From: Bacilli bacterium | Lineage (GTDB): Bacteria > Bacillota_I > Bacilli_A > ML615J-28 > CAG-313 | NCBI GenBank assembly: GCA_045612145.1 | Contig: JAZKYN010000070.1 | Span: 1 to 45,563 of the forward strand | Direction: 5' to 3' | Length of the DNA stretch: 45,563 bases | Shown here: in pieces, positions 1 to 45,563 of the stretch | Layout of the letters: every line of letters starts with the position of its first letter | Position numbering within the stretch: position 1 is the first letter of the stretch | Notes under the pieces: generated by a model | Told to the model about the DNA's origin: nothing | Database searches by the model: none | Seen by the model: the letters and a program-made list of their open reading frames with translations, nothing else | Made by a program: the position numbers and the translations under genes

Positions 1-182
1 TTTTTTACCTCTCTTTTTTCTTTCTTGTGTCTTTTTTCAAAATTGAATTTTTGAAATTTACACTAAAAGTATAGCACAAAAACAATATTTTTGTAAAATA
101 AAATGATAAAAAATATATAAAAAAATTGAAATTTTTTCAAAAATTAGCACTTTTTCATTAAAAAATCAGTTTAAAAACCTTC

Positions 183-201
183 AAAATATATAAGTAAAAC
201 C
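183..201. repeat. left arm of 19-bp perfect inverted repeat (AAAATATATAAGTAAAACC)
   Basis: The exact reverse complement occurs at 746-764. The arms bracket 544 bp of ORF-free AT-rich DNA. Confidence 0.8.
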
Positions 202-330
202 AGTATATTTTGCAAGTCGTTAATTTTTTGGTGTTTTTTGCTCAGCGTTTAAGCGTTTCAAGTCTTACAAATTAATAAATATTATAATATAATAATTAAT
301 AAATGTATTTATAGTATTATTCTAAAATGT

Positions 331-362
331 AAAATAAAGCCCAAATTCAGCCATTTTTGAGG
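331..362 (-). terminator. possible intrinsic terminator read on minus strand
   Basis: Minus-strand CTCAAA/TTTGGG stem (one G-U pair) followed by CTTTATTTT. About 75-80 percent identical to the clearer minus-strand terminator at 29339-29369. Confidence 0.3.
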
Positions 363-745
363 TTTTGCCTCTTTGCTGATAAATTATAAAGGGCTAACAA
401 GTAAAAACGCAAAAAAACACTGTTTTTGAAAGAATCGTATTTTTAAAAGTGTCTTTTGTATTGTGTTTTTGTTTTCAATTTTGAGGCGTAAAAAATGCTT
501 ATTTTTGAAAGTTTAAAAAGTAAGTATATAAAAATACATAATAATAATAATTACGCAAATTAAACGCTTAAAAATAAAAAGTCTTATTTATAATACTAAT
601 AATATAATTTTATGGTTTAATGTTCTTTAACGTTGTTAAATATTGCTTTTTGATTATTTCCTACTATTTATAAACGATTTTTTCCTACTTTTTGAGCGTG
701 TTTTTTGTCGTTTTTTTTGTGCAAGTAAAAAGACTAATTTAGTAA

Positions 746-764
746 GGTTTTACTTATATATTTT
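746..764. repeat. right arm of 19-bp perfect inverted repeat
   Basis: GGTTTTACTTATATATTTT is the reverse complement of 183-201. Confidence 0.8.
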
Positions 765-834
765 ATATATTAATATATTATATTGTGCTTTGTGTGGTAA
801 AATGAGTTTTATTTTATAATATAATTATATTTCA

Positions 835-895
835 TTTGCTTTGGTGGTGGTTGTTCTTGGTGCTGTTCTTTTGGTTGTTTTGGTCGTGTTGTTCT
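835..895 (+). repeat. 61-nt adenine-free G/T-rich tract
   Basis: No A between 835 and 895 in a very A/T-rich genome, and only a handful of C. The complement is a CA-rich tract. Confidence 0.85.
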
Positions 896-898
896 ATC

Positions 899-927
899 TT
901 TAGCGGTCAAGCGTTTAGAGTGCTAAA
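899..927 (+). other. hairpin 1 (TTTAGC / GCTAAA stem, 17-nt loop GGTCAAGCGTTTAGAGT)
   Basis: Read directly. It is paralogous to the hairpin at 955-985, with compensatory stem changes. Confidence 0.6.
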
Positions 928-954
928 AGTTGAGAGGTAAAAAGAGGCTTTTTT

Positions 955-985
955 TGTTAGCGGTTGAGTGGTGCAAGTGCTAACA
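955..985 (+). other. hairpin 2 (TGTTAGC / GCTAACA stem, 17-nt loop GGTTGAGTGGTGCAAGT)
   Basis: Read directly. It has the same loop length and the same GGT...AGT loop ends as hairpin 1. Confidence 0.6.
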
Positions 986-992
986 TATAAAT

Positions 993-1024
993 ATATATAG
1001 ATATATAGATATGTGCATATATAG
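993..1024. repeat. three copies of ATATATAG (993, 1001, 1017)
   Basis: Direct repeats lying immediately 5' of the G7/C6 palindrome. Confidence 0.7.
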
Positions 1025-1025
1025 A

Positions 1026-1041
1026 GGGGGGGACACCCCCC
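1026..1041. other. GC-only palindrome GGGGGGG-ACA-CCCCCC
   Basis: Isolated G7/C6 hairpin-forming element embedded in AT-rich DNA about 1 kb upstream of terS. Candidate cos/pac or protein recognition site. Confidence 0.5.
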
Positions 1042-1126
1042 TTATAAAAACATCATTTACAGCAAATTACCCCTCCTCAAAAATCCGCACAAAAACCGAC
1101 CAATTAACACTGAATTAGTGTGTTTC

Positions 1127-1156
1127 TTGACAAATCGCCCCCTGTGATGTTATAAT
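1127..1156 (+). promoter_or_regulatory. sigma-A type promoter P1 (TTGACA-18-TATAAT with TGT extended -10)
   Basis: TTGACA at 1127-1132 and TATAAT at 1151-1156. A short inverted repeat ACACT/AGTGT (1107-1121) lies just upstream of the -35. Confidence 0.7.
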
Positions 1157-1181
1157 CTAGGCACATAAGGAGGAAAAGCTT

Positions 1182-1616
1182 ATGAGAAGAAAAGAGCGAA
1201 AGAAGCTCGTGACGCTGGCAAGTGACAGGGCACTGGAGAAAGAGATAGAAGCCTTAGGAGTGAGGTGGGTGACGAGGTGCGATGACACGATGTGGGTGCA
1301 GGGAGCAGTGGATACGAGGGACGGGGGAATGAATCAGAAGACGTATGGGGCGTATGTGATGCACGCGATGACGGGGTATAAAGCGGTGTTTGAGTTTCTT
1401 AGAAAGAAGACGAACGAGACTGGTGTGAAGAAGTGGTTTGTGATGAACAAGAGGAAGGGCGAAATCTATACTGTGGAGTTTTCGTTGACTGACGTGAAGT
1501 TAGAAGTGGTGGCTAAGAAGACGAGCAGGTTTGCGGACTGGGTGTTCATCGGGGAGAAGGCGAACCACATCGACTTGTTCTTAATAAACTACGACGAGGC
1601 GACTCGAAAAAAATAA
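1182..1616 (+). CDS. hypothetical protein (144 aa), compositional outlier, moron-like
   Basis: ATG lies 8 nt after AAGGAGG. All 14 Val codons are GTG and 8 of 12 Thr codons are ACG, unlike the A/T-ending codons of neighbouring genes. No family recognised. Confidence 0.6.
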   Translation: MRRKERKKLVTLASDRALEKEIEALGVRWVTRCDDTMWVQGAVDTRDGGMNQKTYGAYVMHAMTGYKAVFEFLRKKTNETGVKKWFVMNKRKGEIYTVEFSLTDVKLEVVAKKTSRFADWVFIGEKANHIDLFLINYDEATRKK

Positions 1617-1637
1617 AAATTTTGCGGAGCTACGCTC

Positions 1638-1666
1638 TTGACAAAAAGAATAAAATGTGGTAAACT
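1638..1666 (+). promoter_or_regulatory. promoter P2 (TTGACA-17-TAAACT, TGTGG -16 region)
   Basis: Hexamers at 1638-1643 and 1661-1666. Confidence 0.65.
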
Positions 1667-1672
1667 TATAGT

Positions 1673-1750
1673 GTCTTGAATAGGACTAAATTATTTATTG
1701 TATCTCTGTAAGTTGAGGAAAGCCCAGTTTGAAAAAAGCTGGGTTTTTTT
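1673..1750 (+). ncRNA. candidate ~78-nt small RNA (P2 to terminator)
   Basis: Bounded by P2 and the intrinsic terminator at 1721-1750. It contains no ATG-initiated ORF. Confidence 0.45.
1721..1750 (+). terminator. intrinsic terminator
   Basis: AGCCCAG ... CTGGG(TT) stem followed by a T7 run. Confidence 0.65.
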
Positions 1751-1751
1751 C

Positions 1752-1780
1752 TTGACAAGACCAAAATAGTGTGGTATACT
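1752..1780 (+). promoter_or_regulatory. promoter P3 (TTGACA-17-TATACT, TGTGG -16 region)
   Basis: Starts 1 nt after the terminator T-run. It would give a ~220-nt leader before the terS-like gene. Confidence 0.65.
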
Positions 1781-2004
1781 TTAAGCGTAACAGATATTCT
1801 TCGTTGCGATTAGGTTTTAACGCTTGTTTTAGAAGGCTATATATCCACCCCCTATAATTCTATATTATACTGTGGCTATTTTTTATTGTTTACCTTGAGC
1901 CACGCTTCCTACTTCTATATACAGTCTTTGTAAAATCGGGGTTAAATTAAATGGTCATTGACCAGCCTAATTTTTCTTATGCAAATTTAAGGAAGGAGAA
2001 AAAA

Positions 2005-2697
2005 ATGAACAAAAACGATATAATTGAGAGAATTGAAGTTGACGACAAACAAATAGCAGAAGTCAACCACGAAATTATACAAGTTCAAGACTACGAGGTC
2101 GAAGTCATACAAGAAGACGTTAAAGAAATAAAAAAGTTTATAAAAAAGAGAAAGCGACAAATAAAAAACTACTACCTTGAGACAGAGAAAGGTCAAGAGA
2201 TAGTGAACTCGCTAGAGAACAGTGATGGTCTTAATATTTTTGCAATAAACAAATACCTGTTTGAACCGTTGCTAAAACCTAGCCGTTGCGTGAAACAATA
2301 CAGTGAAATTGAAATTCTTATAGTTTTAGAGTTTTATCAAGAGCAAATGCTTGAAATAAATAAAAAAACTATGTTTCCTCCTCAATTAGAGCAATATTGC
2401 AGACTTTTAGGAATTTCTACAACTGTTTTCAAGAAACAATACATCAACAGTAATAACGATGAACTTAGAAATGCTGCACAACAAGTTGTGGATTACATTG
2501 CTAGTGGTCTTTCGTTTGCTGGAATGACAAGACAAGTGGACTCTACAAGCCAAATTTTTGCACAAAGAAGTTCTCTTAACAGACAAGACAAAGAAAAAGA
2601 AGAGAGACAAGAAAACAACGTTGCAATCGCTGTTATAGATGCAGATGATTTCAGAAGTGCTGTTGCTAACCTTACAGCAGGCTTCTTAAAAAAATAA
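2005..2697 (+). CDS. putative terminase small subunit (HTH plus oligomerisation region)
   Basis: Start moved to the ATG after GGAAGGAG. The segment LEQYCRLLGISTTVFKK is HTH-like. The segment GLSFAGMTRQVDSTSQIFAQRSSLNRQDK resembles the C-terminal signature of gp3-type TerS. It lies upstream of terL. Confidence 0.5.
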   Translation: MNKNDIIERIEVDDKQIAEVNHEIIQVQDYEVEVIQEDVKEIKKFIKKRKRQIKNYYLETEKGQEIVNSLENSDGLNIFAINKYLFEPLLKPSRCVKQYSEIEILIVLEFYQEQMLEINKKTMFPPQLEQYCRLLGISTTVFKKQYINSNNDELRNAAQQVVDYIASGLSFAGMTRQVDSTSQIFAQRSSLNRQDKEKEERQENNVAIAVIDADDFRSAVANLTAGFLKK

Positions 2698-2720
2698 ATT
2701 AAATTTTTTATTATAAACTA

Positions 2721-2749
2721 TTGACAAACAAAGTTGATTGTGATATAAT
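2721..2749 (+). promoter_or_regulatory. promoter P4 (TTGACA-17-TATAAT, TGA extended -10)
   Basis: Perfect consensus hexamers at 2721-2726 and 2744-2749. Confidence 0.7.
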
Positions 2750-2755
2750 ATAGGC

Positions 2756-3081
2756 GTGGAAACCGAATGGCGGCTCGGAAGACACCTAATTGAATATTAA
2801 TGTCGCCAAACAATATTTCAATTAGTAACGAAATAAATAGTTTAAACATTTTTTTAATATTGCTAGGAACAGACGGTGTTCTCGAAAGGCTAGCTGGTAG
2901 AGCTTACCCAATACTGATTAGATAGGTTCGAATCCTAATAGCGGTTTTTAAAAGTTAGAATGATTTTATTTCAAGCTTATACTTTGGAAATTTGAACTAA
3001 GACTCGCAAACTTATTTTTTATTCTCCGAGGTTGAGGCGGGCGGACGAAGAATGAGGGATTGTTTTTCGTCTGCTTTTTTT
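2756..3081 (+). ncRNA. candidate ~325-nt structured non-coding RNA / leader
   Basis: ORF-free interval between P4 and the terminator at 3041-3081. There is a 13-bp bulged hairpin at 2786-2825 whose loop CGCCA can pair with TGGCG at 2768-2772. There are nested hairpins at 2862-2894 and a T-arm-like TAGGTTCGAATCCTA at 2923-2937. AAACCG (2760) pairs with CGGTTT (2942) to close the domain. Confidence 0.5.
3041..3081 (+). terminator. intrinsic terminator
   Basis: GCGGACGAA / TTCGTCTGC 9-bp stem (one G-U pair), 16-nt loop, T7 run. Confidence 0.7.
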
Positions 3082-3089
3082 ATTGTTAT

Positions 3090-3146
3090 GGGTTGTTAGC
3101 ATAAAGTAATGCGTCCGTGATATTGGTGCAAGTCCAATACAACCCT
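3090..3146 (+). ncRNA. tRNA-like element lacking an anticodon arm (57 nt)
   Basis: Perfect 7-bp acceptor stem GGGTTGT/ACAACCC. D-like arm GCAT-AAAGTA-ATGC. Only a 9-nt connector. 5-bp T-arm ATTGG-TGCAAGT-CCAAT. No encoded CCA. Confidence 0.45.
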
Positions 3147-3205
3147 AGTTCCAATATTTTATGTTTATAAAATTTTTACTTTACTTTCTTAAACGTTTAG
3201 ACTTT

Positions 3206-3236
3206 GCTACCGAGTCTTAAATAAAAGGTAGCTTTT
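3206..3236 (+). terminator. terminator-like hairpin just upstream of the RHH-terL RBS
   Basis: GCTACC ... GGTAGC stem followed by TTTT. Weaker than the others. Confidence 0.35.
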
Positions 3237-3260
3237 AATTAACAATAAGGAGAAATCAAA

Positions 3261-3431
3261 ATGGATAAAAACAGCAAAATTCAACGTTCTATTATCCTTA
3301 CAGTGCAAATGAAGGAAGATTTAGAACAAATTGCAAAAACAAAATATATGTCAGTAAATGACGTGATTAGAATTGCTATTTCTGAATATATAAAAGAGAA
3401 CAAGAAAAACGAAACAGCTGGAGAAAAGTAG
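3261..3431 (+). CDS. ribbon-helix-helix (CopG/Arc-like) DNA-binding protein, 56 aa
   Basis: Not in the ORF track. AAGGAG RBS is present. The pattern RSIILTVQM then KEDLEQIAK then VNDVIRIAISEYI matches a strand-helix-helix layout. The stop lies 4 nt before the terL ATG. Confidence 0.55.
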   Translation: MDKNSKIQRSIILTVQMKEDLEQIAKTKYMSVNDVIRIAISEYIKENKKNETAGEK

Positions 3432-3434
3432 AAA

Positions 3435-5354
3435 ATGAAGATAGACAAGTCACATACAAATTATAGTGATGAGTTTTACACATACGTTCACAGCATAAAC
3501 GACATAAAACTTACTATTGAGAAGCTTTACGACGGAGAAACCAAAAGAGGCATAAGCAAAATTTATTTTGATGCAGAAAAGCATTATAAATTGTTAGCTT
3601 TACTTAGAGATGGTTTACAATCGGTTAGAAAAATAAATGACTTCGAGGCTAGTAGGTTAGCAATCTATATAGCTATACCTTTAGCTGAAAGATACCTTAC
3701 AAGGATACAAAAGCTTTCAGAGACTGGTGATAGTAAGAAATACGCAAAATATTTTGATTCTTTAAATATATACTGGGATATGGTTGCTGTTGGAGCGAGA
3801 TATTCATTAAATTATTTTATAGAATATATGTTTCACAACAAGAGTAAGAAACCGTATCAGTTTAGAAAACAAATCTTAGCTTCTGCGGTTTTTTATGTAG
3901 GTAGAGGATTTCTAGAAAGATTAAAAATCGGAATAGACTTTAGAGACAATATGGTCGCACCGAACTTAGTTCTATTTTCGACGTTTCCATCGAGTGGTAA
4001 AACACTTATAGCAAACTACGCTATGGCGTGGATTAAATGCTTAGCTATGATAAAAATTCGTGGCGGAGGAATGCTGAGAATCGGCAACGAAGAAGGAAAC
4101 GTTAATAAAAACTCTCAAGCTATAAAAGATATAATATTAGATGAAACAATAATAGATGTTTTTCCAGAAATGGACGAACTTAGAGATGATAAAGGAAAAT
4201 ATAAACCTTTTGATAAAGATAGTATAGATGAGTGGTTTCTTAAAGAAGATAAAGAAGAACCTAAATCTGCTGTTTTTAGAACGGCTGGTTCTGCTACCAA
4301 CGGTATAAGAATTAACTTAGGACTTATCATAGATGACCCTAGTAGAGGTATGGTAGATAGAAAGAATGTAGATACTCATCAAAGAATTATAGCGAGTTAT
4401 AACGGTGACTGGCGAAGCAGATTTGACAATGAAGATGATTCATTCGTTTTTGCTTTAGGTACAAGATTCAATAACTTTGATGTGTTTAGTGCGATTCAAG
4501 ATACAGCTGAGAAAAAAGGTTTGTACAAAGATGAAAACTTTGAAAACACTTATAAAACAAAAGATGGAAAAACAGTTATTATAAATATAGATTGCGAAAA
4601 AGATGACGGAAGTGGAGCGTCAAGATACCCTGAGCTTATTTCTGACTCGACATTAGAGGACAAAAGGAACTCTATGAGCAAACAAGAATATTATTGTGTA
4701 TATAGACAAAAACCGATTCCTGAGGAAGGTCTTGACTTTGACTATTCTTTATTAAATACTTACGATGAAAAGTACGAAGATGACCAATTAGATACTTTCG
4801 CTTACGCTTCTTGCGACCCTACAAGAAAGACTGGTCAAGACTACTTATCATTACCTATTTTTAAAGCTGTAATAGATAAGAAAGATAAAAACTTCGGAAA
4901 ATATGCACTTATAGATGTAATATTTATACAAAAAAGTGTAAAAGACGAACAAACTTTCCAAAGAATTATAGAAAAGATAGTGAATAACGGTATAAAGAAA
5001 CTGTACTTAGAAATAAACACTGATACTTCTTTAGGTCAAAGAATACAAGACCATCTACAATCAATTGGATATAACATTCTTGTTATAAAAGAAATATATA
5101 GCACGCAAAAGAAAAGCGAAAGAATAGCTGACCAAACAAGTTCTATTCATAGAAATATGGTATTCCCTAGAGAAGGCATGTATCCTAAATATACTGAAAT
5201 AGGGCATTTTATGGAACAATTGACTATGTATTCAAGCTCTAGTGCGAATAAGCACGATGATGCCGCTGATAGTGTTGCGACATTCAGTAGAGAACACATA
5301 GACACAACGAAAATAAAAAATACAATTAAATTTAATTCTAAATCTTTAAGATAA
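3435..5354 (+). CDS. terL: terminase large subunit
   Basis: Walker A-like FPSSGKT, Walker B-like GLIIDDP, and C-terminal nuclease acidic motifs ASCDPT and HDDAADS. It lies directly before the portal gene. Confidence 0.9.
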   Translation: MKIDKSHTNYSDEFYTYVHSINDIKLTIEKLYDGETKRGISKIYFDAEKHYKLLALLRDGLQSVRKINDFEASRLAIYIAIPLAERYLTRIQKLSETGDSKKYAKYFDSLNIYWDMVAVGARYSLNYFIEYMFHNKSKKPYQFRKQILASAVFYVGRGFLERLKIGIDFRDNMVAPNLVLFSTFPSSGKTLIANYAMAWIKCLAMIKIRGGGMLRIGNEEGNVNKNSQAIKDIILDETIIDVFPEMDELRDDKGKYKPFDKDSIDEWFLKEDKEEPKSAVFRTAGSATNGIRINLGLIIDDPSRGMVDRKNVDTHQRIIASYNGDWRSRFDNEDDSFVFALGTRFNNFDVFSAIQDTAEKKGLYKDENFENTYKTKDGKTVIINIDCEKDDGSGASRYPELISDSTLEDKRNSMSKQEYYCVYRQKPIPEEGLDFDYSLLNTYDEKYEDDQLDTFAYASCDPTRKTGQDYLSLPIFKAVIDKKDKNFGKYALIDVIFIQKSVKDEQTFQRIIEKIVNNGIKKLYLEINTDTSLGQRIQDHLQSIGYNILVIKEIYSTQKKSERIADQTSSIHRNMVFPREGMYPKYTEIGHFMEQLTMYSSSSANKHDDAADSVATFSREHIDTTKIKNTIKFNSKSLR

Positions 5355-5364
5355 GGAGGTTATT

Positions 5365-5538
5365 ATGGAATACGTTAAATGTAAATCTTGTGGAAAAACG
5401 ATTGCATCTTACGATTCGAAAACGCAAGTGAAAAATTTACACGTCCAATGTAAGAGTTGTAAAGTGTACAATGTAATCACTGACAAGGCAGTAGAAAAAA
5501 CCTACATCAAGATAGGCGAAAGAGTCGTGGAGAAGTAA
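5365..5538 (+). CDS. small zinc-ribbon protein, Mu Com-like (57 aa)
   Basis: Not in the ORF track. AGGAGG RBS is present. The layout CKSC...18 aa...CKSC resembles Com-type zinc fingers. Confidence 0.5.
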   Translation: MEYVKCKSCGKTIASYDSKTQVKNLHVQCKSCKVYNVITDKAVEKTYIKIGERVVEK

Positions 5539-5542
5539 TATT

Positions 5543-7024
5543 ATGATTGATACAAACATTTTAAAACATATTGGAAGAATTAAAATAAAAAGTAGTATCG
5601 TTCCTACTGGTAACGTTGAGCAAGATAAAAAACTACTAATGAAAATGTTAGAAGAAACTTTAACTAAGCACACCGAAAACCAAAACGATATGAAGATTTT
5701 AAAAGAATATCACGACAACGTTCAACAACTTGATAAGCATAAGGAAATGAGAAGTGATATTGACAATCAAGTAAAAGTCCCTGACGTTTATAGAATAACA
5801 AGGGATTTAAACGGTCACATTTGTGGTAGCGGAGTTATTTTTTCTGATTCGACAGGTAAATACCCTAAACAAATGCTTAAACTAAATACTTATTTTAAAA
5901 AATCTTTCTTTTCTTCTGTTTATATAAAAGCTAATAAAAACGCAAGTTTATACGGAGTTGGTTACTATTATATAGAACCTAACAAAAACGAAGAAATTTT
6001 ATCTCCTTTCTCAATCGAAAGTGAAAATTTAGACCCTCTATATACGTATTGTGTTTATAGTAATGACGTTATTCCTAAAAAAACTTGGGCTGTATTAGTA
6101 AATGAATATACAGACGAAAAAAAGGTTCTTAAAAAGCGTTATTTAGTATGGTCAAAATATAATCAGTTCGTAATAGAAGAAGATGGAATCAAGCAATTAA
6201 AAGTAATTGAAGATTATCCTTTAGTTTTTAAACAAATTCCAGTTATTGAAATTCAAAGAAACGAAGATAGAATTGGTGACTGCGAATTAGCTTTAGGAAT
6301 TATCGACGCTAAAAACTTATTGTTCAGTAATCGAATTGATGATGTTCAACAAGTAGTTGACTATGTATATATTTTATATAATCTAAGAATTACTGATGAA
6401 GATGCTACTTTAAAAGACAAAAAAGAAGCTTTAACAAATATTCTTAATTCAAGAGTTATAGAGCTAGAAACAATTAACCCTCAAATTCAACCGAAAGTTG
6501 ACATTTTAAAGAACCCGCTTAATCAAACAGAAATACAAACACTAGCAAACTATTTAGATAGTATATTAAATGTTATTGTTGCATTGCCTGATAGAAATTC
6601 AAGCGGTGGAGGACAAAATGATACTGGTGTCGCTAACGATTACAAGTTAGGATTCAGAACTTTAGACACTTACAGTGACATAGTTACACCTTATATCATT
6701 AAATCTTTAGAAGAATTACTTTCTATTATATTCAAAATCATTAAAAACGATTCTGAATATTCTAAAGAAATTGGAAAATTAAAATTATCTGACGTGGAAG
6801 TAAAACCACAAAGAAACAAAATCTTTAGCATTACTGATGCGGCTAATTCTTACAGCACATTAAGAAGTGCAGGATTAAATGATGAAGATGCGTTAAAGAT
6901 TACAAATATTTCTCAAGATGTTGCTGAAACAGCAAACAAAAACAAAGCATCAAGAGAACAAGAACAAGTAGTTGCTACAAAAACAGATAAAATTGTTGAA
7001 GATGTAAGCAACACACAAAAATAG
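5543..7024 (+). CDS. portal protein
   Basis: 493 aa, immediately downstream of terL and upstream of the scaffold and capsid genes. Size and position are typical of SPP1 gp6-type portals. Confidence 0.8.
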   Translation: MIDTNILKHIGRIKIKSSIVPTGNVEQDKKLLMKMLEETLTKHTENQNDMKILKEYHDNVQQLDKHKEMRSDIDNQVKVPDVYRITRDLNGHICGSGVIFSDSTGKYPKQMLKLNTYFKKSFFSSVYIKANKNASLYGVGYYYIEPNKNEEILSPFSIESENLDPLYTYCVYSNDVIPKKTWAVLVNEYTDEKKVLKKRYLVWSKYNQFVIEEDGIKQLKVIEDYPLVFKQIPVIEIQRNEDRIGDCELALGIIDAKNLLFSNRIDDVQQVVDYVYILYNLRITDEDATLKDKKEALTNILNSRVIELETINPQIQPKVDILKNPLNQTEIQTLANYLDSILNVIVALPDRNSSGGGQNDTGVANDYKLGFRTLDTYSDIVTPYIIKSLEELLSIIFKIIKNDSEYSKEIGKLKLSDVEVKPQRNKIFSITDAANSYSTLRSAGLNDEDALKITNISQDVAETANKNKASREQEQVVATKTDKIVEDVSNTQK

Positions 7025-7091
7025 GTACATACATTAAAAATAATGTACAGATACAAAAGGCAAAATTCATTTTATGAAAGGAGAAATTACA

Positions 7092-7673
7092 ATGCCACAA
7101 CAAATTTCAGACCCAAACGTAACACCTATTACAAACAACAACCCAGCACCATCTAATGGTGGCGGTAGTGGTGAACCAAATCCACAAAATGGTGTTGTAG
7201 ATGTAGAAGCGGAAGTTAGCAAAAGAATGGCATCGAAAGAAGAAGAACTAAGAAAACAAATTTTAAAAGAGATAGAAGAAGAAAAAAACCTTTCAGATGT
7301 TCAAAAATTAGAATTAGAAAGACAAAAATTTGCAGAAGAAAAACTTAAATGGCAAAAACAAGTCGAAGAACAAACTTTAGCTTTAAATGTTGACAAAGTA
7401 AAAGGTATTTATGTTAAAGCTGGGTTAAGTAATGAGTTGGTTGATTTGCTTGCGACTAAAGTAGGCTTAGATTATTCTGTTGCTGAAAGTGAAGCAAATA
7501 AAGTAGCAAAAGCTATCAACGATTTTGTAGAACAAAAAACAAAAGAATTAAAAGAAACAGTTCAAAAGCAACAACCATCTTTACAGATTAAACCCGAAAA
7601 TCAGGACAATAATTTATCATACTTTGAAAAATTTAATAGTCAATCGGAAACAAAATCGAATTATTTTAAATAA
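7092..7673 (+). CDS. scaffolding protein
   Basis: Start moved to the ATG 8 nt after AGGAG. Charged coiled-coil-like E/K-rich sequence lying between portal and capsid. Confidence 0.6.
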   Translation: MPQQISDPNVTPITNNNPAPSNGGGSGEPNPQNGVVDVEAEVSKRMASKEEELRKQILKEIEEEKNLSDVQKLELERQKFAEEKLKWQKQVEEQTLALNVDKVKGIYVKAGLSNELVDLLATKVGLDYSVAESEANKVAKAINDFVEQKTKELKETVQKQQPSLQIKPENQDNNLSYFEKFNSQSETKSNYFK

Positions 7674-7704
7674 AAAATATTATAGTTAAAGGAGAAAGAA
7701 AAAA

Positions 7705-8334
7705 ATGCCAACAAATTATAAAAACGTTTATGGCACTTCAAGAGCAAAAGGAAACTTTTTAGCTAGTGAAGTTGGAAAAAAATTAGAAACAAGAGATTTC
7801 ACTGACGTTGCTGCTACTTTAGGTACAGACGTAGTTGAAGCTGGCGGAAAAACTGTAAAAGTTATTAAAAAAGGTAAACTTTACCCTGCTAACACAACAA
7901 ATGCAGTAGGTGTTGTTTTTGAAGATGTTTACCCTGATGCAGATGGAAACTATGTAGGTTCATTAATGACTGGCGGTTATGTATGGGAAGACAGATTAGA
8001 AGACGTTCCTGCAAGTGCAGCTAACACTTCATTAAAAGCTTTAGGATTATATATCTTAAAACATTATACTGTTGAAAGACCTGACTTTGGTACTGGTGAA
8101 TTAATCCAATTAACAAAACCAAGCGTAACAGTTAGCTCAGGTGTAGCTACTTGGGGTGCTGTACCAAACGCACAAAATTATATCGTATTCGTTGACGGTG
8201 AATTTGCTGCTATGACAGACGGAACTTCTGCAACAATCGAAGGAAAAGCTGGTCAAAAAGTTACAGTAGTTGCTACTGGTGATTATAAGACTTATAGAAA
8301 CAGCGAACTAAGCAACGAAGCAGCATACGCATAG
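7705..8334 (+). CDS. head decoration-like protein with C-terminal Ig/FN3-like domain
   Basis: It sits directly before the major capsid gene, as in lambda D-E order. The C-terminal segment ATWGAVPNAQNYIVFVDG resembles FN3. Confidence 0.45.
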   Translation: MPTNYKNVYGTSRAKGNFLASEVGKKLETRDFTDVAATLGTDVVEAGGKTVKVIKKGKLYPANTTNAVGVVFEDVYPDADGNYVGSLMTGGYVWEDRLEDVPASAANTSLKALGLYILKHYTVERPDFGTGELIQLTKPSVTVSSGVATWGAVPNAQNYIVFVDGEFAAMTDGTSATIEGKAGQKVTVVATGDYKTYRNSELSNEAAYA

Positions 8335-8346
8335 GAGGATAAATAA

Positions 8347-9348
8347 ATGAGAACAACATTAAGTACATTAGAATTATCACAATTCACACAAGCTTATAAA
8401 CCACAAATCAATTATCTTGGTGATGAATTACTTCCTAACCAATTCTATGACAGCGTTCAATTTGCTTGGGAAATGGTTAGAGGTAAAGACGCATTACCAG
8501 TTATGGCTGAAGTAAGTGCATTAGATGCTGAAGCACCAATCAGACAACGTAATGATGCTGAAAGATTCGAAGAAGAAGCATTATACATTAAACATAAAAT
8601 CAATTTAACAGAACACGAAGCAAGAGTTAAACGTTATGGTGTTGGTAGTCAACAAATTAAAGAATTAGTATTTGGTGACATTGACAACTTATACCGTGGT
8701 GTTCGTGCTAGAGTTGAAGCTATGAAAATGGAATTATTTGCTACTGGTAGAATCACTATTAAAGAAAACAACATCAACAAAACAGTTGATTACAAAATGT
8801 CTTCAGAAAACATTTTTGCAATTGACTTAACTGATGAAAATGCAGATGTATTTGAATTAGTAGAAAGAGTTAAAGATGCTGCTAGACAAAAAGGTAAAGA
8901 AATTAACGCTGCAATTGTTAGCTCAAGAGTTATTAGTTTACTAAAGAAAAACAAAGTTTTACAAGAAGCTAGAAAAAATTCAAGCATTGTTGTTGACCCT
9001 TCTGAAGGTGCATTTATGACTTGGTTAAGAGCTGCTTTAGAATTACAATTTGCTGTATATGATGCTCAATATCAATACGAAAATGCTGATGGTTCAAAAG
9101 CAACATCTCGTTTCTTCCCAGATGATAGAATCACATTCTTAGCTTATAATGGTGCATTAGGTGTTGGTGCATTCTCACCTACTCCAGAAGATATGTTACT
9201 AAATGAAGAATCATATAGAATTGATAACTTAGCAACAGTTACAGAATGGGTAGAAAAAGACCCTGCTGCTCAATGGACTAAAGTTTCAACAACAGCACTT
9301 CCAATTATTGCAGATATGGATAACGTCTATATTTGTTATACAATGTAA
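8347..9348 (+). CDS. major capsid protein (gpE-like family)
   Basis: 333 aa. Position and N-terminal pattern are typical of the phage major capsid protein E family. Confidence 0.8.
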   Translation: MRTTLSTLELSQFTQAYKPQINYLGDELLPNQFYDSVQFAWEMVRGKDALPVMAEVSALDAEAPIRQRNDAERFEEEALYIKHKINLTEHEARVKRYGVGSQQIKELVFGDIDNLYRGVRARVEAMKMELFATGRITIKENNINKTVDYKMSSENIFAIDLTDENADVFELVERVKDAARQKGKEINAAIVSSRVISLLKKNKVLQEARKNSSIVVDPSEGAFMTWLRAALELQFAVYDAQYQYENADGSKATSRFFPDDRITFLAYNGALGVGAFSPTPEDMLLNEESYRIDNLATVTEWVEKDPAAQWTKVSTTALPIIADMDNVYICYTM

Positions 9349-9363
9349 TGAGAGGTTAAAGAA

Positions 9364-9591
9364 ATGGAAAAGTATTATTTAATATCAGGAAAAGCACTTA
9401 TTAACATTAATTTTAGAAATTCAAAAACTTGGTTAAAACCAAGCGAAGGATTTTCAAACCAAGTAATCACTGAATCTGATTTAAAAAAATATCGTAGATT
9501 TTTAGTAATTGATTTACAATTAGAATGTGATGAAAACGGGCAAGTAAAGAAAAAAGCACAACCTAAAGTTACTGAAGAAGTTGTTGCTTAA
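9364..9591 (+). CDS. hypothetical protein
   Basis: GAGAGG RBS; lies in the head module. Confidence 0.5.
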   Translation: MEKYYLISGKALININFRNSKTWLKPSEGFSNQVITESDLKKYRRFLVIDLQLECDENGQVKKKAQPKVTEEVVA

Positions 9592-9653
9592 TTAAAGCTT
9601 ACTTACATAGGTGTTAATAATACAACGAAACTAAAAAAGAAAGAGGTTTTAAT

Positions 9654-9986
9654 ATGCAAGAAGAATATTCTAAATTAAGAAGCGATTTGAACGTAAAAAT
9701 GCAAGGTTTTTTTGGTTCAGAGCCAAAGGTAGTCAACGCTTTAGATGATATTATTATCAATTGCGAATATAGAATTAAGAGGCGTATTAAAGCCTCTTCT
9801 ATTTCAACTATTTATGAAAAGTATTATGATGTTTTATATTCTATGGTAAAAATTGATTATGAAAGACTTGGTGTAGAAGGTGAATTGATTAGAGATAATA
9901 ATGGAATTAAAACTCAAGTTGGTCACATTAGACCTAGTGATGAAATTCTATCTCAAATCCCTTTAAACATAGGTGCTAAAATATGA
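9654..9986 (+). CDS. head-tail connector (gp6-like adaptor) candidate
   Basis: Size and position after the capsid gene; GAGG RBS. Confidence 0.4.
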   Translation: MQEEYSKLRSDLNVKMQGFFGSEPKVVNALDDIIINCEYRIKRRIKASSISTIYEKYYDVLYSMVKIDYERLGVEGELIRDNNGIKTQVGHIRPSDEILSQIPLNIGAKI

Positions 9987-10564
9987 AATTAAGAGAAATA
10001 GATAAAAGCAACATTTACATTGGTTACTTAATAGGTTATAAAAACAACAAACCTATATATGGTAATCCAATTGCAACTAAAGCACAGATAGGTTTAAACG
10101 CAAAAGGCAGAATGGTTCAAAACGCTTATGGAAACAGTCAACAATACGATTTAAGACTACAATTTGAAATAGATGATATAAATAAATATATAAATGAAAA
10201 CACTGTATTTTGGATTAATATTTATCCTAAAGAAGGCAACGCTAATTATAAGGTTTTAAAAATTAATAATTGGCAAAGCGGAATTTTAGATGTTTATTGC
10301 ACTCATATCGAAGAAAGTCACGATTCGTTTTATGTTTACGATTTCCAATATGGTATTTACGAGGTTCAAGGAATTATTGATTATGACAATATGAAATTAT
10401 TAGTACCTCATTCGAATTTATATTTTGGAACAATAGATAGCTGTTTATGGTTAGAAGAACCAGTAGATGAAAATGATTTAGAACATTTGTATCAAATATA
10501 CGATTTCGACCAAGATAACAGATATAAAATCTATTATTTAAAGAAATATGAAAGTAACAAGTAA
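9983..10564 (+). CDS. head-tail joining protein candidate
   Basis: ATGA overlap with the upstream gene; assigned from synteny. Confidence 0.35.
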   Translation: MKLREIDKSNIYIGYLIGYKNNKPIYGNPIATKAQIGLNAKGRMVQNAYGNSQQYDLRLQFEIDDINKYINENTVFWINIYPKEGNANYKVLKINNWQSGILDVYCTHIEESHDSFYVYDFQYGIYEVQGIIDYDNMKLLVPHSNLYFGTIDSCLWLEEPVDENDLEHLYQIYDFDQDNRYKIYYLKKYESNK

Positions 10565-11087
10565 TATACAATCTTTTAACAAAACTTTTAAAAAATACGT
10601 TAATTCTTTTCCGAAAAAGTTGTCAAAATTTATAGAATACATTTGTGATGAATTTTATAATAAATTATATAAAAACATTAACAAATCTTTACCGAACGAA
10701 CATATTGACGATTTTTCATTTACTAACGATATTCAAAAAGTAAAAAAAGGAGATTTATACTGGGTTATAGAACTAGGAAAAAACAGTGTTAGATACAACG
10801 AAAAAACTGGTGACGCAGTAAATCCGTTTTATTATTTTGAGTTTGGTTTTGGTTACATAGGAAACTTAACTCCTTTAGATATACAATCAAAAGCGTATCA
10901 AATGGGTTGGGAATACGATGTTAATAATCACGATGTAGATGGTTGGAGATATAAAGCTCTAGGTCTAACAAATTGGACTCAAGGTATTGAAGGTGAAGGA
11001 TATATAAGAGACACAATTTATTGGTTTGAAAAGAATCAACAAAAAATAGTTGAAAAAGCTTTAAAAAAGGCAGGTATTATAAAATGA
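10548..11087 (+). CDS. HK97 gp10-like head-tail component candidate
   Basis: Assigned from synteny. YYFEFGFG resembles the EFG motif of gp10-like proteins. Confidence 0.35.
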   Translation: MKVTSNIQSFNKTFKKYVNSFPKKLSKFIEYICDEFYNKLYKNINKSLPNEHIDDFSFTNDIQKVKKGDLYWVIELGKNSVRYNEKTGDAVNPFYYFEFGFGYIGNLTPLDIQSKAYQMGWEYDVNNHDVDGWRYKALGLTNWTQGIEGEGYIRDTIYWFEKNQQKIVEKALKKAGIIK

Positions 11088-11497
11088 ATTTAGACATACA
11101 TCAATATTTAGAAGAATTAAAAAACCATTTAAAGGCTACAATAAAGAAAGTTAATTTTGATTTATATAGTGTAAACAAAAGAACTACTTTACCTTCCGTT
11201 GTTATATCTATCGAAAATTTTTCAGAAGCAGAACAAACAGTTGACAGCTCTAGAGAGCTTAAATATTGTGATGTATCAATTTCTTTTGAAGTTTTTACTA
11301 AAGATGAACAAGATTTTTCTAAAGAAGAAAAATGTAACAAAATAGTTAATTCAATAATAAATAGTTTAAAAAATGAAAATTATAGAAATTTATTTCTAAG
11401 CAACAGCAGACCGTTACCTAATTTAGATAGCAATGTATTTAGATGGAGAATGGTATATACTGCTACAATAAATACAAATAACAATGGAATTATTTAG
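11084..11497 (+). CDS. tail completion / terminator protein candidate
   Basis: It lies directly upstream of the major tail protein and has an overlapping start. Confidence 0.35.
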   Translation: MNLDIHQYLEELKNHLKATIKKVNFDLYSVNKRTTLPSVVISIENFSEAEQTVDSSRELKYCDVSISFEVFTKDEQDFSKEEKCNKIVNSIINSLKNENYRNLFLSNSRPLPNLDSNVFRWRMVYTATINTNNNGII

Positions 11498-11514
11498 AAA
11501 GGAGAAATAATTTT

Positions 11515-11988
11515 ATGGCTAGTTCAACATACGGAACATATTTGATGATTAAAGCAACATATGATTCTACTCAAAAAAAGTGGAGTGCAAGTACAGGTGG
11601 AACTACTACTTATACTAAATTAATCGACATCAAAGATTTTTCAGATTTAGGTGGTGAACCTGAAACAATTGAAACAACAACTTTATCAGATAAGACTCAA
11701 ACTAACGTTTTAGGTGTTGAAGCAATGGGTACATTAACATTCACTGCTAACTATACTAAAAGCGATATGGTTAAGTTAGATGCATTAGAAGATGGAAATG
11801 ATTATAATTTTGAACTTTGGTTCTCAACAAAAGAATTAAGCACAACACCAGCAGTTGCAGACGCTACCGAAGGAAGATTTTCTTTCTCAGGTCAATTAAG
11901 AGCTTACCCTCTTGGAAAAGGTGTTAATGAAGTTAGAGAAATGCAAATTACAATTTCGAATTCAACAAGCATTAAATTCGAAGAATAA
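11515..11988 (+). CDS. major tail protein (phi13/TP901-1-like)
   Basis: The segment IKDFSDLGGEPETIETTTLSDK...GTLTFTANY matches the signature of this MTP family. It precedes the G/T chaperones and the TMP. Confidence 0.75.
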   Translation: MASSTYGTYLMIKATYDSTQKKWSASTGGTTTYTKLIDIKDFSDLGGEPETIETTTLSDKTQTNVLGVEAMGTLTFTANYTKSDMVKLDALEDGNDYNFELWFSTKELSTTPAVADATEGRFSFSGQLRAYPLGKGVNEVREMQITISNSTSIKFEE

Positions 11989-12010
11989 AAAATAAAGGAG
12001 AAAATATAAA

Positions 12011-12313
12011 ATGGAAAACAATGCGTATAAACAAATCAATATGAAAATTAATGGCAAGAATTTAGTTATTCCAGAAAAATTAACTTTTGCACAAGTAATG
12101 GAATGTGAAGATAGAGGCTTAGGCTTAGAAGAAATGCAAACAAAACCTTTTAAATCAGTAACTATTATTTATAGTGTTTTAGTTAATAAAACTTTAGAAG
12201 AATCAGTGGAAGAATTAAATAAAGCGTTTGATGACGGTGAATTAGAGCCTACTGATGCTTTAACACATTTACTTCCTTTATACACAAATTTTTTAGTACG
12301 CCGCTCGAAATAA
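12011..12313 (+). CDS. tail assembly chaperone G
   Basis: 100 aa, lying between the MTP and the TMP. Confidence 0.7.
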   Translation: MENNAYKQINMKINGKNLVIPEKLTFAQVMECEDRGLGLEEMQTKPFKSVTIIYSVLVNKTLEESVEELNKAFDDGELEPTDALTHLLPLYTNFLVRRSK

Positions 12314-12735
12314 CAAAAACAATTGATTCCAATGAAAGCAGCAATAGTTTAAGTAAAAAAAACAAATTTACTTTAAATGATTTGTTCGATAAATACGGTT
12401 CATTAAAAAACTTTATTTACGAGAATTATTTCGTGCCTGCAATATCTTTAGGAGTTGACTACAATACATTGCTTGGGTTAACTCCTATTTCTTATAATGT
12501 GGTTATGAAAGGACTAATGAAAAGAAGAGAGCTAGCTTTAAAAGAGCAAGATGAACTTAATTTTTTATTATCTTTATATATACTAAGTGGAGTAGCAGGA
12601 AAGAAAATAGACAAACCGCTTTTACAAGAATGGAGTTTCGAGCGAAGCGAAAAAGAAATTCTAGAATCTAAAAAAGAAAAATTTATAAATATAGCGAATA
12701 AAATAAACGAACAATTTAATAGAAAGGAGAATTAA
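12011..12735 (+). CDS. tail assembly chaperone G-T fusion via programmed -1 frameshift
   Basis: The -1 frame is open from 12256 to 12735. Slippery heptamers A_AAT_TTT (12286-12292) and T_TTT_TTA (12289-12295) lie in the zero frame, 6-8 codons before the G stop. Confidence 0.6.
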
Positions 12736-12736
12736 A

Positions 12737-14845
12737 ATGGATAAATTTCAAGATTTGAATTTTAACGTTGTCGCTACCGATAATGCCACGAAAGTTTTAA
12801 AAGATGTTCTTGATGTTTTAACTAAATTAGAAAAAAAGTTTAATGCTTTTAGTAAAATAACTATGCCTAATCTTAACCTAACTAAAGACCAAGTTAGTTT
12901 GTTAAAAAGTTGGAACAAGTTAGATTCTCAATTAAAACAAGTAGAAAAAGATTTAAACAAAATAGGTAAAGTACAAAAAGAAATTCAAAAATTCGAAATA
13001 GTACCAAAAGGCAAACGTCCTTTCAATTATGATAGTGGAAGTAAAAGGTATCTTGATAATAATATTGCATTAATAAAAAGAGAACAAAAAGCTATTAGCG
13101 ATGTTTTTAAAGGCAATCAATTATTACTCCCAGCACCAAGCTCAGCTACATTAAAAGCTGAAAGTCTAAGACAAGCCCATCAAATAGAAGATGAATTGTC
13201 TGACTATTGGTCAAAACAATATTTAGTAAACATAAATAAAAAAACAAAATTCCCTTATCAAGCTCTTCAATACGAAAGCGGACACGGTGTAGCACAGCTA
13301 CCTGAAGGGTTTGCAATGAACGAAAACGAAGCAGTCGAAGAATATTTAAAAGCAAGAAAACAAATTAATAAAGAACTTAAAAAAACTATTGTAGAAACTA
13401 ATAATTTAATTAGCAAATCTGCATTTGTTGATTCAGACTATAAAGAGCTTACTAGAAAAGAAGCGTTAGAGCAAGATTTAGCTAAATTAAAAAGCACTTC
13501 ATCTAAATACAATGATGCCTTACAAAAACTTGAATTAGCTCAATTAAGATATAAAAAAGTTGTTGAAAAAGTAGGATTAAACCCTAAAAATAGTCAAGAC
13601 CAATTAAGGTTAAAATCAGCACAAGAAAGTTTAAGACTTGCTAAAAAAAGAGTTGAAATGGCTCAAACACAATTGAAATTAGATTCTGGCGGTATTACAC
13701 AAGAAGAAAATAAAAAAGATAATCAAGCGTTTGAAAAAGCTAAAAAGAACGTTAATAAGTTTGTTAAATCAATAGGTAGAATTATTGTTTATCGTATTAT
13801 TCGTAGTGCTATGGCTGAAATTAAAAAAGCAGTAGTGGCTTCATCAGAAGAATTAGCTAAAGCAAGTGAACAATACAACAAAATAATGTCTAAATTTACA
13901 ACAAATACAGATAAGATAAAGTACAGTTTAGGTTTAATGATACAACCGTTTCTTGAAACTTTAACTCCAACTTTAGAAGTTGTTGCTGATGTATTTGCAC
14001 AAATTGCTAATTATCTTAGTTATATAAACGCTAAATCTCAAGGATTAACTGAATACACTAAAATTAATAGCCAATATGCTAAAGATTATTTGAAAAGTAT
14101 GAAAGAAGCTAATAACCTACTTAGTTTTGATAAATTTGAAGTGTTACAAAAAACAGAAAACAAAGACATTTACGAAACAGCAAGAGTAGAAGATGGTATT
14201 GAAGCATCAGAAACAATTCAAAATATAGCTATAACAATAAAAGATTTATCTGAATCGGTAGGAACTATTGTTACTAGTATAATTAATGTTTTAAGCAAAC
14301 TTGATGAAATAATTGAAATTACAGCAACTACTAAAATAGCAACTAGCGGAATTAATGACATTTTAAAAGGGGCTTTGAATCTTGATTTAAAACCTTTATT
14401 AGGAGGAATAGCAAAAATACTTGTTTCTATTTTTTACGCTGTTTCAAAATTTATTGATTTTATAGCTACTTTATTAACTAACGTTATTAATAGCTTTAAA
14501 AATATAATAATAAGTATTCAAAACTTTTTTACTAAAGGTACAGCATTAGAGAAACCTTTGGAAAAAATATACGATTGGCGAAAGGGTGAAATGATTAATA
14601 ACTGGAGTGAAACTTGGGAAAATGCTTATAAATCAATAGATAATTGGGTTAGCGGAAAAAGTTCTGAAATTCAAAATGAAAGTAATACTAAGAACGAAAA
14701 CACTGCTGATAGTGTTTACGGTTCTAAAAATTCTAATATAGTAGTAGATTTTAAAAATGTAAACAATAATGCAATTGCTAGAGAACTTGCTAAACCAATT
14801 GCAGACCAACTTAAAAAACAAAATATCAAGGTAACATATAGTTAG
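12737..14845 (+). CDS. tape measure protein
   Basis: 702 aa. Long coiled-coil N-terminal half and hydrophobic segments. Canonical position. Confidence 0.85.
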   Translation: MDKFQDLNFNVVATDNATKVLKDVLDVLTKLEKKFNAFSKITMPNLNLTKDQVSLLKSWNKLDSQLKQVEKDLNKIGKVQKEIQKFEIVPKGKRPFNYDSGSKRYLDNNIALIKREQKAISDVFKGNQLLLPAPSSATLKAESLRQAHQIEDELSDYWSKQYLVNINKKTKFPYQALQYESGHGVAQLPEGFAMNENEAVEEYLKARKQINKELKKTIVETNNLISKSAFVDSDYKELTRKEALEQDLAKLKSTSSKYNDALQKLELAQLRYKKVVEKVGLNPKNSQDQLRLKSAQESLRLAKKRVEMAQTQLKLDSGGITQEENKKDNQAFEKAKKNVNKFVKSIGRIIVYRIIRSAMAEIKKAVVASSEELAKASEQYNKIMSKFTTNTDKIKYSLGLMIQPFLETLTPTLEVVADVFAQIANYLSYINAKSQGLTEYTKINSQYAKDYLKSMKEANNLLSFDKFEVLQKTENKDIYETARVEDGIEASETIQNIAITIKDLSESVGTIVTSIINVLSKLDEIIEITATTKIATSGINDILKGALNLDLKPLLGGIAKILVSIFYAVSKFIDFIATLLTNVINSFKNIIISIQNFFTKGTALEKPLEKIYDWRKGEMINNWSETWENAYKSIDNWVSGKSSEIQNESNTKNENTADSVYGSKNSNIVVDFKNVNNNAIARELAKPIADQLKKQNIKVTYS

Positions 14846-14853
14846 GTGATAAT

Positions 14854-15612
14854 ATGACAACAAATTTTATGACTATAACAATTGACGGAATTGACATTAG
14901 TAAATATTCAGAATATTATGTTTTAAATCATATAACAAAAAAGACAGAACCTAAAAGAAGTGACGCTTTTACTATGACAAACATAAACGAAATTGAACAA
15001 GTAGAAATTCCAGAAATATTTATTAAATTTAAATATATAAAAATAGATTTATACAGACAAATAATTCAAGCAACAAGAAAAACAGAATTTGCAGTAACAT
15101 ATTATGACCAAGACTATGATATGATTAGAACAAATATGTTTTATTTAAAAGATAAAACTAGTTTGAATCCACACGCTTGGGGTGGAAGATATTACGGTTT
15201 TAAAGAATTTGAACTAAATTTAGTTTGTACAATGAATCCAGTTTCTACACTTAGTATTGGATTATATAATGAATCTAACGTAGAATATAAACTACCTTAC
15301 CTTATTGATTGTGGTAAAATTTCAGATGCTAACAAAAGTGTATATGTGTCAACAAAATTAAACGATAGTTTTATTGCTAATGAAATAGAAGTAACATTTT
15401 CTAATGATTCTTTAAAATTAAGTGGTACAAACGTAGTTAAAGAAGAAGAAAGTAATGTTTATAAAGTTAAAACAAACAATTCAACTCAGACTTTAATTAA
15501 TATAAATATTTCTAATTTGAAGTTTACTGGAGAATACGTTATGTTTTTAAGCGTTAAAGATTCAAATTACGGTAATAGTACTGTTAGCTGTGTGTTGAAA
15601 GTAGGAAATTAA
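14854..15612 (+). CDS. distal tail protein (Dit) candidate
   Basis: 252 aa, immediately after the TMP. Confidence 0.55.
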   Translation: MTTNFMTITIDGIDISKYSEYYVLNHITKKTEPKRSDAFTMTNINEIEQVEIPEIFIKFKYIKIDLYRQIIQATRKTEFAVTYYDQDYDMIRTNMFYLKDKTSLNPHAWGGRYYGFKEFELNLVCTMNPVSTLSIGLYNESNVEYKLPYLIDCGKISDANKSVYVSTKLNDSFIANEIEVTFSNDSLKLSGTNVVKEEESNVYKVKTNNSTQTLININISNLKFTGEYVMFLSVKDSNYGNSTVSCVLKVGN

Positions 15613-15613
15613 T

Positions 15614-18019
15614 ATGAGCAGATTAGAATTAAAAATAGCGTTTAACGGTGAAAGCGGAGTTGATAACATTGAGTTTGTTCCTTCTAATTTTATTTCTGAA
15701 TACGATGATATTTTAGAAGGGACTTATTCAATAAACAGTAGTACTGGTTCGATAACAAATTTTGGTAGAGTCGTTATAAAAAATATAAAAATGTGGAAAA
15801 AAATATATTTTTATGCAAAAGAAGATTTAGCTACTGACCCAAAAACTTTAATACCTTTATATGCTGATGTTAGATATTTTTTAGATTCTGATAATAGCGT
15901 ATATTTATCAAGACTAGAAAATCCAACTTATGTTGATAACGGTATATATTTATTTGAATATGATTTAATACAAAACATCGAAACAAAAACTGGAACTCAA
16001 GCTAAAGATTGGTATCCTAAAGAAGAATCTTATTTAGAATTACAATTCAGTAGAGCTGATTTAAAAAACTTATCTGTTTCTCAGTGTAAATTAAAAATTA
16101 TTTTACCAGAAAAAACTTCTTATGTTAATTATTCTAATGGTTTCTTTGATAATTTAACATTTATAAAAACTCTTAGTGATAAGAATTTACCTTATTTTGG
16201 AACAAATAAATCTGATGGAGATATAAAAATTATTGATGCCGATAATTATATTAAAACAAGAGCTGATGTAAAAGAATTAAAAAATTATTTCAGCACGAAA
16301 ATTTATTTTAACGGAAATCAAATAGGGAAATTTATTGGAACTAACGGACATTTACCACTAAACAGCAAAGAATTTAATTATTCTTTAAATGATTATATTG
16401 ATTTTTTAGAAAAAATTCCTTGTGAAGAGTTTACTATAAACAATCAGATACCTTTAAAAGAGATATTAAACGGATTAGAATTATACGAACAAATTGTTTC
16501 TTTTAGTAGAGATTATTATCATATAACTTTTGAAAATTTATCTATTGAATACGAAAATTATTTAAAAGATTTTATTTTTGTATATCCTTACATAAACTGT
16601 AAAAATTTAAAAGAACTTTGGAACTCGTTTTTAAACGCTACAATGGGCAACATTTTTGTTAATGAAAACGGCAAATTAGAAATTGATTTTTATTTTATCA
16701 ACAGTCATAAGCTACCTATTGTCATTAAAAAGGAACACACTGAACAAGATGTAGAAATGAATTTAATACCAGATAATTATATTTCAAAAGTAAATGTAAA
16801 CACTAAATTATTTACAAGCGAATTTTCTTCTACAACAAGCGAAACATTAAATATAAACAATAAACTTCCTTCAAATGTTGGTGCAGGTTATTCTACCGAT
16901 TATTTAAGCGAAGAATTATTAAAATTTATTAACTCGAGTGAAAGACCTTATTACAACACAGAATATGAATCATTGTTTTACAAATTTAATAGTTTAAATA
17001 ATTTAGAATTTGATAAATGGACTAATGTCACAGTAGAAAAAAATAATTCTACTTTTACATCTAATATAAGTTTAAATATACAAGAAATGAATATAGAATG
17101 TGAAGGGTTTTTACAATTAAACGAGCCAGTGACTAAAAATTTACAAATAAATTATTATTTAGATTTTTTAAGAGTTTATAGTGGAGCTTATAGCGATTTG
17201 TATAACTATGGAAGCAACAAATTTTATATTGAATGGTGCGATTACGAAACTTACAATAACGTCAAAAGAACAAACGGAAATTTTTCAGATAGATTAACTT
17301 TGTATATAAATTCAAAAAAAGACATTGAAAAAAATGGATATTATTGTAAATTTTTCATTCCTATACATACTTTAATATTTGGAATAATAGACAGTAGTTC
17401 AGAAATGAACGAAGAGTATTATTTTAAAAGCATAAGCATTACAGTAGAACAAGGAAATTTAAAAGGCACTGTTTTAAATGTAGGAGAAAGTAACTTTTTT
17501 AAACAAGATTACCAAATTGAAAGCAATTCGTTAGTTGTAAGAGATTTAGAAGAAGTAATAGTAAAAGAAAGCTTAATAGTGAATACAAAAACAGAATTAG
17601 ACTCAATAGATACAACTAATTTGCAAGAAGGTGATTGTGCATTAGTTTTAAGTTTTAGTTCAGGGTATTCAGCAAGGTCTGTAATTTACAAATTAGATAG
17701 TTCTAAAAAATGGCAACTTTTAAAAACAAATAGAACACACAGATATAATGGCAAGCCTATTGACAGTTTCATTGGTGAAACTATTTATAACAACTTTAAA
17801 GACGGAAAAAAACAGATGACATTTACAACTAGCGTATATGACTTTTATAACACTGAAGGAATTTTAGTATATCAGGCTAATAAAGGGCAAATTTTGAGAG
17901 TTGGAGATTTAATTAGATTATCAGATAGGTCAAATGAAACTTTCAAAATTACGAAGATTTCAGCCTCATATGAGGGTGTGTTAAAACTTAAAATTTCAGC
18001 AATAGAAATAGATTATTAA
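15614..18019 (+). CDS. tail-associated protein / baseplate hub (Tal) candidate
   Basis: 801 aa, second gene after the TMP. I recognised no lysin domain. Confidence 0.5.
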   Translation: MSRLELKIAFNGESGVDNIEFVPSNFISEYDDILEGTYSINSSTGSITNFGRVVIKNIKMWKKIYFYAKEDLATDPKTLIPLYADVRYFLDSDNSVYLSRLENPTYVDNGIYLFEYDLIQNIETKTGTQAKDWYPKEESYLELQFSRADLKNLSVSQCKLKIILPEKTSYVNYSNGFFDNLTFIKTLSDKNLPYFGTNKSDGDIKIIDADNYIKTRADVKELKNYFSTKIYFNGNQIGKFIGTNGHLPLNSKEFNYSLNDYIDFLEKIPCEEFTINNQIPLKEILNGLELYEQIVSFSRDYYHITFENLSIEYENYLKDFIFVYPYINCKNLKELWNSFLNATMGNIFVNENGKLEIDFYFINSHKLPIVIKKEHTEQDVEMNLIPDNYISKVNVNTKLFTSEFSSTTSETLNINNKLPSNVGAGYSTDYLSEELLKFINSSERPYYNTEYESLFYKFNSLNNLEFDKWTNVTVEKNNSTFTSNISLNIQEMNIECEGFLQLNEPVTKNLQINYYLDFLRVYSGAYSDLYNYGSNKFYIEWCDYETYNNVKRTNGNFSDRLTLYINSKKDIEKNGYYCKFFIPIHTLIFGIIDSSSEMNEEYYFKSISITVEQGNLKGTVLNVGESNFFKQDYQIESNSLVVRDLEEVIVKESLIVNTKTELDSIDTTNLQEGDCALVLSFSSGYSARSVIYKLDSSKKWQLLKTNRTHRYNGKPIDSFIGETIYNNFKDGKKQMTFTTSVYDFYNTEGILVYQANKGQILRVGDLIRLSDRSNETFKITKISASYEGVLKLKISAIEIDY

Positions 18020-18058
18020 AACAACGAAGAATAAAAAATATAAATGAAAGGATAAACT

Positions 18059-19399
18059 ATGAGAAATATTTTAGTAAATGTAAATGAACAAAGATTATAT
18101 TTAAATCAAAATGAGTTTATCGTAGAAGGAAGTTTAAATTATTTACAACTTAAAGTAAATTTTATAAGTGAAAATTGGAAGAAGTGCAACTTTATAATTG
18201 CATCATACGAACACAATAATGGGACTAAATCAAAAGAAATTGTAGAAAACGATATTGCTGAAATCAAAGGCAAACTATTAAAGACTGGCGTTTTAAAAAT
18301 ATCTTTAGAAGGATATAGCGTTAGTCAAAATAGAATTATTACAACTAACTATGTTGAACTATCTATAAGAAATACATTATCAAACGATAACGAATATGAA
18401 GAGATAAACACATACGACAAAATTTTTGATTCGTATCACAAAGCTTATCAAGAAGGAATGTATTTAGTATTAGAAAAACATAACGGAGAAAAAACTAGAG
18501 TAAAATTAACAAGTGATGAAGAATTCAGAGGCGAGTACAACAGTTACGATGAGCTAATTGCAACAAACCCTACTGGAGAAGCTGGTTATTACGCTTATGT
18601 TAAAGAAGAAGATAAACTAGTAATGTACATTTGGAGTGGCTTTAGTAACACTTGGGAATTGTTTGCTGGTGGCGGAGGAGGAGATTCTGAATACACTAAT
18701 GAAAATCCTACAACTGCAACTTTAGGTGGAATCGAAAAAGGTTCTACATTTGATAAAGTGCCTTACAGCGAATTATTTAATATGTTGTTATATCCTTATG
18801 TAGAGTTTGAATTTTCTGTTTCAACAAATCCTAACGGAGGAACATACGAAGCAGGAGCAACACAAACAATTGATAGCGTTACAGTAGATGTTCAGTTAGG
18901 AAGTAAGCCTATTACTGGCATCGTTGTTAAGCAAGGTAACCAAATTGTAGCAAGCAAAACAGACGGAATCACAGAAAAAAATACAATTTCTTTGAATATA
19001 ACTGTTGATGAAAACTCTACATATAATTATTTAACATTAGAAGTTACTGACGGTAAAACAACAAAAACAGAAAATAGCAAGACGTTTGACTTTGTTTATC
19101 CGTATTATTATGGTAAAATTAATGCAGACGAAAGCTTAAATGAAACTTTAATTAAAAGTCTAAACAAACAAGTAGTAAGTAAAAGTAAAAAAGAATATAA
19201 TTATGAATTAAATCAAGAAAAAGCAGTGATAGCATACAATGCGAACTACGGTGATTTATCTAGTATCAAAGACCAAAATGGATTTGAATATTTAGAATTA
19301 TTTGAAAAACAATACGTCACAATTGATGGAATAAATTATGTAGTTTACGTATTAGCTAATGCTAGTTCTAACACAATGAAGTTTACGTTTACATATTAG
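18059..19399 (+). CDS. baseplate / fibre-associated structural protein
   Basis: Assigned from synteny. It has a poly-Gly linker (AGGGGGD) between two domains. Confidence 0.4.
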   Translation: MRNILVNVNEQRLYLNQNEFIVEGSLNYLQLKVNFISENWKKCNFIIASYEHNNGTKSKEIVENDIAEIKGKLLKTGVLKISLEGYSVSQNRIITTNYVELSIRNTLSNDNEYEEINTYDKIFDSYHKAYQEGMYLVLEKHNGEKTRVKLTSDEEFRGEYNSYDELIATNPTGEAGYYAYVKEEDKLVMYIWSGFSNTWELFAGGGGGDSEYTNENPTTATLGGIEKGSTFDKVPYSELFNMLLYPYVEFEFSVSTNPNGGTYEAGATQTIDSVTVDVQLGSKPITGIVVKQGNQIVASKTDGITEKNTISLNITVDENSTYNYLTLEVTDGKTTKTENSKTFDFVYPYYYGKINADESLNETLIKSLNKQVVSKSKKEYNYELNQEKAVIAYNANYGDLSSIKDQNGFEYLELFEKQYVTIDGINYVVYVLANASSNTMKFTFTY

Positions 19400-19410
19400 G
19401 AGGTAGAAAT

Positions 19411-19986
19411 ATGAGCTTTAAAGATAAAAAAGGTATTCAAATAGCAAATGGCTTTAAACTTTCTTCTAATATTCCAATGGACGTAAGAACGATTGTAGAA
19501 AACGAAGAAGAACTACAAGGCTTAATTGATAGTAAAGTAGTACACGAAGGTTTAACTGTTTGGGTTAAGTCTTTAAATAAAAAATTAACATTTGATGGGA
19601 ACGAATTTATTGATGACTCGGGAGAAGCGATTAATTTAGGTTTATCTTCTAAGCAACAAGAAGGTGCTGACTATTTAGGAAGTATAACTGTCAATGGAGA
19701 TACTTTTAACATTCCAGCTGAAACAGACCCTATTAATATTAAAATGTCTAACGAAAAGAAAGGTAATGCACCTTATCTTGGAAGTCTTCAAATAGGAAAC
19801 GACACTTGGAATATTCCAGACAATAATGAACCTTTTACAATGACGTTTGATGAAGAAAACGTTGAAGGAGCAAAAGAACTTGGCTCTATCACTTTATTTG
19901 GAGATACTTGGAATATTATAAGCAAAGAATATGTTGACAAAACTATTAAAAATTCAATAGAGAATAAGCTTCAGGAGGACTACTAA
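19411..19986 (+). CDS. structural protein with three ~35-aa repeats
   Basis: Repeats: GADYLGSITVNGDTFNIP, NAPYLGSLQIGNDTWNIP and GAKELGSITLFGDTWNII. Confidence 0.4.
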   Translation: MSFKDKKGIQIANGFKLSSNIPMDVRTIVENEEELQGLIDSKVVHEGLTVWVKSLNKKLTFDGNEFIDDSGEAINLGLSSKQQEGADYLGSITVNGDTFNIPAETDPINIKMSNEKKGNAPYLGSLQIGNDTWNIPDNNEPFTMTFDEENVEGAKELGSITLFGDTWNIISKEYVDKTIKNSIENKLQEDY

Positions 19987-19987
19987 T

Positions 19988-21541
19988 ATGGATAAATGGA
20001 GAGGGACAGCAGTTCCTAATACTGGTTTAGTAGAAAAAGTTTATTTAAACATTAATCTAAACGATGAAGAAATAACTGAAATTTGTAGCAAGTTGACAAT
20101 GAAGTTAGAAGGTTGGGCTGAGTATATTCTTAACACAGCTGAATCATCAGATATATCGTTGTATATCGTTGACCTTGAAACAGCTTACAATCAAAAAGGT
20201 TATGCAATTATTAACACAATAACTGAAGAAAAATATTATGTTAGTACACAAAACGAAATTAGTGATGAGTACCCTTTTGTCGGTTGGAATCCAGATTTTA
20301 ATGGTGAAATTGTTGTAAATAAAGAATTAACTTCTGAATACAACGGTGTTGCATCAGGAACTCAAAACGAATTAATTTTTGAACTTTTCTCATCAGAACC
20401 TATTATTAAATTAAAATTAAATCTAGATGAATTTTTAACTGACCTTGCAGACTCTATTCGTTATGTAAAAGGCACTGAAGAAAAAGTCAACGCACAAAAT
20501 TATTCTAGTGAAATTAGAAAGTTTAAAGGCAGTAGTGGAGGTGGAGCAAGCACACCTGTTGACAATGGAGCAATTTACGAAGGCAAATATCGTGTTAGAT
20601 ACTTTGACACTGACGGCACTATTCTTAAAATTGAATACGTTGCAGAAGGTGGAAAATTAACTCCACCAGATAATCCAAGTTACGACCCTGACTACTTAAT
20701 TTTTGCTGAATGGAATTATGACACAGAGAATTATATTGTAGGACAACCTACTGATATTGATGCTACATATAACACAGTAGATAATGCAACTTATTTATTC
20801 TGTAGGTTTACTACAAAAACAGGATTAAATCCTACACTTGGTTTTACTGGTGCTAGTCTTATTGATTGGGGCGATGGAACAGTTGATACATATATAGCAC
20901 ACACTTATGCAAATGCAGGTGAATATATTATAAAAATATACGGTGATATTATTGCTGGTAATAAAATATTAGGAGCAAGTTTTCAAAACCAAGCACTACA
21001 AAAAATTTATATAAAAAACGGTTTTACAAATTTAATTGATTCTGCATTCACTGAGTGTAGATGTTTAACAAATATAATAATCCCAGAAAGTGTTACAAGT
21101 ATAGGAAGTAGAGCATTCCAAAATTGCTATAGTTTAACAAATATAATAATCCCAAAAAGTGTCATAAGTATAGGAGGTTCTGCATTTGATAATTGCTATA
21201 GTTTAATAAATATATCGATTCCAGAAGGTGTAACAAGTATAGGAAGTTATACATTCCGAGGTTGTAGCAATTTAAAAAAAGTATCAATCCCAAAAAGTGT
21301 CATAAGTATAGAAAGTTCTGCATTCAATAATTGCTATAGTTTAACAAATTACTTTATATATTGTGATACAGTACCAGCGGTATCAAATACAAATGTGTTT
21401 TCTAACATTAACAAAGGAGCAATTATGTGGGTTAACGACTCCATCATTGAAGAGCTTAAAGTTTCAACAAACTGGTCAGAGTATGCTTTACATATGAAAC
21501 CACTGTCTTGGTATCCAAGTTTGACAGACCCTAACGCATAA
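19988..21541 (+). CDS. receptor-binding protein candidate with BspA/TpLRR-type leucine-rich repeats
   Basis: Four or more 23-aa repeats of the type LTNIIIPxSVxSIGxxAFxNCYS. Confidence 0.7.
   Translation: MDKWRGTAVPNTGLVEKVYLNINLNDEEITEICSKLTMKLEGWAEYILNTAESSDISLYIVDLETAYNQKGYAIINTITEEKYYVSTQNEISDEYPFVGWNPDFNGEIVVNKELTSEYNGVASGTQNELIFELFSSEPIIKLKLNLDEFLTDLADSIRYVKGTEEKVNAQNYSSEIRKFKGSSGGGASTPVDNGAIYEGKYRVRYFDTDGTILKIEYVAEGGKLTPPDNPSYDPDYLIFAEWNYDTENYIVGQPTDIDATYNTVDNATYLFCRFTTKTGLNPTLGFTGASLIDWGDGTVDTYIAHTYANAGEYIIKIYGDIIAGNKILGASFQNQALQKIYIKNGFTNLIDSAFTECRCLTNIIIPESVTSIGSRAFQNCYSLTNIIIPKSVISIGGSAFDNCYSLINISIPEGVTSIGSYTFRGCSNLKKVSIPKSVISIESSAFNNCYSLTNYFIYCDTVPAVSNTNVFSNINKGAIMWVNDSIIEELKVSTNWSEYALHMKPLSWYPSLTDPNA
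21064..21350 (+). repeat. tandem 69-bp repeats (LRR units) with high nucleotide identity
   Basis: For example, TCCCAAAAAGTGTCATAAGTATAG recurs exactly at ~21150 and ~21288. AATTGCTATAGTTTAACAAAT recurs at ~21122 and ~21329. Confidence 0.8.
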
Positions 21542-21555
21542 GGAGGAAAACTAAT

Positions 21556-21804
21556 ATGGTAATAAAAGAATTTTATAGGCAAAGAGAAGACGGCGTGAAG
21601 CTGTACAGAAACGTTGACGTGAAGGTTAACAAAAAGTTTGAGCCATTGAGAGATGAAAACGGCGAGCTAATACGTACTGGTTTTTACATCAAACAAATTG
21701 AAACAGGCGTTGAGTACGCTGAGGCTATCGACGTTGAAAACGCACCTTACACTTATGCAGAGACTGACAAACCAATCGAACCAATTGAGGAGGTTACACA
21801 ATGA
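21556..21804 (+). CDS. small acidic protein following RBP 1
   Basis: AAGGAGG RBS. C-terminal segment YTYAETDKPIEP is related to the tails of the ORFs at 22533 and 24393. Confidence 0.5.
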   Translation: MVIKEFYRQREDGVKLYRNVDVKVNKKFEPLRDENGELIRTGFYIKQIETGVEYAEAIDVENAPYTYAETDKPIEPIEEVTQ

Positions 21805-22523
21805 AAACAGATTACATAATGACGGCGTTGAAACGACCTTCTGATGAACAGTTGGCGGAAGTAAAGCAAGCGTTGGTTGATAAAGGTGTTGCTGATGAGA
21901 ATATATCTAACGATAAATTAGATGAAGTTATAAAAAGTTTAAAACTCGGTGGAGTTAAAGCTCTTTTTGATGCTAAAAAAAGTTGTTACTGTGAGTTTTA
22001 CCAAAGTTATGTAACTGATGAAGAACTAGAAACATTATTAAAATATACTGATACAAGTAACGTTACAAGTATGGAAAGTATGTTTAATGCTTGCTATAAT
22101 ATAACAAAAATACCTATAATAGACTCAAGTAATGTAACAACTATGGCACAGATGTTTTATAATTGTATATCATTAATAGCAGGGCCTCAAATAGAGACAA
22201 GTAATGTAATGAATATGAGCAATATGTTTGGTGGGTGTAAAAACTTAACAACAATACCAGCATATAATGTAAGCTTATGTAATAATTTTGGTAGTATGTT
22301 TTACCAATGTTCAAATCTTGAATCAATTCTTATGTATGGTATGAAATTTAACTTTGATATTTCAGCAAGCACTAAATTTACTAGAGATGCTTTAGTTACA
22401 ATACTTAATAATCTAGCAACAGTAACATCAACTAAAAAACTAACAATGGGTTCAACTAACCTAGCAAAACTTACTGATGAAGACAAAGCTATTGCAACCA
22501 ACAAAGGTTGGACTTTAGCGTAG
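21801..22523 (+). CDS. receptor-binding protein candidate, DUF285/BspA-like LRR
   Basis: Repeats of the type TSNVTSMESMFNACYNITKIP, SSNVTTMAQMFYNCISL and TSNVMNMSNMFGGCKNLTTIP. The N-terminal segment LAEVKQALVDKGV is shared with the ORF at 22766. Confidence 0.65.
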   Translation: MKTDYIMTALKRPSDEQLAEVKQALVDKGVADENISNDKLDEVIKSLKLGGVKALFDAKKSCYCEFYQSYVTDEELETLLKYTDTSNVTSMESMFNACYNITKIPIIDSSNVTTMAQMFYNCISLIAGPQIETSNVMNMSNMFGGCKNLTTIPAYNVSLCNNFGSMFYQCSNLESILMYGMKFNFDISASTKFTRDALVTILNNLATVTSTKKLTMGSTNLAKLTDEDKAIATNKGWTLA

Positions 22524-22532
22524 GAGGAAAAT

Positions 22533-22754
22533 ATGAAACAAATTAATAATAAATTAATTCCTGATGAAAACAAACATCTAAAAGACATTAACTCTGGCGA
22601 AATTTGTGAAGGTGCTATTTATCTAGGTATTTATGATAGTGCTGAAAATTACACTGAAGTAAGCGAAGAAGAGTATCAAGCGTGGTTGAATAGAAAAGTT
22701 GAAGATGAATACTTCACAGACCAAGAGCCACAAAATGTGGAAGAAGAAAGCTGA
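22533..22754 (+). CDS. small acidic protein following RBP 2
   Basis: AGGAGG RBS; C-terminal EYFTDQEP motif. Confidence 0.5.
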   Translation: MKQINNKLIPDENKHLKDINSGEICEGAIYLGIYDSAENYTEVSEEEYQAWLNRKVEDEYFTDQEPQNVEEES

Positions 22755-22765
22755 GGTGAATAAAA

Positions 22766-24391
22766 ATGGCTAATTTTGAAAAGCAATATAGTTTAAGAAA
22801 GATAAAGCAACCGACAGACAAATATTTGGACGACGTGAAAGAGGTGCTGGTTGACAAGGGAGTGGTTTTAGAAGACACGCCTTATGACTTGATGCCAGAT
22901 GCAATCACGGAAGGATTTGTGGAAATTGAAGAAAAAGAACAGGCTTTGGAAGATGTTAAACATTTGCTGGTTAATAAAGGGATAGTTAATGAGGATACAA
23001 GTTATAGTGAGTTAGATGATGTTACTGAAGAAAGTCTTGTAAACTTAAAACCTGAAAATATTAAAAACGGTATACGAATTGGAACAGTTAAGGGAACTTT
23101 AGGTGCTGACTTAAGTAGTATTAATTTAGACGAATGTATAGTACAAAAAAATTATGGTTTTGATAATGCTTTTTATGCTTCAAATGGTATTGATGTTTAT
23201 GGTAGTTACTCTAGTAGTGAAAAACTAGGTATTTATCACGTTAACTCATCTACTAACGAATTAACACAAATTTATGCTGAAGGTTATAACTGGAAATATT
23301 GGGTTGAAGATAATAGTGGAAATATTTTTGTAAGTAGTAGTGTATCAAATTATAAAGGTATTATTTGTTTAAAAAGTGGCGTTGCTAGAAAGGTTTACCA
23401 AGATGGTTATTATTGGGGTGGTTATTTTTTAGATGATGATGGAATAATTTATTTACAATCATATGCAACTTATAGTACTTCATTTGGCCTTTTAGCAATT
23501 GAAAATGGTGTGTGTGAGAAGATTATAACAGGATACACAAAAGGGTCTTTTTATAAAACAAAAACTAACGAATTGTATTGGATAAGCTCTGGTTGGGGGG
23601 ATTCAGATGGTAAAGGTTTAGTTTATATACATAAAGGTATGGCTACAAGTGTGACTAATAAAGGTCAATCATCAAAAATCATTGAACACAATGGGTATAT
23701 TTATTATGGCTCATATCAAATTGGGCTTGGTATATTAAAGAAAGACGTACTAACTAATATATTAGATATTAGTATGTTAAACTGGACGTCTGTTTGTTTG
23801 TCGAATGGAAAAATTTATATATTTATGGACGCTAATTGTTACTATGTTTACGAAAACACAGTTAGTACTATAACACTTCCTAAAAGTATGTCTTATAAAT
23901 TCAAAGATAGCAAAGAAAATATTTATCTGCAAAGTGGTGATGCTAAATCATACTATATGTTTGCTAATGAAGAATTTAAGTTACTTTATACTGATGAAAC
24001 ATACGGTATGTCATATACTAAATTTTTTGAAGCATCAAATGGTAACATATATGCGAACTCAACTTACAGTCAAATGCCTGGTATGTTATGTATTAAAAAT
24101 GGTGAGTGTACAGTGCTTTCAATACCGAGTGGCTATCGTTATAATTACGTAAACTTCTTTGAAGATAGTAAAGGTAATATTTATGTACAGAATAATAATT
24201 ATACAACCAATATAATTCATATTGATGATACTACTGTTACGCTACTTCCATCTGTTACAAAAGATTTTACATTTTTTGCTGAAATAGAAGAAGGTGTATT
24301 GGTTTCAAATACAAATGTACCTGACACATCATCAACTATTTATTTATTCGTTGGTGCAGACTGGTATACAGTAAAAATCAAGGAGGATTAA
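22766..24391 (+). CDS. receptor-binding protein candidate with beta-propeller-like repeats
   Basis: The N-terminal module is duplicated (LDDVKEVLVDKGV and LEDVKHLLVNKGI). About eight recurring G-N-I-Y/F-x-x-S blades (GNIFVSS, GIIYLQS, GYIYYGS, GNIYANS, GNIYVQN and others). Confidence 0.5.
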   Translation: MANFEKQYSLRKIKQPTDKYLDDVKEVLVDKGVVLEDTPYDLMPDAITEGFVEIEEKEQALEDVKHLLVNKGIVNEDTSYSELDDVTEESLVNLKPENIKNGIRIGTVKGTLGADLSSINLDECIVQKNYGFDNAFYASNGIDVYGSYSSSEKLGIYHVNSSTNELTQIYAEGYNWKYWVEDNSGNIFVSSSVSNYKGIICLKSGVARKVYQDGYYWGGYFLDDDGIIYLQSYATYSTSFGLLAIENGVCEKIITGYTKGSFYKTKTNELYWISSGWGDSDGKGLVYIHKGMATSVTNKGQSSKIIEHNGYIYYGSYQIGLGILKKDVLTNILDISMLNWTSVCLSNGKIYIFMDANCYYVYENTVSTITLPKSMSYKFKDSKENIYLQSGDAKSYYMFANEEFKLLYTDETYGMSYTKFFEASNGNIYANSTYSQMPGMLCIKNGECTVLSIPSGYRYNYVNFFEDSKGNIYVQNNNYTTNIIHIDDTTVTLLPSVTKDFTFFAEIEEGVLVSNTNVPDTSSTIYLFVGADWYTVKIKED

Positions 24392-24392
24392 A

Positions 24393-24554
24393 GTGATTTA
24401 CTTAATAAAAAACGACAATACATATGAAATTTTTGAAAACGTAATTGAATGGTCAGAAAATTATTGTATTTATAAAGCAGGCAAAGGCATTTGTAAAATC
24501 TACGCAACTGAAGGTGAATACTTCACAGATGTAGAACCTGTTGAACAACAATAA
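24393..24554 (+). CDS. small acidic protein following RBP 3 (53 aa, GTG start)
   Basis: Not in the ORF track. AGGAGG lies 6 nt upstream of the GTG. C-terminal EYFTDVEP motif. Confidence 0.45.
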   Translation: MIYLIKNDNTYEIFENVIEWSENYCIYKAGKGICKIYATEGEYFTDVEPVEQQ

Positions 24555-24598
24555 AACCTAAAATCGCAACGAAGAAAAATATAAAATAATAAAAACAC

Positions 24599-24627
24599 TT
24601 GACAGCAAAAAAAGAATGTGGTATAAT
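24599..24627 (+). promoter_or_regulatory. promoter P5 (TTGACA-17-TATAAT, TGTGG -16 region)
   Basis: Perfect hexamers. It overlaps the upstream part of track ORF 24599..24979, which argues for the downstream start at 24650. Confidence 0.7.
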
Positions 24628-24649
24628 TTTACTCGTGGAGGTAATAGAT

Positions 24650-24979
24650 ATGAACAAAGTAATTCAATTTATCGGTGGCTTCCCTAACGGGTTTGTCAGC
24701 AAGTTGTCATTAATGGTACTGCTTGTATGTTGTGCCGCATTCTTAGTTGTCGGTGTAGTTCAAGTTTTAAAAGACAAGAACGGCATTTATAACTTTAAAA
24801 CAGAATGGTTAAGTATCCTAGTTGCAGAAGCATTATATATTGTTTGTTTCATCATATATATTGCGGTGTTTAAAAAAGTTTTCGTGTTATACGAATTACT
24901 AGCGATTCTTAGCTTAGGCGTATTTACGGGAGTATTTGCGAGCCTAATCGCAGAAAAATTATTCCAACAAAAGAAATAA
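24650..24979 (+). CDS. three-TM membrane protein, holin-like
   Basis: Start at the ATG after GGAGG. Three hydrophobic helices and a basic C-terminus (QQKK). It sits after the tail genes. Confidence 0.5.
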   Translation: MNKVIQFIGGFPNGFVSKLSLMVLLVCCAAFLVVGVVQVLKDKNGIYNFKTEWLSILVAEALYIVCFIIYIAVFKKVFVLYELLAILSLGVFTGVFASLIAEKLFQQKK

Positions 24980-25167
24980 CATTGGGCAGTTAGTTCTTCT
25001 TGTTTTGCGATATTAATACACCACATTATTATTGCAAAAGTTTTTTTCATAAAATTCTTCTAATACAACAGATTAGGAGCAATAATGTGAAAAATATTAT
25101 AGATATTATAAAAGCATTGTTCCTAGTAATAGAAATTTATATTTTTAGTAAAGGAGCAAAAAACAAA

Positions 25168-25662
25168 ATGAAAAACTTATCAAAATGGTTTAAATCAAAT
25201 AAAGGTGCAATCGTATCTTTATTAACATTCGTTCTTTCAATTTCAGATTTACTATTTAACTGGATTTTAGGCGAAAATACAATTTATGTATTAGGCTTCA
25301 ATCTAGTTGGTGTTCTAGGTCTTGCTATTGCTTTAGCTATTGCAGTATTCACTTCAGGGTTCTCAAGTGCAAAAGTGCAAGAAGTTATTGACAAAGCTAA
25401 AAACCAATTAAAATTAGATGCAAACAATGGTTTATCATACGAAGAAAGAGTTAAAATCGGTAAAAAGATTAACGCTTTACAAAAGAAAAAAGCTGAAATC
25501 AAAAAAGAAAATCAAGCAGTTATTGACAACGTAGAAGTTTATAATATTCCTTCAAATGATGATGCTATCAAGTATGAAAACTACAAAAAGCAAACTGCTA
25601 TTTTAGATGGTCAAATCAAAAAACTTAGAATTAAATTAGGCGAAATTAAAGAAGACGAATAA
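25168..25662 (+). CDS. membrane protein with C-terminal coiled coil (alternative in-frame GTG start at 25087)
   Basis: ATG after AAGGAG. Two TM segments are followed by a K/E-rich helix. The upstream GTG (AGGAG 7 nt before it) would add a 27-aa hydrophobic extension. Confidence 0.45.
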   Translation: MKNLSKWFKSNKGAIVSLLTFVLSISDLLFNWILGENTIYVLGFNLVGVLGLAIALAIAVFTSGFSSAKVQEVIDKAKNQLKLDANNGLSYEERVKIGKKINALQKKKAEIKKENQAVIDNVEVYNIPSNDDAIKYENYKKQTAILDGQIKKLRIKLGEIKEDE

Positions 25663-25673
25663 TTCTATAATGT

Positions 25674-25698
25674 GGCTTGTTAAAGCAAGCCTTTTTTT
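25674..25698 (+). terminator. intrinsic terminator
   Basis: GGCTTG/CAAGCC stem followed by a T7 run. Confidence 0.65.
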
Positions 25699-25740
25699 AA
25701 AACAAAAATCTTAATAAAACACAGGAGTAAACGAATTATT

Positions 25741-25914
25741 ATGAAAACAGGCGGTATCGGTTGGTGGTGTCGTCAACGAATTAAAAGACTAAAAAAACTT
25801 GTAGAAAAAGAAATGGAAAAATCAAAACCAAATATGGAATTGATTTACGGCTACCAATATTTAATTGATGAATACGAAAATAAGATTAGTGTTAAAAGCA
25901 CTAACGAAAAGTAG
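25741..25914 (+). CDS. small basic protein (57 aa)
   Basis: Not in the ORF track. AGGAG lies upstream. No family recognised. Confidence 0.35.
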   Translation: MKTGGIGWWCRQRIKRLKKLVEKEMEKSKPNMELIYGYQYLIDEYENKISVKSTNEK

Positions 25915-25937
25915 TAGCGTGTATTTTTAGTTAATGT

Positions 25938-26153
25938 ATGAAAAGAAGACAAGTTATCCTAAAAATTGTTGAAAACGATGAAATGAAGATTGAAAAGCTT
26001 TGTTCATCAAAATGTTTATTTAATTGTTCTGAGGTTGTATACTTATTTTTAAACAATACAATAGAAGAAGTTAGCGAAATTTTGAATATGCCTATCCGAA
26101 CCGTTAATAACAAAATCGACAAATTTATTAAGACATTTACAAATGAGAGTTAA
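25938..26153 (+). CDS. small HTH protein resembling sigma-70 region 4
   Basis: IEEVSEILNMPIRTVNNKIDKFIK resembles a region-4 HTH. The RBS is weak. A terminator follows. Confidence 0.35.
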   Translation: MKRRQVILKIVENDEMKIEKLCSSKCLFNCSEVVYLFLNNTIEEVSEILNMPIRTVNNKIDKFIKTFTNES

Positions 26154-26170
26154 AAGCTCTCGTTTTTTTT
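26145..26170 (+). terminator. intrinsic terminator
   Basis: GAGAG/CTCTC stem followed by a T8 run. Confidence 0.55.
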
Positions 26171-26225
26171 ATTTTGGCACAATTTTGGTATTTTTTTAGC
26201 ATTATTTTGGTATTTTTTCAGCATT
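26171..26225 (+). repeat. direct repeats ATTTTGG (x3) including two 22-23-bp units ATTTTGGTATTTTTT(T/C)AGCATT
   Basis: Units at 26182-26203 and 26204-26225, with a partial copy at 26171. They lie ~60 bp upstream of the ORF at 26286. Confidence 0.7.
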
Positions 26226-26285
26226 GTTAAACAAAAATTTCTGTATTATACTCTTGGTGTAAACTTTAATTGAAGGAGAATTTTT

Positions 26286-26693
26286 ATGCAACCTAATTAT
26301 TATAATAATGGTTATGGTAGTTATCCTTATCAACAAAATCAAGTTAATTACCAACAACCTTATCAGCAACCACAACCTACAAGGTTGACTCAAAGTTTAT
26401 TCGTTTTAGTGAACAACGATGCTGAAGCACAAGCTTATATAGTACAACCTAATCAAACAGTTTATTTATTAAATTTAAAAGATTTGATTCTTACTATAAA
26501 AAAAGCTGACAGAGATGGAATGTACGAGCCTGAAAAATATTTCTTAAATAAAGATAAAGACGAAAAGCCAGAGCAAGAGCCTAAATATGTTACAGTTGAC
26601 CAATTTACAAACCTACAAAATCAAATAAATTCTTTATTTCAAATGGTTAAACAAAACAACAATGGCACTCAAAAAAACGGAGGAACTAAATAA
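26286..26693 (+). CDS. protein with Q/N/Y/P-rich N-terminus
   Basis: GAAGGAG RBS. The N-terminal 32 aa read NYYNNGYGSYPYQQNQVNYQQPYQQPQP. No family recognised. Confidence 0.6.
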   Translation: MQPNYYNNGYGSYPYQQNQVNYQQPYQQPQPTRLTQSLFVLVNNDAEAQAYIVQPNQTVYLLNLKDLILTIKKADRDGMYEPEKYFLNKDKDEKPEQEPKYVTVDQFTNLQNQINSLFQMVKQNNNGTQKNGGTK

Positions 26694-26965
26694 TGTATAA
26701 TAATAATCAATTTATGAATGTTCAAAATAATGCGATGCAAAACCTAAGACAAATATTGACGTTAGGGAACGACCCTAATGCACTACAACAAATGGTTTTA
26801 CAAAACAATCCACAATTAAGAATTATAGCAAATCAAATGCAACAAAGTAATTTAACACCAACTCAATACATTATGCAAATGGCTAAACAAAACAACATAC
26901 CTTTAACAGAGCAAATGGTGGAAAATTTAATGCAAAGTTTAAAAGGGATAATCCCACAAAGATAG
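26693..26965 (+). CDS. Q/N-rich helical-repeat protein
   Basis: GGAGG RBS, TAATG coupling. Contains NPQL/MQQ-type repeats. Confidence 0.55.
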   Translation: MYNNNQFMNVQNNAMQNLRQILTLGNDPNALQQMVLQNNPQLRIIANQMQQSNLTPTQYIMQMAKQNNIPLTEQMVENLMQSLKGIIPQR

Positions 26966-27054
26966 GTATTAAGAATTATCAAATTATAGCTCGAGATGTA
27001 ATTTAATAATCTATAAATACAAAAAATTTAACAAGAAAGGTTTTAAAAAATAAT

Positions 27055-27741
27055 ATGTATATCGAAGGAGATGTTCCTGTTGTAACAACAGGTAATAATG
27101 GTTATAACAACGGATTCGGATTTGGTGGAGGTTGGGAAGGCTTAATTGGTCTTATTGCAGTTGCTGCTTTATTCGGTGGTGGTTATGGATTTGGTGGCTT
27201 TGGCTTTGGTGGTAATCGTGGAGGCTATGGTGGAAACTATGCTACACAAGCAGATTTAAGTGCAGGTTTTGCAAATAGCGAAATTATGTCTGACTTAAAC
27301 GATATTTTACTATCTAACCAACAAGGATTTGCAAGCGTTCAACAATCATTGTGTCAAGGATTTAATGGAATCAACACTGCTATTCTTCAAAGTTCAAACG
27401 CTACTGAACGTGGATTTGCAACTTTAGGTTATAACTTAGCTAATTGTTGCTGTGACCTAAAAGGTGCTATTGCAGATGTTAAATACGCAAACGAAAGACA
27501 AACTTGCGACATTATCAATGCAATCAATGCAGGCAACCAACGTTTAGTTGATATTTATACAAGCGATAAGATTGACACATTAAATCGTAAACTTGCAACT
27601 GCTGAAGCTCAATTATCTAATCAAGCTCAAAGTGCTTACATCGTAAGCCAACTTAAAGCACCTGTTCCTATTCCGTCATACACAGTTCCTAATCCGAATT
27701 GCTGCTATGGTGCAGGCGTAGGAATCGCAACAATTCAATAA
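27055..27741 (+). CDS. Gly/Tyr/Phe-rich membrane-anchored protein with Cys-rich C-terminal domain
   Basis: GFGFGGGWEGLIGLIAVAALFGGGYGFGGFGFGGNRGGYGG is followed by a helical Q/N/A-rich domain with CCC and CC clusters. Confidence 0.55.
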   Translation: MYIEGDVPVVTTGNNGYNNGFGFGGGWEGLIGLIAVAALFGGGYGFGGFGFGGNRGGYGGNYATQADLSAGFANSEIMSDLNDILLSNQQGFASVQQSLCQGFNGINTAILQSSNATERGFATLGYNLANCCCDLKGAIADVKYANERQTCDIINAINAGNQRLVDIYTSDKIDTLNRKLATAEAQLSNQAQSAYIVSQLKAPVPIPSYTVPNPNCCYGAGVGIATIQ

Positions 27742-27780
27742 GAATTAAATATTGAAAAAAAGGATTAATTATCCTGTAAT

Positions 27781-27812
27781 AGGGCATAGTTAATTCTATG
27801 TCCTATATTTTT
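27781..27812 (+). terminator. intrinsic terminator
   Basis: AGGGCATAG/CTATGTCCT stem, loop TTAATT, T-rich tail. It shares the core TAGTTAATTCTA with the terminator at 29272. Confidence 0.6.
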
Positions 27813-27836
27813 ATAAAATTATAAGGAGACAAAAAA

Positions 27837-28295
27837 ATGGCAAATGATATTATTAGTTTAATTAATTCTGCTCCACAAGAATTAGCTGAAAACGAAGTAG
27901 TAAATTTAGGCACAGTTTATCGTAGATTTTTAATTACAAGAAAATGCCCTTTAAATAATTTACCAGTAATGTCAAGCAATGGCACAAGTGTAAGTTTAAA
28001 CAAACAAGGACTTTATGATGTTTTATTTACAGCTGTTGTATCCGCTCCAGCCGCAGGCACTGTTACTTTACAATTAGAAGTTGACGGTCAACCTATTGCT
28101 GGTGCTGAAGCATCTGAAACTATAACAACACCTACAACTGAATTAAGAAATCTAAGTATTAACTATGTTGTATTAGTAGATGAAAGTATTGTATTAAATA
28201 TTCCAACAATTTCTTCTAAGACAATTTCTTTAAGAAACGTAGGAGATGAAGCAACAATCGAAAATATCGTTACTACTGTTGTAAAAGAGGTGTAA
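27837..28295 (+). CDS. beta-sandwich protein, possibly C1q/TNF-like (BclA C-terminal domain-like)
   Basis: AAGGAG RBS. The pattern GLYDVLFTAVVS...TVTLQLEVDGQPI...INYVVLV resembles the exosporium BclA/ExsF-type jelly-roll. Similarity judged by eye only. Confidence 0.5.
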   Translation: MANDIISLINSAPQELAENEVVNLGTVYRRFLITRKCPLNNLPVMSSNGTSVSLNKQGLYDVLFTAVVSAPAAGTVTLQLEVDGQPIAGAEASETITTPTTELRNLSINYVVLVDESIVLNIPTISSKTISLRNVGDEATIENIVTTVVKEV

Positions 28296-28298
28296 TTT

Positions 28299-28907
28299 AT
28301 GAATAGAAATAAAGATTACATTATGTCAAGAGACGGTAGAAGTGATATGAGAATGTATCCAAGAATGTATGATGAACGAGGAAGATATGGTTCGAAAGGT
28401 AGAAGTTCTCGTCGTGACAGAGGTCGTGAACCACACGAAATGAGAAATTATGGAAGAAGCAGTTACGCTAGTGACCCACATAGAGAGAGAATGATGGGTG
28501 AAAATTATGAACGCAATGTCCCTTACGGTTATTATGCAGCTTATGGTATGTATCCTCACGATTATGCTAGCCGTGATTATTACGATGGCGGAAAAGACGC
28601 AGAAAACGAATATTACGAAGAATTAGAAGAATGGGGTAAAGAGTTAGAAAAATACGATATATTTCATTTACCTAAAGAAAAAGTAATAGAAAAAGCAAAA
28701 CAAATGGGTGTAACGTTTAAAGATTATGATGAAGAAGAATTTTACGTTACTTATTTAATGCAAATTAGTGATTACAAATCATTACACAATGTATTAAAAG
28801 ACCCAGCTTACTTTATCCATATGGCAAAAGATTTCTTAGAAGACGACGACGCTGAATATTATGGCGGCGAAAAACTATGTCGTTATATGGATTATATTGC
28901 TAAATAA
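28299..28907 (+). CDS. protein with R/Y/S/D-rich disordered N-terminal half
   Basis: The segment RMYDERGRYGSKGRSSRRDRGREPHEMRNYGRSSY is followed by an acidic helical C-terminal half. Confidence 0.55.
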   Translation: MNRNKDYIMSRDGRSDMRMYPRMYDERGRYGSKGRSSRRDRGREPHEMRNYGRSSYASDPHRERMMGENYERNVPYGYYAAYGMYPHDYASRDYYDGGKDAENEYYEELEEWGKELEKYDIFHLPKEKVIEKAKQMGVTFKDYDEEEFYVTYLMQISDYKSLHNVLKDPAYFIHMAKDFLEDDDAEYYGGEKLCRYMDYIAK

Positions 28908-28909
28908 TT

Positions 28910-29278
28910 ATGGCAAGATATGATTTTTACAACGTTAACCCTCTTGGAAAAATTGAAGAAGATTGCGTTTGTAGAGCGATTTCAGGTGCTTTAGAAGAAG
29001 ATTATTATGTGATTGAAAATAAACTACAATTAGTTGGAGATTTATTTGATTGTGAAAAATTATGTGTTTGTTGCTATAAATTTTTATTAGATGAAGTATT
29101 TGGTCTAAATAGAATTGAGGAGTTCAGCGGTCTTACGATTTCTGAATTTGCCCAACTCAATCCTATTGGAACTTTTATAATAAGAACCGACGGTCACTTA
29201 ACACATATTAAAAATGGAGTGTGCAGAGACACTTGGAATTGCACGAATATGATTGTCAGAATTGTATGGGTGGTGTAG
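28910..29278 (+). CDS. small putative papain-fold Cys/His hydrolase
   Basis: N-terminal NPLGKIEEDCVCRAIS (candidate nucleophile Cys) and C-terminal DGHLTHIKNGVCRDTWN (candidate His). Family not identified. Confidence 0.4.
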   Translation: MARYDFYNVNPLGKIEEDCVCRAISGALEEDYYVIENKLQLVGDLFDCEKLCVCCYKFLLDEVFGLNRIEEFSGLTISEFAQLNPIGTFIIRTDGHLTHIKNGVCRDTWNCTNMIVRIVWVV

Positions 29279-29299
29279 TTAATTCTACACCATTTTTTT
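29272..29299 (+). terminator. intrinsic terminator ending the plus-strand arm
   Basis: GGTGTAG/CTACACC stem, loop TTAATT, T7 run. Confidence 0.7.
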
Positions 29300-29338
29300 G
29301 CTTTTTATAGCGTTTCTGTATAATTTGTAAGACTAATT

Positions 29339-29369
29339 AAAAAAGCCCAAAATTCACACGATTTTGAGC
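29339..29369 (-). terminator. intrinsic terminator ending the minus-strand arm
   Basis: Minus-strand GCTCAAAAT/ATTTTGGGC stem (one G-U pair) followed by a T6 run. It is convergent with the terminator at 29272. Confidence 0.7.
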
Positions 29370-29382
29370 CTTATATTACGTT

Positions 29383-30147
29383 TTAGAGTTTAAATGTAGA
29401 GTTGTTTATTCCTCTTTTAAAAATATTGATGTTTCTCTTTAGCCCAAGCTTGTTTAAAGCTTTGTCACTAACATCTTTTAGAGGAATTCTTTTCTCCATA
29501 ACACAGTCTAAACAGTAGTCGTAAGCTTCTTGCATTTGTTCTTCAACTTTAGCTTCATCAAAATTTACTTTTAACGTAAGCATTTGAGTTTTATACATAT
29601 CTAAATTCCAATCTAAATTGATGTCAAATATGCCAGATTCTATTTTTTGTTCTTGTTCATTAGTGAAGAAAACATAAAAAACATAACCACTGTTGTACCC
29701 AGATAAATAAATTCCTAGTTGAGATTGAGATAAGTGAGTTGGTTGAATACCGTTTCTCTTAATAAAATCATAATCTTTAATATTTTTAGATTTTACTTCA
29801 ACGCTAGATATTACATTGTTTGATTCAATAGCAAAGTCTAAGTTTCCACCAAAAGCTGGGTTGTCAAACATATCGTAGGTATCTGTGTCAGCTCCGTACC
29901 ACTTATATTTCATTCCGTGTAAATCAAAATATCTTTTTACTAATTTCTCGGCAATGTCTCCACGCAATCCGTATAACTTTTTGAACGGGTCGCTTGCAAT
30001 AACTTTTTGCATCAAAAGGAATGTATCGCCTTTAGGATTGAAATTGTCAACGCCTAATAAACCGCCGAATTTAGTTGTATATATTTTACCTAAAGATAAA
30101 TTGCAATCGCTTAAATCTAAATATTCATCATCTACAATTTTAGGCAT
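29383..30147 (-). CDS. PD-(D/E)XK exonuclease (YqaJ/lambda Exo-like)
   Basis: GGNLDFAI...SSVEVKSK fits the D...E-x-K motif. It lies in the same arm as a RecT-like gene. Confidence 0.55.
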   Translation of the reverse strand: MPKIVDDEYLDLSDCNLSLGKIYTTKFGGLLGVDNFNPKGDTFLLMQKVIASDPFKKLYGLRGDIAEKLVKRYFDLHGMKYKWYGADTDTYDMFDNPAFGGNLDFAIESNNVISSVEVKSKNIKDYDFIKRNGIQPTHLSQSQLGIYLSGYNSGYVFYVFFTNEQEQKIESGIFDINLDWNLDMYKTQMLTLKVNFDEAKVEEQMQEAYDYCLDCVMEKRIPLKDVSDKALNKLGLKRNINIFKRGINNSTFKL

Positions 30148-30634
30148 AGTCTTTATTTTCTCCTTTTAAAATATCAACAATAAGCTTTGCTGATTCTGCT
30201 TTTCTACAAAATACGAATTTTACTCCGTATTTATTTTGCATAGTTAATAATATTTTCATTAAAGTTTCGCCTTTCATTTGACTTACTGGTAAACCTTTTT
30301 TAGCTCCGTATTTCCAAACTTTAGATTTCCAATATTTTAAAGCATAAACATTTGAAAAATACTCTTCTACAAGAACAATCAATTTTACACCTAGCTCTTG
30401 AGCTAATTGAAGCTCACGTCTAAATCTTTCGTGGTCTTGAGTAACGTTATTAATTAGTTCCATTATATTTTGCTTTCTGTCAATAGCAACACTTTGGTCA
30501 AAGATGTTAATGTAATCCCCTACAACGCACTTGCTTCTAACAGTTTTGATATTATGCTTATTAAAATAATCCAATAGATGAATGTTTTTACCTTCTTGTT
30601 CACGAGTATCTATTTGAATAACAAATTTTTCCAT
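30140..30634 (-). CDS. ERCC4/Mus81-type nuclease domain protein
   Basis: IDTREQ, VGDY and AIDRKQNIMEL fit the ERCC4 nuclease signature (GDY ... ERK). Confidence 0.6.
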   Translation of the reverse strand: MEKFVIQIDTREQEGKNIHLLDYFNKHNIKTVRSKCVVGDYINIFDQSVAIDRKQNIMELINNVTQDHERFRRELQLAQELGVKLIVLVEEYFSNVYALKYWKSKVWKYGAKKGLPVSQMKGETLMKILLTMQNKYGVKFVFCRKAESAKLIVDILKGENKDYA

Positions 30635-30642
30635 ATGTACTC

Positions 30643-31191
30643 CTAAAAAATAATTCTTCTTGAATTGAAATTAGCTAATTCGTTTTCTTGTTTTTCTAAT
30701 TCTTTTTGAAGTTTAATTTCGTATTTCTTCTTTTCTTTTGCAATAATTTCATCAACTTCTTCTTGTGAATAAATTGCTTGTTTATGTTTGCTCATTTTTC
30801 TTCTTGCGAAATCCCACTCATCAATATAAACAGAACAAACGCTTGATTTTTTTGCGGCAAAATAATAGTTATACAATTCAAATCCATAAGCAAAAATAGT
30901 CACATAAGGTCTTTTAGACATTATTTTACGTTCTTCGAAAGGTTTAGATTTATTTTCAGCAACCTTCATTGATTGTTCTGCCATTCTTTCTTTAAGTTTA
31001 TCGAATTGTTCTTGAGTACCTCTTAAAAACGTATTAAAATAAACTTCTTTTTGAGTGTAATATTTTTGTTTCTTTTGGCTGAATCTTCTAGTTGTGATTT
31101 CAGTAACACATTTTAAACAATTTGTTCCATCGGATTCAACAAAATCACTAATTTTGTAAATAGTAAATTTAACTTTATTTAAAACTTTCAC
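30643..31191 (-). CDS. hypothetical protein (GTG start)
   Basis: AAGGAG lies 9 nt upstream of the GTG. Part of the packed minus-strand array. Confidence 0.5.
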   Translation of the reverse strand: MKVLNKVKFTIYKISDFVESDGTNCLKCVTEITTRRFSQKKQKYYTQKEVYFNTFLRGTQEQFDKLKERMAEQSMKVAENKSKPFEERKIMSKRPYVTIFAYGFELYNYYFAAKKSSVCSVYIDEWDFARRKMSKHKQAIYSQEEVDEIIAKEKKKYEIKLQKELEKQENELANFNSRRIIF

Positions 31192-31871
31192 AATTTATAT
31201 TCTCCTTCTTTTACAATTTCTATTGGTTGAGTAATATATTTAGACAATCTATCAATTACTTCTTTGCCGTTAAAAGCTTTAGTAGATGACCAGTGAATTA
31301 CTAATAATTTTTCTGGCTTGTAATTTAAACTACTTAAATAATTTTCCATACTTTCTAAACTATGGTGGTTTTTAAAAGACTTTGTTAGATGAATAAACTC
31401 GTTGTTATCATCGTACATTGTTAATTCCACGATTTTTTCTTTTATGTGGTTAACTTCACATATCATATAATTAATTTTACAAGAAACTTTAGTGATTTTA
31501 TTAGTATCAGTAGCAAATAATATAGTTTTATTATCGCATCGAATCAAATACGAAACACATTCAACGTTATGGTATGCTTTAATAGGAATTACGACAAAAT
31601 CATTGTCTCCAAACACGATTGGTTTGTTAAGAGTTGCAGTTAAAGATGTTATAATTGGAATGTTTAAGTTTGAAAACATTTTGTCGTTATCTTTGTAATT
31701 GTGGTCGCTATGATTGTGCGAGATTAAGATTGCTTTTGTTTTGTCTATATTTATTTTTGTTATGATTTTTATATATTTGATTCCTAATTCTAAAACCAGC
31801 TGATTTCCTTTGTTATTTTCTAATATGTAAAAGTTGCCACCTGAGCCTGTTGCATAACATTTAAAAACCAT
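31188..31871 (-). CDS. metallo-beta-lactamase fold hydrolase
   Basis: HNHSDH (HxHxDH) motif. Confidence 0.75.
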   Translation of the reverse strand: MVFKCYATGSGGNFYILENNKGNQLVLELGIKYIKIITKINIDKTKAILISHNHSDHNYKDNDKMFSNLNIPIITSLTATLNKPIVFGDNDFVVIPIKAYHNVECVSYLIRCDNKTILFATDTNKITKVSCKINYMICEVNHIKEKIVELTMYDDNNEFIHLTKSFKNHHSLESMENYLSSLNYKPEKLLVIHWSSTKAFNGKEVIDRLSKYITQPIEIVKEGEYKL

Positions 31872-31872
31872 A

Positions 31873-32124
31873 TTATACCCACTTTAAAGGTTTAGAACAC
31901 TCAGGGCAGAATTTAGCTTTGCAATGTAGAACCGATAAATTTAACGGTTGACCACAAGTGCATTTTACAATTCCAAAACTTGGAACTTCTAAAGGTTTTA
32001 CTTTACTTTTTAACTTGTCAATTTCTCTGTTAAGTTCAGTTGCAATATTTTCAGCATAACTTTTATCTAATATTTCTTTAATATCTATTAAATTGTTTAT
32101 GATTTTTTGCATATTACTCTCCAT
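31873..32124 (-). CDS. zinc-ribbon protein
   Basis: CTC...CPEC cysteine pairs at the C-terminus. Confidence 0.45.
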   Translation of the reverse strand: MESNMQKIINNLIDIKEILDKSYAENIATELNREIDKLKSKVKPLEVPSFGIVKCTCGQPLNLSVLHCKAKFCPECSKPLKWV

Positions 32125-32518
32125 TTTTATCTTTTAAATATTTTTCAGCTACTTTCTTCCAAGCGATTAACGGTTTCATTCTTTTTCTTAACACTTTAAT
32201 TCTTGATTGGAAGTCGTTTATTTGATGGTTAATTTTATCAATATTTTGCAGAATTTCTTTGTCTGAATAACTATCGACATTGATTAACATTTCGTAACCT
32301 TTTTGTTGACATAAAGATATAATCGCATAGTGCATACTTAATTCGCTAATTTTATCTCTAACATTTCTGTTTTTTACATTTAATTCTTTTTCTAAAAATT
32401 CAAGTGTTAAAGGTTCTTTATCATATGCAAACATTTTAAAAATGTTGATTAACGAACCATTCTTTTTATCAAATTCTCTTTTTGTTTCTTTGTTTTGCTT
32501 TACTTTCTTATTATCCAT
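32114..32518 (-). CDS. hypothetical protein, possible winged-helix
   Basis: Part of the packed array. No motif recognised with confidence. Confidence 0.45.
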   Translation of the reverse strand: MDNKKVKQNKETKREFDKKNGSLINIFKMFAYDKEPLTLEFLEKELNVKNRNVRDKISELSMHYAIISLCQQKGYEMLINVDSYSDKEILQNIDKINHQINDFQSRIKVLRKRMKPLIAWKKVAEKYLKDKNGE

Positions 32519-32521
32519 TAT

Positions 32522-32782
32522 TTATTTTACCTCTTTTAAAGTCTTATCATACAACGCTGTTAAAATACGGTTAATGTAACAAGAACTTAAAAATGAGCTT
32601 TTATCAACAACACAAAATCCAATAATATAATTTTGAATCTTGTATAAAGTTTCTCCATTTTCTTTTTCAACAATTCGAACATCAGCAGTTTCTTTTACCT
32701 TGTTTATAATTGTTGTAAATATTCTGTTTTGCACTAACTCGTATTTGTAAGTGCTGTTTGTTGTGTCTTGTTTTATTTTCAT
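32522..32782 (-). CDS. hypothetical protein
   Basis: AAGGAGA RBS; first gene after the intergenic promoter candidate. Confidence 0.5.
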   Translation of the reverse strand: MKIKQDTTNSTYKYELVQNRIFTTIINKVKETADVRIVEKENGETLYKIQNYIIGFCVVDKSSFLSSCYINRILTALYDKTLKEVK

Positions 32783-32823
32783 CTTGTCTCCTTATTTGTT
32801 AACCTCATTGTGAGCGAATGAGT

Positions 32824-32852
32824 AACATAAATATATATGCTAATAAATTCAA
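32824..32852 (-). promoter_or_regulatory. candidate internal promoter (TTGAAT-17-TATGTT) flanked by inverted repeat TGTGAGCG/CGCTCACA
   Basis: Read on the minus strand. The 8-bp inverted-repeat arms lie at 32809-32816 and 32854-32861. Confidence 0.35.
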
Positions 32853-32875
32853 ACGCTCACACAAGGGTTATATTT

Positions 32876-34027
32876 TTATTTTAATCTTTTAATTGTAACT
32901 GTATATGTTTGTTGGTCATAAGTGTTAGGTACATTAGCCCATTTTTGACCAGAAGATGATACTTTTAAGTCTTTGTAAACATTGTATTTAACAACGATTT
33001 CAGTACCAACGTTTAAGTTTAAGTTTTCGATGTCACTAGCAGTGTAAGTAGTTAAATCGTTTGCTGTCATAGGACTTTCAACAATTTCTTCTTTTGGTTC
33101 TTCATAAACTGGAGTATCGTAATAAGATTGTTCGTTTACAACATTAACATCAGCGTGGTTTGGTACGACAACAGTTTCTTCAACTACAATTTCTTGAGCA
33201 ATTGGAGTAACTGAATCGGTATATGTTACTGGACTATTACTGTTGTTTCCGAAATCAACTTCTACAACATTTTCATTGCTTACATTTTGATTATTGTTTT
33301 CTTCATATTCTTCCATAGAATCGTAAGAGTCATAAAAATCAGTGTTGCTATCACTTTTGTTATAGATGTGCTTAGCTAAACGAGCTTCAACAGTTTTTCT
33401 ACACATTTCGTTAGCAAAGTTTTTATGAGTGTCTTTAATTCCGCCTTTAGATTGTAACCAAGATTTCCAAATGTCATCGAATGTCATAATGTCAGTTTCA
33501 ATTAATTCACCTTTTTCATTGTAAGCCGCCGCCCAAGCACCAGTAATTTTATTTTTATAATTATTCCAACTAGTATTATGTTTAATAGTTCTTAAACCGC
33601 AACTATCAATACTGATTTCTACTGTGTCGCCATCGTGAATGATAGTACCACGAATATTGATTCCTAAATCTCTTTTACATTGAACAATTCTACCGAAGTA
33701 TTCATCTTGTAATTTAAGTTCGTTATTATAAACAATTAAACTTGTTTGTGATTTAGATAAGTCAAGACGTTTGCTAAGAACTTCGTAAGCTGCTTGTCTA
33801 ATTGAGTCTGGAGTACAAGCTTTAACGGCAGGAACGCCAGCTTTATTAATTGTAGTTGCTAATTTTTGAGCGAACACAATCATTAAATGTTTTGCTTCGT
33901 TTTCGTCAACTTTACCACTAAAAATTTGATTATAACTTTCAGCAAAAGGTAAAACCATTTGCATTTCGTTAGTTAATTGTAAATCGTTATTTTGTTTAAC
34001 TTGAATTTCGTTTTGTTTGTTTTGCAT
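32876..34027 (-). CDS. RecT-like single-strand annealing protein with long acidic/low-complexity C-terminus
   Basis: The core up to NFANEMCRKTVEARLAKH resembles RecT family conserved segments. It neighbours nuclease genes. Confidence 0.55.
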   Translation of the reverse strand: MQNKQNEIQVKQNNDLQLTNEMQMVLPFAESYNQIFSGKVDENEAKHLMIVFAQKLATTINKAGVPAVKACTPDSIRQAAYEVLSKRLDLSKSQTSLIVYNNELKLQDEYFGRIVQCKRDLGINIRGTIIHDGDTVEISIDSCGLRTIKHNTSWNNYKNKITGAWAAAYNEKGELIETDIMTFDDIWKSWLQSKGGIKDTHKNFANEMCRKTVEARLAKHIYNKSDSNTDFYDSYDSMEEYEENNNQNVSNENVVEVDFGNNSNSPVTYTDSVTPIAQEIVVEETVVVPNHADVNVVNEQSYYDTPVYEEPKEEIVESPMTANDLTTYTASDIENLNLNVGTEIVVKYNVYKDLKVSSSGQKWANVPNTYDQQTYTVTIKRLK

Positions 34028-34038
34028 AAATACGCCTC

Positions 34039-35817
34039 CTAATATTTTTCTGCGTTTTCTAATTCAACGCCTGATTTTGTTTCTAATAAAATTAATTGTT
34101 GTGATGATTCAAACTTAATACCTAAGTCGTTAAAGTCGTCAACAAAGATAGGGAAGTTTATATCAACAATTTTTTGTAAACCTTGAACAACTAAAACTCT
34201 AGCCATTAGTCTTTCACCAGTAGAGCAAGCTGTGTCATAACGTTTTTCTTTGCACAATAAAATACAATCTTCAGTAGATTCGTTTGTTGAAACAATTTTA
34301 GAGAAGAATTGCCACTTGATTTCATCTTGAAAATAACTATTGATGTGGTCAGTAAAGATGTGTTGAGTTTCGTTAGAATATTCATCTAATAATTCTTCTA
34401 AGATAGCAAGTTCTTGTTCAGATTTAACTAATTCAATTTGCTTTTTAGTTTTTTCTTCTAGCATTGATTTAGTATGTAAATATAATTGTTCACTAGCTAG
34501 ACTCTTCATTAATTCGTTCTTTTGTAAATTTAATTGTTGAATCTTATTGCTGTTGTTAGTTTGCTCTAAGTTATAAATTTCGATTTCGACAGCATCAGAC
34601 TTACACATAAAATCATCTTCGATTTGTTCTTTATCAGTTTTTAATTTAGAAATATTATCTTCAACTTCTTTTAATTTAACTTGAAGTGAAGTAATAGTTT
34701 TAGAATCTCTTTCTAAGTCAGCATTTAATTCGTTTTTATTTTTCTTAAGAGTTTCAATTTTACTATTTTTTTCAGCATAATATTGTTCTCTTAAAGAATC
34801 TAAAGACATTTCAGCGTTACAATAAGGACAAATTGTATTAACGTTTTCGTTAAATTTTTCGTTTCCAAGTTGCTCAATTAATTCTTCGATTGATTTGATT
34901 TTGCCTTTTCTATCTTCGTTAGCAAGAACTAAGTCGTTGATGTCTGAGCTTAAAATTCTTTTTTCAGAACATAATCCATTAATATTTAAATCTACGGAAT
35001 GAATTTCGTTTTGTTGTTCTTGTCTGATTTTTGATAAATCTAATTGAAGTTTTTGAATTTGAGCTTGTTTAGCAACATCATCAAGTTCACGAATTTGGTT
35101 GTCGATTGCCTGAATTTCACTTTTAACTTTTTCAAAATCAACATTTTGTAAATTACTTAAACTTTTGTTGCAATCAGCAATGATAGTATCGTTAGTAAGT
35201 TTTTCTTGTTCTAAACTCTTTCTTCTTTGCTTTAATGACTTTTTAACATCTAATTCGCTAACGTTTTTGATAAAGTATTGTTGGTATAATAATGCGTATT
35301 CTTCTTTAAGTTGCACTTCTTTAAGAACTTCATTTACACCAGTAATACGTTTTAAAATTTCTCGTTGTTCTTGCCATTTTAGATTTAAAAAGTAATCAAG
35401 ATTGCTAAGAGTTTCTAATTGTTCGATGCTTACTAAACCTAAATATTCGATAAGTTTGCTTTGATAAGCTTTTTTACTTGAATATTTAATATCATCAATA
35501 AAGTAAGAACTTGTTTTTCCAGTGTCTTTAATTTGGAATTTATAAGTCATTGGAATCACGCCATCAACTTCGATGCTCCACTCTACATTGGTAGCACCAG
35601 CATTTTCGTTTTCAACCCAAACGTTATCTTTTACTAAGTAAGGTCTAAAGTTTTCTACTTTTAATCCGAACACATAATTTAAGCTTTGTTTGATTGTACT
35701 TTTACCACTACCGAATTTAGCTTGAATAAGATTTTCTTCGTTGTTAAATTCTTTTTCGTAGTGTCTAATTCCTTTGAAATTTTCAATTAAAACTTTTCTT
35801 AAATAAATCTTTTTCAT
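34039..35817 (-). CDS. Rad50/SbcC-like AAA ATPase with coiled coil and CxxC hook
   Basis: N-terminal Walker A FGSGKST, a ~350-aa coiled coil with a central CPYC, and C-terminal FPIFVDDF (Walker B-like). Confidence 0.7.
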   Translation of the reverse strand: MKKIYLRKVLIENFKGIRHYEKEFNNEENLIQAKFGSGKSTIKQSLNYVFGLKVENFRPYLVKDNVWVENENAGATNVEWSIEVDGVIPMTYKFQIKDTGKTSSYFIDDIKYSSKKAYQSKLIEYLGLVSIEQLETLSNLDYFLNLKWQEQREILKRITGVNEVLKEVQLKEEYALLYQQYFIKNVSELDVKKSLKQRRKSLEQEKLTNDTIIADCNKSLSNLQNVDFEKVKSEIQAIDNQIRELDDVAKQAQIQKLQLDLSKIRQEQQNEIHSVDLNINGLCSEKRILSSDINDLVLANEDRKGKIKSIEELIEQLGNEKFNENVNTICPYCNAEMSLDSLREQYYAEKNSKIETLKKNKNELNADLERDSKTITSLQVKLKEVEDNISKLKTDKEQIEDDFMCKSDAVEIEIYNLEQTNNSNKIQQLNLQKNELMKSLASEQLYLHTKSMLEEKTKKQIELVKSEQELAILEELLDEYSNETQHIFTDHINSYFQDEIKWQFFSKIVSTNESTEDCILLCKEKRYDTACSTGERLMARVLVVQGLQKIVDINFPIFVDDFNDLGIKFESSQQLILLETKSGVELENAEKY

Positions 35818-36119
35818 TTTTTCTCCTTTGTACTTTTAAAAAATTCTATTATGTCAGTGTTTAGTTCTTCACTGACTTTTTCTTTTTGAGTGTATTTTAG
35901 CTCTCTTCTTGCGTTTTCACATTCTAATTTGTATTTATTTATTCTAGGAAAGTATTCATATTTAACACTAGTAATAATGTTATTAGTTGCTAAACTAAAT
36001 TCTTCAACTGAATATCCACCTAAATATTCGTAGTACAAATCAGCTTCTTTTTCGTTTAAAGGCATTCGATAAGCTAAACATATCTTTTGCAATATTTGAT
36101 AGAACTCACATTTTGTCAT
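35814..36119 (-). CDS. hypothetical protein
   Basis: It overlaps the neighbouring starts and stops and lies downstream of the replisome organizer. Confidence 0.45.
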   Translation of the reverse strand: MTKCEFYQILQKICLAYRMPLNEKEADLYYEYLGGYSVEEFSLATNNIITSVKYEYFPRINKYKLECENARRELKYTQKEKVSEELNTDIIEFFKSTKEKK

Positions 36120-36133
36120 TTTTCCTCCTTTCT

Positions 36134-37018
36134 TTAGAATCCTTCATTATTACCAAAATCAATATCAAGTATCGAAATTGGTCTGTTTTTAGGCTTAGGT
36201 TTGAAACTACGCTTGTCTTGGTCTTGCATATAGTTTACCCACTTTACGCCATCATCAGCAAAATCATAAATGCCTTTCTTTCTTGTTAAGAACTCTTCTA
36301 AAGTCCATTTGTAGTCAAAATAATAATTAGGGTCATTTACCATTTTAACATATCTATCAATGTACAATTTGATTTGTTCTTCAGTAAAAGTTTTTAAAGC
36401 CTTTTTGATTGTTGCGTTTATTTTTGCACTAGGTTTATGCACGATAATGTTTTTTTGATTCCAATAAGTTAGGATAGGGTGTTCGATGATTTGTTCATCT
36501 GTATGTTGTTCTTGTTGTGGTTCAGCCACAATAATATTATCTCTATTCTCTATATCTAATTCTTTCTCTATATCTATCTCTATATCTGGTGGACACATAG
36601 GTGGACAAATGTCCACCCCCAATAATTTGTCTTTGTGGGCTATTCTTTGTTGCTGTTTTTTAAATGCTGATTTGCTTTGAGAACCAATCATATTTTCTAC
36701 TTGAGTTATATATAATTGTCCGTTTTCTAAAACTTTAATTAAACCTATTTCAGTTAATAATTTCATAGCAATGACTACTGTATCAAAATTAGTGTTAGTC
36801 ATATCAGCAAGTTTTTTATTATCGTAGGGAATTAATAATTCTCCAACTTTTCTAATCAAAATACCATTGTCTTTTAAAGATTTTAGACAAAGTTTTAAAT
36901 AAAATAAACAATATTCTTTTCCGTTTGGTTGCTCTTCCAACCACTCAATTGCATCTTCTTCGAAGAAGTCTTCTTTTAATTGCAACCAATAAAATTTAGT
37001 TTCATCATATTTAGCCAT
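36134..37018 (-). CDS. phage replisome organizer
   Basis: The N-terminus FYWLQLKEDFFEEDAIEWLEEQPNGKEYCLFYLKLCLKS matches the replisome-organizer N-terminal domain pattern. There are internal iterons. Confidence 0.75.
   Translation of the reverse strand: MAKYDETKFYWLQLKEDFFEEDAIEWLEEQPNGKEYCLFYLKLCLKSLKDNGILIRKVGELLIPYDNKKLADMTNTNFDTVVIAMKLLTEIGLIKVLENGQLYITQVENMIGSQSKSAFKKQQQRIAHKDKLLGVDICPPMCPPDIEIDIEKELDIENRDNIIVAEPQQEQHTDEQIIEHPILTYWNQKNIIVHKPSAKINATIKKALKTFTEEQIKLYIDRYVKMVNDPNYYFDYKWTLEEFLTRKKGIYDFADDGVKWVNYMQDQDKRSFKPKPKNRPISILDIDFGNNEGF
36547..36617. repeat. iterons inside the organizer gene: 3x TCTCTATATCT plus GGTGGACA x2 and palindrome GGTGGACAAATGTCCACC
   Basis: 11-mers at 36547, 36565 and 36577. 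GGTGGACA at 36588 and 36600. Perfect 18-bp palindrome at 36600-36617. Confidence 0.7.
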
Positions 37019-37556
37019 TCATAATATCTCCTTTTTCAAAAATTAAATCAATTATTTTTTTAAATAGTGCGTTGCTTCCACTAGTTTTCTTTTCAATCTC
37101 AACAAATAATACATAATTTGAATAAATCAAGGAATATAATTTTAAAAAATCATCATAGTATATATTTTTGCTTTTTGTAAAATCATCTATATAAATGTTA
37201 ATGTTCATTTTTTTACAAATGTACAAAATTCTAGAAGGTGAAGTTGAAAAATTTAAACGTTCTTTAAAAATTTTTTTAATTTTATTAGCAGAAAAATTCA
37301 TTTCATAATTGCTTGCTTTGTTATATTCTGGTTTATATTTTTTAATAAAAAAATCTTCGTAGTAATCTAATTCGCTAATTTTACAAGGATACAAAATGAC
37401 TTTATTAAATTCTTTGTTACCAAAATGATGACATATTCTTGTAAAACAATTTTTGCTTTGCCCTACATAAACTACTTCTTCCCCTCTTATCAAAAAGTAA
37501 ATCCCTGATTCATATTGAAAAATAACGTTTACACCTTTTTCTTCTTCATACTTCAT
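37011..37556 (-). CDS. GIY-YIG nuclease domain protein
   Basis: SGIYFLIRGEEVVYVGQS...R...H...Y..E..FIKKYKPEYNK. Confidence 0.65.
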   Translation of the reverse strand: MKYEEEKGVNVIFQYESGIYFLIRGEEVVYVGQSKNCFTRICHHFGNKEFNKVILYPCKISELDYYEDFFIKKYKPEYNKASNYEMNFSANKIKKIFKERLNFSTSPSRILYICKKMNINIYIDDFTKSKNIYYDDFLKLYSLIYSNYVLFVEIEKKTSGSNALFKKIIDLIFEKGDIMNG

Positions 37557-37578
37557 AATTTTCTCCTGTAATTGTTAT

Positions 37579-37806
37579 TTATTTTGTAATGACAATGTAA
37601 TTAAAACGTTCTAGTTCTTTTAAAATTTTGTATACTTCTTCATTTTTTTCTTTACAACACATACAAAGGTAACCGAATTTAATACCTTTAGAAGGAAACT
37701 CTTGTATCATTGCGATAATAGATTTAGCTTGCATACTTATATTAGTGTTGTAATAAAAATCTTTGTAAGAATTTGAATTTTTTAGTTTGATAGTAAAGTT
37801 CTCCAT
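37579..37806 (-). CDS. small winged-helix-like protein (75 aa; shortened from the track ORF)
   Basis: ATG at 37806 lies 8 nt after AGGAG. The longer track ORF would start at or upstream of the predicted transcription start and would run through a terminator hairpin. Confidence 0.45.
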   Translation of the reverse strand: MENFTIKLKNSNSYKDFYYNTNISMQAKSIIAMIQEFPSKGIKFGYLCMCCKEKNEEVYKILKELERFNYIVITK

Positions 37807-37935
37807 ATAAAATCTCCTAATAAAACGAAAGCACCTACAATCATACGGTGCCAGCCGCATAAAAGTAAGTGCATAGTTGGTAATAGTAGCATAAGTTTTG
37901 ATAGTATCTGGCACTACTACCAACATTTCGTTATG
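37807..37935 (-). promoter_or_regulatory. structured ~130-nt leader with terminator and competing pairing
   Basis: On the minus strand there is a 13-bp hairpin GTTGGTAGTAGTG/...TACCAAC. It is followed by GGCACC-11 nt-GGTGCT and TTTCGTTTTATT. GTGCCAG upstream can pair with CTGGCAC, which overlaps the 5' arm of the terminator. Confidence 0.4.
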
Positions 37936-37940
37936 CAACC

Positions 37941-37969
37941 ATTATATATTGTTTTGAAAAATAAATCAA
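37941..37969 (-). promoter_or_regulatory. promoter (TTGATT-17-TATAAT) on minus strand
   Basis: Forward AATCAA at 37964-37969 and ATTATA at 37941-37946. Confidence 0.55.
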
Positions 37970-37979
37970 CTAATTTACT

Positions 37980-38420
37980 CTATCTTTTTGCTCTTTTTCT
38001 CATTGAAACAGGTGTTTCTACAACAACTGGTTGAGGTTCAACAACTTCTTCAGTAGGTTCTTCTACTTTTTCTTCTACTGGTTCAGCAATTGGTTCGAAT
38101 GGTGCAAAAACTTCTTCAACAACTTCTTCTACTTCAACTACTGGAACAGGCATTTCGCAGATGTGATAACGAGGAGCGATTGCAACAGTGGCTTTAGCAA
38201 ATACATCTTTTAATGTATCTTTAATATTTTGCCAAACAACTTCTTGTTCTTCTTTAGTAGGTAAGAATGAAATAGCTTTAACAATGTCACTTAGCTTACC
38301 TAATTCAACTGAAACCCCGATGAATACGCAGTCAGAAAAAATTTCTTTAGCATCTTCAAAACTTAATTCAGCAATCTCTTTGTTACATACTTTAAATTCA
38401 AAATCATTTAATTTGTTCAT
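37980..38420 (-). CDS. protein with highly acidic E/V/P-rich C-terminal half
   Basis: VEVEEVVEEVFAPFEPIAEPVEEKVEEPTEEVVEP followed by a basic tail KRAKR. Confidence 0.5.
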   Translation of the reverse strand: MNKLNDFEFKVCNKEIAELSFEDAKEIFSDCVFIGVSVELGKLSDIVKAISFLPTKEEQEVVWQNIKDTLKDVFAKATVAIAPRYHICEMPVPVVEVEEVVEEVFAPFEPIAEPVEEKVEEPTEEVVEPQPVVVETPVSMRKRAKR

Positions 38421-38438
38421 TGATAATTTCCTCTTTTC

Positions 38439-39350
38439 TTATAAAATTCTGATTGGCATAACAACACAAACAGTGTCGTTACTTTCGTTCGTAAACGATA
38501 TTGGTCTGGCAACACTTGTAATAAATGTTCGGTGATTATTTCCTAGTACACTTATTACGTTTTTATAGCTTTCAAAACTTAAACATAATGGTTCTTCTAA
38601 ATTGGTCTTGCACTCTTCTACGATTTCGTTACCTTGACCTTCAAAGTTAGAAATAGAAATAGTGTTTTGAGTGAAGACGATACGATTATTATTGCTTTTT
38701 AACAAATCGCCTAGTTTAATTGTTTTACTAATAATATCTTTATCTTCAAAAATTATTTCTTTAGTATTATTAGCGTAAATAATAGATTGTAGTTTAGGAT
38801 ATTGACCTACAATTAATCTTCCTGTAACTTTTACATCTTCGCTTATTTGAATGCTTGCAACTTGATTATTAAATTGCATTATGCAAAACGAATTGTCGTA
38901 TTTAGTTAAATGACTTACAAATTCACGAGTTAAGACAACACCAGTTTCAGAAAGTTCTACGTTGTTTTCGTTGTAGCAATAAATTTTAAAACTATCACTA
39001 GCAACAACACAACCGTTATCTGAAACGAATACTCCGTACAAAATCGGTCTTTCAGCTGTCTTTGCAGTAAACTTTAACGCTTCTTTTAATTTAGTTAAAT
39101 TTATTTCAAACGAACATTGATATGAGTCGATAAAATTAGGTGGAGTGCTATTCAATAGTTGAAGTTTTGACCTACCTACAATTAAAGTCCCATTTTCAAT
39201 TTTGTATTTCTTTTTTTTCAATTGTTTAAATAATTTATAAGTTGGTTCGTCAAGGCAAAATGGAGTATCAAAAAATTCGTCAGTTTTAGTTTCTTCAATT
39301 ACATAATCGTTATAAGCAATAATTTTATTATCTTTAAAATAATAGTTCAT
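38439..39350 (-). CDS. DNA polymerase III beta sliding clamp-like protein
   Basis: RPILYGVFVSDNGCVVASDSFKIY and GRLIVGQYPKLQSII mirror the DnaN motifs (R.iL.gv ... atD..R and G.yPdy..vi). At 303 aa it is shorter than bacterial DnaN. Confidence 0.65.
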   Translation of the reverse strand: MNYYFKDNKIIAYNDYVIEETKTDEFFDTPFCLDEPTYKLFKQLKKKKYKIENGTLIVGRSKLQLLNSTPPNFIDSYQCSFEINLTKLKEALKFTAKTAERPILYGVFVSDNGCVVASDSFKIYCYNENNVELSETGVVLTREFVSHLTKYDNSFCIMQFNNQVASIQISEDVKVTGRLIVGQYPKLQSIIYANNTKEIIFEDKDIISKTIKLGDLLKSNNNRIVFTQNTISISNFEGQGNEIVEECKTNLEEPLCLSFESYKNVISVLGNNHRTFITSVARPISFTNESNDTVCVVMPIRIL

Positions 39351-39766
39351 TATTTATCTTCCTCTTTTTCAGCGTGTGATTCAATGTTTTCAACTTCAAC
39401 TTCAACATATCTATTCTTAAAGTTCCACATTTTACTTAAATCAAATTCGTATAATGGAAATTCGTTGCCTTCGATAACAATAGGTCTGTCTAAATCTTTA
39501 GCTATTTCGTAGGTTTTTAAAAAGTCTAATAATTCATTCTTATAAAATCTGTAATCAATAGTATTAATATAAGCTTGATTTCTCTTTAGTTTCTTTTTTA
39601 AACCAATTGCGTTTATAGTTGCTTCAAATAATGGCTTGTTAGTTAAAACGTCAACACCTAAAACAGCTAAGTTGTTAGAATCGTCATAAGTACCGTAGCC
39701 TAATATAATTTTTTTAGTGCCACTATTTAAATTGAATGGCATAGCTTGTAATGTTTGCTTTTTCAT
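39350..39766 (-). CDS. hypothetical protein
   Basis: Part of the packed array between the SSB and clamp genes. Confidence 0.45.
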   Translation of the reverse strand: MKKQTLQAMPFNLNSGTKKIILGYGTYDDSNNLAVLGVDVLTNKPLFEATINAIGLKKKLKRNQAYINTIDYRFYKNELLDFLKTYEIAKDLDRPIVIEGNEFPLYEFDLSKMWNFKNRYVEVEVENIESHAEKEEDK

Positions 39767-39767
39767 A

Positions 39768-40289
39768 TTAATTTTCCCACGGTAAATCTTTATCAGAAAT
39801 AGAATTTTTATAATTTACATTATTAAATTGATTTTGTTGTTGTGGCTCTTGATAAGGTGGTTGCCATTGTTTAGGTTGCTGTTGATATTGATTGTTGTAT
39901 TGTTGTTGGTTGTATTGAGGTTGCTGATATTGTTGTTGAGGCTGATTGTATTGTGTTTGTTGTAGGTTATCTTTTTTATCAATTAATGTAACTTCATTAA
40001 CTAAAATAACGGTTTTTGTACGTTGTTGACCTTGCTCATCAGTCCAAGATTGATTTTGTAAAGAACCACTCAAAGCAACTCTTTTACCTTTTTGACACCA
40101 ATTTTGAATGATTTCTGCTGTCCCTCTAAAAGCTGTAAAGCTAAAGAAGTCTGAAACTGGTTCTTGATTGTCTTTAGAAGTATAACCTCTTGCAACTGCG
40201 ATTCTTCCAGATACAATTAGAACTCCTTGACTAGTATGACTAACTTTAGGTTCTTCAACTAATCTACCAATAATATTAATTTGATTCAT
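39768..40289 (-). CDS. ssb: single-stranded DNA-binding protein
   Basis: OB-fold N-terminus NIIGRLVEEPKV..., a Q/P/Y-rich linker and an acidic tip DKDLPWEN. Confidence 0.9.
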   Translation of the reverse strand: MNQINIIGRLVEEPKVSHTSQGVLIVSGRIAVARGYTSKDNQEPVSDFFSFTAFRGTAEIIQNWCQKGKRVALSGSLQNQSWTDEQGQQRTKTVILVNEVTLIDKKDNLQQTQYNQPQQQYQQPQYNQQQYNNQYQQQPKQWQPPYQEPQQQNQFNNVNYKNSISDKDLPWEN

Positions 40290-40485
40290 TACTTTTTTTC
40301 TCCTTTTCTATTTTAGTAATTTGAATTTGTGAGTTATCGTTCAAAGCACTTATTAATTCAGATGTTAAATTTTTTAATTCGTTAAACTGAAATTTAATTG
40401 ATTCGTACTTTTTCTTGTATTTTATAATAGATAATAATTCAATTATCGTTAAAATTATTAAAAATAGTAATAAAAACCTATCCAT
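40276..40485 (-). CDS. small single-pass membrane protein
   Basis: N-terminal hydrophobic helix FLLLFLIILTIIELLSII. Confidence 0.4.
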   Translation of the reverse strand: MDRFLLLFLIILTIIELLSIIKYKKKYESIKFQFNELKNLTSELISALNDNSQIQITKIEKEKKSNESN

Positions 40486-40885
40486 TTGTACCGACCTTTT
40501 GTTCTTCTACATATTTTTCTTTTTCAATTAATTCAAATCTAAATTTTTGACTGGTGTCTTTAGAATAAATGTAATCAATTTTTCTACTAAGAGCTTGTGA
40601 GAAAAAGTCGGTTGTTTCTCTGTTTAAAAAATGTTTTAATTCGGTTAAATTTTTAAATGCTTTTACTTTTTCGTTTGTTTCAAAATCATAAATTTGAATA
40701 ACGTATTTATTTTTGTAATAATGATGTTCTCCGTAAGATAAAACATTATTTTTTAATATTCTTCTTCTAATCGAGTTTACATCTAACTCATATTTTTTTG
40801 CGATTTTTAAATAAGACCAACCCATTTGATGTAGTTTAAAAATTTCTGGCATCAGTTCATCTAATTTTTTGTTCAAGTATATCAC
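40478..40885 (-). CDS. HTH DNA-binding protein (homing-endonuclease-type DNA-binding modules)
   Basis: MGWSYLKIAKKYELDVNSIRRRI is an HTH. YVIQIYDFETNEKVKAFKNLTEL is NUMOD-like. Confidence 0.45.
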   Translation of the reverse strand: MIYLNKKLDELMPEIFKLHQMGWSYLKIAKKYELDVNSIRRRILKNNVLSYGEHHYYKNKYVIQIYDFETNEKVKAFKNLTELKHFLNRETTDFFSQALSRKIDYIYSKDTSQKFRFELIEKEKYVEEQKVGTNG

Positions 40886-40898
40886 CTCCGTTTGTTTG

Positions 40899-41174
40899 TT
40901 ATTTGTTAAATTTTCTATCTATTGTTCTATTTATTTTAAATTTAATCCATTGTTCTAAATCTAAAGGGTTGATGTTGTAGTATATTTCCATTTGCTTTAA
41001 CATTATATAAACATCAGCAAGTTCTTCAGTAATGGACTCTTTGTTTTCAAACCCTCTTTTATTTTTACATAATTCTTTTATTAATTCAGAAAGTTCTTCA
41101 ATACAAACATTTATTTGTTCTTCTCCGTAAGTGTGTACTAACTTTTCTAAAATTGTTATTTGTTCTGATGTCAT
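40899..41174 (-). CDS. MazG-like nucleotide pyrophosphohydrolase
   Basis: CIEELSELIKELCK ... ITEELADVYIMLKQM (EExxE...ExxD-type helices). Confidence 0.7.
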   Translation of the reverse strand: MTSEQITILEKLVHTYGEEQINVCIEELSELIKELCKNKRGFENKESITEELADVYIMLKQMEIYYNINPLDLEQWIKFKINRTIDRKFNK

Positions 41175-41178
41175 ACAA

Positions 41179-41433
41179 TTAACCCTCTTTAATGTCTAAC
41201 ATTGCTGGTATATGTCTTTTTAAACCTCCACAAGCTTCTACGTTCTTACAATCAGAAACGAATTGTGAAGCTTCTAAAGCTAATGCTGCGTTTTTTATAA
41301 TTGTATCTCCAATATCTACGATTGATTTAGCACGAGGTATTTCTTTTTCTAAATCACAATTTTCATCATTTAATCTTTCTAGTTGTTCGAATAAAAAATT
41401 ATTTAAATCAACTAGCGTGTTCTTTACTGCCAT
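41179..41433 (-). CDS. hypothetical protein
   Basis: The ORF overlaps the HNH gene end by 26 nt. RBS spacing is poor. Confidence 0.35.
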   Translation of the reverse strand: MAVKNTLVDLNNFLFEQLERLNDENCDLEKEIPRAKSIVDIGDTIIKNAALALEASQFVSDCKNVEACGGLKRHIPAMLDIKEG

Positions 41434-42196
41434 CTCCTCTTACACCATTTACCTTTCTTAAAATTTTTGTCATTAATACACCGCTTTCTGCAGCTTCTTT
41501 TGAATCAGTGTATCTAAGTCCGTATTTTTTCATAGACATAAATTCACTATTACTAATTAATATTAAATTATCAATATTAAAGTTACGATTATCACCATCA
41601 GCAAATATGATTTTGTGATTTGCTGGCATTTGTCCGTTTGCGTTTTCCCAAATGAGGTGATGTTTTAATTTCCAAACAGATTTCTTTTTGTTTTGTCCGA
41701 TTGGACTTGAAATTTTTACTTCGATAAAATCATCTTTATTAGGTCTTTCGTATCCAATAGGGTAAGCGTTATGAGCTTTTTGACCTTTTTTGAATTGAGT
41801 GGCTTTTGTTTTTTCTATGCTTTCAGCAGACATAAATTCAGTTATTTTTTTTCCTCTTGTTTCTTTTCCGAAATCGTGTTGCTTATTTTTATCGCATTTT
41901 AAATTATATCTTTTTATTACTCCTCTTATAGAATAATAAGATACATTTTCGTTAAAATATTCGTTAAACATTCTAGTCACTTCTCTAGCTTCGTAAATCA
42001 AATAATTATCTTTGATAAATTTTAATTCTTTTTCAGTATAGAAATGAAATATTGGATTTTTATTAAGCTTTTTCATCAAGTGGTTTAAATCTTCTTCATT
42101 AACGCCATCAATTTTACATTCGGTAACATACCTTAGTACGATTTTACGTTCTTTTTCGGTCAAATGAACTTCTTTTTTAACTTCCTTTTGACTCAT
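41408..42196 (-). CDS. HNH endonuclease
   Basis: HHLIWENANGQMPANHKIIFADGDNRNFNIDNL (HNH_3-type) with N-terminal HTH-like repeats. Confidence 0.75.
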   Translation of the reverse strand: MSQKEVKKEVHLTEKERKIVLRYVTECKIDGVNEEDLNHLMKKLNKNPIFHFYTEKELKFIKDNYLIYEAREVTRMFNEYFNENVSYYSIRGVIKRYNLKCDKNKQHDFGKETRGKKITEFMSAESIEKTKATQFKKGQKAHNAYPIGYERPNKDDFIEVKISSPIGQNKKKSVWKLKHHLIWENANGQMPANHKIIFADGDNRNFNIDNLILISNSEFMSMKKYGLRYTDSKEAAESGVLMTKILRKVNGVRGDGSKEHAS

Positions 42197-42470
42197 TTTC
42201 TTTTGCCTCTTTTACTGTGTCAGACCCAACCATTTTATTTGAATGTTGAGTGTAAACCTTGTAGCAAATATCTTCTAAAATTTGTAAATCATACACCGAG
42301 TTTCTTTTAAAAATAACTTTAGTGTAAGCTTTAATAAATTTTTTAACAGTATTTTTGTAATCTCTTTGTGTTTTTTCTGCTTCGCTCATTTTAAATATTT
42401 TAGTAAACATTTTTTTATTCCTCCATTGTTTATTTTTCTTAAATTTTTCAATTAATTTTAAATTAGTCAT
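42177..42470 (-). CDS. hypothetical protein
   Basis: Part of the packed array. Confidence 0.4.
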   Translation of the reverse strand: MTNLKLIEKFKKNKQWRNKKMFTKIFKMSEAEKTQRDYKNTVKKFIKAYTKVIFKRNSVYDLQILEDICYKVYTQHSNKMVGSDTVKEAKENESKGS

Positions 42471-42654
42471 TGTCGGTTACCTTTTCCCATCTGTTTGTAA
42501 GATAATTATATTCCCATTTTTTACTTTTTCTTTTAAGGAAATCCACTAATAAAGTAACAATACACCAAGTAATAATTATTATTATAACTAAACCAGTAAC
42601 ACATAGTCCAATAATTTCTTGCCAATATTTAAACTCAAAATATTTATCCATCAT
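42463..42654 (-). CDS. small membrane protein
   Basis: Central TM segment IIGLCVTGLVIIIIITWCIVTLLV. GGAGG lies upstream. Confidence 0.45.
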   Translation of the reverse strand: MMDKYFEFKYWQEIIGLCVTGLVIIIIITWCIVTLLVDFLKRKSKKWEYNYLTNRWEKVTDND

Positions 42655-42994
42655 ATGCCTCCAACGCCTTTTTTATAGGCATTAATCTTTCGCCAGCTTC
42701 TTCGTTTTCTGCTTCATCGAATAAATCATATTCAAAATCTAAATATTCATAATAAGAATCATCGTCAATTTTACCTTCACGTATTTTTAAACCTTGTTTA
42801 ATTGATTCCCACGCTTCAAGTATGATTTTGATTTGTCGAAGATGAATAAGATGTCCTTTTAAAGTTTCTATTTCTTCTTTTATTTCTTTATATTGTTCAT
42901 ATGTTATGTTTTTTATTGTGAATTTCGACTTTGCCATTGATATTTTCTTTTTTACCATAGCAATTTCTTTTTCAATAAATTCTAAACTATTCAT
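42644..42994 (-). CDS. hypothetical coiled-coil protein ending in KKALEAYDG
   Basis: AAGGAGG RBS. Confidence 0.5.
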   Translation of the reverse strand: MNSLEFIEKEIAMVKKKISMAKSKFTIKNITYEQYKEIKEEIETLKGHLIHLRQIKIILEAWESIKQGLKIREGKIDDDSYYEYLDFEYDLFDEAENEEAGERLMPIKKALEAYDG

Positions 42995-43011
42995 TTTTTG
43001 ATACCTCCTTA

Positions 43012-43158
43012 TTATTTTTGAGATTTAGGAGATTCTAATTTTAAATAAATTACTAATTCATTATCTTCTTTAGTTACAATAACATCTTTTATATTACTAC
43101 AATAACAAGCCCATAGAAAATCATTTAATGCGTAAGCTGCTATTTTAATTTTTATCAT
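43012..43158 (-). CDS. small hypothetical protein (48 aa)
   Basis: Not in the ORF track. The ATG lies 9 nt after the GGAGG of the conserved junction motif. It fills an otherwise empty gap. Confidence 0.4.
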   Translation of the reverse strand: MIKIKIAAYALNDFLWACYCSNIKDVIVTKEDNELVIYLKLESPKSQK

Positions 43159-43780
43159 CTTTTATTTCCTCCAACGTTTTTATATATTCTTTCAGTTTGT
43201 TGGAAATAACGTTTGGATTTAAATCACAAATAATTATTGACCAACAATGTTCGCTTGTTTGAATTAATATTTGATAGCCCAACATCATATCTATATATGT
43301 TTCTTTATTTGCTATATCAAACATCGGTATTTTTAATTCGAAAATGTGTTTTTTGTATTTATAAACAAATGAATAACGCATTTTATCATATCCATAAAAA
43401 TAAATGTTTTGTAATTTAAAGTTTTTGTCTTCTAAAAGAATTTTACTTTTTATTTGCATAAGAACTAAATCAAAAGTATTTTTCATTTTTTTCTTCTTTT
43501 CTTCGTCTTTTATTTCGTCTTTATAATGAAAATATCGCCAAGTGTCATCATAATATTGACTACTAACACCCCAAATTAAAGATATTTCAGAAGATGTAAA
43601 ATTTCTAACAAGTTCAATAATATCATTAGTGATTAATTCTTTTTCATAATTTAAATTTTTTATTATTTTATCTTTTTCGTTAATTAAACCTTGACGATAA
43701 TTAATTTTATCTAATAATTTTTTTGTTTCTATTTGGCGTTTGACTTCTTGGTCTTGTATAAATTTTTCGAAATCGTTCAA
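43145..43780 (-). CDS. hypothetical protein (TTG start)
   Basis: GGAGGTGG lies upstream. The protein ends in KTLEEIKDDKN. Confidence 0.45.
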   Translation of the reverse strand: MNDFEKFIQDQEVKRQIETKKLLDKINYRQGLINEKDKIIKNLNYEKELITNDIIELVRNFTSSEISLIWGVSSQYYDDTWRYFHYKDEIKDEEKKKKMKNTFDLVLMQIKSKILLEDKNFKLQNIYFYGYDKMRYSFVYKYKKHIFELKIPMFDIANKETYIDMMLGYQILIQTSEHCWSIIICDLNPNVISNKLKEYIKTLEEIKDDKN

Positions 43781-43998
43781 TTTTCCACCTCCAACGCTTT
43801 ATTTTTAGGATATATTATAATTATTTCTTTATTGTTATTTTTAACAGATAAAGTAACTAAATATCCATAATTTTTGCGTATTTCTTCTTCTTCTTTTTCA
43901 AAATATTTTAAAGCATATTTTTTATTTTTATACTCTTTTGTTCTTTTATAAGAGGTTCCATCTTTATCCCACCAAATTGTTGCTACTATATATTTCAT
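43777..43998 (-). CDS. hypothetical protein
   Basis: GGAGG RBS. The protein ends in NKALEVEN. Confidence 0.45.
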   Translation of the reverse strand: MKYIVATIWWDKDGTSYKRTKEYKNKKYALKYFEKEEEEIRKNYGYLVTLSVKNNNKEIIIIYPKNKALEVEN

Positions 43999-44210
43999 TG
44001 ATTGAGTTCCTCCAACGCTTTTAATCTACGCTTAAACTTAAAAAGTTCTTTTTCTTCGTGGTCTAAGTGGTCAAATAATTCATCTAATTCTTCTCCGCTT
44101 GACCATTCACCATCGAAAATTTTACGTCTTAAAATTTCAATAGTTGTTTTAATTTTATCAATGCGTTCTTTTAATTTAATAGGGTCTGTTATCATTTCAT
44201 TTTGTTTCAT
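43995..44210 (-). CDS. hypothetical protein
   Basis: The protein ends in LKALEELNQ. Confidence 0.45.
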   Translation of the reverse strand: MKQNEMITDPIKLKERIDKIKTTIEILRRKIFDGEWSSGEELDELFDHLDHEEKELFKFKRRLKALEELNQ

Positions 44211-44721
44211 TGTTTTTCTCCAATGCTTTGATAGTTTTGTGGATTAGGTTGTGTAATTCGACATCTATATCAAAAGAATTATATTTTAATGATGTTCGAA
44301 AAGTAAAATAGTATTTTTCGTCAATATCAAAGCATATACCTCTATCACCTTTTATAAAATTAATAGTTTTGAAATATCCATCTTCATCAACTTTCCAACC
44401 TCTGTCTTCCCACATTTTAACACATTCTGAAAGAGTATGGTTTGATTCTTGATTTTCCTCACTTAATTTTAATACTTCAAGACCGAATTTATATTGGTTT
44501 TCTAATCTTTCAGCATTCAAATCAGCCGATTCCATAGTTTCATATTTATGATAAATTTTATTTAGTTCATCATATTTTGCAGCTTTTTTTATTGCTTCTA
44601 CTAAAACATCAGTTCTTAAACAAAATTGTGTATAACTTTCACAATGTTGTTGAGCAATATCTCTTACATATCTAAACGCTCTTTCATATCTGTTTAATTT
44701 ATCTTTGCTCATCTTCATCAC
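44197..44721 (-). CDS. hypothetical protein (start ambiguous among GTG/ATG at 44721-44710)
   Basis: The protein ends in IKALEKNNETK. Confidence 0.45.
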   Translation of the reverse strand: MMKMSKDKLNRYERAFRYVRDIAQQHCESYTQFCLRTDVLVEAIKKAAKYDELNKIYHKYETMESADLNAERLENQYKFGLEVLKLSEENQESNHTLSECVKMWEDRGWKVDEDGYFKTINFIKGDRGICFDIDEKYYFTFRTSLKYNSFDIDVELHNLIHKTIKALEKNNETK

Positions 44722-45001
44722 CCCATTTTATTGCTTGACCACAGCATTCACAGTAATTAGATTTATATTTTGCAACTCTATTTAAATCTATAAATTTAGC
44801 AAACAAATTATGGTTACATTTAGGACAATTAAAAATTAATATTTTGCCTGCTACTATATCATTTTCTTCAATTTCTTTTGCTTTCTTTGGTGTCTCTTTG
44901 TCAACAAGTTCTTGAATTAAGTTAATATCTTCTTCATCATAATGTTCACTTGCAACATAAACTTTTCTAACTTTGTTTAACGCGTTTTGATATTCATCCA
45001 T
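44699..45001 (-). CDS. zinc-ribbon protein (start moved to the ATG after GGAGG)
   Basis: CPKC ... CECC cysteine pairs. Confidence 0.5.
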   Translation of the reverse strand: MDEYQNALNKVRKVYVASEHYDEEDINLIQELVDKETPKKAKEIEENDIVAGKILIFNCPKCNHNLFAKFIDLNRVAKYKSNYCECCGQAIKWGDEDEQR

Positions 45002-45003
45002 AT

Positions 45004-45381
45004 TTATTCCTCCTTCCTTTCCCAAACCTTAATGTAGTTGCCTTTTTCGTCTGGTTTGTAGATGGCAAGAATGTCGCTATACGAACATTGCCAAGTATTT
45101 AACAAATGTTCTATATTATTCTCATTAAGTAATACAAATTGCTCTAAAACAATATTATTAAATGTAAGTGTTTGCTGAAATTTTATTAAATCACCACATT
45201 TTGTTAAGTCAAATATATTTTCTTTTTTATCTACAATTGTATAAAATTCTGCTTCACTAGTGTCTTTACAAAAAACGCAAATGTTCTTATTATCTTCATC
45301 AATAATTACTTTTAAATATTTCCAATGAATTGGTGGATTATTACTGTCAATTATTCTATTATTTTCTAATAAGTAAAACAT
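45004..45381 (-). CDS. hypothetical protein
   Basis: GAGGAGG RBS. Confidence 0.5.
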   Translation of the reverse strand: MFYLLENNRIIDSNNPPIHWKYLKVIIDEDNKNICVFCKDTSEAEFYTIVDKKENIFDLTKCGDLIKFQQTLTFNNIVLEQFVLLNENNIEHLLNTWQCSYSDILAIYKPDEKGNYIKVWERKEE

Positions 45382-45384
45382 ATT

Positions 45385-45563
45385 TTATTCCTCCTCATAA
45401 ATGAAACGAAAATTACTTGTAAATTCCTGCCCTTTTTGAACGTAAGAAGGACTAGTAAATTCAGAATATTTGATACATAATTCATCTAAATATTTTTTTA
45501 AGAAATCATATTCTTCAAATGTTAAAATGTTTGAATACAGAGAATCAAAATATTTTCTAACCC
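45385..45563 (-). CDS. hypothetical protein, C-terminal fragment (continues beyond the window edge)
   Basis: Open frame from the window edge to TAA at 45385-45387, ending ...FRFIYEEE. Not in the ORF track. Confidence 0.4.
   Translation of the reverse strand, partial: VRKYFDSLYSNILTFEEYDFLKKYLDELCIKYSEFTSPSYVQKGQEFTSNFRFIYEEE

Follow-up and report, generated by a model that had tools for sequence, protein, structure and literature searches.

Results

We show here that the region between the TerS and TerL genes of an uncultured phage (positions 2721-3260 of the window, the whole 45,563-nucleotide stretch of DNA analysed) holds a real, conserved and structured non-coding unit that has no Rfam family. 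This unit, RNA1, starts behind a consensus promoter, ends in a strong intrinsic terminator and is followed by a tRNA-like element here called the mini-tRNA. Our preferred explanation, which we consider quite possible but short of probable, is that RNA1 belongs to a new RNA family and serves the late operon as its leader and antitermination checkpoint, the tRNA-like modules being sites of processing.

Layout of the locus

The features of the locus are as follows.

2005-2697, + strand: probable divergent small terminase TerS of the GP3_package type, start probably at ATG 2005, 230 aa
2721-2749, + strand: promoter of sigma-70/sigma-A consensus with extended -10 (TGTGATATAAT), 12/12 hexamer matches, kept in all relatives
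2756-3083, + strand: RNA1, putative transcript of ~325 nt between the predicted start and the U-run of the terminator, both ends deduced from promoter and terminator
3039-3083, + strand: intrinsic terminator, long hairpin with GGGA tetraloop and U-run (17 pairs plus TTTTTTT)
3090-3146, + strand: mini-tRNA, 57 nt, MFE fold identical to the proposed structure, covariation
3199-3232, + strand: H-type pseudoknot candidate, interleaved helices S1 (3199-3204/3212-3217) and S2 (3206-3211/3227-3232)
3261-3431, + strand: RHH protein, 56 aa (RHH_1 at E 5e-4; phrog_582/876)
3435-5354, + strand: TerL (phrog_38 at 1e-27)

The promoter (TTGACA-17-TATAAT, with TG preceding the -10) is as perfect as the initial annotation had claimed. 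A scan of positions 1-28000 finds further sites with 12/12 matches at 1127 and 24599 and with 11/12 at 1752. Within the window, the scan finds no 11-12/12 promoter between 2749 and 3260 and no 12/12 promoter on the + strand after 2749 before 24599, while the 11/12 sites downstream (14891 and 20604) sit within genes. These counts come from a simple sigma-70 scan, which an activator-dependent or phage-specific promoter in 3084-3260 would escape. The TerS gene has its own near-consensus promoter, and transcripts from it also traverse RNA1. The host is probably Firmicutes-like, judging from the extended -10 TG of the promoters. A second small promoter-terminator unit lies in the same phage at 1638-1750.

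A strong terminator, placed by the initial annotation at 3041-3081, is indeed found, with its 17 pairs and U-run spanning 3039-3083. Its stem is entirely different among the window, the L001 type of relative and L010; its position and U-run are conserved, and the apical AGGGAUU is common to the window and the L001 type. Scanning the window over the ~21-kb operon gave no + strand terminator between 3084 and 24391. Three candidate control elements near the terminator were rejected: a promoter within the terminator of L001-type RNAs (TTCRCA-17-TAGTAA) has a poor -10 and, by eye, is not in the window; a switch involving the acceptor strand and the 5' strand of the terminator is possible in L001 and is not conserved in L002 and L007; and a TTACCTTTT-like motif 3' of the mini-tRNA, considered as a late promoter, does not recur in the genome.

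The figure of 737 bp given earlier for the terS-terL gap stands, but it includes the 56-aa RHH ORF, and the non-coding part is 563 bp. Downstream of TerL come genes for portal (PF05133 at 1.7e-35), scaffold and capsid. The identity of the upstream gene as terS finds no direct family match, since the protein itself matches nothing in Pfam, PHROG, PDB or a phage tblastn; it is instead reached through 66 remote homologues from a profile search, of which 31 match PF16677 (best E 8.9e-9) and 18 match phrog_606. TerS homologues begin at the equivalent of ATG 2005. The upstream ORF is thus probably a distant GP3_package-type TerS, a link stronger than those to ConAn1 (no tblastn match among 72,556 plasmids) or to Rsd (Rsd_AlgQ below threshold, at 18 bits against a cut-off of 35). 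The AF2 model of TerS (pLDDT 48) was too poor for use.

Conservation in relatives

Relatives were recovered through TerL or TerS; single-protein TerL scans of IMG/VR and GTDB gave no matches. Conservation and covariation in relatives, proposed in the initial annotation as a check, were both found. A unit homologous to RNA1 occurs in L011, L001, L002, L007/8, L158/9, L161 and L010, and is conserved in eight loci and seven lineages with TerL identities of 56 to 98% and TerS identities of 44 to 98%. In L010 the unit is reduced to the 5' module together with the UCGCAAAC motif and the terminator, and this minimal set identifies the conserved core. Some relatives carry two or three promoter-RNA-terminator units in tandem.

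In three more distant relatives (L003, L006 and L009) the place of RNA1 is taken by a different covarying RNA of ~370 nt, which has a consensus promoter to itself as well as a terminator-like stem and ends ~35-45 nt before RHH; model R1 gives no match to these leaders, and we rejected them as RNA1 homologues. The order promoter, RNA, terminator, late genes is kept in all relatives, even in these three where the RNA has been replaced. As far as sequence comparison can tell, it is the architecture, beyond the sequence itself, that is conserved. In L158/L159 a tRNA-Met starts 14 nt 3' of the U-run, ~25 nt lie between the end of the third tRNA and the ATG of RHH, and no promoter-like site was found there between P3704 and RHH. 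L158 leaves no room for another promoter, so that its downstream genes must be read through the terminator, which favours a cis-acting reading.

Family searches agree with the initial annotation, which had matched the element to no known family. Rfam 15 gives zero matches in the window at the gathering threshold (families searched include EAR, T-box, tmRNA, 6S, riboswitches and ribozymes), chance-level hits of at most 18 bits on 2650-3300 and 2850-3160 at E up to 10, and no match for RNA1 in the relatives. A blastn search of phage GenBank found no homologue, and a model of the 5' module found no matches beyond a narrow clade. A pattern scan of IMG/VR for the 5' module returned 91 matches, all by chance (coding or GC-rich DNA), and a scan for the L003-type leader motif returned zero. 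A standard or permuted tmRNA was also considered and rejected: neither ARAGORN nor Rfam detects one, G3-U70 is missing from the acceptor stems and no tag frame is conserved; translation from the GCA of UCGCAAAC yields peptides that differ in length and are unrelated to one another in the window, L001, L002, L007 and L010.

Fold and covariation of RNA1

RNA1 contains the following elements.

2756-2785, + strand: hairpin P1, loop with UGGCGGC; outer pairs 2756-2758/2783-2785, inner pairs 2763-2765/2776-2778
2786-2825, + strand: hairpin P2, 13 bp, one bulge, loop AAUGUCGCCAAAC; covariation, present in the MFE fold
2769-2807, + strand: loop-loop (kissing/pseudoknot) candidate, 2769-2774 GGCGGC with 2802-2807 GUCGCC
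2859-2945, + strand: tRNA-like four-way domain of the MFE fold, acceptor-like stem 2859-2865/2939-2945
3003-3011, + strand: (C/U)UCGCAAAC, a single-stranded motif conserved among the window, L001, L002, L007, L158 and L010

The stretch had been described as free of ORFs, and the relatives agree in having no conserved one: a 41-aa ATG ORF at 2800-2925 has no ATG in L001 and stops after ~19 codons in L002 and L007. The MFE of the whole RNA1 has z = -2.3 (2/100 shuffles fold equally well). Folding energy by itself gives no significance to any single domain; the structure is supported by covariation. P1 shows both-sided changes in four of its seven pairs, among them a compensatory change from C-G in the window to U-A in L011 at 2763/2778. 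P2, the bulged 13-bp hairpin proposed at 2786-2825, does covary, with both-sided changes in 3 of 9 lower pairs and 88.9% of cells paired. Taken together, P1 and P2 have 86.9% of cells paired against 31-44% in slid controls, and seven pairs with both-sided changes; the observed values were reached in 0-5 of 500 shuffles. The complementarity between the two loops, noticed earlier, is present in all eight homologues (GGCGRC/GUCGCC, 93.8% of cells paired in 8 sequences), but without true covariation, the sole variation being A-U to G-U. A loop-loop pairing of P1 with P2 is thus consistent with the alignment but not proven.

The four-way domain comprises two arms (2866-2882 and 2888-2908), which are non-canonical when compared with the tRNA cloverleaf, and a canonical T arm at 2922-2938 (GGUUCGAAUCC). 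The T-arm-like element had been pointed out at 2923-2937, and compensatory changes of its stem in relatives (TAGG/CCTA, TGGG/CCCA, GCAGG/CCTGC, ATTGG/CCAAT, GTAGG/CCTAC) confirm it. The L001 homologue of the domain (5466-5536) scores 24.3 bits against Rfam tRNA, under the gathering score of 29, and the L010 RNA has no tRNA-like domain. Two other elements of the initial annotation fare less well. The nested GCTAG/GAACA hairpins are confined to the window and the L011 lineage. The long-range AAACCG/CGGTTT closing helix is wrong: its CGGUUU overlaps the better local 7-bp acceptor-like stem (2859-2865/2939-2945), and the C to U change at 2763 in L011 is compensated locally within P1, by G to A at 2778. 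In L001-type RNAs the first copy of the UCGCAAAC motif occupies the loop of a hairpin that covaries, and a second, terminator-proximal copy pairs with UUGGGAC.

The mini-tRNA and the pseudoknot candidate

The initial annotation had overlooked the mini-tRNA and the tRNA-like build of much of the gap. The mini-tRNA has a 7-bp acceptor stem (GGGUUGU/ACAACCC), U8 and A9, a D arm (GCAU-AAAGUA-AUGC), a T arm (AUUGG-UGCAAGU-CCAAU) and a discriminator U, and a 9-nt linker replaces the anticodon arm. All 7 acceptor pairs and 3 of the 5 T-stem pairs are changed on both sides, pairing is 100%, and none of 500 shuffles matches the score; the acceptor compensation spans five lineages, unrelated phages among them. 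The window copy scores 65.7 bits against model R2 and is not matched by Rfam tRNA even when E-values up to 10 are allowed, while the L001 and L002 copies reach 41.1 bits against Rfam tRNA RF00005 (gathering 29). ARAGORN finds no tRNA or tmRNA gene over the window. In L007 and L158 real tRNAs occupy the slot of the mini-tRNA. Mini-tRNAs also occur in unrelated phages, inside arrays of odd tRNA-like genes and far from any terminase.

The second terminator-like hairpin of the initial annotation (3206-3236) is real as a hairpin at 3206-3232 with UUUU, but it equals S2, one half of an interleaved pair. The S1/S2 candidate lies ~20 nt 5' of the RHH Shine-Dalgarno sequence. L001 (5773-5809) has the same architecture in unrelated sequence, as does L002 (4262-4298) when inspected by eye, and it is absent where the slot holds real tRNAs. 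In a shuffle test, 38 of 500 shuffles matched the window and 1 of 500 matched L001.

Discussion

In the explanation we prefer, host RNA polymerase would initiate at the consensus promoter at 2721-2749, make the ~325-nt RNA of a previously undescribed family first and then meet the strong intrinsic terminator; the mini-tRNA slot, RHH, terL and ~21 kb of structural genes would be expressed only by polymerases that pass it. We infer that the 5' module, the part of RNA1 transcribed first and composed of P1 and P2 side by side with their complementary loops, is the most likely source of terminator resistance. It might act alone, like HK022 put and Tn916 canT, or bind a phage or host factor, for which nut with N and conAn2 with ConAn1 would be the models. 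The embedded tRNA-like domain and the mini-tRNA would most likely be RNase P / RNase Z cleavage sites, and cleavage there would split the transcript into leader and late mRNA and yield stable sub-RNAs.

Several observations sit uneasily with this leader model. A constitutive-looking promoter combined with a constitutive antiterminator would give no regulation, and we identified no antiterminator protein or known RNA motif. As no terminator-like site was found in the 21-kb operon, processive antitermination is not obviously required, and the presence of terS upstream with its own near-consensus promoter blurs the boundary of the 'late operon'. A bolder version appears unlikely to us: that RNA1 is a new structural class of self-sufficient processive antitermination RNA, in which the kissing pair of 5' hairpins would target the polymerase of the host to license the late operon, and that the mini-tRNAs without anticodon arm form a new, widespread class of phage tRNA mimics, which would either be RNase P/Z 'punctuation' for detaching the late mRNA or act in trans to decoy host factors that bind tRNA.

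RNA1 might instead be a free-standing, abundant trans-acting sRNA with host or phage RNA targets, or a protein sponge, with a leaky terminator feeding the downstream genes. The self-contained promoter-RNA-terminator unit and its conserved structure fit such an sRNA, as do the additional unit at 1638-1750 and the tandem units of relatives, and the conserved single-stranded UCGCAAAC and the GC-rich loops could serve as seeds. However, complementary sites in the phage genome are not beyond chance (UCGCAAAC and the P1 loop at chance frequency; the P2 loop with 10 against 4.4 expected), and the lone 12-nt match, in the capsid gene at 8671-8682, is not conserved in relatives. An sRNA also leaves unexplained the constant placement just before a promoter-less tRNA / RHH-terL block, and we consider it a rather weak candidate.

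Alternatively, the gap could be a cassette of tRNAs or tRNA mimics driven by the 2721 promoter, with the cloverleaf-like domain of RNA1 first and the mini-tRNA or real tRNAs after it. The products would mimic tRNA, for instance to decoy or sponge tRNA-binding enzymes of the host or tRNA-targeting defences, with the 5' hairpins a mere leader. Such a cassette would account for the tRNA-like domain within RNA1, for the very strong covariation of the mini-tRNA and its presence in tRNA-like arrays of unrelated phages, and for the real tRNAs in the same slot of L007 and L158; in distant TerL relatives, too, a tRNA lies ~650 nt upstream of terL. Yet L010 has the 5' module and the terminator without tRNA-like parts, so that the conserved core is not tRNA-related. 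In addition, a strong terminator amid a tRNA operon is left unaccounted for, and the covarying 5' module, the best-conserved part, exceeds the needs of a passive leader. This makes the cassette improbable in our view.

A pac/cos DNA region between terS and terL, or a packaging-motor RNA like phi29 pRNA, whose loops pair between molecules, would suit the conserved position and the complementary hairpin loops, which could pair intermolecularly as in pRNA, but is highly improbable: compensatory changes that tolerate G-U, together with the terminator and consensus promoter, indicate an RNA over a DNA site, the TerS, probably a standard one, the nuclease-domain TerL and the SPP1-type portal need no pRNA, and relatives have an unrelated RNA substituted.

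To return to the leader and checkpoint explanation, late-gene timing is poorly known outside the lambda, T4 and phi29 models, and to our knowledge few RNA-only or RNA-plus-protein antitermination systems have been described (put, EAR, conAn, canT). A consensus promoter followed by a conserved folded RNA and a terminator checkpoint would be an example of RNA-linked antitermination that is both compact and amenable to testing. For its part, a 55-60-nt tRNA mimic without an anticodon arm, which selection maintains in at least five lineages, suggests that the 'elbow and acceptor' shape of tRNA serves a purpose other than decoding, for example as a signal for processing, a decoy for enzymes or a primer. 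Elements of this type escape tRNA finders and Rfam thresholds, which amounts to an annotation gap.

Comparison with known systems

With canonical tRNA (RF00005) the mini-tRNA shares the 7-bp acceptor, U8-A9, the 4-bp D stem, the 5-bp T stem with 7-nt loop and the discriminator, and one member (L145) encodes ACCA. It differs in having an 8-12-nt linker in place of the anticodon arm, hence being unable to decode, in a T loop that usually reads UGCAAxU and has G as base 55, and in a D loop without GG. tRNA mimics within longer transcripts are known from MALAT1 mascRNA/MEN-beta (PMC11693755) and from the MHV68 tRNA-miRNA units, and by analogy the elements described here could recruit RNase P/Z; those systems, however, are eukaryotic or viral nuclear, and mascRNA retains a short anticodon stem where the mini-tRNA has none. 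YrlA/Y RNAs, which also occur in phages, are likewise non-decoding and combine tRNA-like D and T arms with an acceptor-like stem (PMC4201824). The YrlA of M. smegmatis is an RNase P substrate, and the main RNase P determinant is the 7-bp acceptor stem (PMC4201824). In contrast to the mini-tRNA, with its free ends and normal order of acceptor, D, linker, T and acceptor, YrlA has the permuted order T, acceptor-like loop and D, pairs its ends into a Ro60-binding helix and lies beside Ro60/Rsr (PMC4201824); no Ro60 (TROVE) match was found among the proteins scanned.

Among antitermination RNAs, HK022 putL/putR are two adjacent stem-loops of ~70 nt early in the transcript (PMC9378689), and P1 plus P2 make 70 nt with no spacer. 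The resemblance would be one of cis-acting logic upstream of terminators; put has no sequence similarity to RNA1 and no loop-loop pairing, and it serves the early operons of a lambdoid coliphage whereas RNA1 precedes late genes. Large cis-acting antitermination RNAs of 260-600 nt head long operons in Gram-positive mobile elements (PMC8191782; PMC11658703). Tn916 canT and pLS20 conAn2 resemble RNA1 as structured RNAs of several hundred nt that open a very long operon and precede an efficient terminator (PMC11658703, PMC8191782), and in their poor sequence conservation between elements; as neither has a sequence or structure model for a homology test, the likeness is one of layout. The conAn system requires ConAn1, encoded just upstream, whereas RNA1 is preceded by a probable TerS without a plasmid match, and canT/conAn bypass several terminators whereas the RNA1 locus has one predicted.

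In lambda, PR', 6S RNA and tR' likewise combine a strong constitutive promoter with a terminated leader of ~200 nt, and the late genes, including terminase, are reached only by read-through. Lambda Q acts via a DNA site and a sigma-dependent pause; a scan of 25 window proteins gave no Q-like Pfam match, and by eye 2756-2780 has no -10-like pause element (TAnnnT-like). Lambda 6S RNA is not known as a conserved structured RNA, whereas RNA1 covaries. The locus has the layout of lambda Q/qut, namely a strong promoter, a terminated leader and late genes without an evident promoter of their own.

Results

The contig appears to be a complete phage genome, AT-rich at ~30% GC, organized as follows:

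1182 to ~29.3 kb, + strand: rightward genes (TerS-like, RHH, TerL, SPP1-type portal, scaffold, capsid, tail, lysis)
29.4-45.4 kb, leftward: replication/recombination module (RecT, SSB, replisome organiser, ERCC4, HNH)

The RNA-bearing gap is located between the ORF at 1951-2697 and the pair formed by a ribbon-helix-helix gene (RHH) and terL. The upstream protein has no direct match in Pfam, PHROGs, PDB, phage or plasmid records, and its AlphaFold model (pLDDT 48) is unusable. An exhaustive profile search returned 112 remote homologues, 66 of which were scanned; Pfam GP3_package is matched by 31 of the 66 (best E 8.9e-9) and phrog_606, a terminase small subunit family, by 18. The terS label of the initial annotation is therefore supported through transitive homology. 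The true start of terS is probably ATG 2005, and a near-consensus promoter of its own lies upstream.

Further upstream, positions 1-1180 (~1.2 kb, 23% GC, without long ORFs) separate the divergent early and rightward modules and are rich in imperfect repeats, both inverted and direct, among them one perfect inverted pair of 19 nt (183-201 and 746-764); this may be an origin or control region. The ORF at 1182-1616 (144 aa, 41% GC, perfect promoter at 1127-1156) has no family match, has homologues of 145-166 aa at the same position in relatives, and was probably acquired as a 'moron'. A further small unit of promoter and terminator, at 1638-1750, consists of TTGACA-17-TAAACT with TG, ~80 nt, and a hairpin with U-run (1722-1750). 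A duplicate of this promoter at 1752-1780 heads a terS 5' UTR of ~170 nt (~225 nt from ATG 2005). Two or three such units stand in tandem in the relatives L003, L006 and L009.

The perfect TTGACA-17-TATAAT promoter reported at 2721-2749 scores 12/12 in our scan, with TG ahead of the -10 element. The strong terminator, previously put at 3041-3081, is recovered as a 17-pair hairpin with T-run at 3039-3083, and is the only one predicted. Two short ORFs in the stretch described as ORF-free are not kept in relatives. A sigma-70-type scan, which may miss a non-sigma-70 promoter in 3084-3260, found no strong promoter-like site in 2749-3260 of the window. On the + strand, no 12/12 promoter follows until 24599, at the lysis genes; 11/12 sites at 14891 and 20604 both fall within genes, and no + strand terminator was found inside 3261-24391.

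Similar DNA was absent among GenBank phages, and no close TerL was found in IMG/VR or GTDB genomes. A large protein collection yielded TerL relatives of 98, 76-77, 57-61 and 56% identity, and relatives' contigs were retrieved via TerL and via the upstream protein. All have a non-coding gap of 450-810 nt ahead of RHH-terL. The unit encoding RNA1, the predicted ~325-nt transcript from promoter to terminator, has homologues at eight loci in seven lineages (window, L011, L001, L002, L007/8, L158/9, L161, L010). Its conserved core comprises the promoter, the P1-P2 module, UCGCAAAC and the terminator. The terminator stem is wholly different among the window, the L001 type and L010, with position and U-run retained; an apical AGGGAUU with GGGA tetraloop is common to the window and the L001 type. 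Three relatives carry a different, non-homologous RNA of ~370 nt, ending ~35-45 nt ahead of RHH:

L003 5473-5845
L006 5473-5842
L009 480-852

It covaries, with 15 pairs compensated across the three sequences, and comes with a consensus promoter of its own and a long stem that resembles a terminator; no match to it was obtained in Rfam or with R1, our RNA1 model. A GUGAAAAGUGCGAAAGCGAUUU motif is conserved within it, and one stretch (GGCUCAUAGUUCAGUUG) looks like the 5' half of a tRNA.

Of 100 shuffles, 98 fold less well than RNA1 as a whole (z = -2.3), and its individual domains are unexceptional by folding energy; the case for RNA1 is thus a comparative one. Neither Rfam 15 nor ARAGORN reports anything in the window. 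The elements of RNA1 are:

2756-2785, + strand: hairpin P1, abutting P2
2786-2825, + strand: hairpin P2
2859-2865 with 2939-2945: acceptor-like 7-bp stem of a tRNA-like domain with two arms and a canonical T arm (predicted fold)

The bulged hairpin of the initial annotation is P2. On the eight-sequence alignment, P1 and P2 have 86.9% of cells paired versus 31-44% with partners slid, and seven pairs change on both sides; 0-5 of 500 shuffles reached the observed values. C2763-G2778 becomes U-A in L011, a 98% relative, which supports the local P1 helix instead of the long-range AAACCG/CGGTTT closure once proposed. The suggested loop complementarity holds in every sequence (GGCGRC of P1 with GUCGCC of P2); because its sole variation is A-U to G-U, a kissing interaction is only plausible. 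The variable middle of RNA1 contains the tRNA-like four-way domain. Its T-arm-like element had been noticed earlier, and the T stems are compensated between lineages. The 71-nt L001 homologue scores 24.3 bits against Rfam tRNA (threshold 29), and L010 lacks the domain entirely. A conserved (C/U)UCGCAAAC motif lies 3' of it.

Downstream of the terminator we found an element missed by the initial annotation, a mini-tRNA whose acceptor, D and T helices have exact tRNA dimensions and whose anticodon arm is replaced by a 9-nt linker:

3090-3146, + strand: mini-tRNA of the window
L001 5688-5744: copy
L002 4171-4230: copy
L161 1989-2046: copy
L103 4093-4149, - strand: copy
L145 1017-1071, - strand: copy, encoding ACCA

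Of the new objects in the interval this family has the firmest support, and it appears undescribed in the literature searched. Members are 55-60 nt long, with stems compensated across five lineages. Among seven distinct sequences, both sides change in 7/7 acceptor and 3/5 T-stem pairs, all cells are paired, and 0/500 shuffles reached the observed score; the D stem, whose register in this test was shifted by one, does not vary. ARAGORN does not report the family; our model R2 scores it at 62-78 bits, set apart from 62-68-nt intermediates and ordinary tRNAs. Metagenome loci L114-L151 encode ordinary-length tRNAs (Thr, Lys, Gln, Ile, Pro and other anticodons) that share the D arm of the minis (UAGCAUAA..AAUGC, lacking GG) and have a G55 T loop (GGUGCAAxUCC). 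This pairing of D and T loops is unusual and seems characteristic of a tRNA type carried by phages. The mini-tRNA is thus a shortened form derived from this type.

The architecture also occurs in unrelated ~33-kb IMG/VR phages (L103-L113, L143, L150). In L103 it sits in an array of odd tRNA-like genes within a DNA-metabolism module, so the mini-tRNA is not tied to the terminase. The array (minus strand, ~5006 down to 3975, at least six genes) lies ahead of genes for a Holliday-junction resolvase, a ParB-like protein and Rep, and recurs in L104-L112, L116, L128-L129, L136, L141, L147, L149 and L150. In several genes the 'anticodon' stem is 6 bp long and carries a 12-nt loop (AUCCNUGUACA-like), in one an arm is very long, and one 53-nt unit lacks D stem and anticodon arm.

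In L007/L008 and L158/L159 the mini-tRNA slot holds real tRNA-Met, tRNA-Met and tRNA-Gln genes. In L158/L159 the first starts 14 nt past the terminator U-run, the last ends ~25 nt ahead of the RHH start codon, and the stretch from the RNA1 promoter to RHH contains no promoter-like site. More distant IMG/VR loci (L163-L170; TerL 34-40% identical, higher GC) carry, ~650 nt ahead of terL, a single ordinary tRNA (Trp or Thr), so the slot may be older than RNA1.

Just upstream of the RHH ribosome-binding site lies a candidate H-type pseudoknot whose third loop is A-rich:

3199-3204 with 3212-3217: first interleaved helix
3206-3211 with 3227-3232: second interleaved helix, S2

The second terminator-like hairpin described at 3206-3236 is S2, one helix of this interleaved pair, plus UUUU. 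The same layout in unrelated sequence was seen in L001 (5773-5809) and, by eye, L002 (~4262-4298), and is missing where real tRNAs occupy the slot. It was matched by 1/500 shuffles for L001 and 38/500 for the window.

Discussion

The non-homologous RNA in L003, L006 and L009, the L158/L159 loci and the window scans together indicate that what is conserved is an architecture, in which a strong promoter, a structured RNA and a terminator precede tRNAs and late genes that are promoter-less. The simplest reading is that the gap would be a leader with a terminator checkpoint, which polymerase would have to pass to reach the tRNAs and late genes. The P1-P2 module is the candidate antitermination element because it is made first, is best conserved and covaries; no antiterminator was identified. 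The tRNA-like modules are candidate RNase P/Z sites, as RNase P recognition depends mainly on a 7-bp acceptor stem, a point made for M. smegmatis YrlA (PMC4201824); a cut at these modules would separate the late mRNA from its leader.

The promoter-to-terminator layout would also suit a free-standing sRNA whose terminator is leaky, a serious alternative that we nevertheless consider unlikely. Somewhat less probable, and still serious, is a tRNA-mimic expression cassette, in keeping with the contents of the slot; the conserved core of the unit lies in other elements. A DNA-level or packaging-RNA role, for an interval next to terminase genes with compensated RNA helices, is very improbable.

RNA1 matched no described family, and no description was found in the literature searched. 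Its logic resembles that of known antitermination leaders. The lambda PR'-6S-tR' region with Q is one precedent. Others are HK022 put (PMC9378689) and, among large RNAs, pLS20 conAn2 and Tn916 canT (PMC8191782, PMC11658703).

Follow-up and report, generated by a model that had tools for sequence, protein, structure and literature searches.

The anticodon arm of tRNA is dispensable for RNase P, RNase Z and the CCA-adding enzyme, which recognise the acceptor stem stacked on the T arm together with the elbow. RNase P cuts at position +1, so that the upstream RNA ends in a 3'-hydroxyl and the tRNA begins with a 5'-phosphate. RNase Z cuts CCA-less precursors after N73 and leaves a 5'-phosphate downstream; the RNase Z of Thermotoga and RNase BN of E. 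coli cut after an encoded CCA. In the mascRNA and MEN-beta elements of MALAT1 and NEAT1, an RNase P cut on the 5' side and an RNase Z cut on the 3' side release a non-decoding product of about 60 nt, to which CCA is added. tRNA punctuation is known from mitochondria, from Stx phages, whose late-operon leader contains tRNA genes, and from the spacer tRNAs of rRNA operons. Known tRNA introns are of the group I type in bacteria and of the bulge-helix-bulge type in archaea and eukaryotes. T4 Rnl1-type ligases naturally act on a 3'-hydroxyl and a 5'-phosphate that face each other within an anticodon loop, and the Rnl-type enzyme is known for the repair of anticodon-nuclease damage.

The nearest prior report is that of the introns of the Lak megaphages, whose tRNAs 'contain enigmatic introns' and whose tRNA-Thr(TGT) intron 'itself may encode a tRNA' (Devoto et al. 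2019, PMC6784885). Lak genomes are reported to encode an RNA ligase of the T4 type (preprint 10.1101/356790). The authors proposed neither a family nor a structure rule for these introns, and no mechanism of excision (PMC6784885). Like the nested members of the family described below, they interrupt phage tRNA genes in the anticodon region, and the Lak tRNA-Tyr intron (Table S6, PMC6784885) ends, in our own reading, in an acceptor/T-arm module. They are longer (about 75-93 nt) and do not take the 54-64-nt armless form. The element considered here, unlike the Lak introns, lies outside any tRNA, in a 45-kb phage without tRNA genes. Apart from the Lak intron note, a full-text literature search returned no description of an anticodon-less tRNA-like phage RNA.

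The window, meaning the whole stretch of 45,563 nt that was analysed, is the genome of a tailed phage (about 45 kb, 30% G+C) without a close cultured relative. In INPHARED, blastn with window positions 2700-3500 gave no match and tblastn with the large terminase (TerL) gave matches at 27% identity or less only; a search of IMG/VR by TerL returned no relatives. Related phages were gathered from a protein database and by contig look-ups, through TerL homologues on contigs with the gene order of the window, where the portal and capsid genes come after the terminase gene. The features around the element are listed in Table 1. Its start lies 9 nt past the end of the terminator T-run, as the preliminary description had it. 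The sigma-70 promoter ahead of the leader is kept in relatives L001-L003 and L019 and is the likely source of the transcript carrying the element. No promoter-like site was found between the terminator and the element, from which we infer that transcription of the element relies on terminator read-through; the arrangement resembles late operons under antitermination. The pseudoknot in front of the ribbon-helix-helix (RHH) gene covaries in L002 and L003 and lies downstream of the predicted 3' cut. The leader contains a conserved T-arm-like hairpin of its own; a tRNA-like domain in this part was considered and rejected, no consistent acceptor stem having been found there by manual reading.

Table 1. 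Features of the leader, the tRNA-like element and the start of the structural operon in the window
Feature	Position	Strand	Details
Sigma-70 promoter, TTGACA-17-TATAAT with TG (extended -10)	2721-2749	+	12/12 consensus matches
Conserved leader/ncRNA of about 330 nt ending in a terminator-like hairpin	2756-3081	+	Hairpin 3039-3076, T-run 3075-3081
Acceptor stem, 5' strand GGGTTGT	3090-3096	+	Pairs with 3139-3145
U8-A9 (TA) and D arm	3097-3112	+	Stem GCAT/ATGC, 3099-3102 with 3109-3112
D loop AAAGTA, 6 nt, single G	Between 3099-3102 and 3109-3112	+	Seen in the sequence
Linker of 9 nt, G+TCCGTGAT (= GTCCGTGAT)	3113-3121	+	Replaces position 26, anticodon arm and variable loop
T arm	3122-3138	+	ATTGG (3122-3126), 7-nt loop TGCAAGT, CCAAT (3134-3138); from the fold
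Acceptor stem, 3' strand ACAACCC (3139-3145), and discriminator U3146	3139-3146	+	From sequence and fold
Pseudoknot in the 5'UTR of the RHH/terminase operon	3199-3232	+	GCTACC (3206-3211) pairs with GGTAGC (3227-3232)
RHH gene, 56 aa	3261-3431	+	Starts the structural operon
Large terminase (TerL) gene	3435-5354	+	Follows the RHH gene

The sequence quoted for positions 3090-3146, GGGTTGT-TA-GCAT-AAAGTA-ATGC-GTCCGTGAT-ATTGG-TGCAAGT-CCAAT-ACAACCC-T, is exact. The three-arm fold first described for it, with a 7-bp acceptor stem, a 4-bp D stem and a 5-bp T stem closed by a 7-nt loop, is also that of the minimum free energy and centroid predictions (-15 kcal/mol), and it is retained when the element is folded within 236 nt of context. 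The features shared with tRNA are the 7-bp acceptor stem with a discriminator, U8, A14 and A21, and a 7-nt T loop (U54, G55, C56, A57, A58) with U54, C56 and A58 in place. Departures from canonical tRNA are G55 instead of U55 and one G in the D loop instead of G18G19. The anticodon arm, with its 5-bp stem and 7-nt loop, is absent, and the D stem is joined to the T stem by 9 unpaired nt; the element is thus unable to decode, as was originally concluded. The count of 9 nt given in place of the 17-nt anticodon arm is right, the replacement being wider than stated: these 9 nt cover 22-23 nt of a normal tRNA, namely position 26, the 17-nt anticodon arm and the variable loop. Once position 26 and a 5-nt variable loop are allowed for, about 3 nt replace the anticodon arm itself. 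No CCA is encoded, the bases after U3146 being AGT. RNase P is predicted to cut 5' of G3090, with U at -1, and RNase Z after position 3146, the rule for the 3' cut being taken from the nested relatives.

The standard tools do not report the element. ARAGORN found no tRNA and no tmRNA over the window, so that the phage genome is without any tRNA gene by this program. With Rfam 15, nothing at the element reached a gathering score, including that of the tRNA model RF00005 (29 bits), and nothing relevant appeared at E<=10. The Rfam models of bacterial Y RNA and YrlA were also without a match at E<=10. A YrlA module with a Ro-binding helix was considered and rejected, the ends of the window RNA pairing as an acceptor stem instead.

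Taken by itself, the window sequence is weak evidence against chance and is not convincing. The fold z-score is -1.95 for the single sequence, 9 of 200 shuffles fold equally well, and a descriptor consisting of the acceptor stem and T arm finds about one match per shuffled window. The element exceeds chance because its orthologues and the wider family show compensatory changes in the same architecture.

In the closest relative (L001, 98% TerL identity) the element is identical to that of the window. At 76-77% TerL identity, the same slot contains GGAGCAA...TTGCTCC with the T stem GTGGG/CCTAC in L002, and GGAGCGG...TCGTTCC with the T stem GTTGG/CCAAC in L003. Between the window and these two phages, both sides have changed in five of the seven acceptor pairs and in the first pair of the T stem, which is the kind of compensatory change in related phages that had been called for; the D stem is identical among the window, L002, L003 and the L009 group. 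Relatives L019 and L020 (77% TerL identity) have this leader and terminator too, and three tRNA genes come next, for tRNA-Met, tRNA-Met and tRNA-Gln; this indicates that the window element occupies a 'tRNA slot'. In the distant relatives L004, L007 and L008 (TerL identity 56-61%) the element is missing, and the slot contains other structured RNAs or nothing obvious.

The orthologous copies provided a signature, TAGCATAA-N-AATGC-N-GTKCAANTC, which was scanned in IMG/VR, in GTDB (one genome per species, 185,579 bacterial and archaeal) and in JGI metagenomes. Matches were filtered for at least six of seven flanking acceptor pairs and at least four of five T-stem pairs. In the first set 46 of 112 matches passed, where about 0.2 would be expected by chance according to our calculation, and all 20 matches in IMG/VR were family members. 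About 35 distinct members of 54-64 nt were obtained, on phage contigs of 21-233 kb. On the transcribed strand, all have the architecture acceptor (7)-UA-D arm (4 bp)-linker-T arm (5 bp, 7-nt loop)-acceptor-N73. To judge from these sequences, the 57-base element of the window belongs to a family of phage RNAs that is widespread and has not been catalogued.

An alignment of 30 distinct members was used for covariation. Stem cells are paired in 99% of cases, compared with 66% in shuffled alignments and 35-42% when the partners are slid; double changes occur in seven of seven acceptor pairs and four of five T-stem pairs, and the covariation score is 0.855 versus 0.17 in shuffles. The D stem and G53:C61 were fixed by the search pattern and the members were selected for pairing, so that these figures measure the excess over chance and not the conservation of the D stem. 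Frequent G-U pairs and rare mismatches mean that the given strand folds and that the structure is one of RNA. The positions U8, A14, A21, C56 and A58 are kept across the family, and the D loop has 5-9 nt, as is usual for D loops. Acceptor sequence, first base pair and linker vary; the linker (7-13 nt) is poorly conserved and mostly ends in RAT or TAT. The discriminator is U in 16 members, A in 9, C in 4 and G in 2, and U is found at -1 in 24 of 31. Of the 25 members whose D loop has a single G, 9 have G55, which none of the five with GG has, a weak trend in small numbers. The family appears to keep only those parts of tRNA on which the end-processing enzymes rely, namely the stack of acceptor stem and T arm and the elbow formed by D loop and T loop.

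The covariance model R1 built on this alignment gives armless members 49-72 bits and full tRNAs no more than 45 bits. The window element scores 59.3 bits, a value owed in part to construction because the window sequence was in the seed; a scan with the same model finds this one copy only in the window. With the arm deleted, some members pass RF00005, such as L003 (41.1 bits), L060 (46) and L071 (39), and the window copy does not. Most members are part of phage tRNA arrays and share the strand of the neighbouring genes and tRNAs. Seventeen distinct members are free-standing, among them those of the window, L001-L003, the L009 phage group and L100. One armless tRNA-like element of cellular origin lies in a Zoogloea rRNA operon, between tRNA-Ala and the 23S rRNA. 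All-against-all comparison of the ORFs around 34 member loci revealed no protein family common to the phage groups except SSB, SPFH and HNH proteins, and no RNA ligase genes were seen within the short contig fragments around the members. INPHARED contained no match to a nested tRNA-Asn region, so that no cultured phage is tied to the family.

About half of the family, 18 distinct members, occurs as an insert within the anticodon loop of a phage tRNA gene of full size. Such nesting was determined by removing each element in silico and running the remainder through ARAGORN; the same procedure revealed no outer tRNA around the copies of the window, L001, L002 and L003. The layout of L071 is AGGGGAT-TA-GCGT..GCGC-A-AGGGA-CUUU[element-A-CCA]GAC-UCCCU-...-AUCCCCU-G-CCA. 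One fixed junction rule was applied throughout, with the 5' cut at the inner +1 and the 3' cut after N73 or, where CCA is encoded, after CCA. This rule restores a canonical 7-nt loop (U33, purine at 37) and an anticodon matching the tRNA body in 16 of the 18 nested members, the anticodons being Asn GUU, Glu UUC, Pro UGG, Lys UUU and Gln UUG, with the junction after position 34 or 35. The two exceptions to the 3' rule, L109 and L123, are both tRNA-Pro and have CAA or C in place of CCA. Since the junction rule is the same as the cleavage rules of RNase P and RNase Z, it favours the reading of the element as a processing signal.

The discriminator is followed by an encoded CCA in 8 of 14 nested members (p about 1e-11) versus 1 of 17 free-standing ones. 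All eight CCA-bearing nested members sit in outer tRNAs that also encode CCA, and in the Asn group it is absent from the inner and the outer RNA alike. Compensatory changes maintain the stems of the outer tRNAs, as in the T stem GTAGG/CCTAC versus GCAGG/CCTGC. Nested genes provide the Glu and Lys tRNAs that the 24-tRNA array of L057 would otherwise lack. Other nested inserts have the same acceptor/T-arm ends and different middles (L079, 3549-3696 and 787-976; L057, 8440-8577).

Nested members resemble the known tRNA introns in interrupting the anticodon loop and in having to be removed for the tRNA to work. A group I ribozyme would need far more than their 54-64 nt. They are inserted after position 34 or 35 and not at 37/38, and they show no apparent bulge-helix-bulge motif. 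Unlike the known tRNA introns, they have ends that coincide with the 5' and 3' processing sites of tRNA. Most likely, they are cut out by the cell's own tRNA-trimming enzymes.

With slightly better than even confidence, the window element can be read as a minimal RNase P/RNase Z module which would release an RNA of about 57 nt and separate the leader from the terminase mRNA. Transcription from the promoter at 2721-2749 would read through the leader terminator; host RNase P would cut 5' of G3090 and RNase Z after U3146, because no CCA follows, and the CCA-adding enzyme may then extend the released RNA. The leader of about 330 nt would in this way be split from the RHH/terminase mRNA, which would acquire a new 5' end just upstream of the pseudoknot, and a small stable tRNA-like by-product would be released as well. 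Where larger phages have the module inside tRNA anticodon loops, this pair of cuts would remove it as an intron. The Zoogloea spacer element offers a cellular parallel that supports a processing role for the free-standing copies. Because the window copy has G55 and fails RF00005, which its L003 orthologue passes, it could be a weaker substrate. The absence of the element from L004, L007 and L008 and the breach of the 3' rule by L109 and L123 count against the processing reading. A phage-encoded RNase Z was sought in the MBL-fold hydrolase at 31188-31871 (PF12706, phrog_392) and rejected; the gene belongs to a RecT/SSB module, the protein has no sequence match in the PDB, and nothing links it to RNA.

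The closest functional analogues of such a module would be the mascRNA-type elements and tRNA punctuation. As proposed for the window element, mascRNA is a tRNA-like fold within a longer transcript. The mascRNA and MEN-beta elements differ in being eukaryotic and nuclear, and mascRNA retains a short anticodon-like stem; its cleavage makes the 3' end of the upstream RNA, whereas the window element would chiefly split a leader from an mRNA. In tRNA punctuation, RNase P and RNase Z cut at tRNA shapes that separate functional RNAs, and in L019 and L020 true tRNAs stand exactly where the window has its element. The units that punctuate are as a rule complete tRNAs able to decode; the window element would have only the core recognised by the enzymes.

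It is possible, at a confidence somewhat short of even, that the family represents a third kind of tRNA intron. An insert after position 34 or 35 would be excised by host RNase P at its 5' side and by RNase Z or BN at its 3' side, after N73 or after CCA. The 5' exon would then end in a 3'-hydroxyl and the 3' exon begin with a 5'-phosphate, and a T4 Rnl1-type RNA ligase would seal these ends within the anticodon loop. Free-standing copies would in that case be transcript punctuation or the source copy of a mobile intron.

The selection on the stems would be expected equally if the released RNA were a functional product. The armless tRNA might act in trans as a mimic that occupies or titrates a host factor binding the acceptor end or the elbow, processing being its biogenesis only, and the decoy for tRNA-targeting nucleases of the preliminary description would be of this kind; the candidate partners are toxins modifying the CCA end, tRNA-binding defence sensors, RNase P and modification enzymes. 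Free-standing copies are kept in many unrelated phages, including the window phage with no tRNA genes of its own, the core positions U8, A14, A21, C56 and A58 are retained, and some members encode CCA, all of which would suit a mimic. The same core positions are equally required by RNase P and RNase Z, however, and the variation of acceptor, first pair, discriminator and linker leaves no shared identity for a specific partner. No conserved partner protein is encoded near the elements, and the known anticodon nucleases require the loop that the element lacks. A role in trans is considered unlikely.

Still less likely is a 'solo' copy of a mobile tRNA-shaped intron, a selfish element that landed, or stayed behind, where tRNA genes once were and that brings the phage no benefit. 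The occurrence of the same family as inserts in tRNA genes and the presence of tRNA genes in this slot in a close relative would agree with such an origin, and the HNH endonuclease genes that adjoin the nested copies in L108 and L111 recall collaborative homing. Against it, both stems are kept by compensatory change at one locus among relatives with 76% TerL identity, and no remnant of an outer tRNA flanks the window copy; the 5-bp complementarity TATTG/CAATA that flanks the window element is already broken in L001, at 98% identity.

A decaying tRNA pseudogene that has lost its anticodon arm is a very improbable explanation. The shape is tRNA-derived and some members pass the Rfam tRNA model with the arm deleted, but the armless architecture recurs in about 35 distinct sequences with covarying stems, and decay would not keep the pairing. 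The tRNA-like domain of tmRNA shares with the element the acceptor stem, the T arm, the D-loop element and the lack of an anticodon; tmRNA has in addition G3:U70, a long mRNA-like domain and pseudoknots, none of which are found in the window element. A tmRNA-like domain used with SmpB, or a DNA site (cos/pac or attP), is hardly credible in spite of the anticodon-less acceptor/T-arm module and the adjoining terminase genes, since position 3:70 is G:C and not G:U, no tag reading frame and no ARAGORN or RF00023 match were found, the G-U pairs make the structure strand-specific and hence RNA, and most family members lie in tRNA arrays and not beside terminases.

The mimicry of the tmRNA tRNA-like domain that the preliminary description had offered as one of three roles is therefore abandoned, and the processing signal for RNase P, RNase Z and the CCA-adding enzyme is the best fit of the three, in view of the nested junctions and of the CCA found in 8 of 14 nested members; the earlier interpretation as a whole is partly supported. 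The window element is rated as a putative tRNA-like processing element reduced to its recognition core, and its nested relatives are possibly a new class of tRNA intron.

The family is one of RNAs missed by tRNA finders and without an Rfam family of their own, the Rfam tRNA model catching some members only, and it ranges over phages of 21-233 kb and one cellular example in an rRNA operon. The module of 54-64 nt may be viewed as a natural minimal RNase P/Z cassette, which could find practical use in multiplexed RNA processing. For the 'enigmatic' tRNA introns of megaphages, the scheme provides a testable mechanism. Interrupted phage tRNAs are currently missed, and the tRNA repertoires of phages are consequently under-counted. 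If RNase P and RNase Z excise the insert and an Rnl-type ligase joins the exons, this would be protein-assisted tRNA splicing in bacteria built from maturation and repair enzymes alone, and the role of the ligase, if true, would tie tRNA introns to the conflict between phage and host over tRNAs.

The leader upstream of the armless tRNA-like element carries the motifs TGGCGRC...GTCGCC and TTCGCAAAC (see table for coordinates). It is kept in the relatives that bear an armless element in the same slot (L001-L003) and in those with tRNA genes there (L019/L020), and in part in the more distant relative L008. The transcript is possibly an antitermination leader of the late operon. Downstream of the element, an H-type pseudoknot is formed by a hairpin (3199-3203/3213-3217) whose loop (GCTACC) is complementary to, and pairs with, positions 3227-3232 (GGTAGC). 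Its pairing covaries, being CCCCATC/GATGGGG in L002 and GGCTGCTTT/AAAGCAGTC in L003, and its likeness to the Rfam freshwater-2 model is weak (E=5). In the distant relatives L004 and L007, the slot before the RHH gene is occupied by a different structured RNA, the closing stem of which also covaries (CTCACTACAA/TTGTAGTGAG versus ACCCACTATA/TATAGTGGGT) and which is preceded by two promoter-driven noncoding transcripts.

Features accompanying the armless elements in the window and in other contigs (L handles)
Feature	Location	Strand	Remarks
Promoter and leader/ncRNA	window 2721-3081		perfect extended -10 sigma-70 promoter, then conserved ~330-nt transcript
T-arm-like hairpin	window 2923-2937		within leader
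Leader terminator hairpin	window 3039-3076		apical AGGGATT conserved
H-type pseudoknot	window 3199-3232		5'UTR of RHH/terminase operon
Metallo-beta-lactamase-fold hydrolase	window 31188-31871	minus	227 aa; PF12706, phrog_392
Structured RNA before RHH gene	L004 4680-4830; L007 4690-4830		TerL identity 57-61%
tRNA-like gene array	L009 4300-5010	minus	also L010-L018, L047, L093; 30-34-kb phage group
Phage tRNA genes with inserts (Lys, Thr, Lys, others)	L079 3549-3696, 787-976; L057 8440-8577; L071 4144-4303
HNH endonuclease genes	L108 5539-6039; L111 522-1004		directly adjoin intron-containing tRNA genes
tmRNA gene and Pistol ribozyme	L057 2543-2906 and 6980-7042		70.5 and 38.4 bits
Armless tRNA-like element	L032 3427-3488	minus	7-bp acceptor, 6-bp T stems; Zoogloea MAG rRNA operon

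In the L009 phage group, a free-standing armless element adjoins an array of tRNA-like genes and has the D arm in common with them. The "anticodon" loops of these genes are oversized at 10-13 nt (AAUUCGUACA, CAUCCCUGUACA, UGAACCGUUCGUG). ARAGORN called none of them, and some pass the tRNA model of Rfam.

The inserts of further interrupted tRNA genes (phage contigs L079, L057 and L071) keep the acceptor/T-arm module at their ends and differ in their middles, examples being an 8-bp tetraloop hairpin replacing the anticodon arm and an insert of ~125 nt. The array of 24 tRNAs in L057 also includes a tmRNA gene and a self-cleaving Pistol ribozyme, the latter scoring above the gathering score. The placement of HNH genes next to the intron-bearing tRNA genes of L108 and L111 is reminiscent of free-standing homing endonucleases, which mobilise neighbouring introns. 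The nested tRNA-Pro UGG genes of L109 and L123 have CAA or a single C at the CCA position. Cutting after N73 or after CCA leaves them loops of 8-10 nt, and therefore either these genes are decaying or their 3' cut is set differently.

The hydrolase gene of the window sits in the RecT/SSB/replisome-organiser module, and its sole tie to RNA is the superfamily it has in common with RNase Z.

A cellular, non-phage example of the armless form is found in Zoogloea (L032), where the operon runs 16S, tRNA, tRNA-Ala, armless element, 23S and 5S. The element precedes the 23S rRNA by ~105 nt, which hints at a signal for pre-rRNA processing.

Follow-up and report, generated by a model that had tools for sequence, protein, structure and literature searches.

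The C-terminal domain of BclA belongs to the exosporium nap of the Bacillus cereus group, and other proteins of the spore surface, i.e., ExsY, CotY and CdeC, are rich in cysteine. Coat proteins of the CotG type have tandem repeats rich in Arg, Ser and Tyr, which are phosphorylated by a partner kinase, CotH. Among phages, decorations of the virion normally co-evolve with one capsid lattice and are encoded among the late genes; the hallmarks of conflict systems are the shuffling of non-homologous parts in slots and a small regulator of their own. Here, six genes that can be compared with these systems were analysed in a window of 45,563 nucleotides, i.e., the whole stretch of DNA under study (contig JAZKYN010000070.1 of a Bacilli bacterium). 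These genes are one copy of a collinear accessory module, common in gut phages and previously undescribed. Its best explanation, which we hold tentatively and whose mechanism we infer, is a membrane-tethered assembly or matrix.

Organization of the locus

The six genes, A to F, all start with ATG, are read in the same orientation (forward strand) and have exactly the coordinates given in the first-pass annotation. This annotation spoke of seven genes; the co-oriented run is real, but six were listed and six are found, and the sole candidate for a seventh is a small upstream gene, h (25938–26153, forward strand). Its product, an HTH protein of 71 residues that resembles region 4 of sigma-70, is a candidate regulator of the module; its matches to Sigma70_r4_2, to other HTH families and to SigW-type models are sub-threshold, and the gene has its own terminator (26141–26165). 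The division into two terminator-delimited units was confirmed by terminator-like hairpins on the forward strand after C (27779–27806, an 11-bp stem followed by a T-run, separating A-B-C from D-E-F) and after F (29268–29295, the end of the module). Further on are the convergent terminator of the replication and recombination arm (29342–29372, reverse strand) and, from 29383 onward, its minus-strand genes, i.e., RecE-like, ERCC4, RecT and others. Inside the units the intergenic gaps are tight (−1, 3 and 2 nt), and a clear Shine-Dalgarno sequence is present in four of the six genes (A, B, D and E).

Between h and A there is a tandem 22-bp repeat in two copies (26181–26226, forward strand), with the unit TTTTGGTATTTTTT[T/C]AGCATT, that is a candidate operator or activator site. 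An 18-mer is repeated exactly within it (26185–26202 and 26207–26224) and is unique in the window. The repeat abuts a sigma-70-like promoter (26224–26252) with the site TTGTTA-17-TATACT; other loci have phased short repeats at the equivalent place.

It had been proposed that none of these genes looks like a standard phage function. In agreement with this, PHROGs gave only families of unknown function, no confident profile match assigned any product to an ordinary virion or lysis function, and no protein of the window matched Pfam, NCBIfam or PADLOC above threshold. The unusual compositions ascribed to A, B, C, E and F were borne out numerically; they are not a product of chance, since each one is kept across a large protein family.

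A collinear module with interchangeable parts

A comparison of synteny, suggested in the first-pass annotation, revealed the collinear module in all 166 related loci examined, and identifies these genes as a genuine functional cassette. A is present in 141 of these loci, B in 112, D in 106, F in 76, E in 46, and a homolog of h, directly upstream of A, in 42. The order of the slots is fixed: (h)-A-B-C, followed by D or D2, then E or E2, and then F or F2, and the alternative proteins of each slot are non-homologous according to hhalign. Slot occupancy was counted in the 115 loci whose flanks are complete. D or D2 was found in 113 of them and never together, with D2 occupying the slot in 34 (approx. 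30%); likewise, E or E2 was present in 109, never together. F or F2 was present in 83, and both in 2; F2, an HExxH minigluzincin, fills the F slot in 28, and a recognisable peptidase is missing from approx. 28% of the complete loci. The combinations are shuffled almost freely. The module thus draws on two unrelated mini-peptidases (F and F2) and on two unrelated disordered proteins (E and E2) with one short common motif. A strict order of slots filled by unrelated, interchangeable parts argues strongly for a mechanism of several proteins that is under selection.

The family of C comprises 4,598 or more database clusters, and its members were found in at least 551 viral contigs from samples of the gut type. 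These members are annotated as 'hypothetical', and neither a paper nor a curated family was found that gives a function to C or to the module. C and E are found in crAss-like and Bacteroides phages, and the metagenomic bins of the carriers include Prevotella, Gastranaerophilales and Mollicutes. Many carriers are binned with Clostridia, several in this phage group appear to be virulent, and six infect Clostridium perfringens. In the C. perfringens phages with the module, lysis genes of the usual kind, an amidase and a holin, are present separately.

The position of the module differs between phages. In the window it is located at the end of the late arm, after putative lysis genes, as it is in Bajarodcaudo virus 5; in two phages the portal and major capsid genes flank it, i.e., it is inside the head-gene cluster, and it also adjoins an integrase gene. 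Both siphovirus-like and crAss-like genomes carry it, some in early or recombination regions. Its location inside the head-gene cluster in some phages would also fit a role in the virion. Between the near-identical C. perfringens phages HMD-PC1 and phiCP39-O the module is a clean 2.16-kb indel with flanks 88–96% identical, which reveals that it is accessory; it is dispensable in cultured phages. The best explanation for this distribution is a horizontally mobile, self-contained module that is swapped among gut phages. These natural plus/minus pairs of cultured phages make its role directly testable.

The distribution also bears on the possibility that the module takes part in conflict, as a membrane-anchored complex for superinfection exclusion or a phage-borne defence or anti-defence system, with the peptidase as activator or effector. 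Its positions after lysis genes and beside an integrase are typical of cargo genes (morons), and it is polymorphic between near-identical phages; moreover, non-homologous parts are shuffled in fixed slots next to a small HTH regulator, and the core protein C is predicted to be membrane-anchored. Nevertheless, ten module proteins gave only noise-level matches to PADLOC-DB v2 (E ≥ 0.026), neither a nuclease, an NTPase nor any other usual effector domain was found, and several carriers seem to be virulent phages. To our knowledge, no known system of exclusion or defence has prion-like or Arg/Tyr-rich disordered proteins, or a cap similar to BclA. For these reasons a conflict role appears doubtful.

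The proteins of the module

The tentatively preferred membrane-tethered assembly depends on the properties of the individual proteins. A (26286–26693) has a disordered N-terminus (81% Q/N/Y/P in residues 1–32), a conserved domain of approx. 55 residues and a C-terminal helix. Where its family is found (141/166 loci; alignment A3) the gene is always just upstream of B/C, and the first 45 residues of 142 members have a median of 60% Q/N/Y/P/G; searches of Pfam and the PDB gave no match. B (26693–26965) is a helical protein of 90 residues rich in Met, Gln and Asn (37% Q+N, nine Met), whose family (112/166 loci; alignment A7) has an invariant Pro, and its matches, to small helical domains, are all weak.

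The core protein C (27055–27741) has a Gly/aromatic N-terminus (44% Gly and 66% G/Y/F/W in residues 13–62), a hydrophobic helix (residues 28–40), a helix of 125 residues (76–200) and a Pro/Cys tail; the secondary structure is that of an AF2 model of low confidence (pLDDT 57). Its cysteines are at positions 100, 131–133 (CCC), 151 and 216–217 (CC). In the family, with a median of 11 Cys per protein, CCC is invariant and VPNPNCCY, within the tail PxPxYxVPNPNCCY, nearly so. The hydrophobic 17-mer has a median Kyte-Doolittle value of 1.66; this helix is short, its hydrophobicity is borderline, and the charge distribution leaves its topology unfixed. The numbers of Cys in C and D co-vary (rho 0.41, shared ancestry ignored). 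Other annotators have labelled homologs of C as 'viral fiber' or 'spike glycoprotein'. The microvirus H pilot protein (PF04687) was considered as a relative of C and rejected (17.9 bits versus a cut-off of 22.7); the profile of the C family retrieved no microvirus H chain from the PDB at E ≤ 10.

These features could also describe an optional appendage of the virion, in which a C rod with a D or D2 knob is a fibre of the head or tail that the phage can do without, A and E are assembly or scaffold factors, and F is a maturation protease. The predicted architecture of C and D, i.e., a rod and a beta-sandwich knob, is consistent with this idea, as are the fibre and spike labels, the location between portal and major capsid genes or at the end of the late arm, and the dispensability expected of a decoration. 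However, genomes of both the siphovirus-like and the crAss-like kind carry the same module, which is also found among early or recombination genes. Moreover, C has a hydrophobic helix of the membrane type, a regulator gene and a promoter belong to the module itself, and no structural PHROG was matched. On balance, we consider that an appendage is unlikely, and return to the membrane-tethered assembly.

D (27837–28295) is a stand-alone protein of 152 residues, probably a beta-sandwich similar to the C-terminal domain of BclA (C1q/TNF-type). This resemblance, noticed by eye in the first-pass annotation, was upheld for the family: Pfam BclA_C is matched by 17 of 30 members, at best with E = 3e-11, and in the PDB the four highest-ranking matches of the family profile are all BclA (E 0.0045–0.017). 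By its own score D falls short of BclA_C (PF18573; 19.1 bits, cut-off 38, E = 1.2e-3); judged by these profiles, it is a remote member at the family level and not by its own score. The strand motif G-x-Y-x-V-x-F, typical of C1q/TNF-type jelly rolls, is present in the family, and it is from this pattern in alignment A1 that the jelly-roll fold is predicted. Nearly all of the 138 clusters of the family are stand-alone proteins of 130–150 residues. A search for GXX repeats found none in D, and the collagen stalk is also absent from the 138 relatives. D was rejected as an exosporium glycoprotein of the BclA type, given that it is devoid of both the N-terminal targeting region and the collagen-like GXX stalk.

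It had been proposed that the cassette adds to, or remodels, the exosporium or spore coat of the host; the parts would then be a nap protein similar to BclA, Cys-rich proteins akin to those of the basal layer, a CotG-like protein and an enzyme for cross-linking. The similarity to BclA_C, the abundance of Cys in C, D and D2, and the carriers binned with Clostridia, with six that infect C. perfringens, agree with this proposal. It is disfavoured by the presence of the module in phages of non-spore-formers, namely the crAss-like and Bacteroides phages and the bins mentioned above. In addition, D is without stalk and targeting region and is replaced by the unrelated D2 in 34/115 loci, the F slot is a peptidase slot and not a cross-linker slot, the promoter looks sigma-A-like and not sporulation-specific, and phages isolated as virulent are among the carriers. 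We therefore regard a role in the spore as very improbable.

E (28299–28907) has a disordered N-terminal half (63% R/Y/D/M/G in residues 1–100), with no tandem repeat seen by eye, and a C-terminal helical domain of the DUF7841 type. Fifteen of 17 aligned members of the family match Pfam DUF7841 (PF25223; best E 2e-31, alignment A6), and E probably belongs to it at the family level; E of the window itself gave no match at E ≤ 0.1. DUF7841 has no known function, and no literature on it was found. E and E2 each have a stretch with approx. 53% R/Y/D/M, a case of convergent composition, and they have in common the motif R[DN][SGE]RGR[YF] (RRDSRGRY-type), which occurs in 10/46 E and 32/118 E2 proteins and is absent from the remaining proteins of the module and from 3,211 other ORFs. 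The looser D.RGR[YF] was observed 11 and 33 times in E and E2, where shuffled sequences predict 0.09–0.18. In the window E carries a degenerate version, DERGRYG, in its disordered half. Loci with the motif tend to have F and not F2 (odds ratio 4.8, p = 0.001, shared ancestry ignored). No CotH-like gene was seen among the annotated genes of the window.

F (28910–29278) is predicted to be a small thiol enzyme of 122 residues with a papain fold. The Cys and His pair proposed earlier is present and invariant (Cys19 and His96), together with Asn8, Asp18, Arg22, Gly95 and Asp107; Asn8, Cys19, His96 and Asp107 do not vary across 19 diverse homologs or across 39 close ones. The AF2 model (pLDDT 95, pTM 0.88) is alpha+beta; Cys19 begins a helix (19–28) and His96 begins a strand (96–101). 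This is the papain-like (clan CA-like) layout, i.e., an oxyanion Asn, a nucleophile Cys at the N-terminus of a helix, a general-base His on a beta-strand, and a third residue, Asp. No Pfam match and no PDB match by sequence were found. With Foldseek the best PDB match, not significant, was Tae4 (E = 0.02, TM 0.34), followed by Josephin, staphopain C and TssM; in BFVD there were 22 significant matches to uncharacterised phage proteins (up to TM 0.88), and a Josephin domain protein and a peptidase C39 domain protein at E = 0.02–0.1. F corresponds to PHROG 3754, a phage-wide uncharacterised family.

A transglutaminase-like cross-linker had been envisaged for F, and its triad is compatible with the Cys-His-Asp with which these enzymes form isopeptide bonds by acyl transfer. 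This role is disfavoured by F2, a protein of approx. 105 residues, absent from this window, with HExxH and EE (the downstream Glu), whose best PDB matches are the minigluzincin MJ1213 (E = 0.005, marginal), WLM and IrrE. A metallopeptidase is able to hydrolyse but not to cross-link, and its presence in the F slot of 28/115 loci points to peptide-bond cleavage, not cross-linking, as the selected activity of the slot.

The search results for F also touch upon lysis. In this reading C would work like holin T of T4, as a large holin with a single membrane pass or a protein that sets the time of lysis, and F would be a small peptidase of the cell wall that stands in for an endolysin apparently missing from this phage. 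No endolysin was recognised in the window, the module comes after putative lysis genes both here and in Bajarodcaudo virus 5, and the best fold match of F, Tae4, is a peptidoglycan amidase. On the other hand, that match is not significant, F is missing from about half of the loci, A to F match no lysis family of PHROG or Pfam (holins, spanins, endolysins), and the C. perfringens phages have the usual amidase and holin in addition to the module, with relatives that lyse without it. A host that is possibly wall-less or unusual, as suggested by the DUF285 and BspA-type LRR tail proteins of the window, accounts better for the lack of an endolysin. A function in lysis is thus highly unlikely.

A candidate assembly and its comparison with known systems

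In the membrane-tethered assembly, the 125-residue helix of C, drawn from a model of low confidence, would oligomerise into a rod, and the hydrophobic helix flanked by Gly and aromatic residues would tether this rod to the cytoplasmic membrane. The invariant Pro/Cys tail would dock a small beta-sandwich cap, here the BclA-C-like D, and the Cys of both proteins could lock the assembly through disulfide bonds or metal ions; the oligomeric state of C, its insertion in the membrane and its contact with D are all inferred. A (disordered, Tyr/Gln/Asn-rich) and E (disordered and Arg/Tyr-rich, with its DUF7841 domain) may act as multivalent partners that thicken the assembly into a matrix or condensate, and B as a small helical adaptor or chaperone. 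F would serve the module as its own peptidase for the maturation of a component, with the protein of the E slot as the most likely substrate, perhaps cleaved at or near the RRDSRGRY-type motif, and h would control the module's own promoter. The assembly would be made in the infected cell, with virion production independent of it, and may organise or protect the infection, or alter the envelope.

Of the self-assembling, cross-linkable layer proposed initially, the cross-linking part was not supported; the matrix or condensate is still a live reading because the low-complexity composition is conserved across families. D, A and E have no signal peptides, so a surface-exposed structure would need lysis or an unknown export route. 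A bolder and more doubtful version is that of a portable kit, carried by gut phages of several bacterial phyla, that builds a membrane-tethered, Cys-locked lattice of rods and caps nucleating a protease-matured, Tyr/Arg-rich condensate; it would amount to an organelle or coat made by the phage to organise or shield its infection. Should the reading as an assembly or condensate prove true, it would represent a new type of phage-built cellular structure, and the role of the module, once found, would explain a sizeable block of the 'dark matter' of gut phages. In a 2026 paper on phage SPO1, the role of phase separation in phage development was described as having remained unclear (PMC13401047).

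As compared with known systems, D resembles the C-terminal domain of BclA in its profile, best PDB matches and strand motif; it differs in being a stand-alone protein of approx. 150 residues, without the collagen-like stalk and the N-terminal exosporium-targeting region, that is encoded by phages, also those of non-spore-formers, and is interchangeable with the unrelated D2. With ExsY/CotY, CdeC and CotG, the module has in common the Cys-rich C, D and D2 and the Tyr/Arg-rich low complexity of E; however, no sequence relationship was detected, the hosts extend beyond spore-formers, and a peptidase, instead of a kinase or a transglutaminase, is the partner enzyme.

The predicted helical rod of C and the predicted beta-sandwich cap D recall rod-plus-knob fibres (phi29 gp8.5, adenovirus, reovirus sigma-1 and PRD1 P5), and the phi29 head fibre is dispensable, as is the module. 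In contrast with these fibres, rod and knob would be separate polypeptides, the rod has Cys clusters and a membrane-type hydrophobic helix, and the module is bound neither to one virion type nor to late genes. The similarity of C to microvirus H is one of architecture only, i.e., a Gly-rich hydrophobic N-terminus and a coiled coil. F has the ordered Asn, Cys, His and Asp and the alpha+beta fold of papain-fold enzymes (Tae4, Josephin, staphopain and peptidase C39), but it has only 122 residues and no significant match to a solved structure or Pfam family. Likewise, F2 has the HExxH and downstream Glu of minigluzincins (selecase MJ1213 and projannalysin) and of WLM/IrrE, and differs in being phage-encoded; its slot is the one taken by F in the window. 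Finally, the Q/N/Y-rich A, the Arg/Tyr-rich E and E2 and the Gly/Tyr/Phe-rich C may be likened to Tyr/Arg 'sticker' scaffolds (FUS-family prion-like and RGG); this is a compositional likeness only, and the corresponding regions of the module are conserved in composition rather than in sequence.

Gene layout and distribution of the module

The six genes of the module are encoded on the plus strand as open reading frames A (26286-26693), B (26693-26965), C (27055-27741), D (27837-28295), E (28299-28907) and F (28910-29278). All of them start with ATG, and their coordinates agree exactly with those of the first-pass annotation, which spoke of seven genes but listed six; six is the number present. 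A clear ribosome-binding site precedes four of the six, and the genes are tightly packed at A/B, D/E and E/F. The proposed division into two terminator-delimited units was confirmed, given that terminator-like hairpins follow C and F, with a convergent one on the minus strand. A small HTH gene, h (25938-26153), lies directly upstream of A and has its own terminator; the layout is h, A-B-C and D-E-F. Between h and A, in the region 26166-26252, two copies of a 22-bp tandem repeat (TTTTGGTATTTTTT[T/C]AGCATT) adjoin the sigma-70-like -35/-10 of A. Phased short repeats occur at the equivalent place in other loci carrying h; three to four copies of GTCAC, GTCAT or GCAC lie approx. 11 nt apart upstream of A in L132, L006-L008/L093 and L075. 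These repeats look like candidate binding sites for h.

The phage carrying these genes is siphovirus-like, of approx. 45.5 kb and 29% GC, and shows no DNA-level relatives among 50,697 annotated phages. Its plus-strand structural arm includes the large terminase (3435), portal (5543) and major head protein (8347) genes, and tail genes up to approx. 24.4 kb. The replication and recombination arm (RecE-like, ERCC4, RecT, SbcC-like, replisome organiser and HNH genes) is convergent on the minus strand, and the module occupies the 3' end of the plus-strand arm, directly before the convergence point. Two membrane-protein genes previously called lysis-like (24599-25662) have almost no relatives in the 166 related loci that contain C; a single homologue of the gene at 25000-25662 was found, in locus L088, and these genes are not part of the module.

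A tblastn search with C retrieved 38 annotated phage records, among them those of crAss-like phages, a Bacteroides phage and Clostridium perfringens phages. Relatives of C were also present in at least 551 IMG/VR contigs and, among the GTDB species representatives, in 87 contigs, which all belong to MAGs and are mostly of phage size. When grouped at 90% identity, C forms at least 4,598 clusters in a large protein database, every one of them annotated as hypothetical and none with a Pfam domain. Apart from C itself, iterative profile searches of the ORFs of the 166 loci found A most often (141 loci), followed by B (112), D (106), F (76), E (46) and h (42). When synteny was compared across these loci, the module genes were always found in the same order and orientation. 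The compositional features attributed to the products in the first-pass annotation are numerically correct and are kept across the families, so they are not due to chance. A search of the literature on DUF7841, phage BclA-like cassettes, conserved gut-virome cassettes and the names of the cultured phages retrieved no functional data. The six genes are more than the oddity of a single genome; they are one copy of a very abundant, undescribed and mobile six-slot module of gut phages.

Slot structure and mobility

Positions in which no profile match to D, E or F was found are filled by other conserved families, named D2, E2 and F2. This was quantified in 115 loci with complete flanks, all of which have C, since it was the query gene. 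A is present in 102 and B in 83 of these loci; 113 have D or D2 (79 and 34, never both), 109 have E or E2 (31 and 78, never both), and 83 have F or F2 (57 and 28, both in 2). Nearly every combination of fillers was found, and in hhalign comparisons, run without secondary-structure information, the two fillers of a slot (D/D2, E/E2 and F/F2) showed no homology to each other. These data establish the parts list and slot grammar of the module; since the fixed slots have mutually exclusive, non-homologous fillers, selection acts on roles and not on particular sequences. Two further small conserved families, G3 (approx. 67 residues) and G4 (approx. 104 residues), accompany the module in a minority of loci, lying within it or directly behind it (5822-6438 of locus L001, and 20 and 11 other loci, respectively).

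The position of the module varies between genomes. In the window, in its close relatives L170 and L171 and in Bajarodcaudo virus 5, the module follows the lysis genes and closes the late arm. It adjoins an integrase gene in Dulem virus 39. In Bajarodcaudo virus 2 and Dulem virus 35 it is flanked by the portal gene and the major capsid gene; C. perfringens phages and Bacteroides phage C3_41T2LP have it in a region of early or recombination genes. A crAss-like phage has C together with an E/DUF7841 protein in a region of tail and DGR genes. A segment of phage HMD-PC1 (4004-6167) comprising A, B, C, D2 and one more small gene is missing from phiCP39-O; the flanks of both phages are 88-96% identical and are joined at one junction, where gp44 of phiCP39-O is the surviving C-terminal part of G4. 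C is also absent from phiCP26F, phiCP13O, phiCP34O and phiCP9O; like HMD-PC1, the C. perfringens phages vB_CpeS-17DYC and PMQ04 do carry the module. The module is thus accessory as well as mobile, and given that the C. perfringens phages lacking it were isolated as virulent, propagating phages (PMC3118219), it is not needed for virion formation or lysis. A structure that the virion can do without, i.e., an optional virion fibre, agrees with this result and is a serious rival to the membrane-tethered assembly proposed below. A lysis function for the module itself was tested and did not find support. Endonuclease genes were also observed at these loci: in L171 (12202-12963), E and F are separated by the insertion of a GIY-YIG/NUMOD3 homing endonuclease gene, and genes for HNH and I-HmuI-type endonucleases flank C-like genes in the crAss-like cr52_1 and in Bacteroides phage C3_41T2LP.

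Properties of the C, E and F products

The N-terminus of C is rich in glycine and aromatic residues around a hydrophobic segment (median Kyte-Doolittle 1.66). A CCC is invariant in the family and P-x-P-x-Y-x-V-P-N-P-N-C-C-Y nearly so; most members have a GCGC tail, and the median number of cysteines is 11. With a pLDDT of 57, the AF2 model of the C monomer is poor and below the quality required for fold searches; it shows one unbroken helix from residue 76 to 200, as would be expected of an obligate oligomeric rod. Profile searches of the PDB with A, B, C, D2, E and E2 gave no meaningful match. The top match of B, Gogy (7bqq), was discounted because no single stretch is significant (per-stretch E 0.55-17), and an STI1/DP-type chaperone domain in B is a lead and not a finding, with weak XPC-binding matches in four of 34 members (E of 0.03 or higher). 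No relatives of A or B were detectable outside the module. A resemblance of the C N-terminus to the YjcZ 'tiny TM' sporulation proteins had no match in NCBIfam, and the test of C as a microvirus H-like pilot protein was negative.

The family of E matches Pfam DUF7841 (15 of 17 members, best 2e-31), for which no literature was found. The N-terminal half of E is disordered and rich in R/Y/D/M/G, and E2 (approx. 170 residues) has helical ends and a middle region rich in R/D/M/Y/G; both contain a stretch of approx. 53% R/Y/D/M, in contrast with 17-30% in the other families. They also share the motif R-[DN]-[SGE]-R-G-R-[YF], typically RRDSRGRYMEG, which is found in 10/46 E and 32/118 E2 proteins; it is absent from the remaining module proteins and from 3,211 further ORFs of these loci. 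The looser D.RGR[YF] was observed 11 (E) and 33 (E2) times, versus 0.18 and 0.085 expected from composition-preserving shuffles; the copy in the E protein of the window is degenerate (DERGRYG). Loci with the motif carry F in 25 cases, F2 in one and neither in six, while those without it carry F in 27, F2 in 24 and neither in 12 (odds ratio 4.8, p = 0.001, uncorrected for phylogeny). Given this association with F and not with F2, the motif may be a docking or cleavage site for F.

The invariant residues of F are N8, D18-C19, R22, G95-H96 and D107. In its confident AF2 model (pLDDT 95, pTM 0.88), Cys19 opens a helix and His96 opens a strand. The list of PDB folds is headed by the papain-fold Tae4, Josephin, staphopain C and TssM, none of them significant. 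In the viral structure library, 22 matches were significant (TM up to 0.88), and these are uncharacterised proteins from a very wide variety of phages. F therefore belongs to a family of mini thiol enzymes that is spread across phages (PHROG 3754) and was recruited into the module. The subfamily of the window has an extra conserved cluster, C48, C52, C54 and C55, absent in other F subfamilies, that may be a metal site or a disulfide knot. F2 (approx. 105 residues) has invariant HExxH and EE, and in the PDB it best matches the minigluzincin MJ1213, followed by the WLM and IrrE metallopeptidases. Given that this slot is filled either by a thiol enzyme or by a zinc peptidase, the simplest common activity is the hydrolysis of peptide bonds; this speaks against the transglutaminase-like activity initially considered for F.

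The D slot, the host and the proposed assembly

D used alone as query in tblastn and pattern scans retrieved nothing, its single-sequence search of the PDB gave noise, and its relatives were reachable only through synteny and profiles. The match of the window protein to Pfam BclA_C is below threshold; nevertheless, the suggested likeness to BclA was borne out by its family, since 17 of 30 members match BclA_C (best 3e-11) and the four best PDB matches of the family profile are all BclA. Long proteins with 'D-like' repeats (P0270) turned out to be ordinary surface proteins with Ig-like repeats and were uninformative. D2 (approx. 134 residues, at least 2,773 clusters) is beta-rich, with an N-terminal C-x3-C-x2-C and a CC close to the C-terminus. 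The cysteine counts of C and its D partner are correlated (rho 0.41, p = 8e-5, uncorrected for kinship), which lends weak support to the assembly proposed below. D of the window has one cysteine versus a family median of 4.5-5, and its C lacks the GCGC tail usual in relatives; this lineage is a cysteine-poor variant that has lost the cysteine-rich C tail and all but one of the D cysteines together.

With modest confidence, we propose that the module would build a membrane-tethered assembly, in which C would form a rod and D its cap, with disordered partners and a maturation peptidase. The earlier idea of a proteinaceous compartment or matrix survives in this sharpened form. A novel envelope-conflict system is also a serious rival. 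No module component matches known defence systems in PADLOC, and searches of NCBIfam likewise returned nothing. Regarding the host, no endolysin was recognisable among the scanned genes of the plus-strand arm, tail-region genes at 19988-21541 and 21801-22523 encode proteins with BspA-type leucine-rich repeats (3e-34) and a 'Mycoplasma' DUF285 domain (1e-14), and close relatives of the module were binned in Anaeroplasmataceae and Bacilli MAGs; together with the low GC content, these data hint at a wall-less or Mollicutes-like host.

The other earlier proposal, a cassette that remodels the spore or exosporium, is disfavoured because the host range extends past spore-formers, D2 replaces D at approx. 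30% of loci, the last slot is a peptidase slot and the promoter is sigma-A-like. The comparison with BclA itself points in the same direction: exhaustive phmmer searches placed the relatives of D in 138 clusters, almost all of stand-alone proteins of 130-150 residues, and, in contrast to BclA, D has neither the collagen stalk nor the targeting region.
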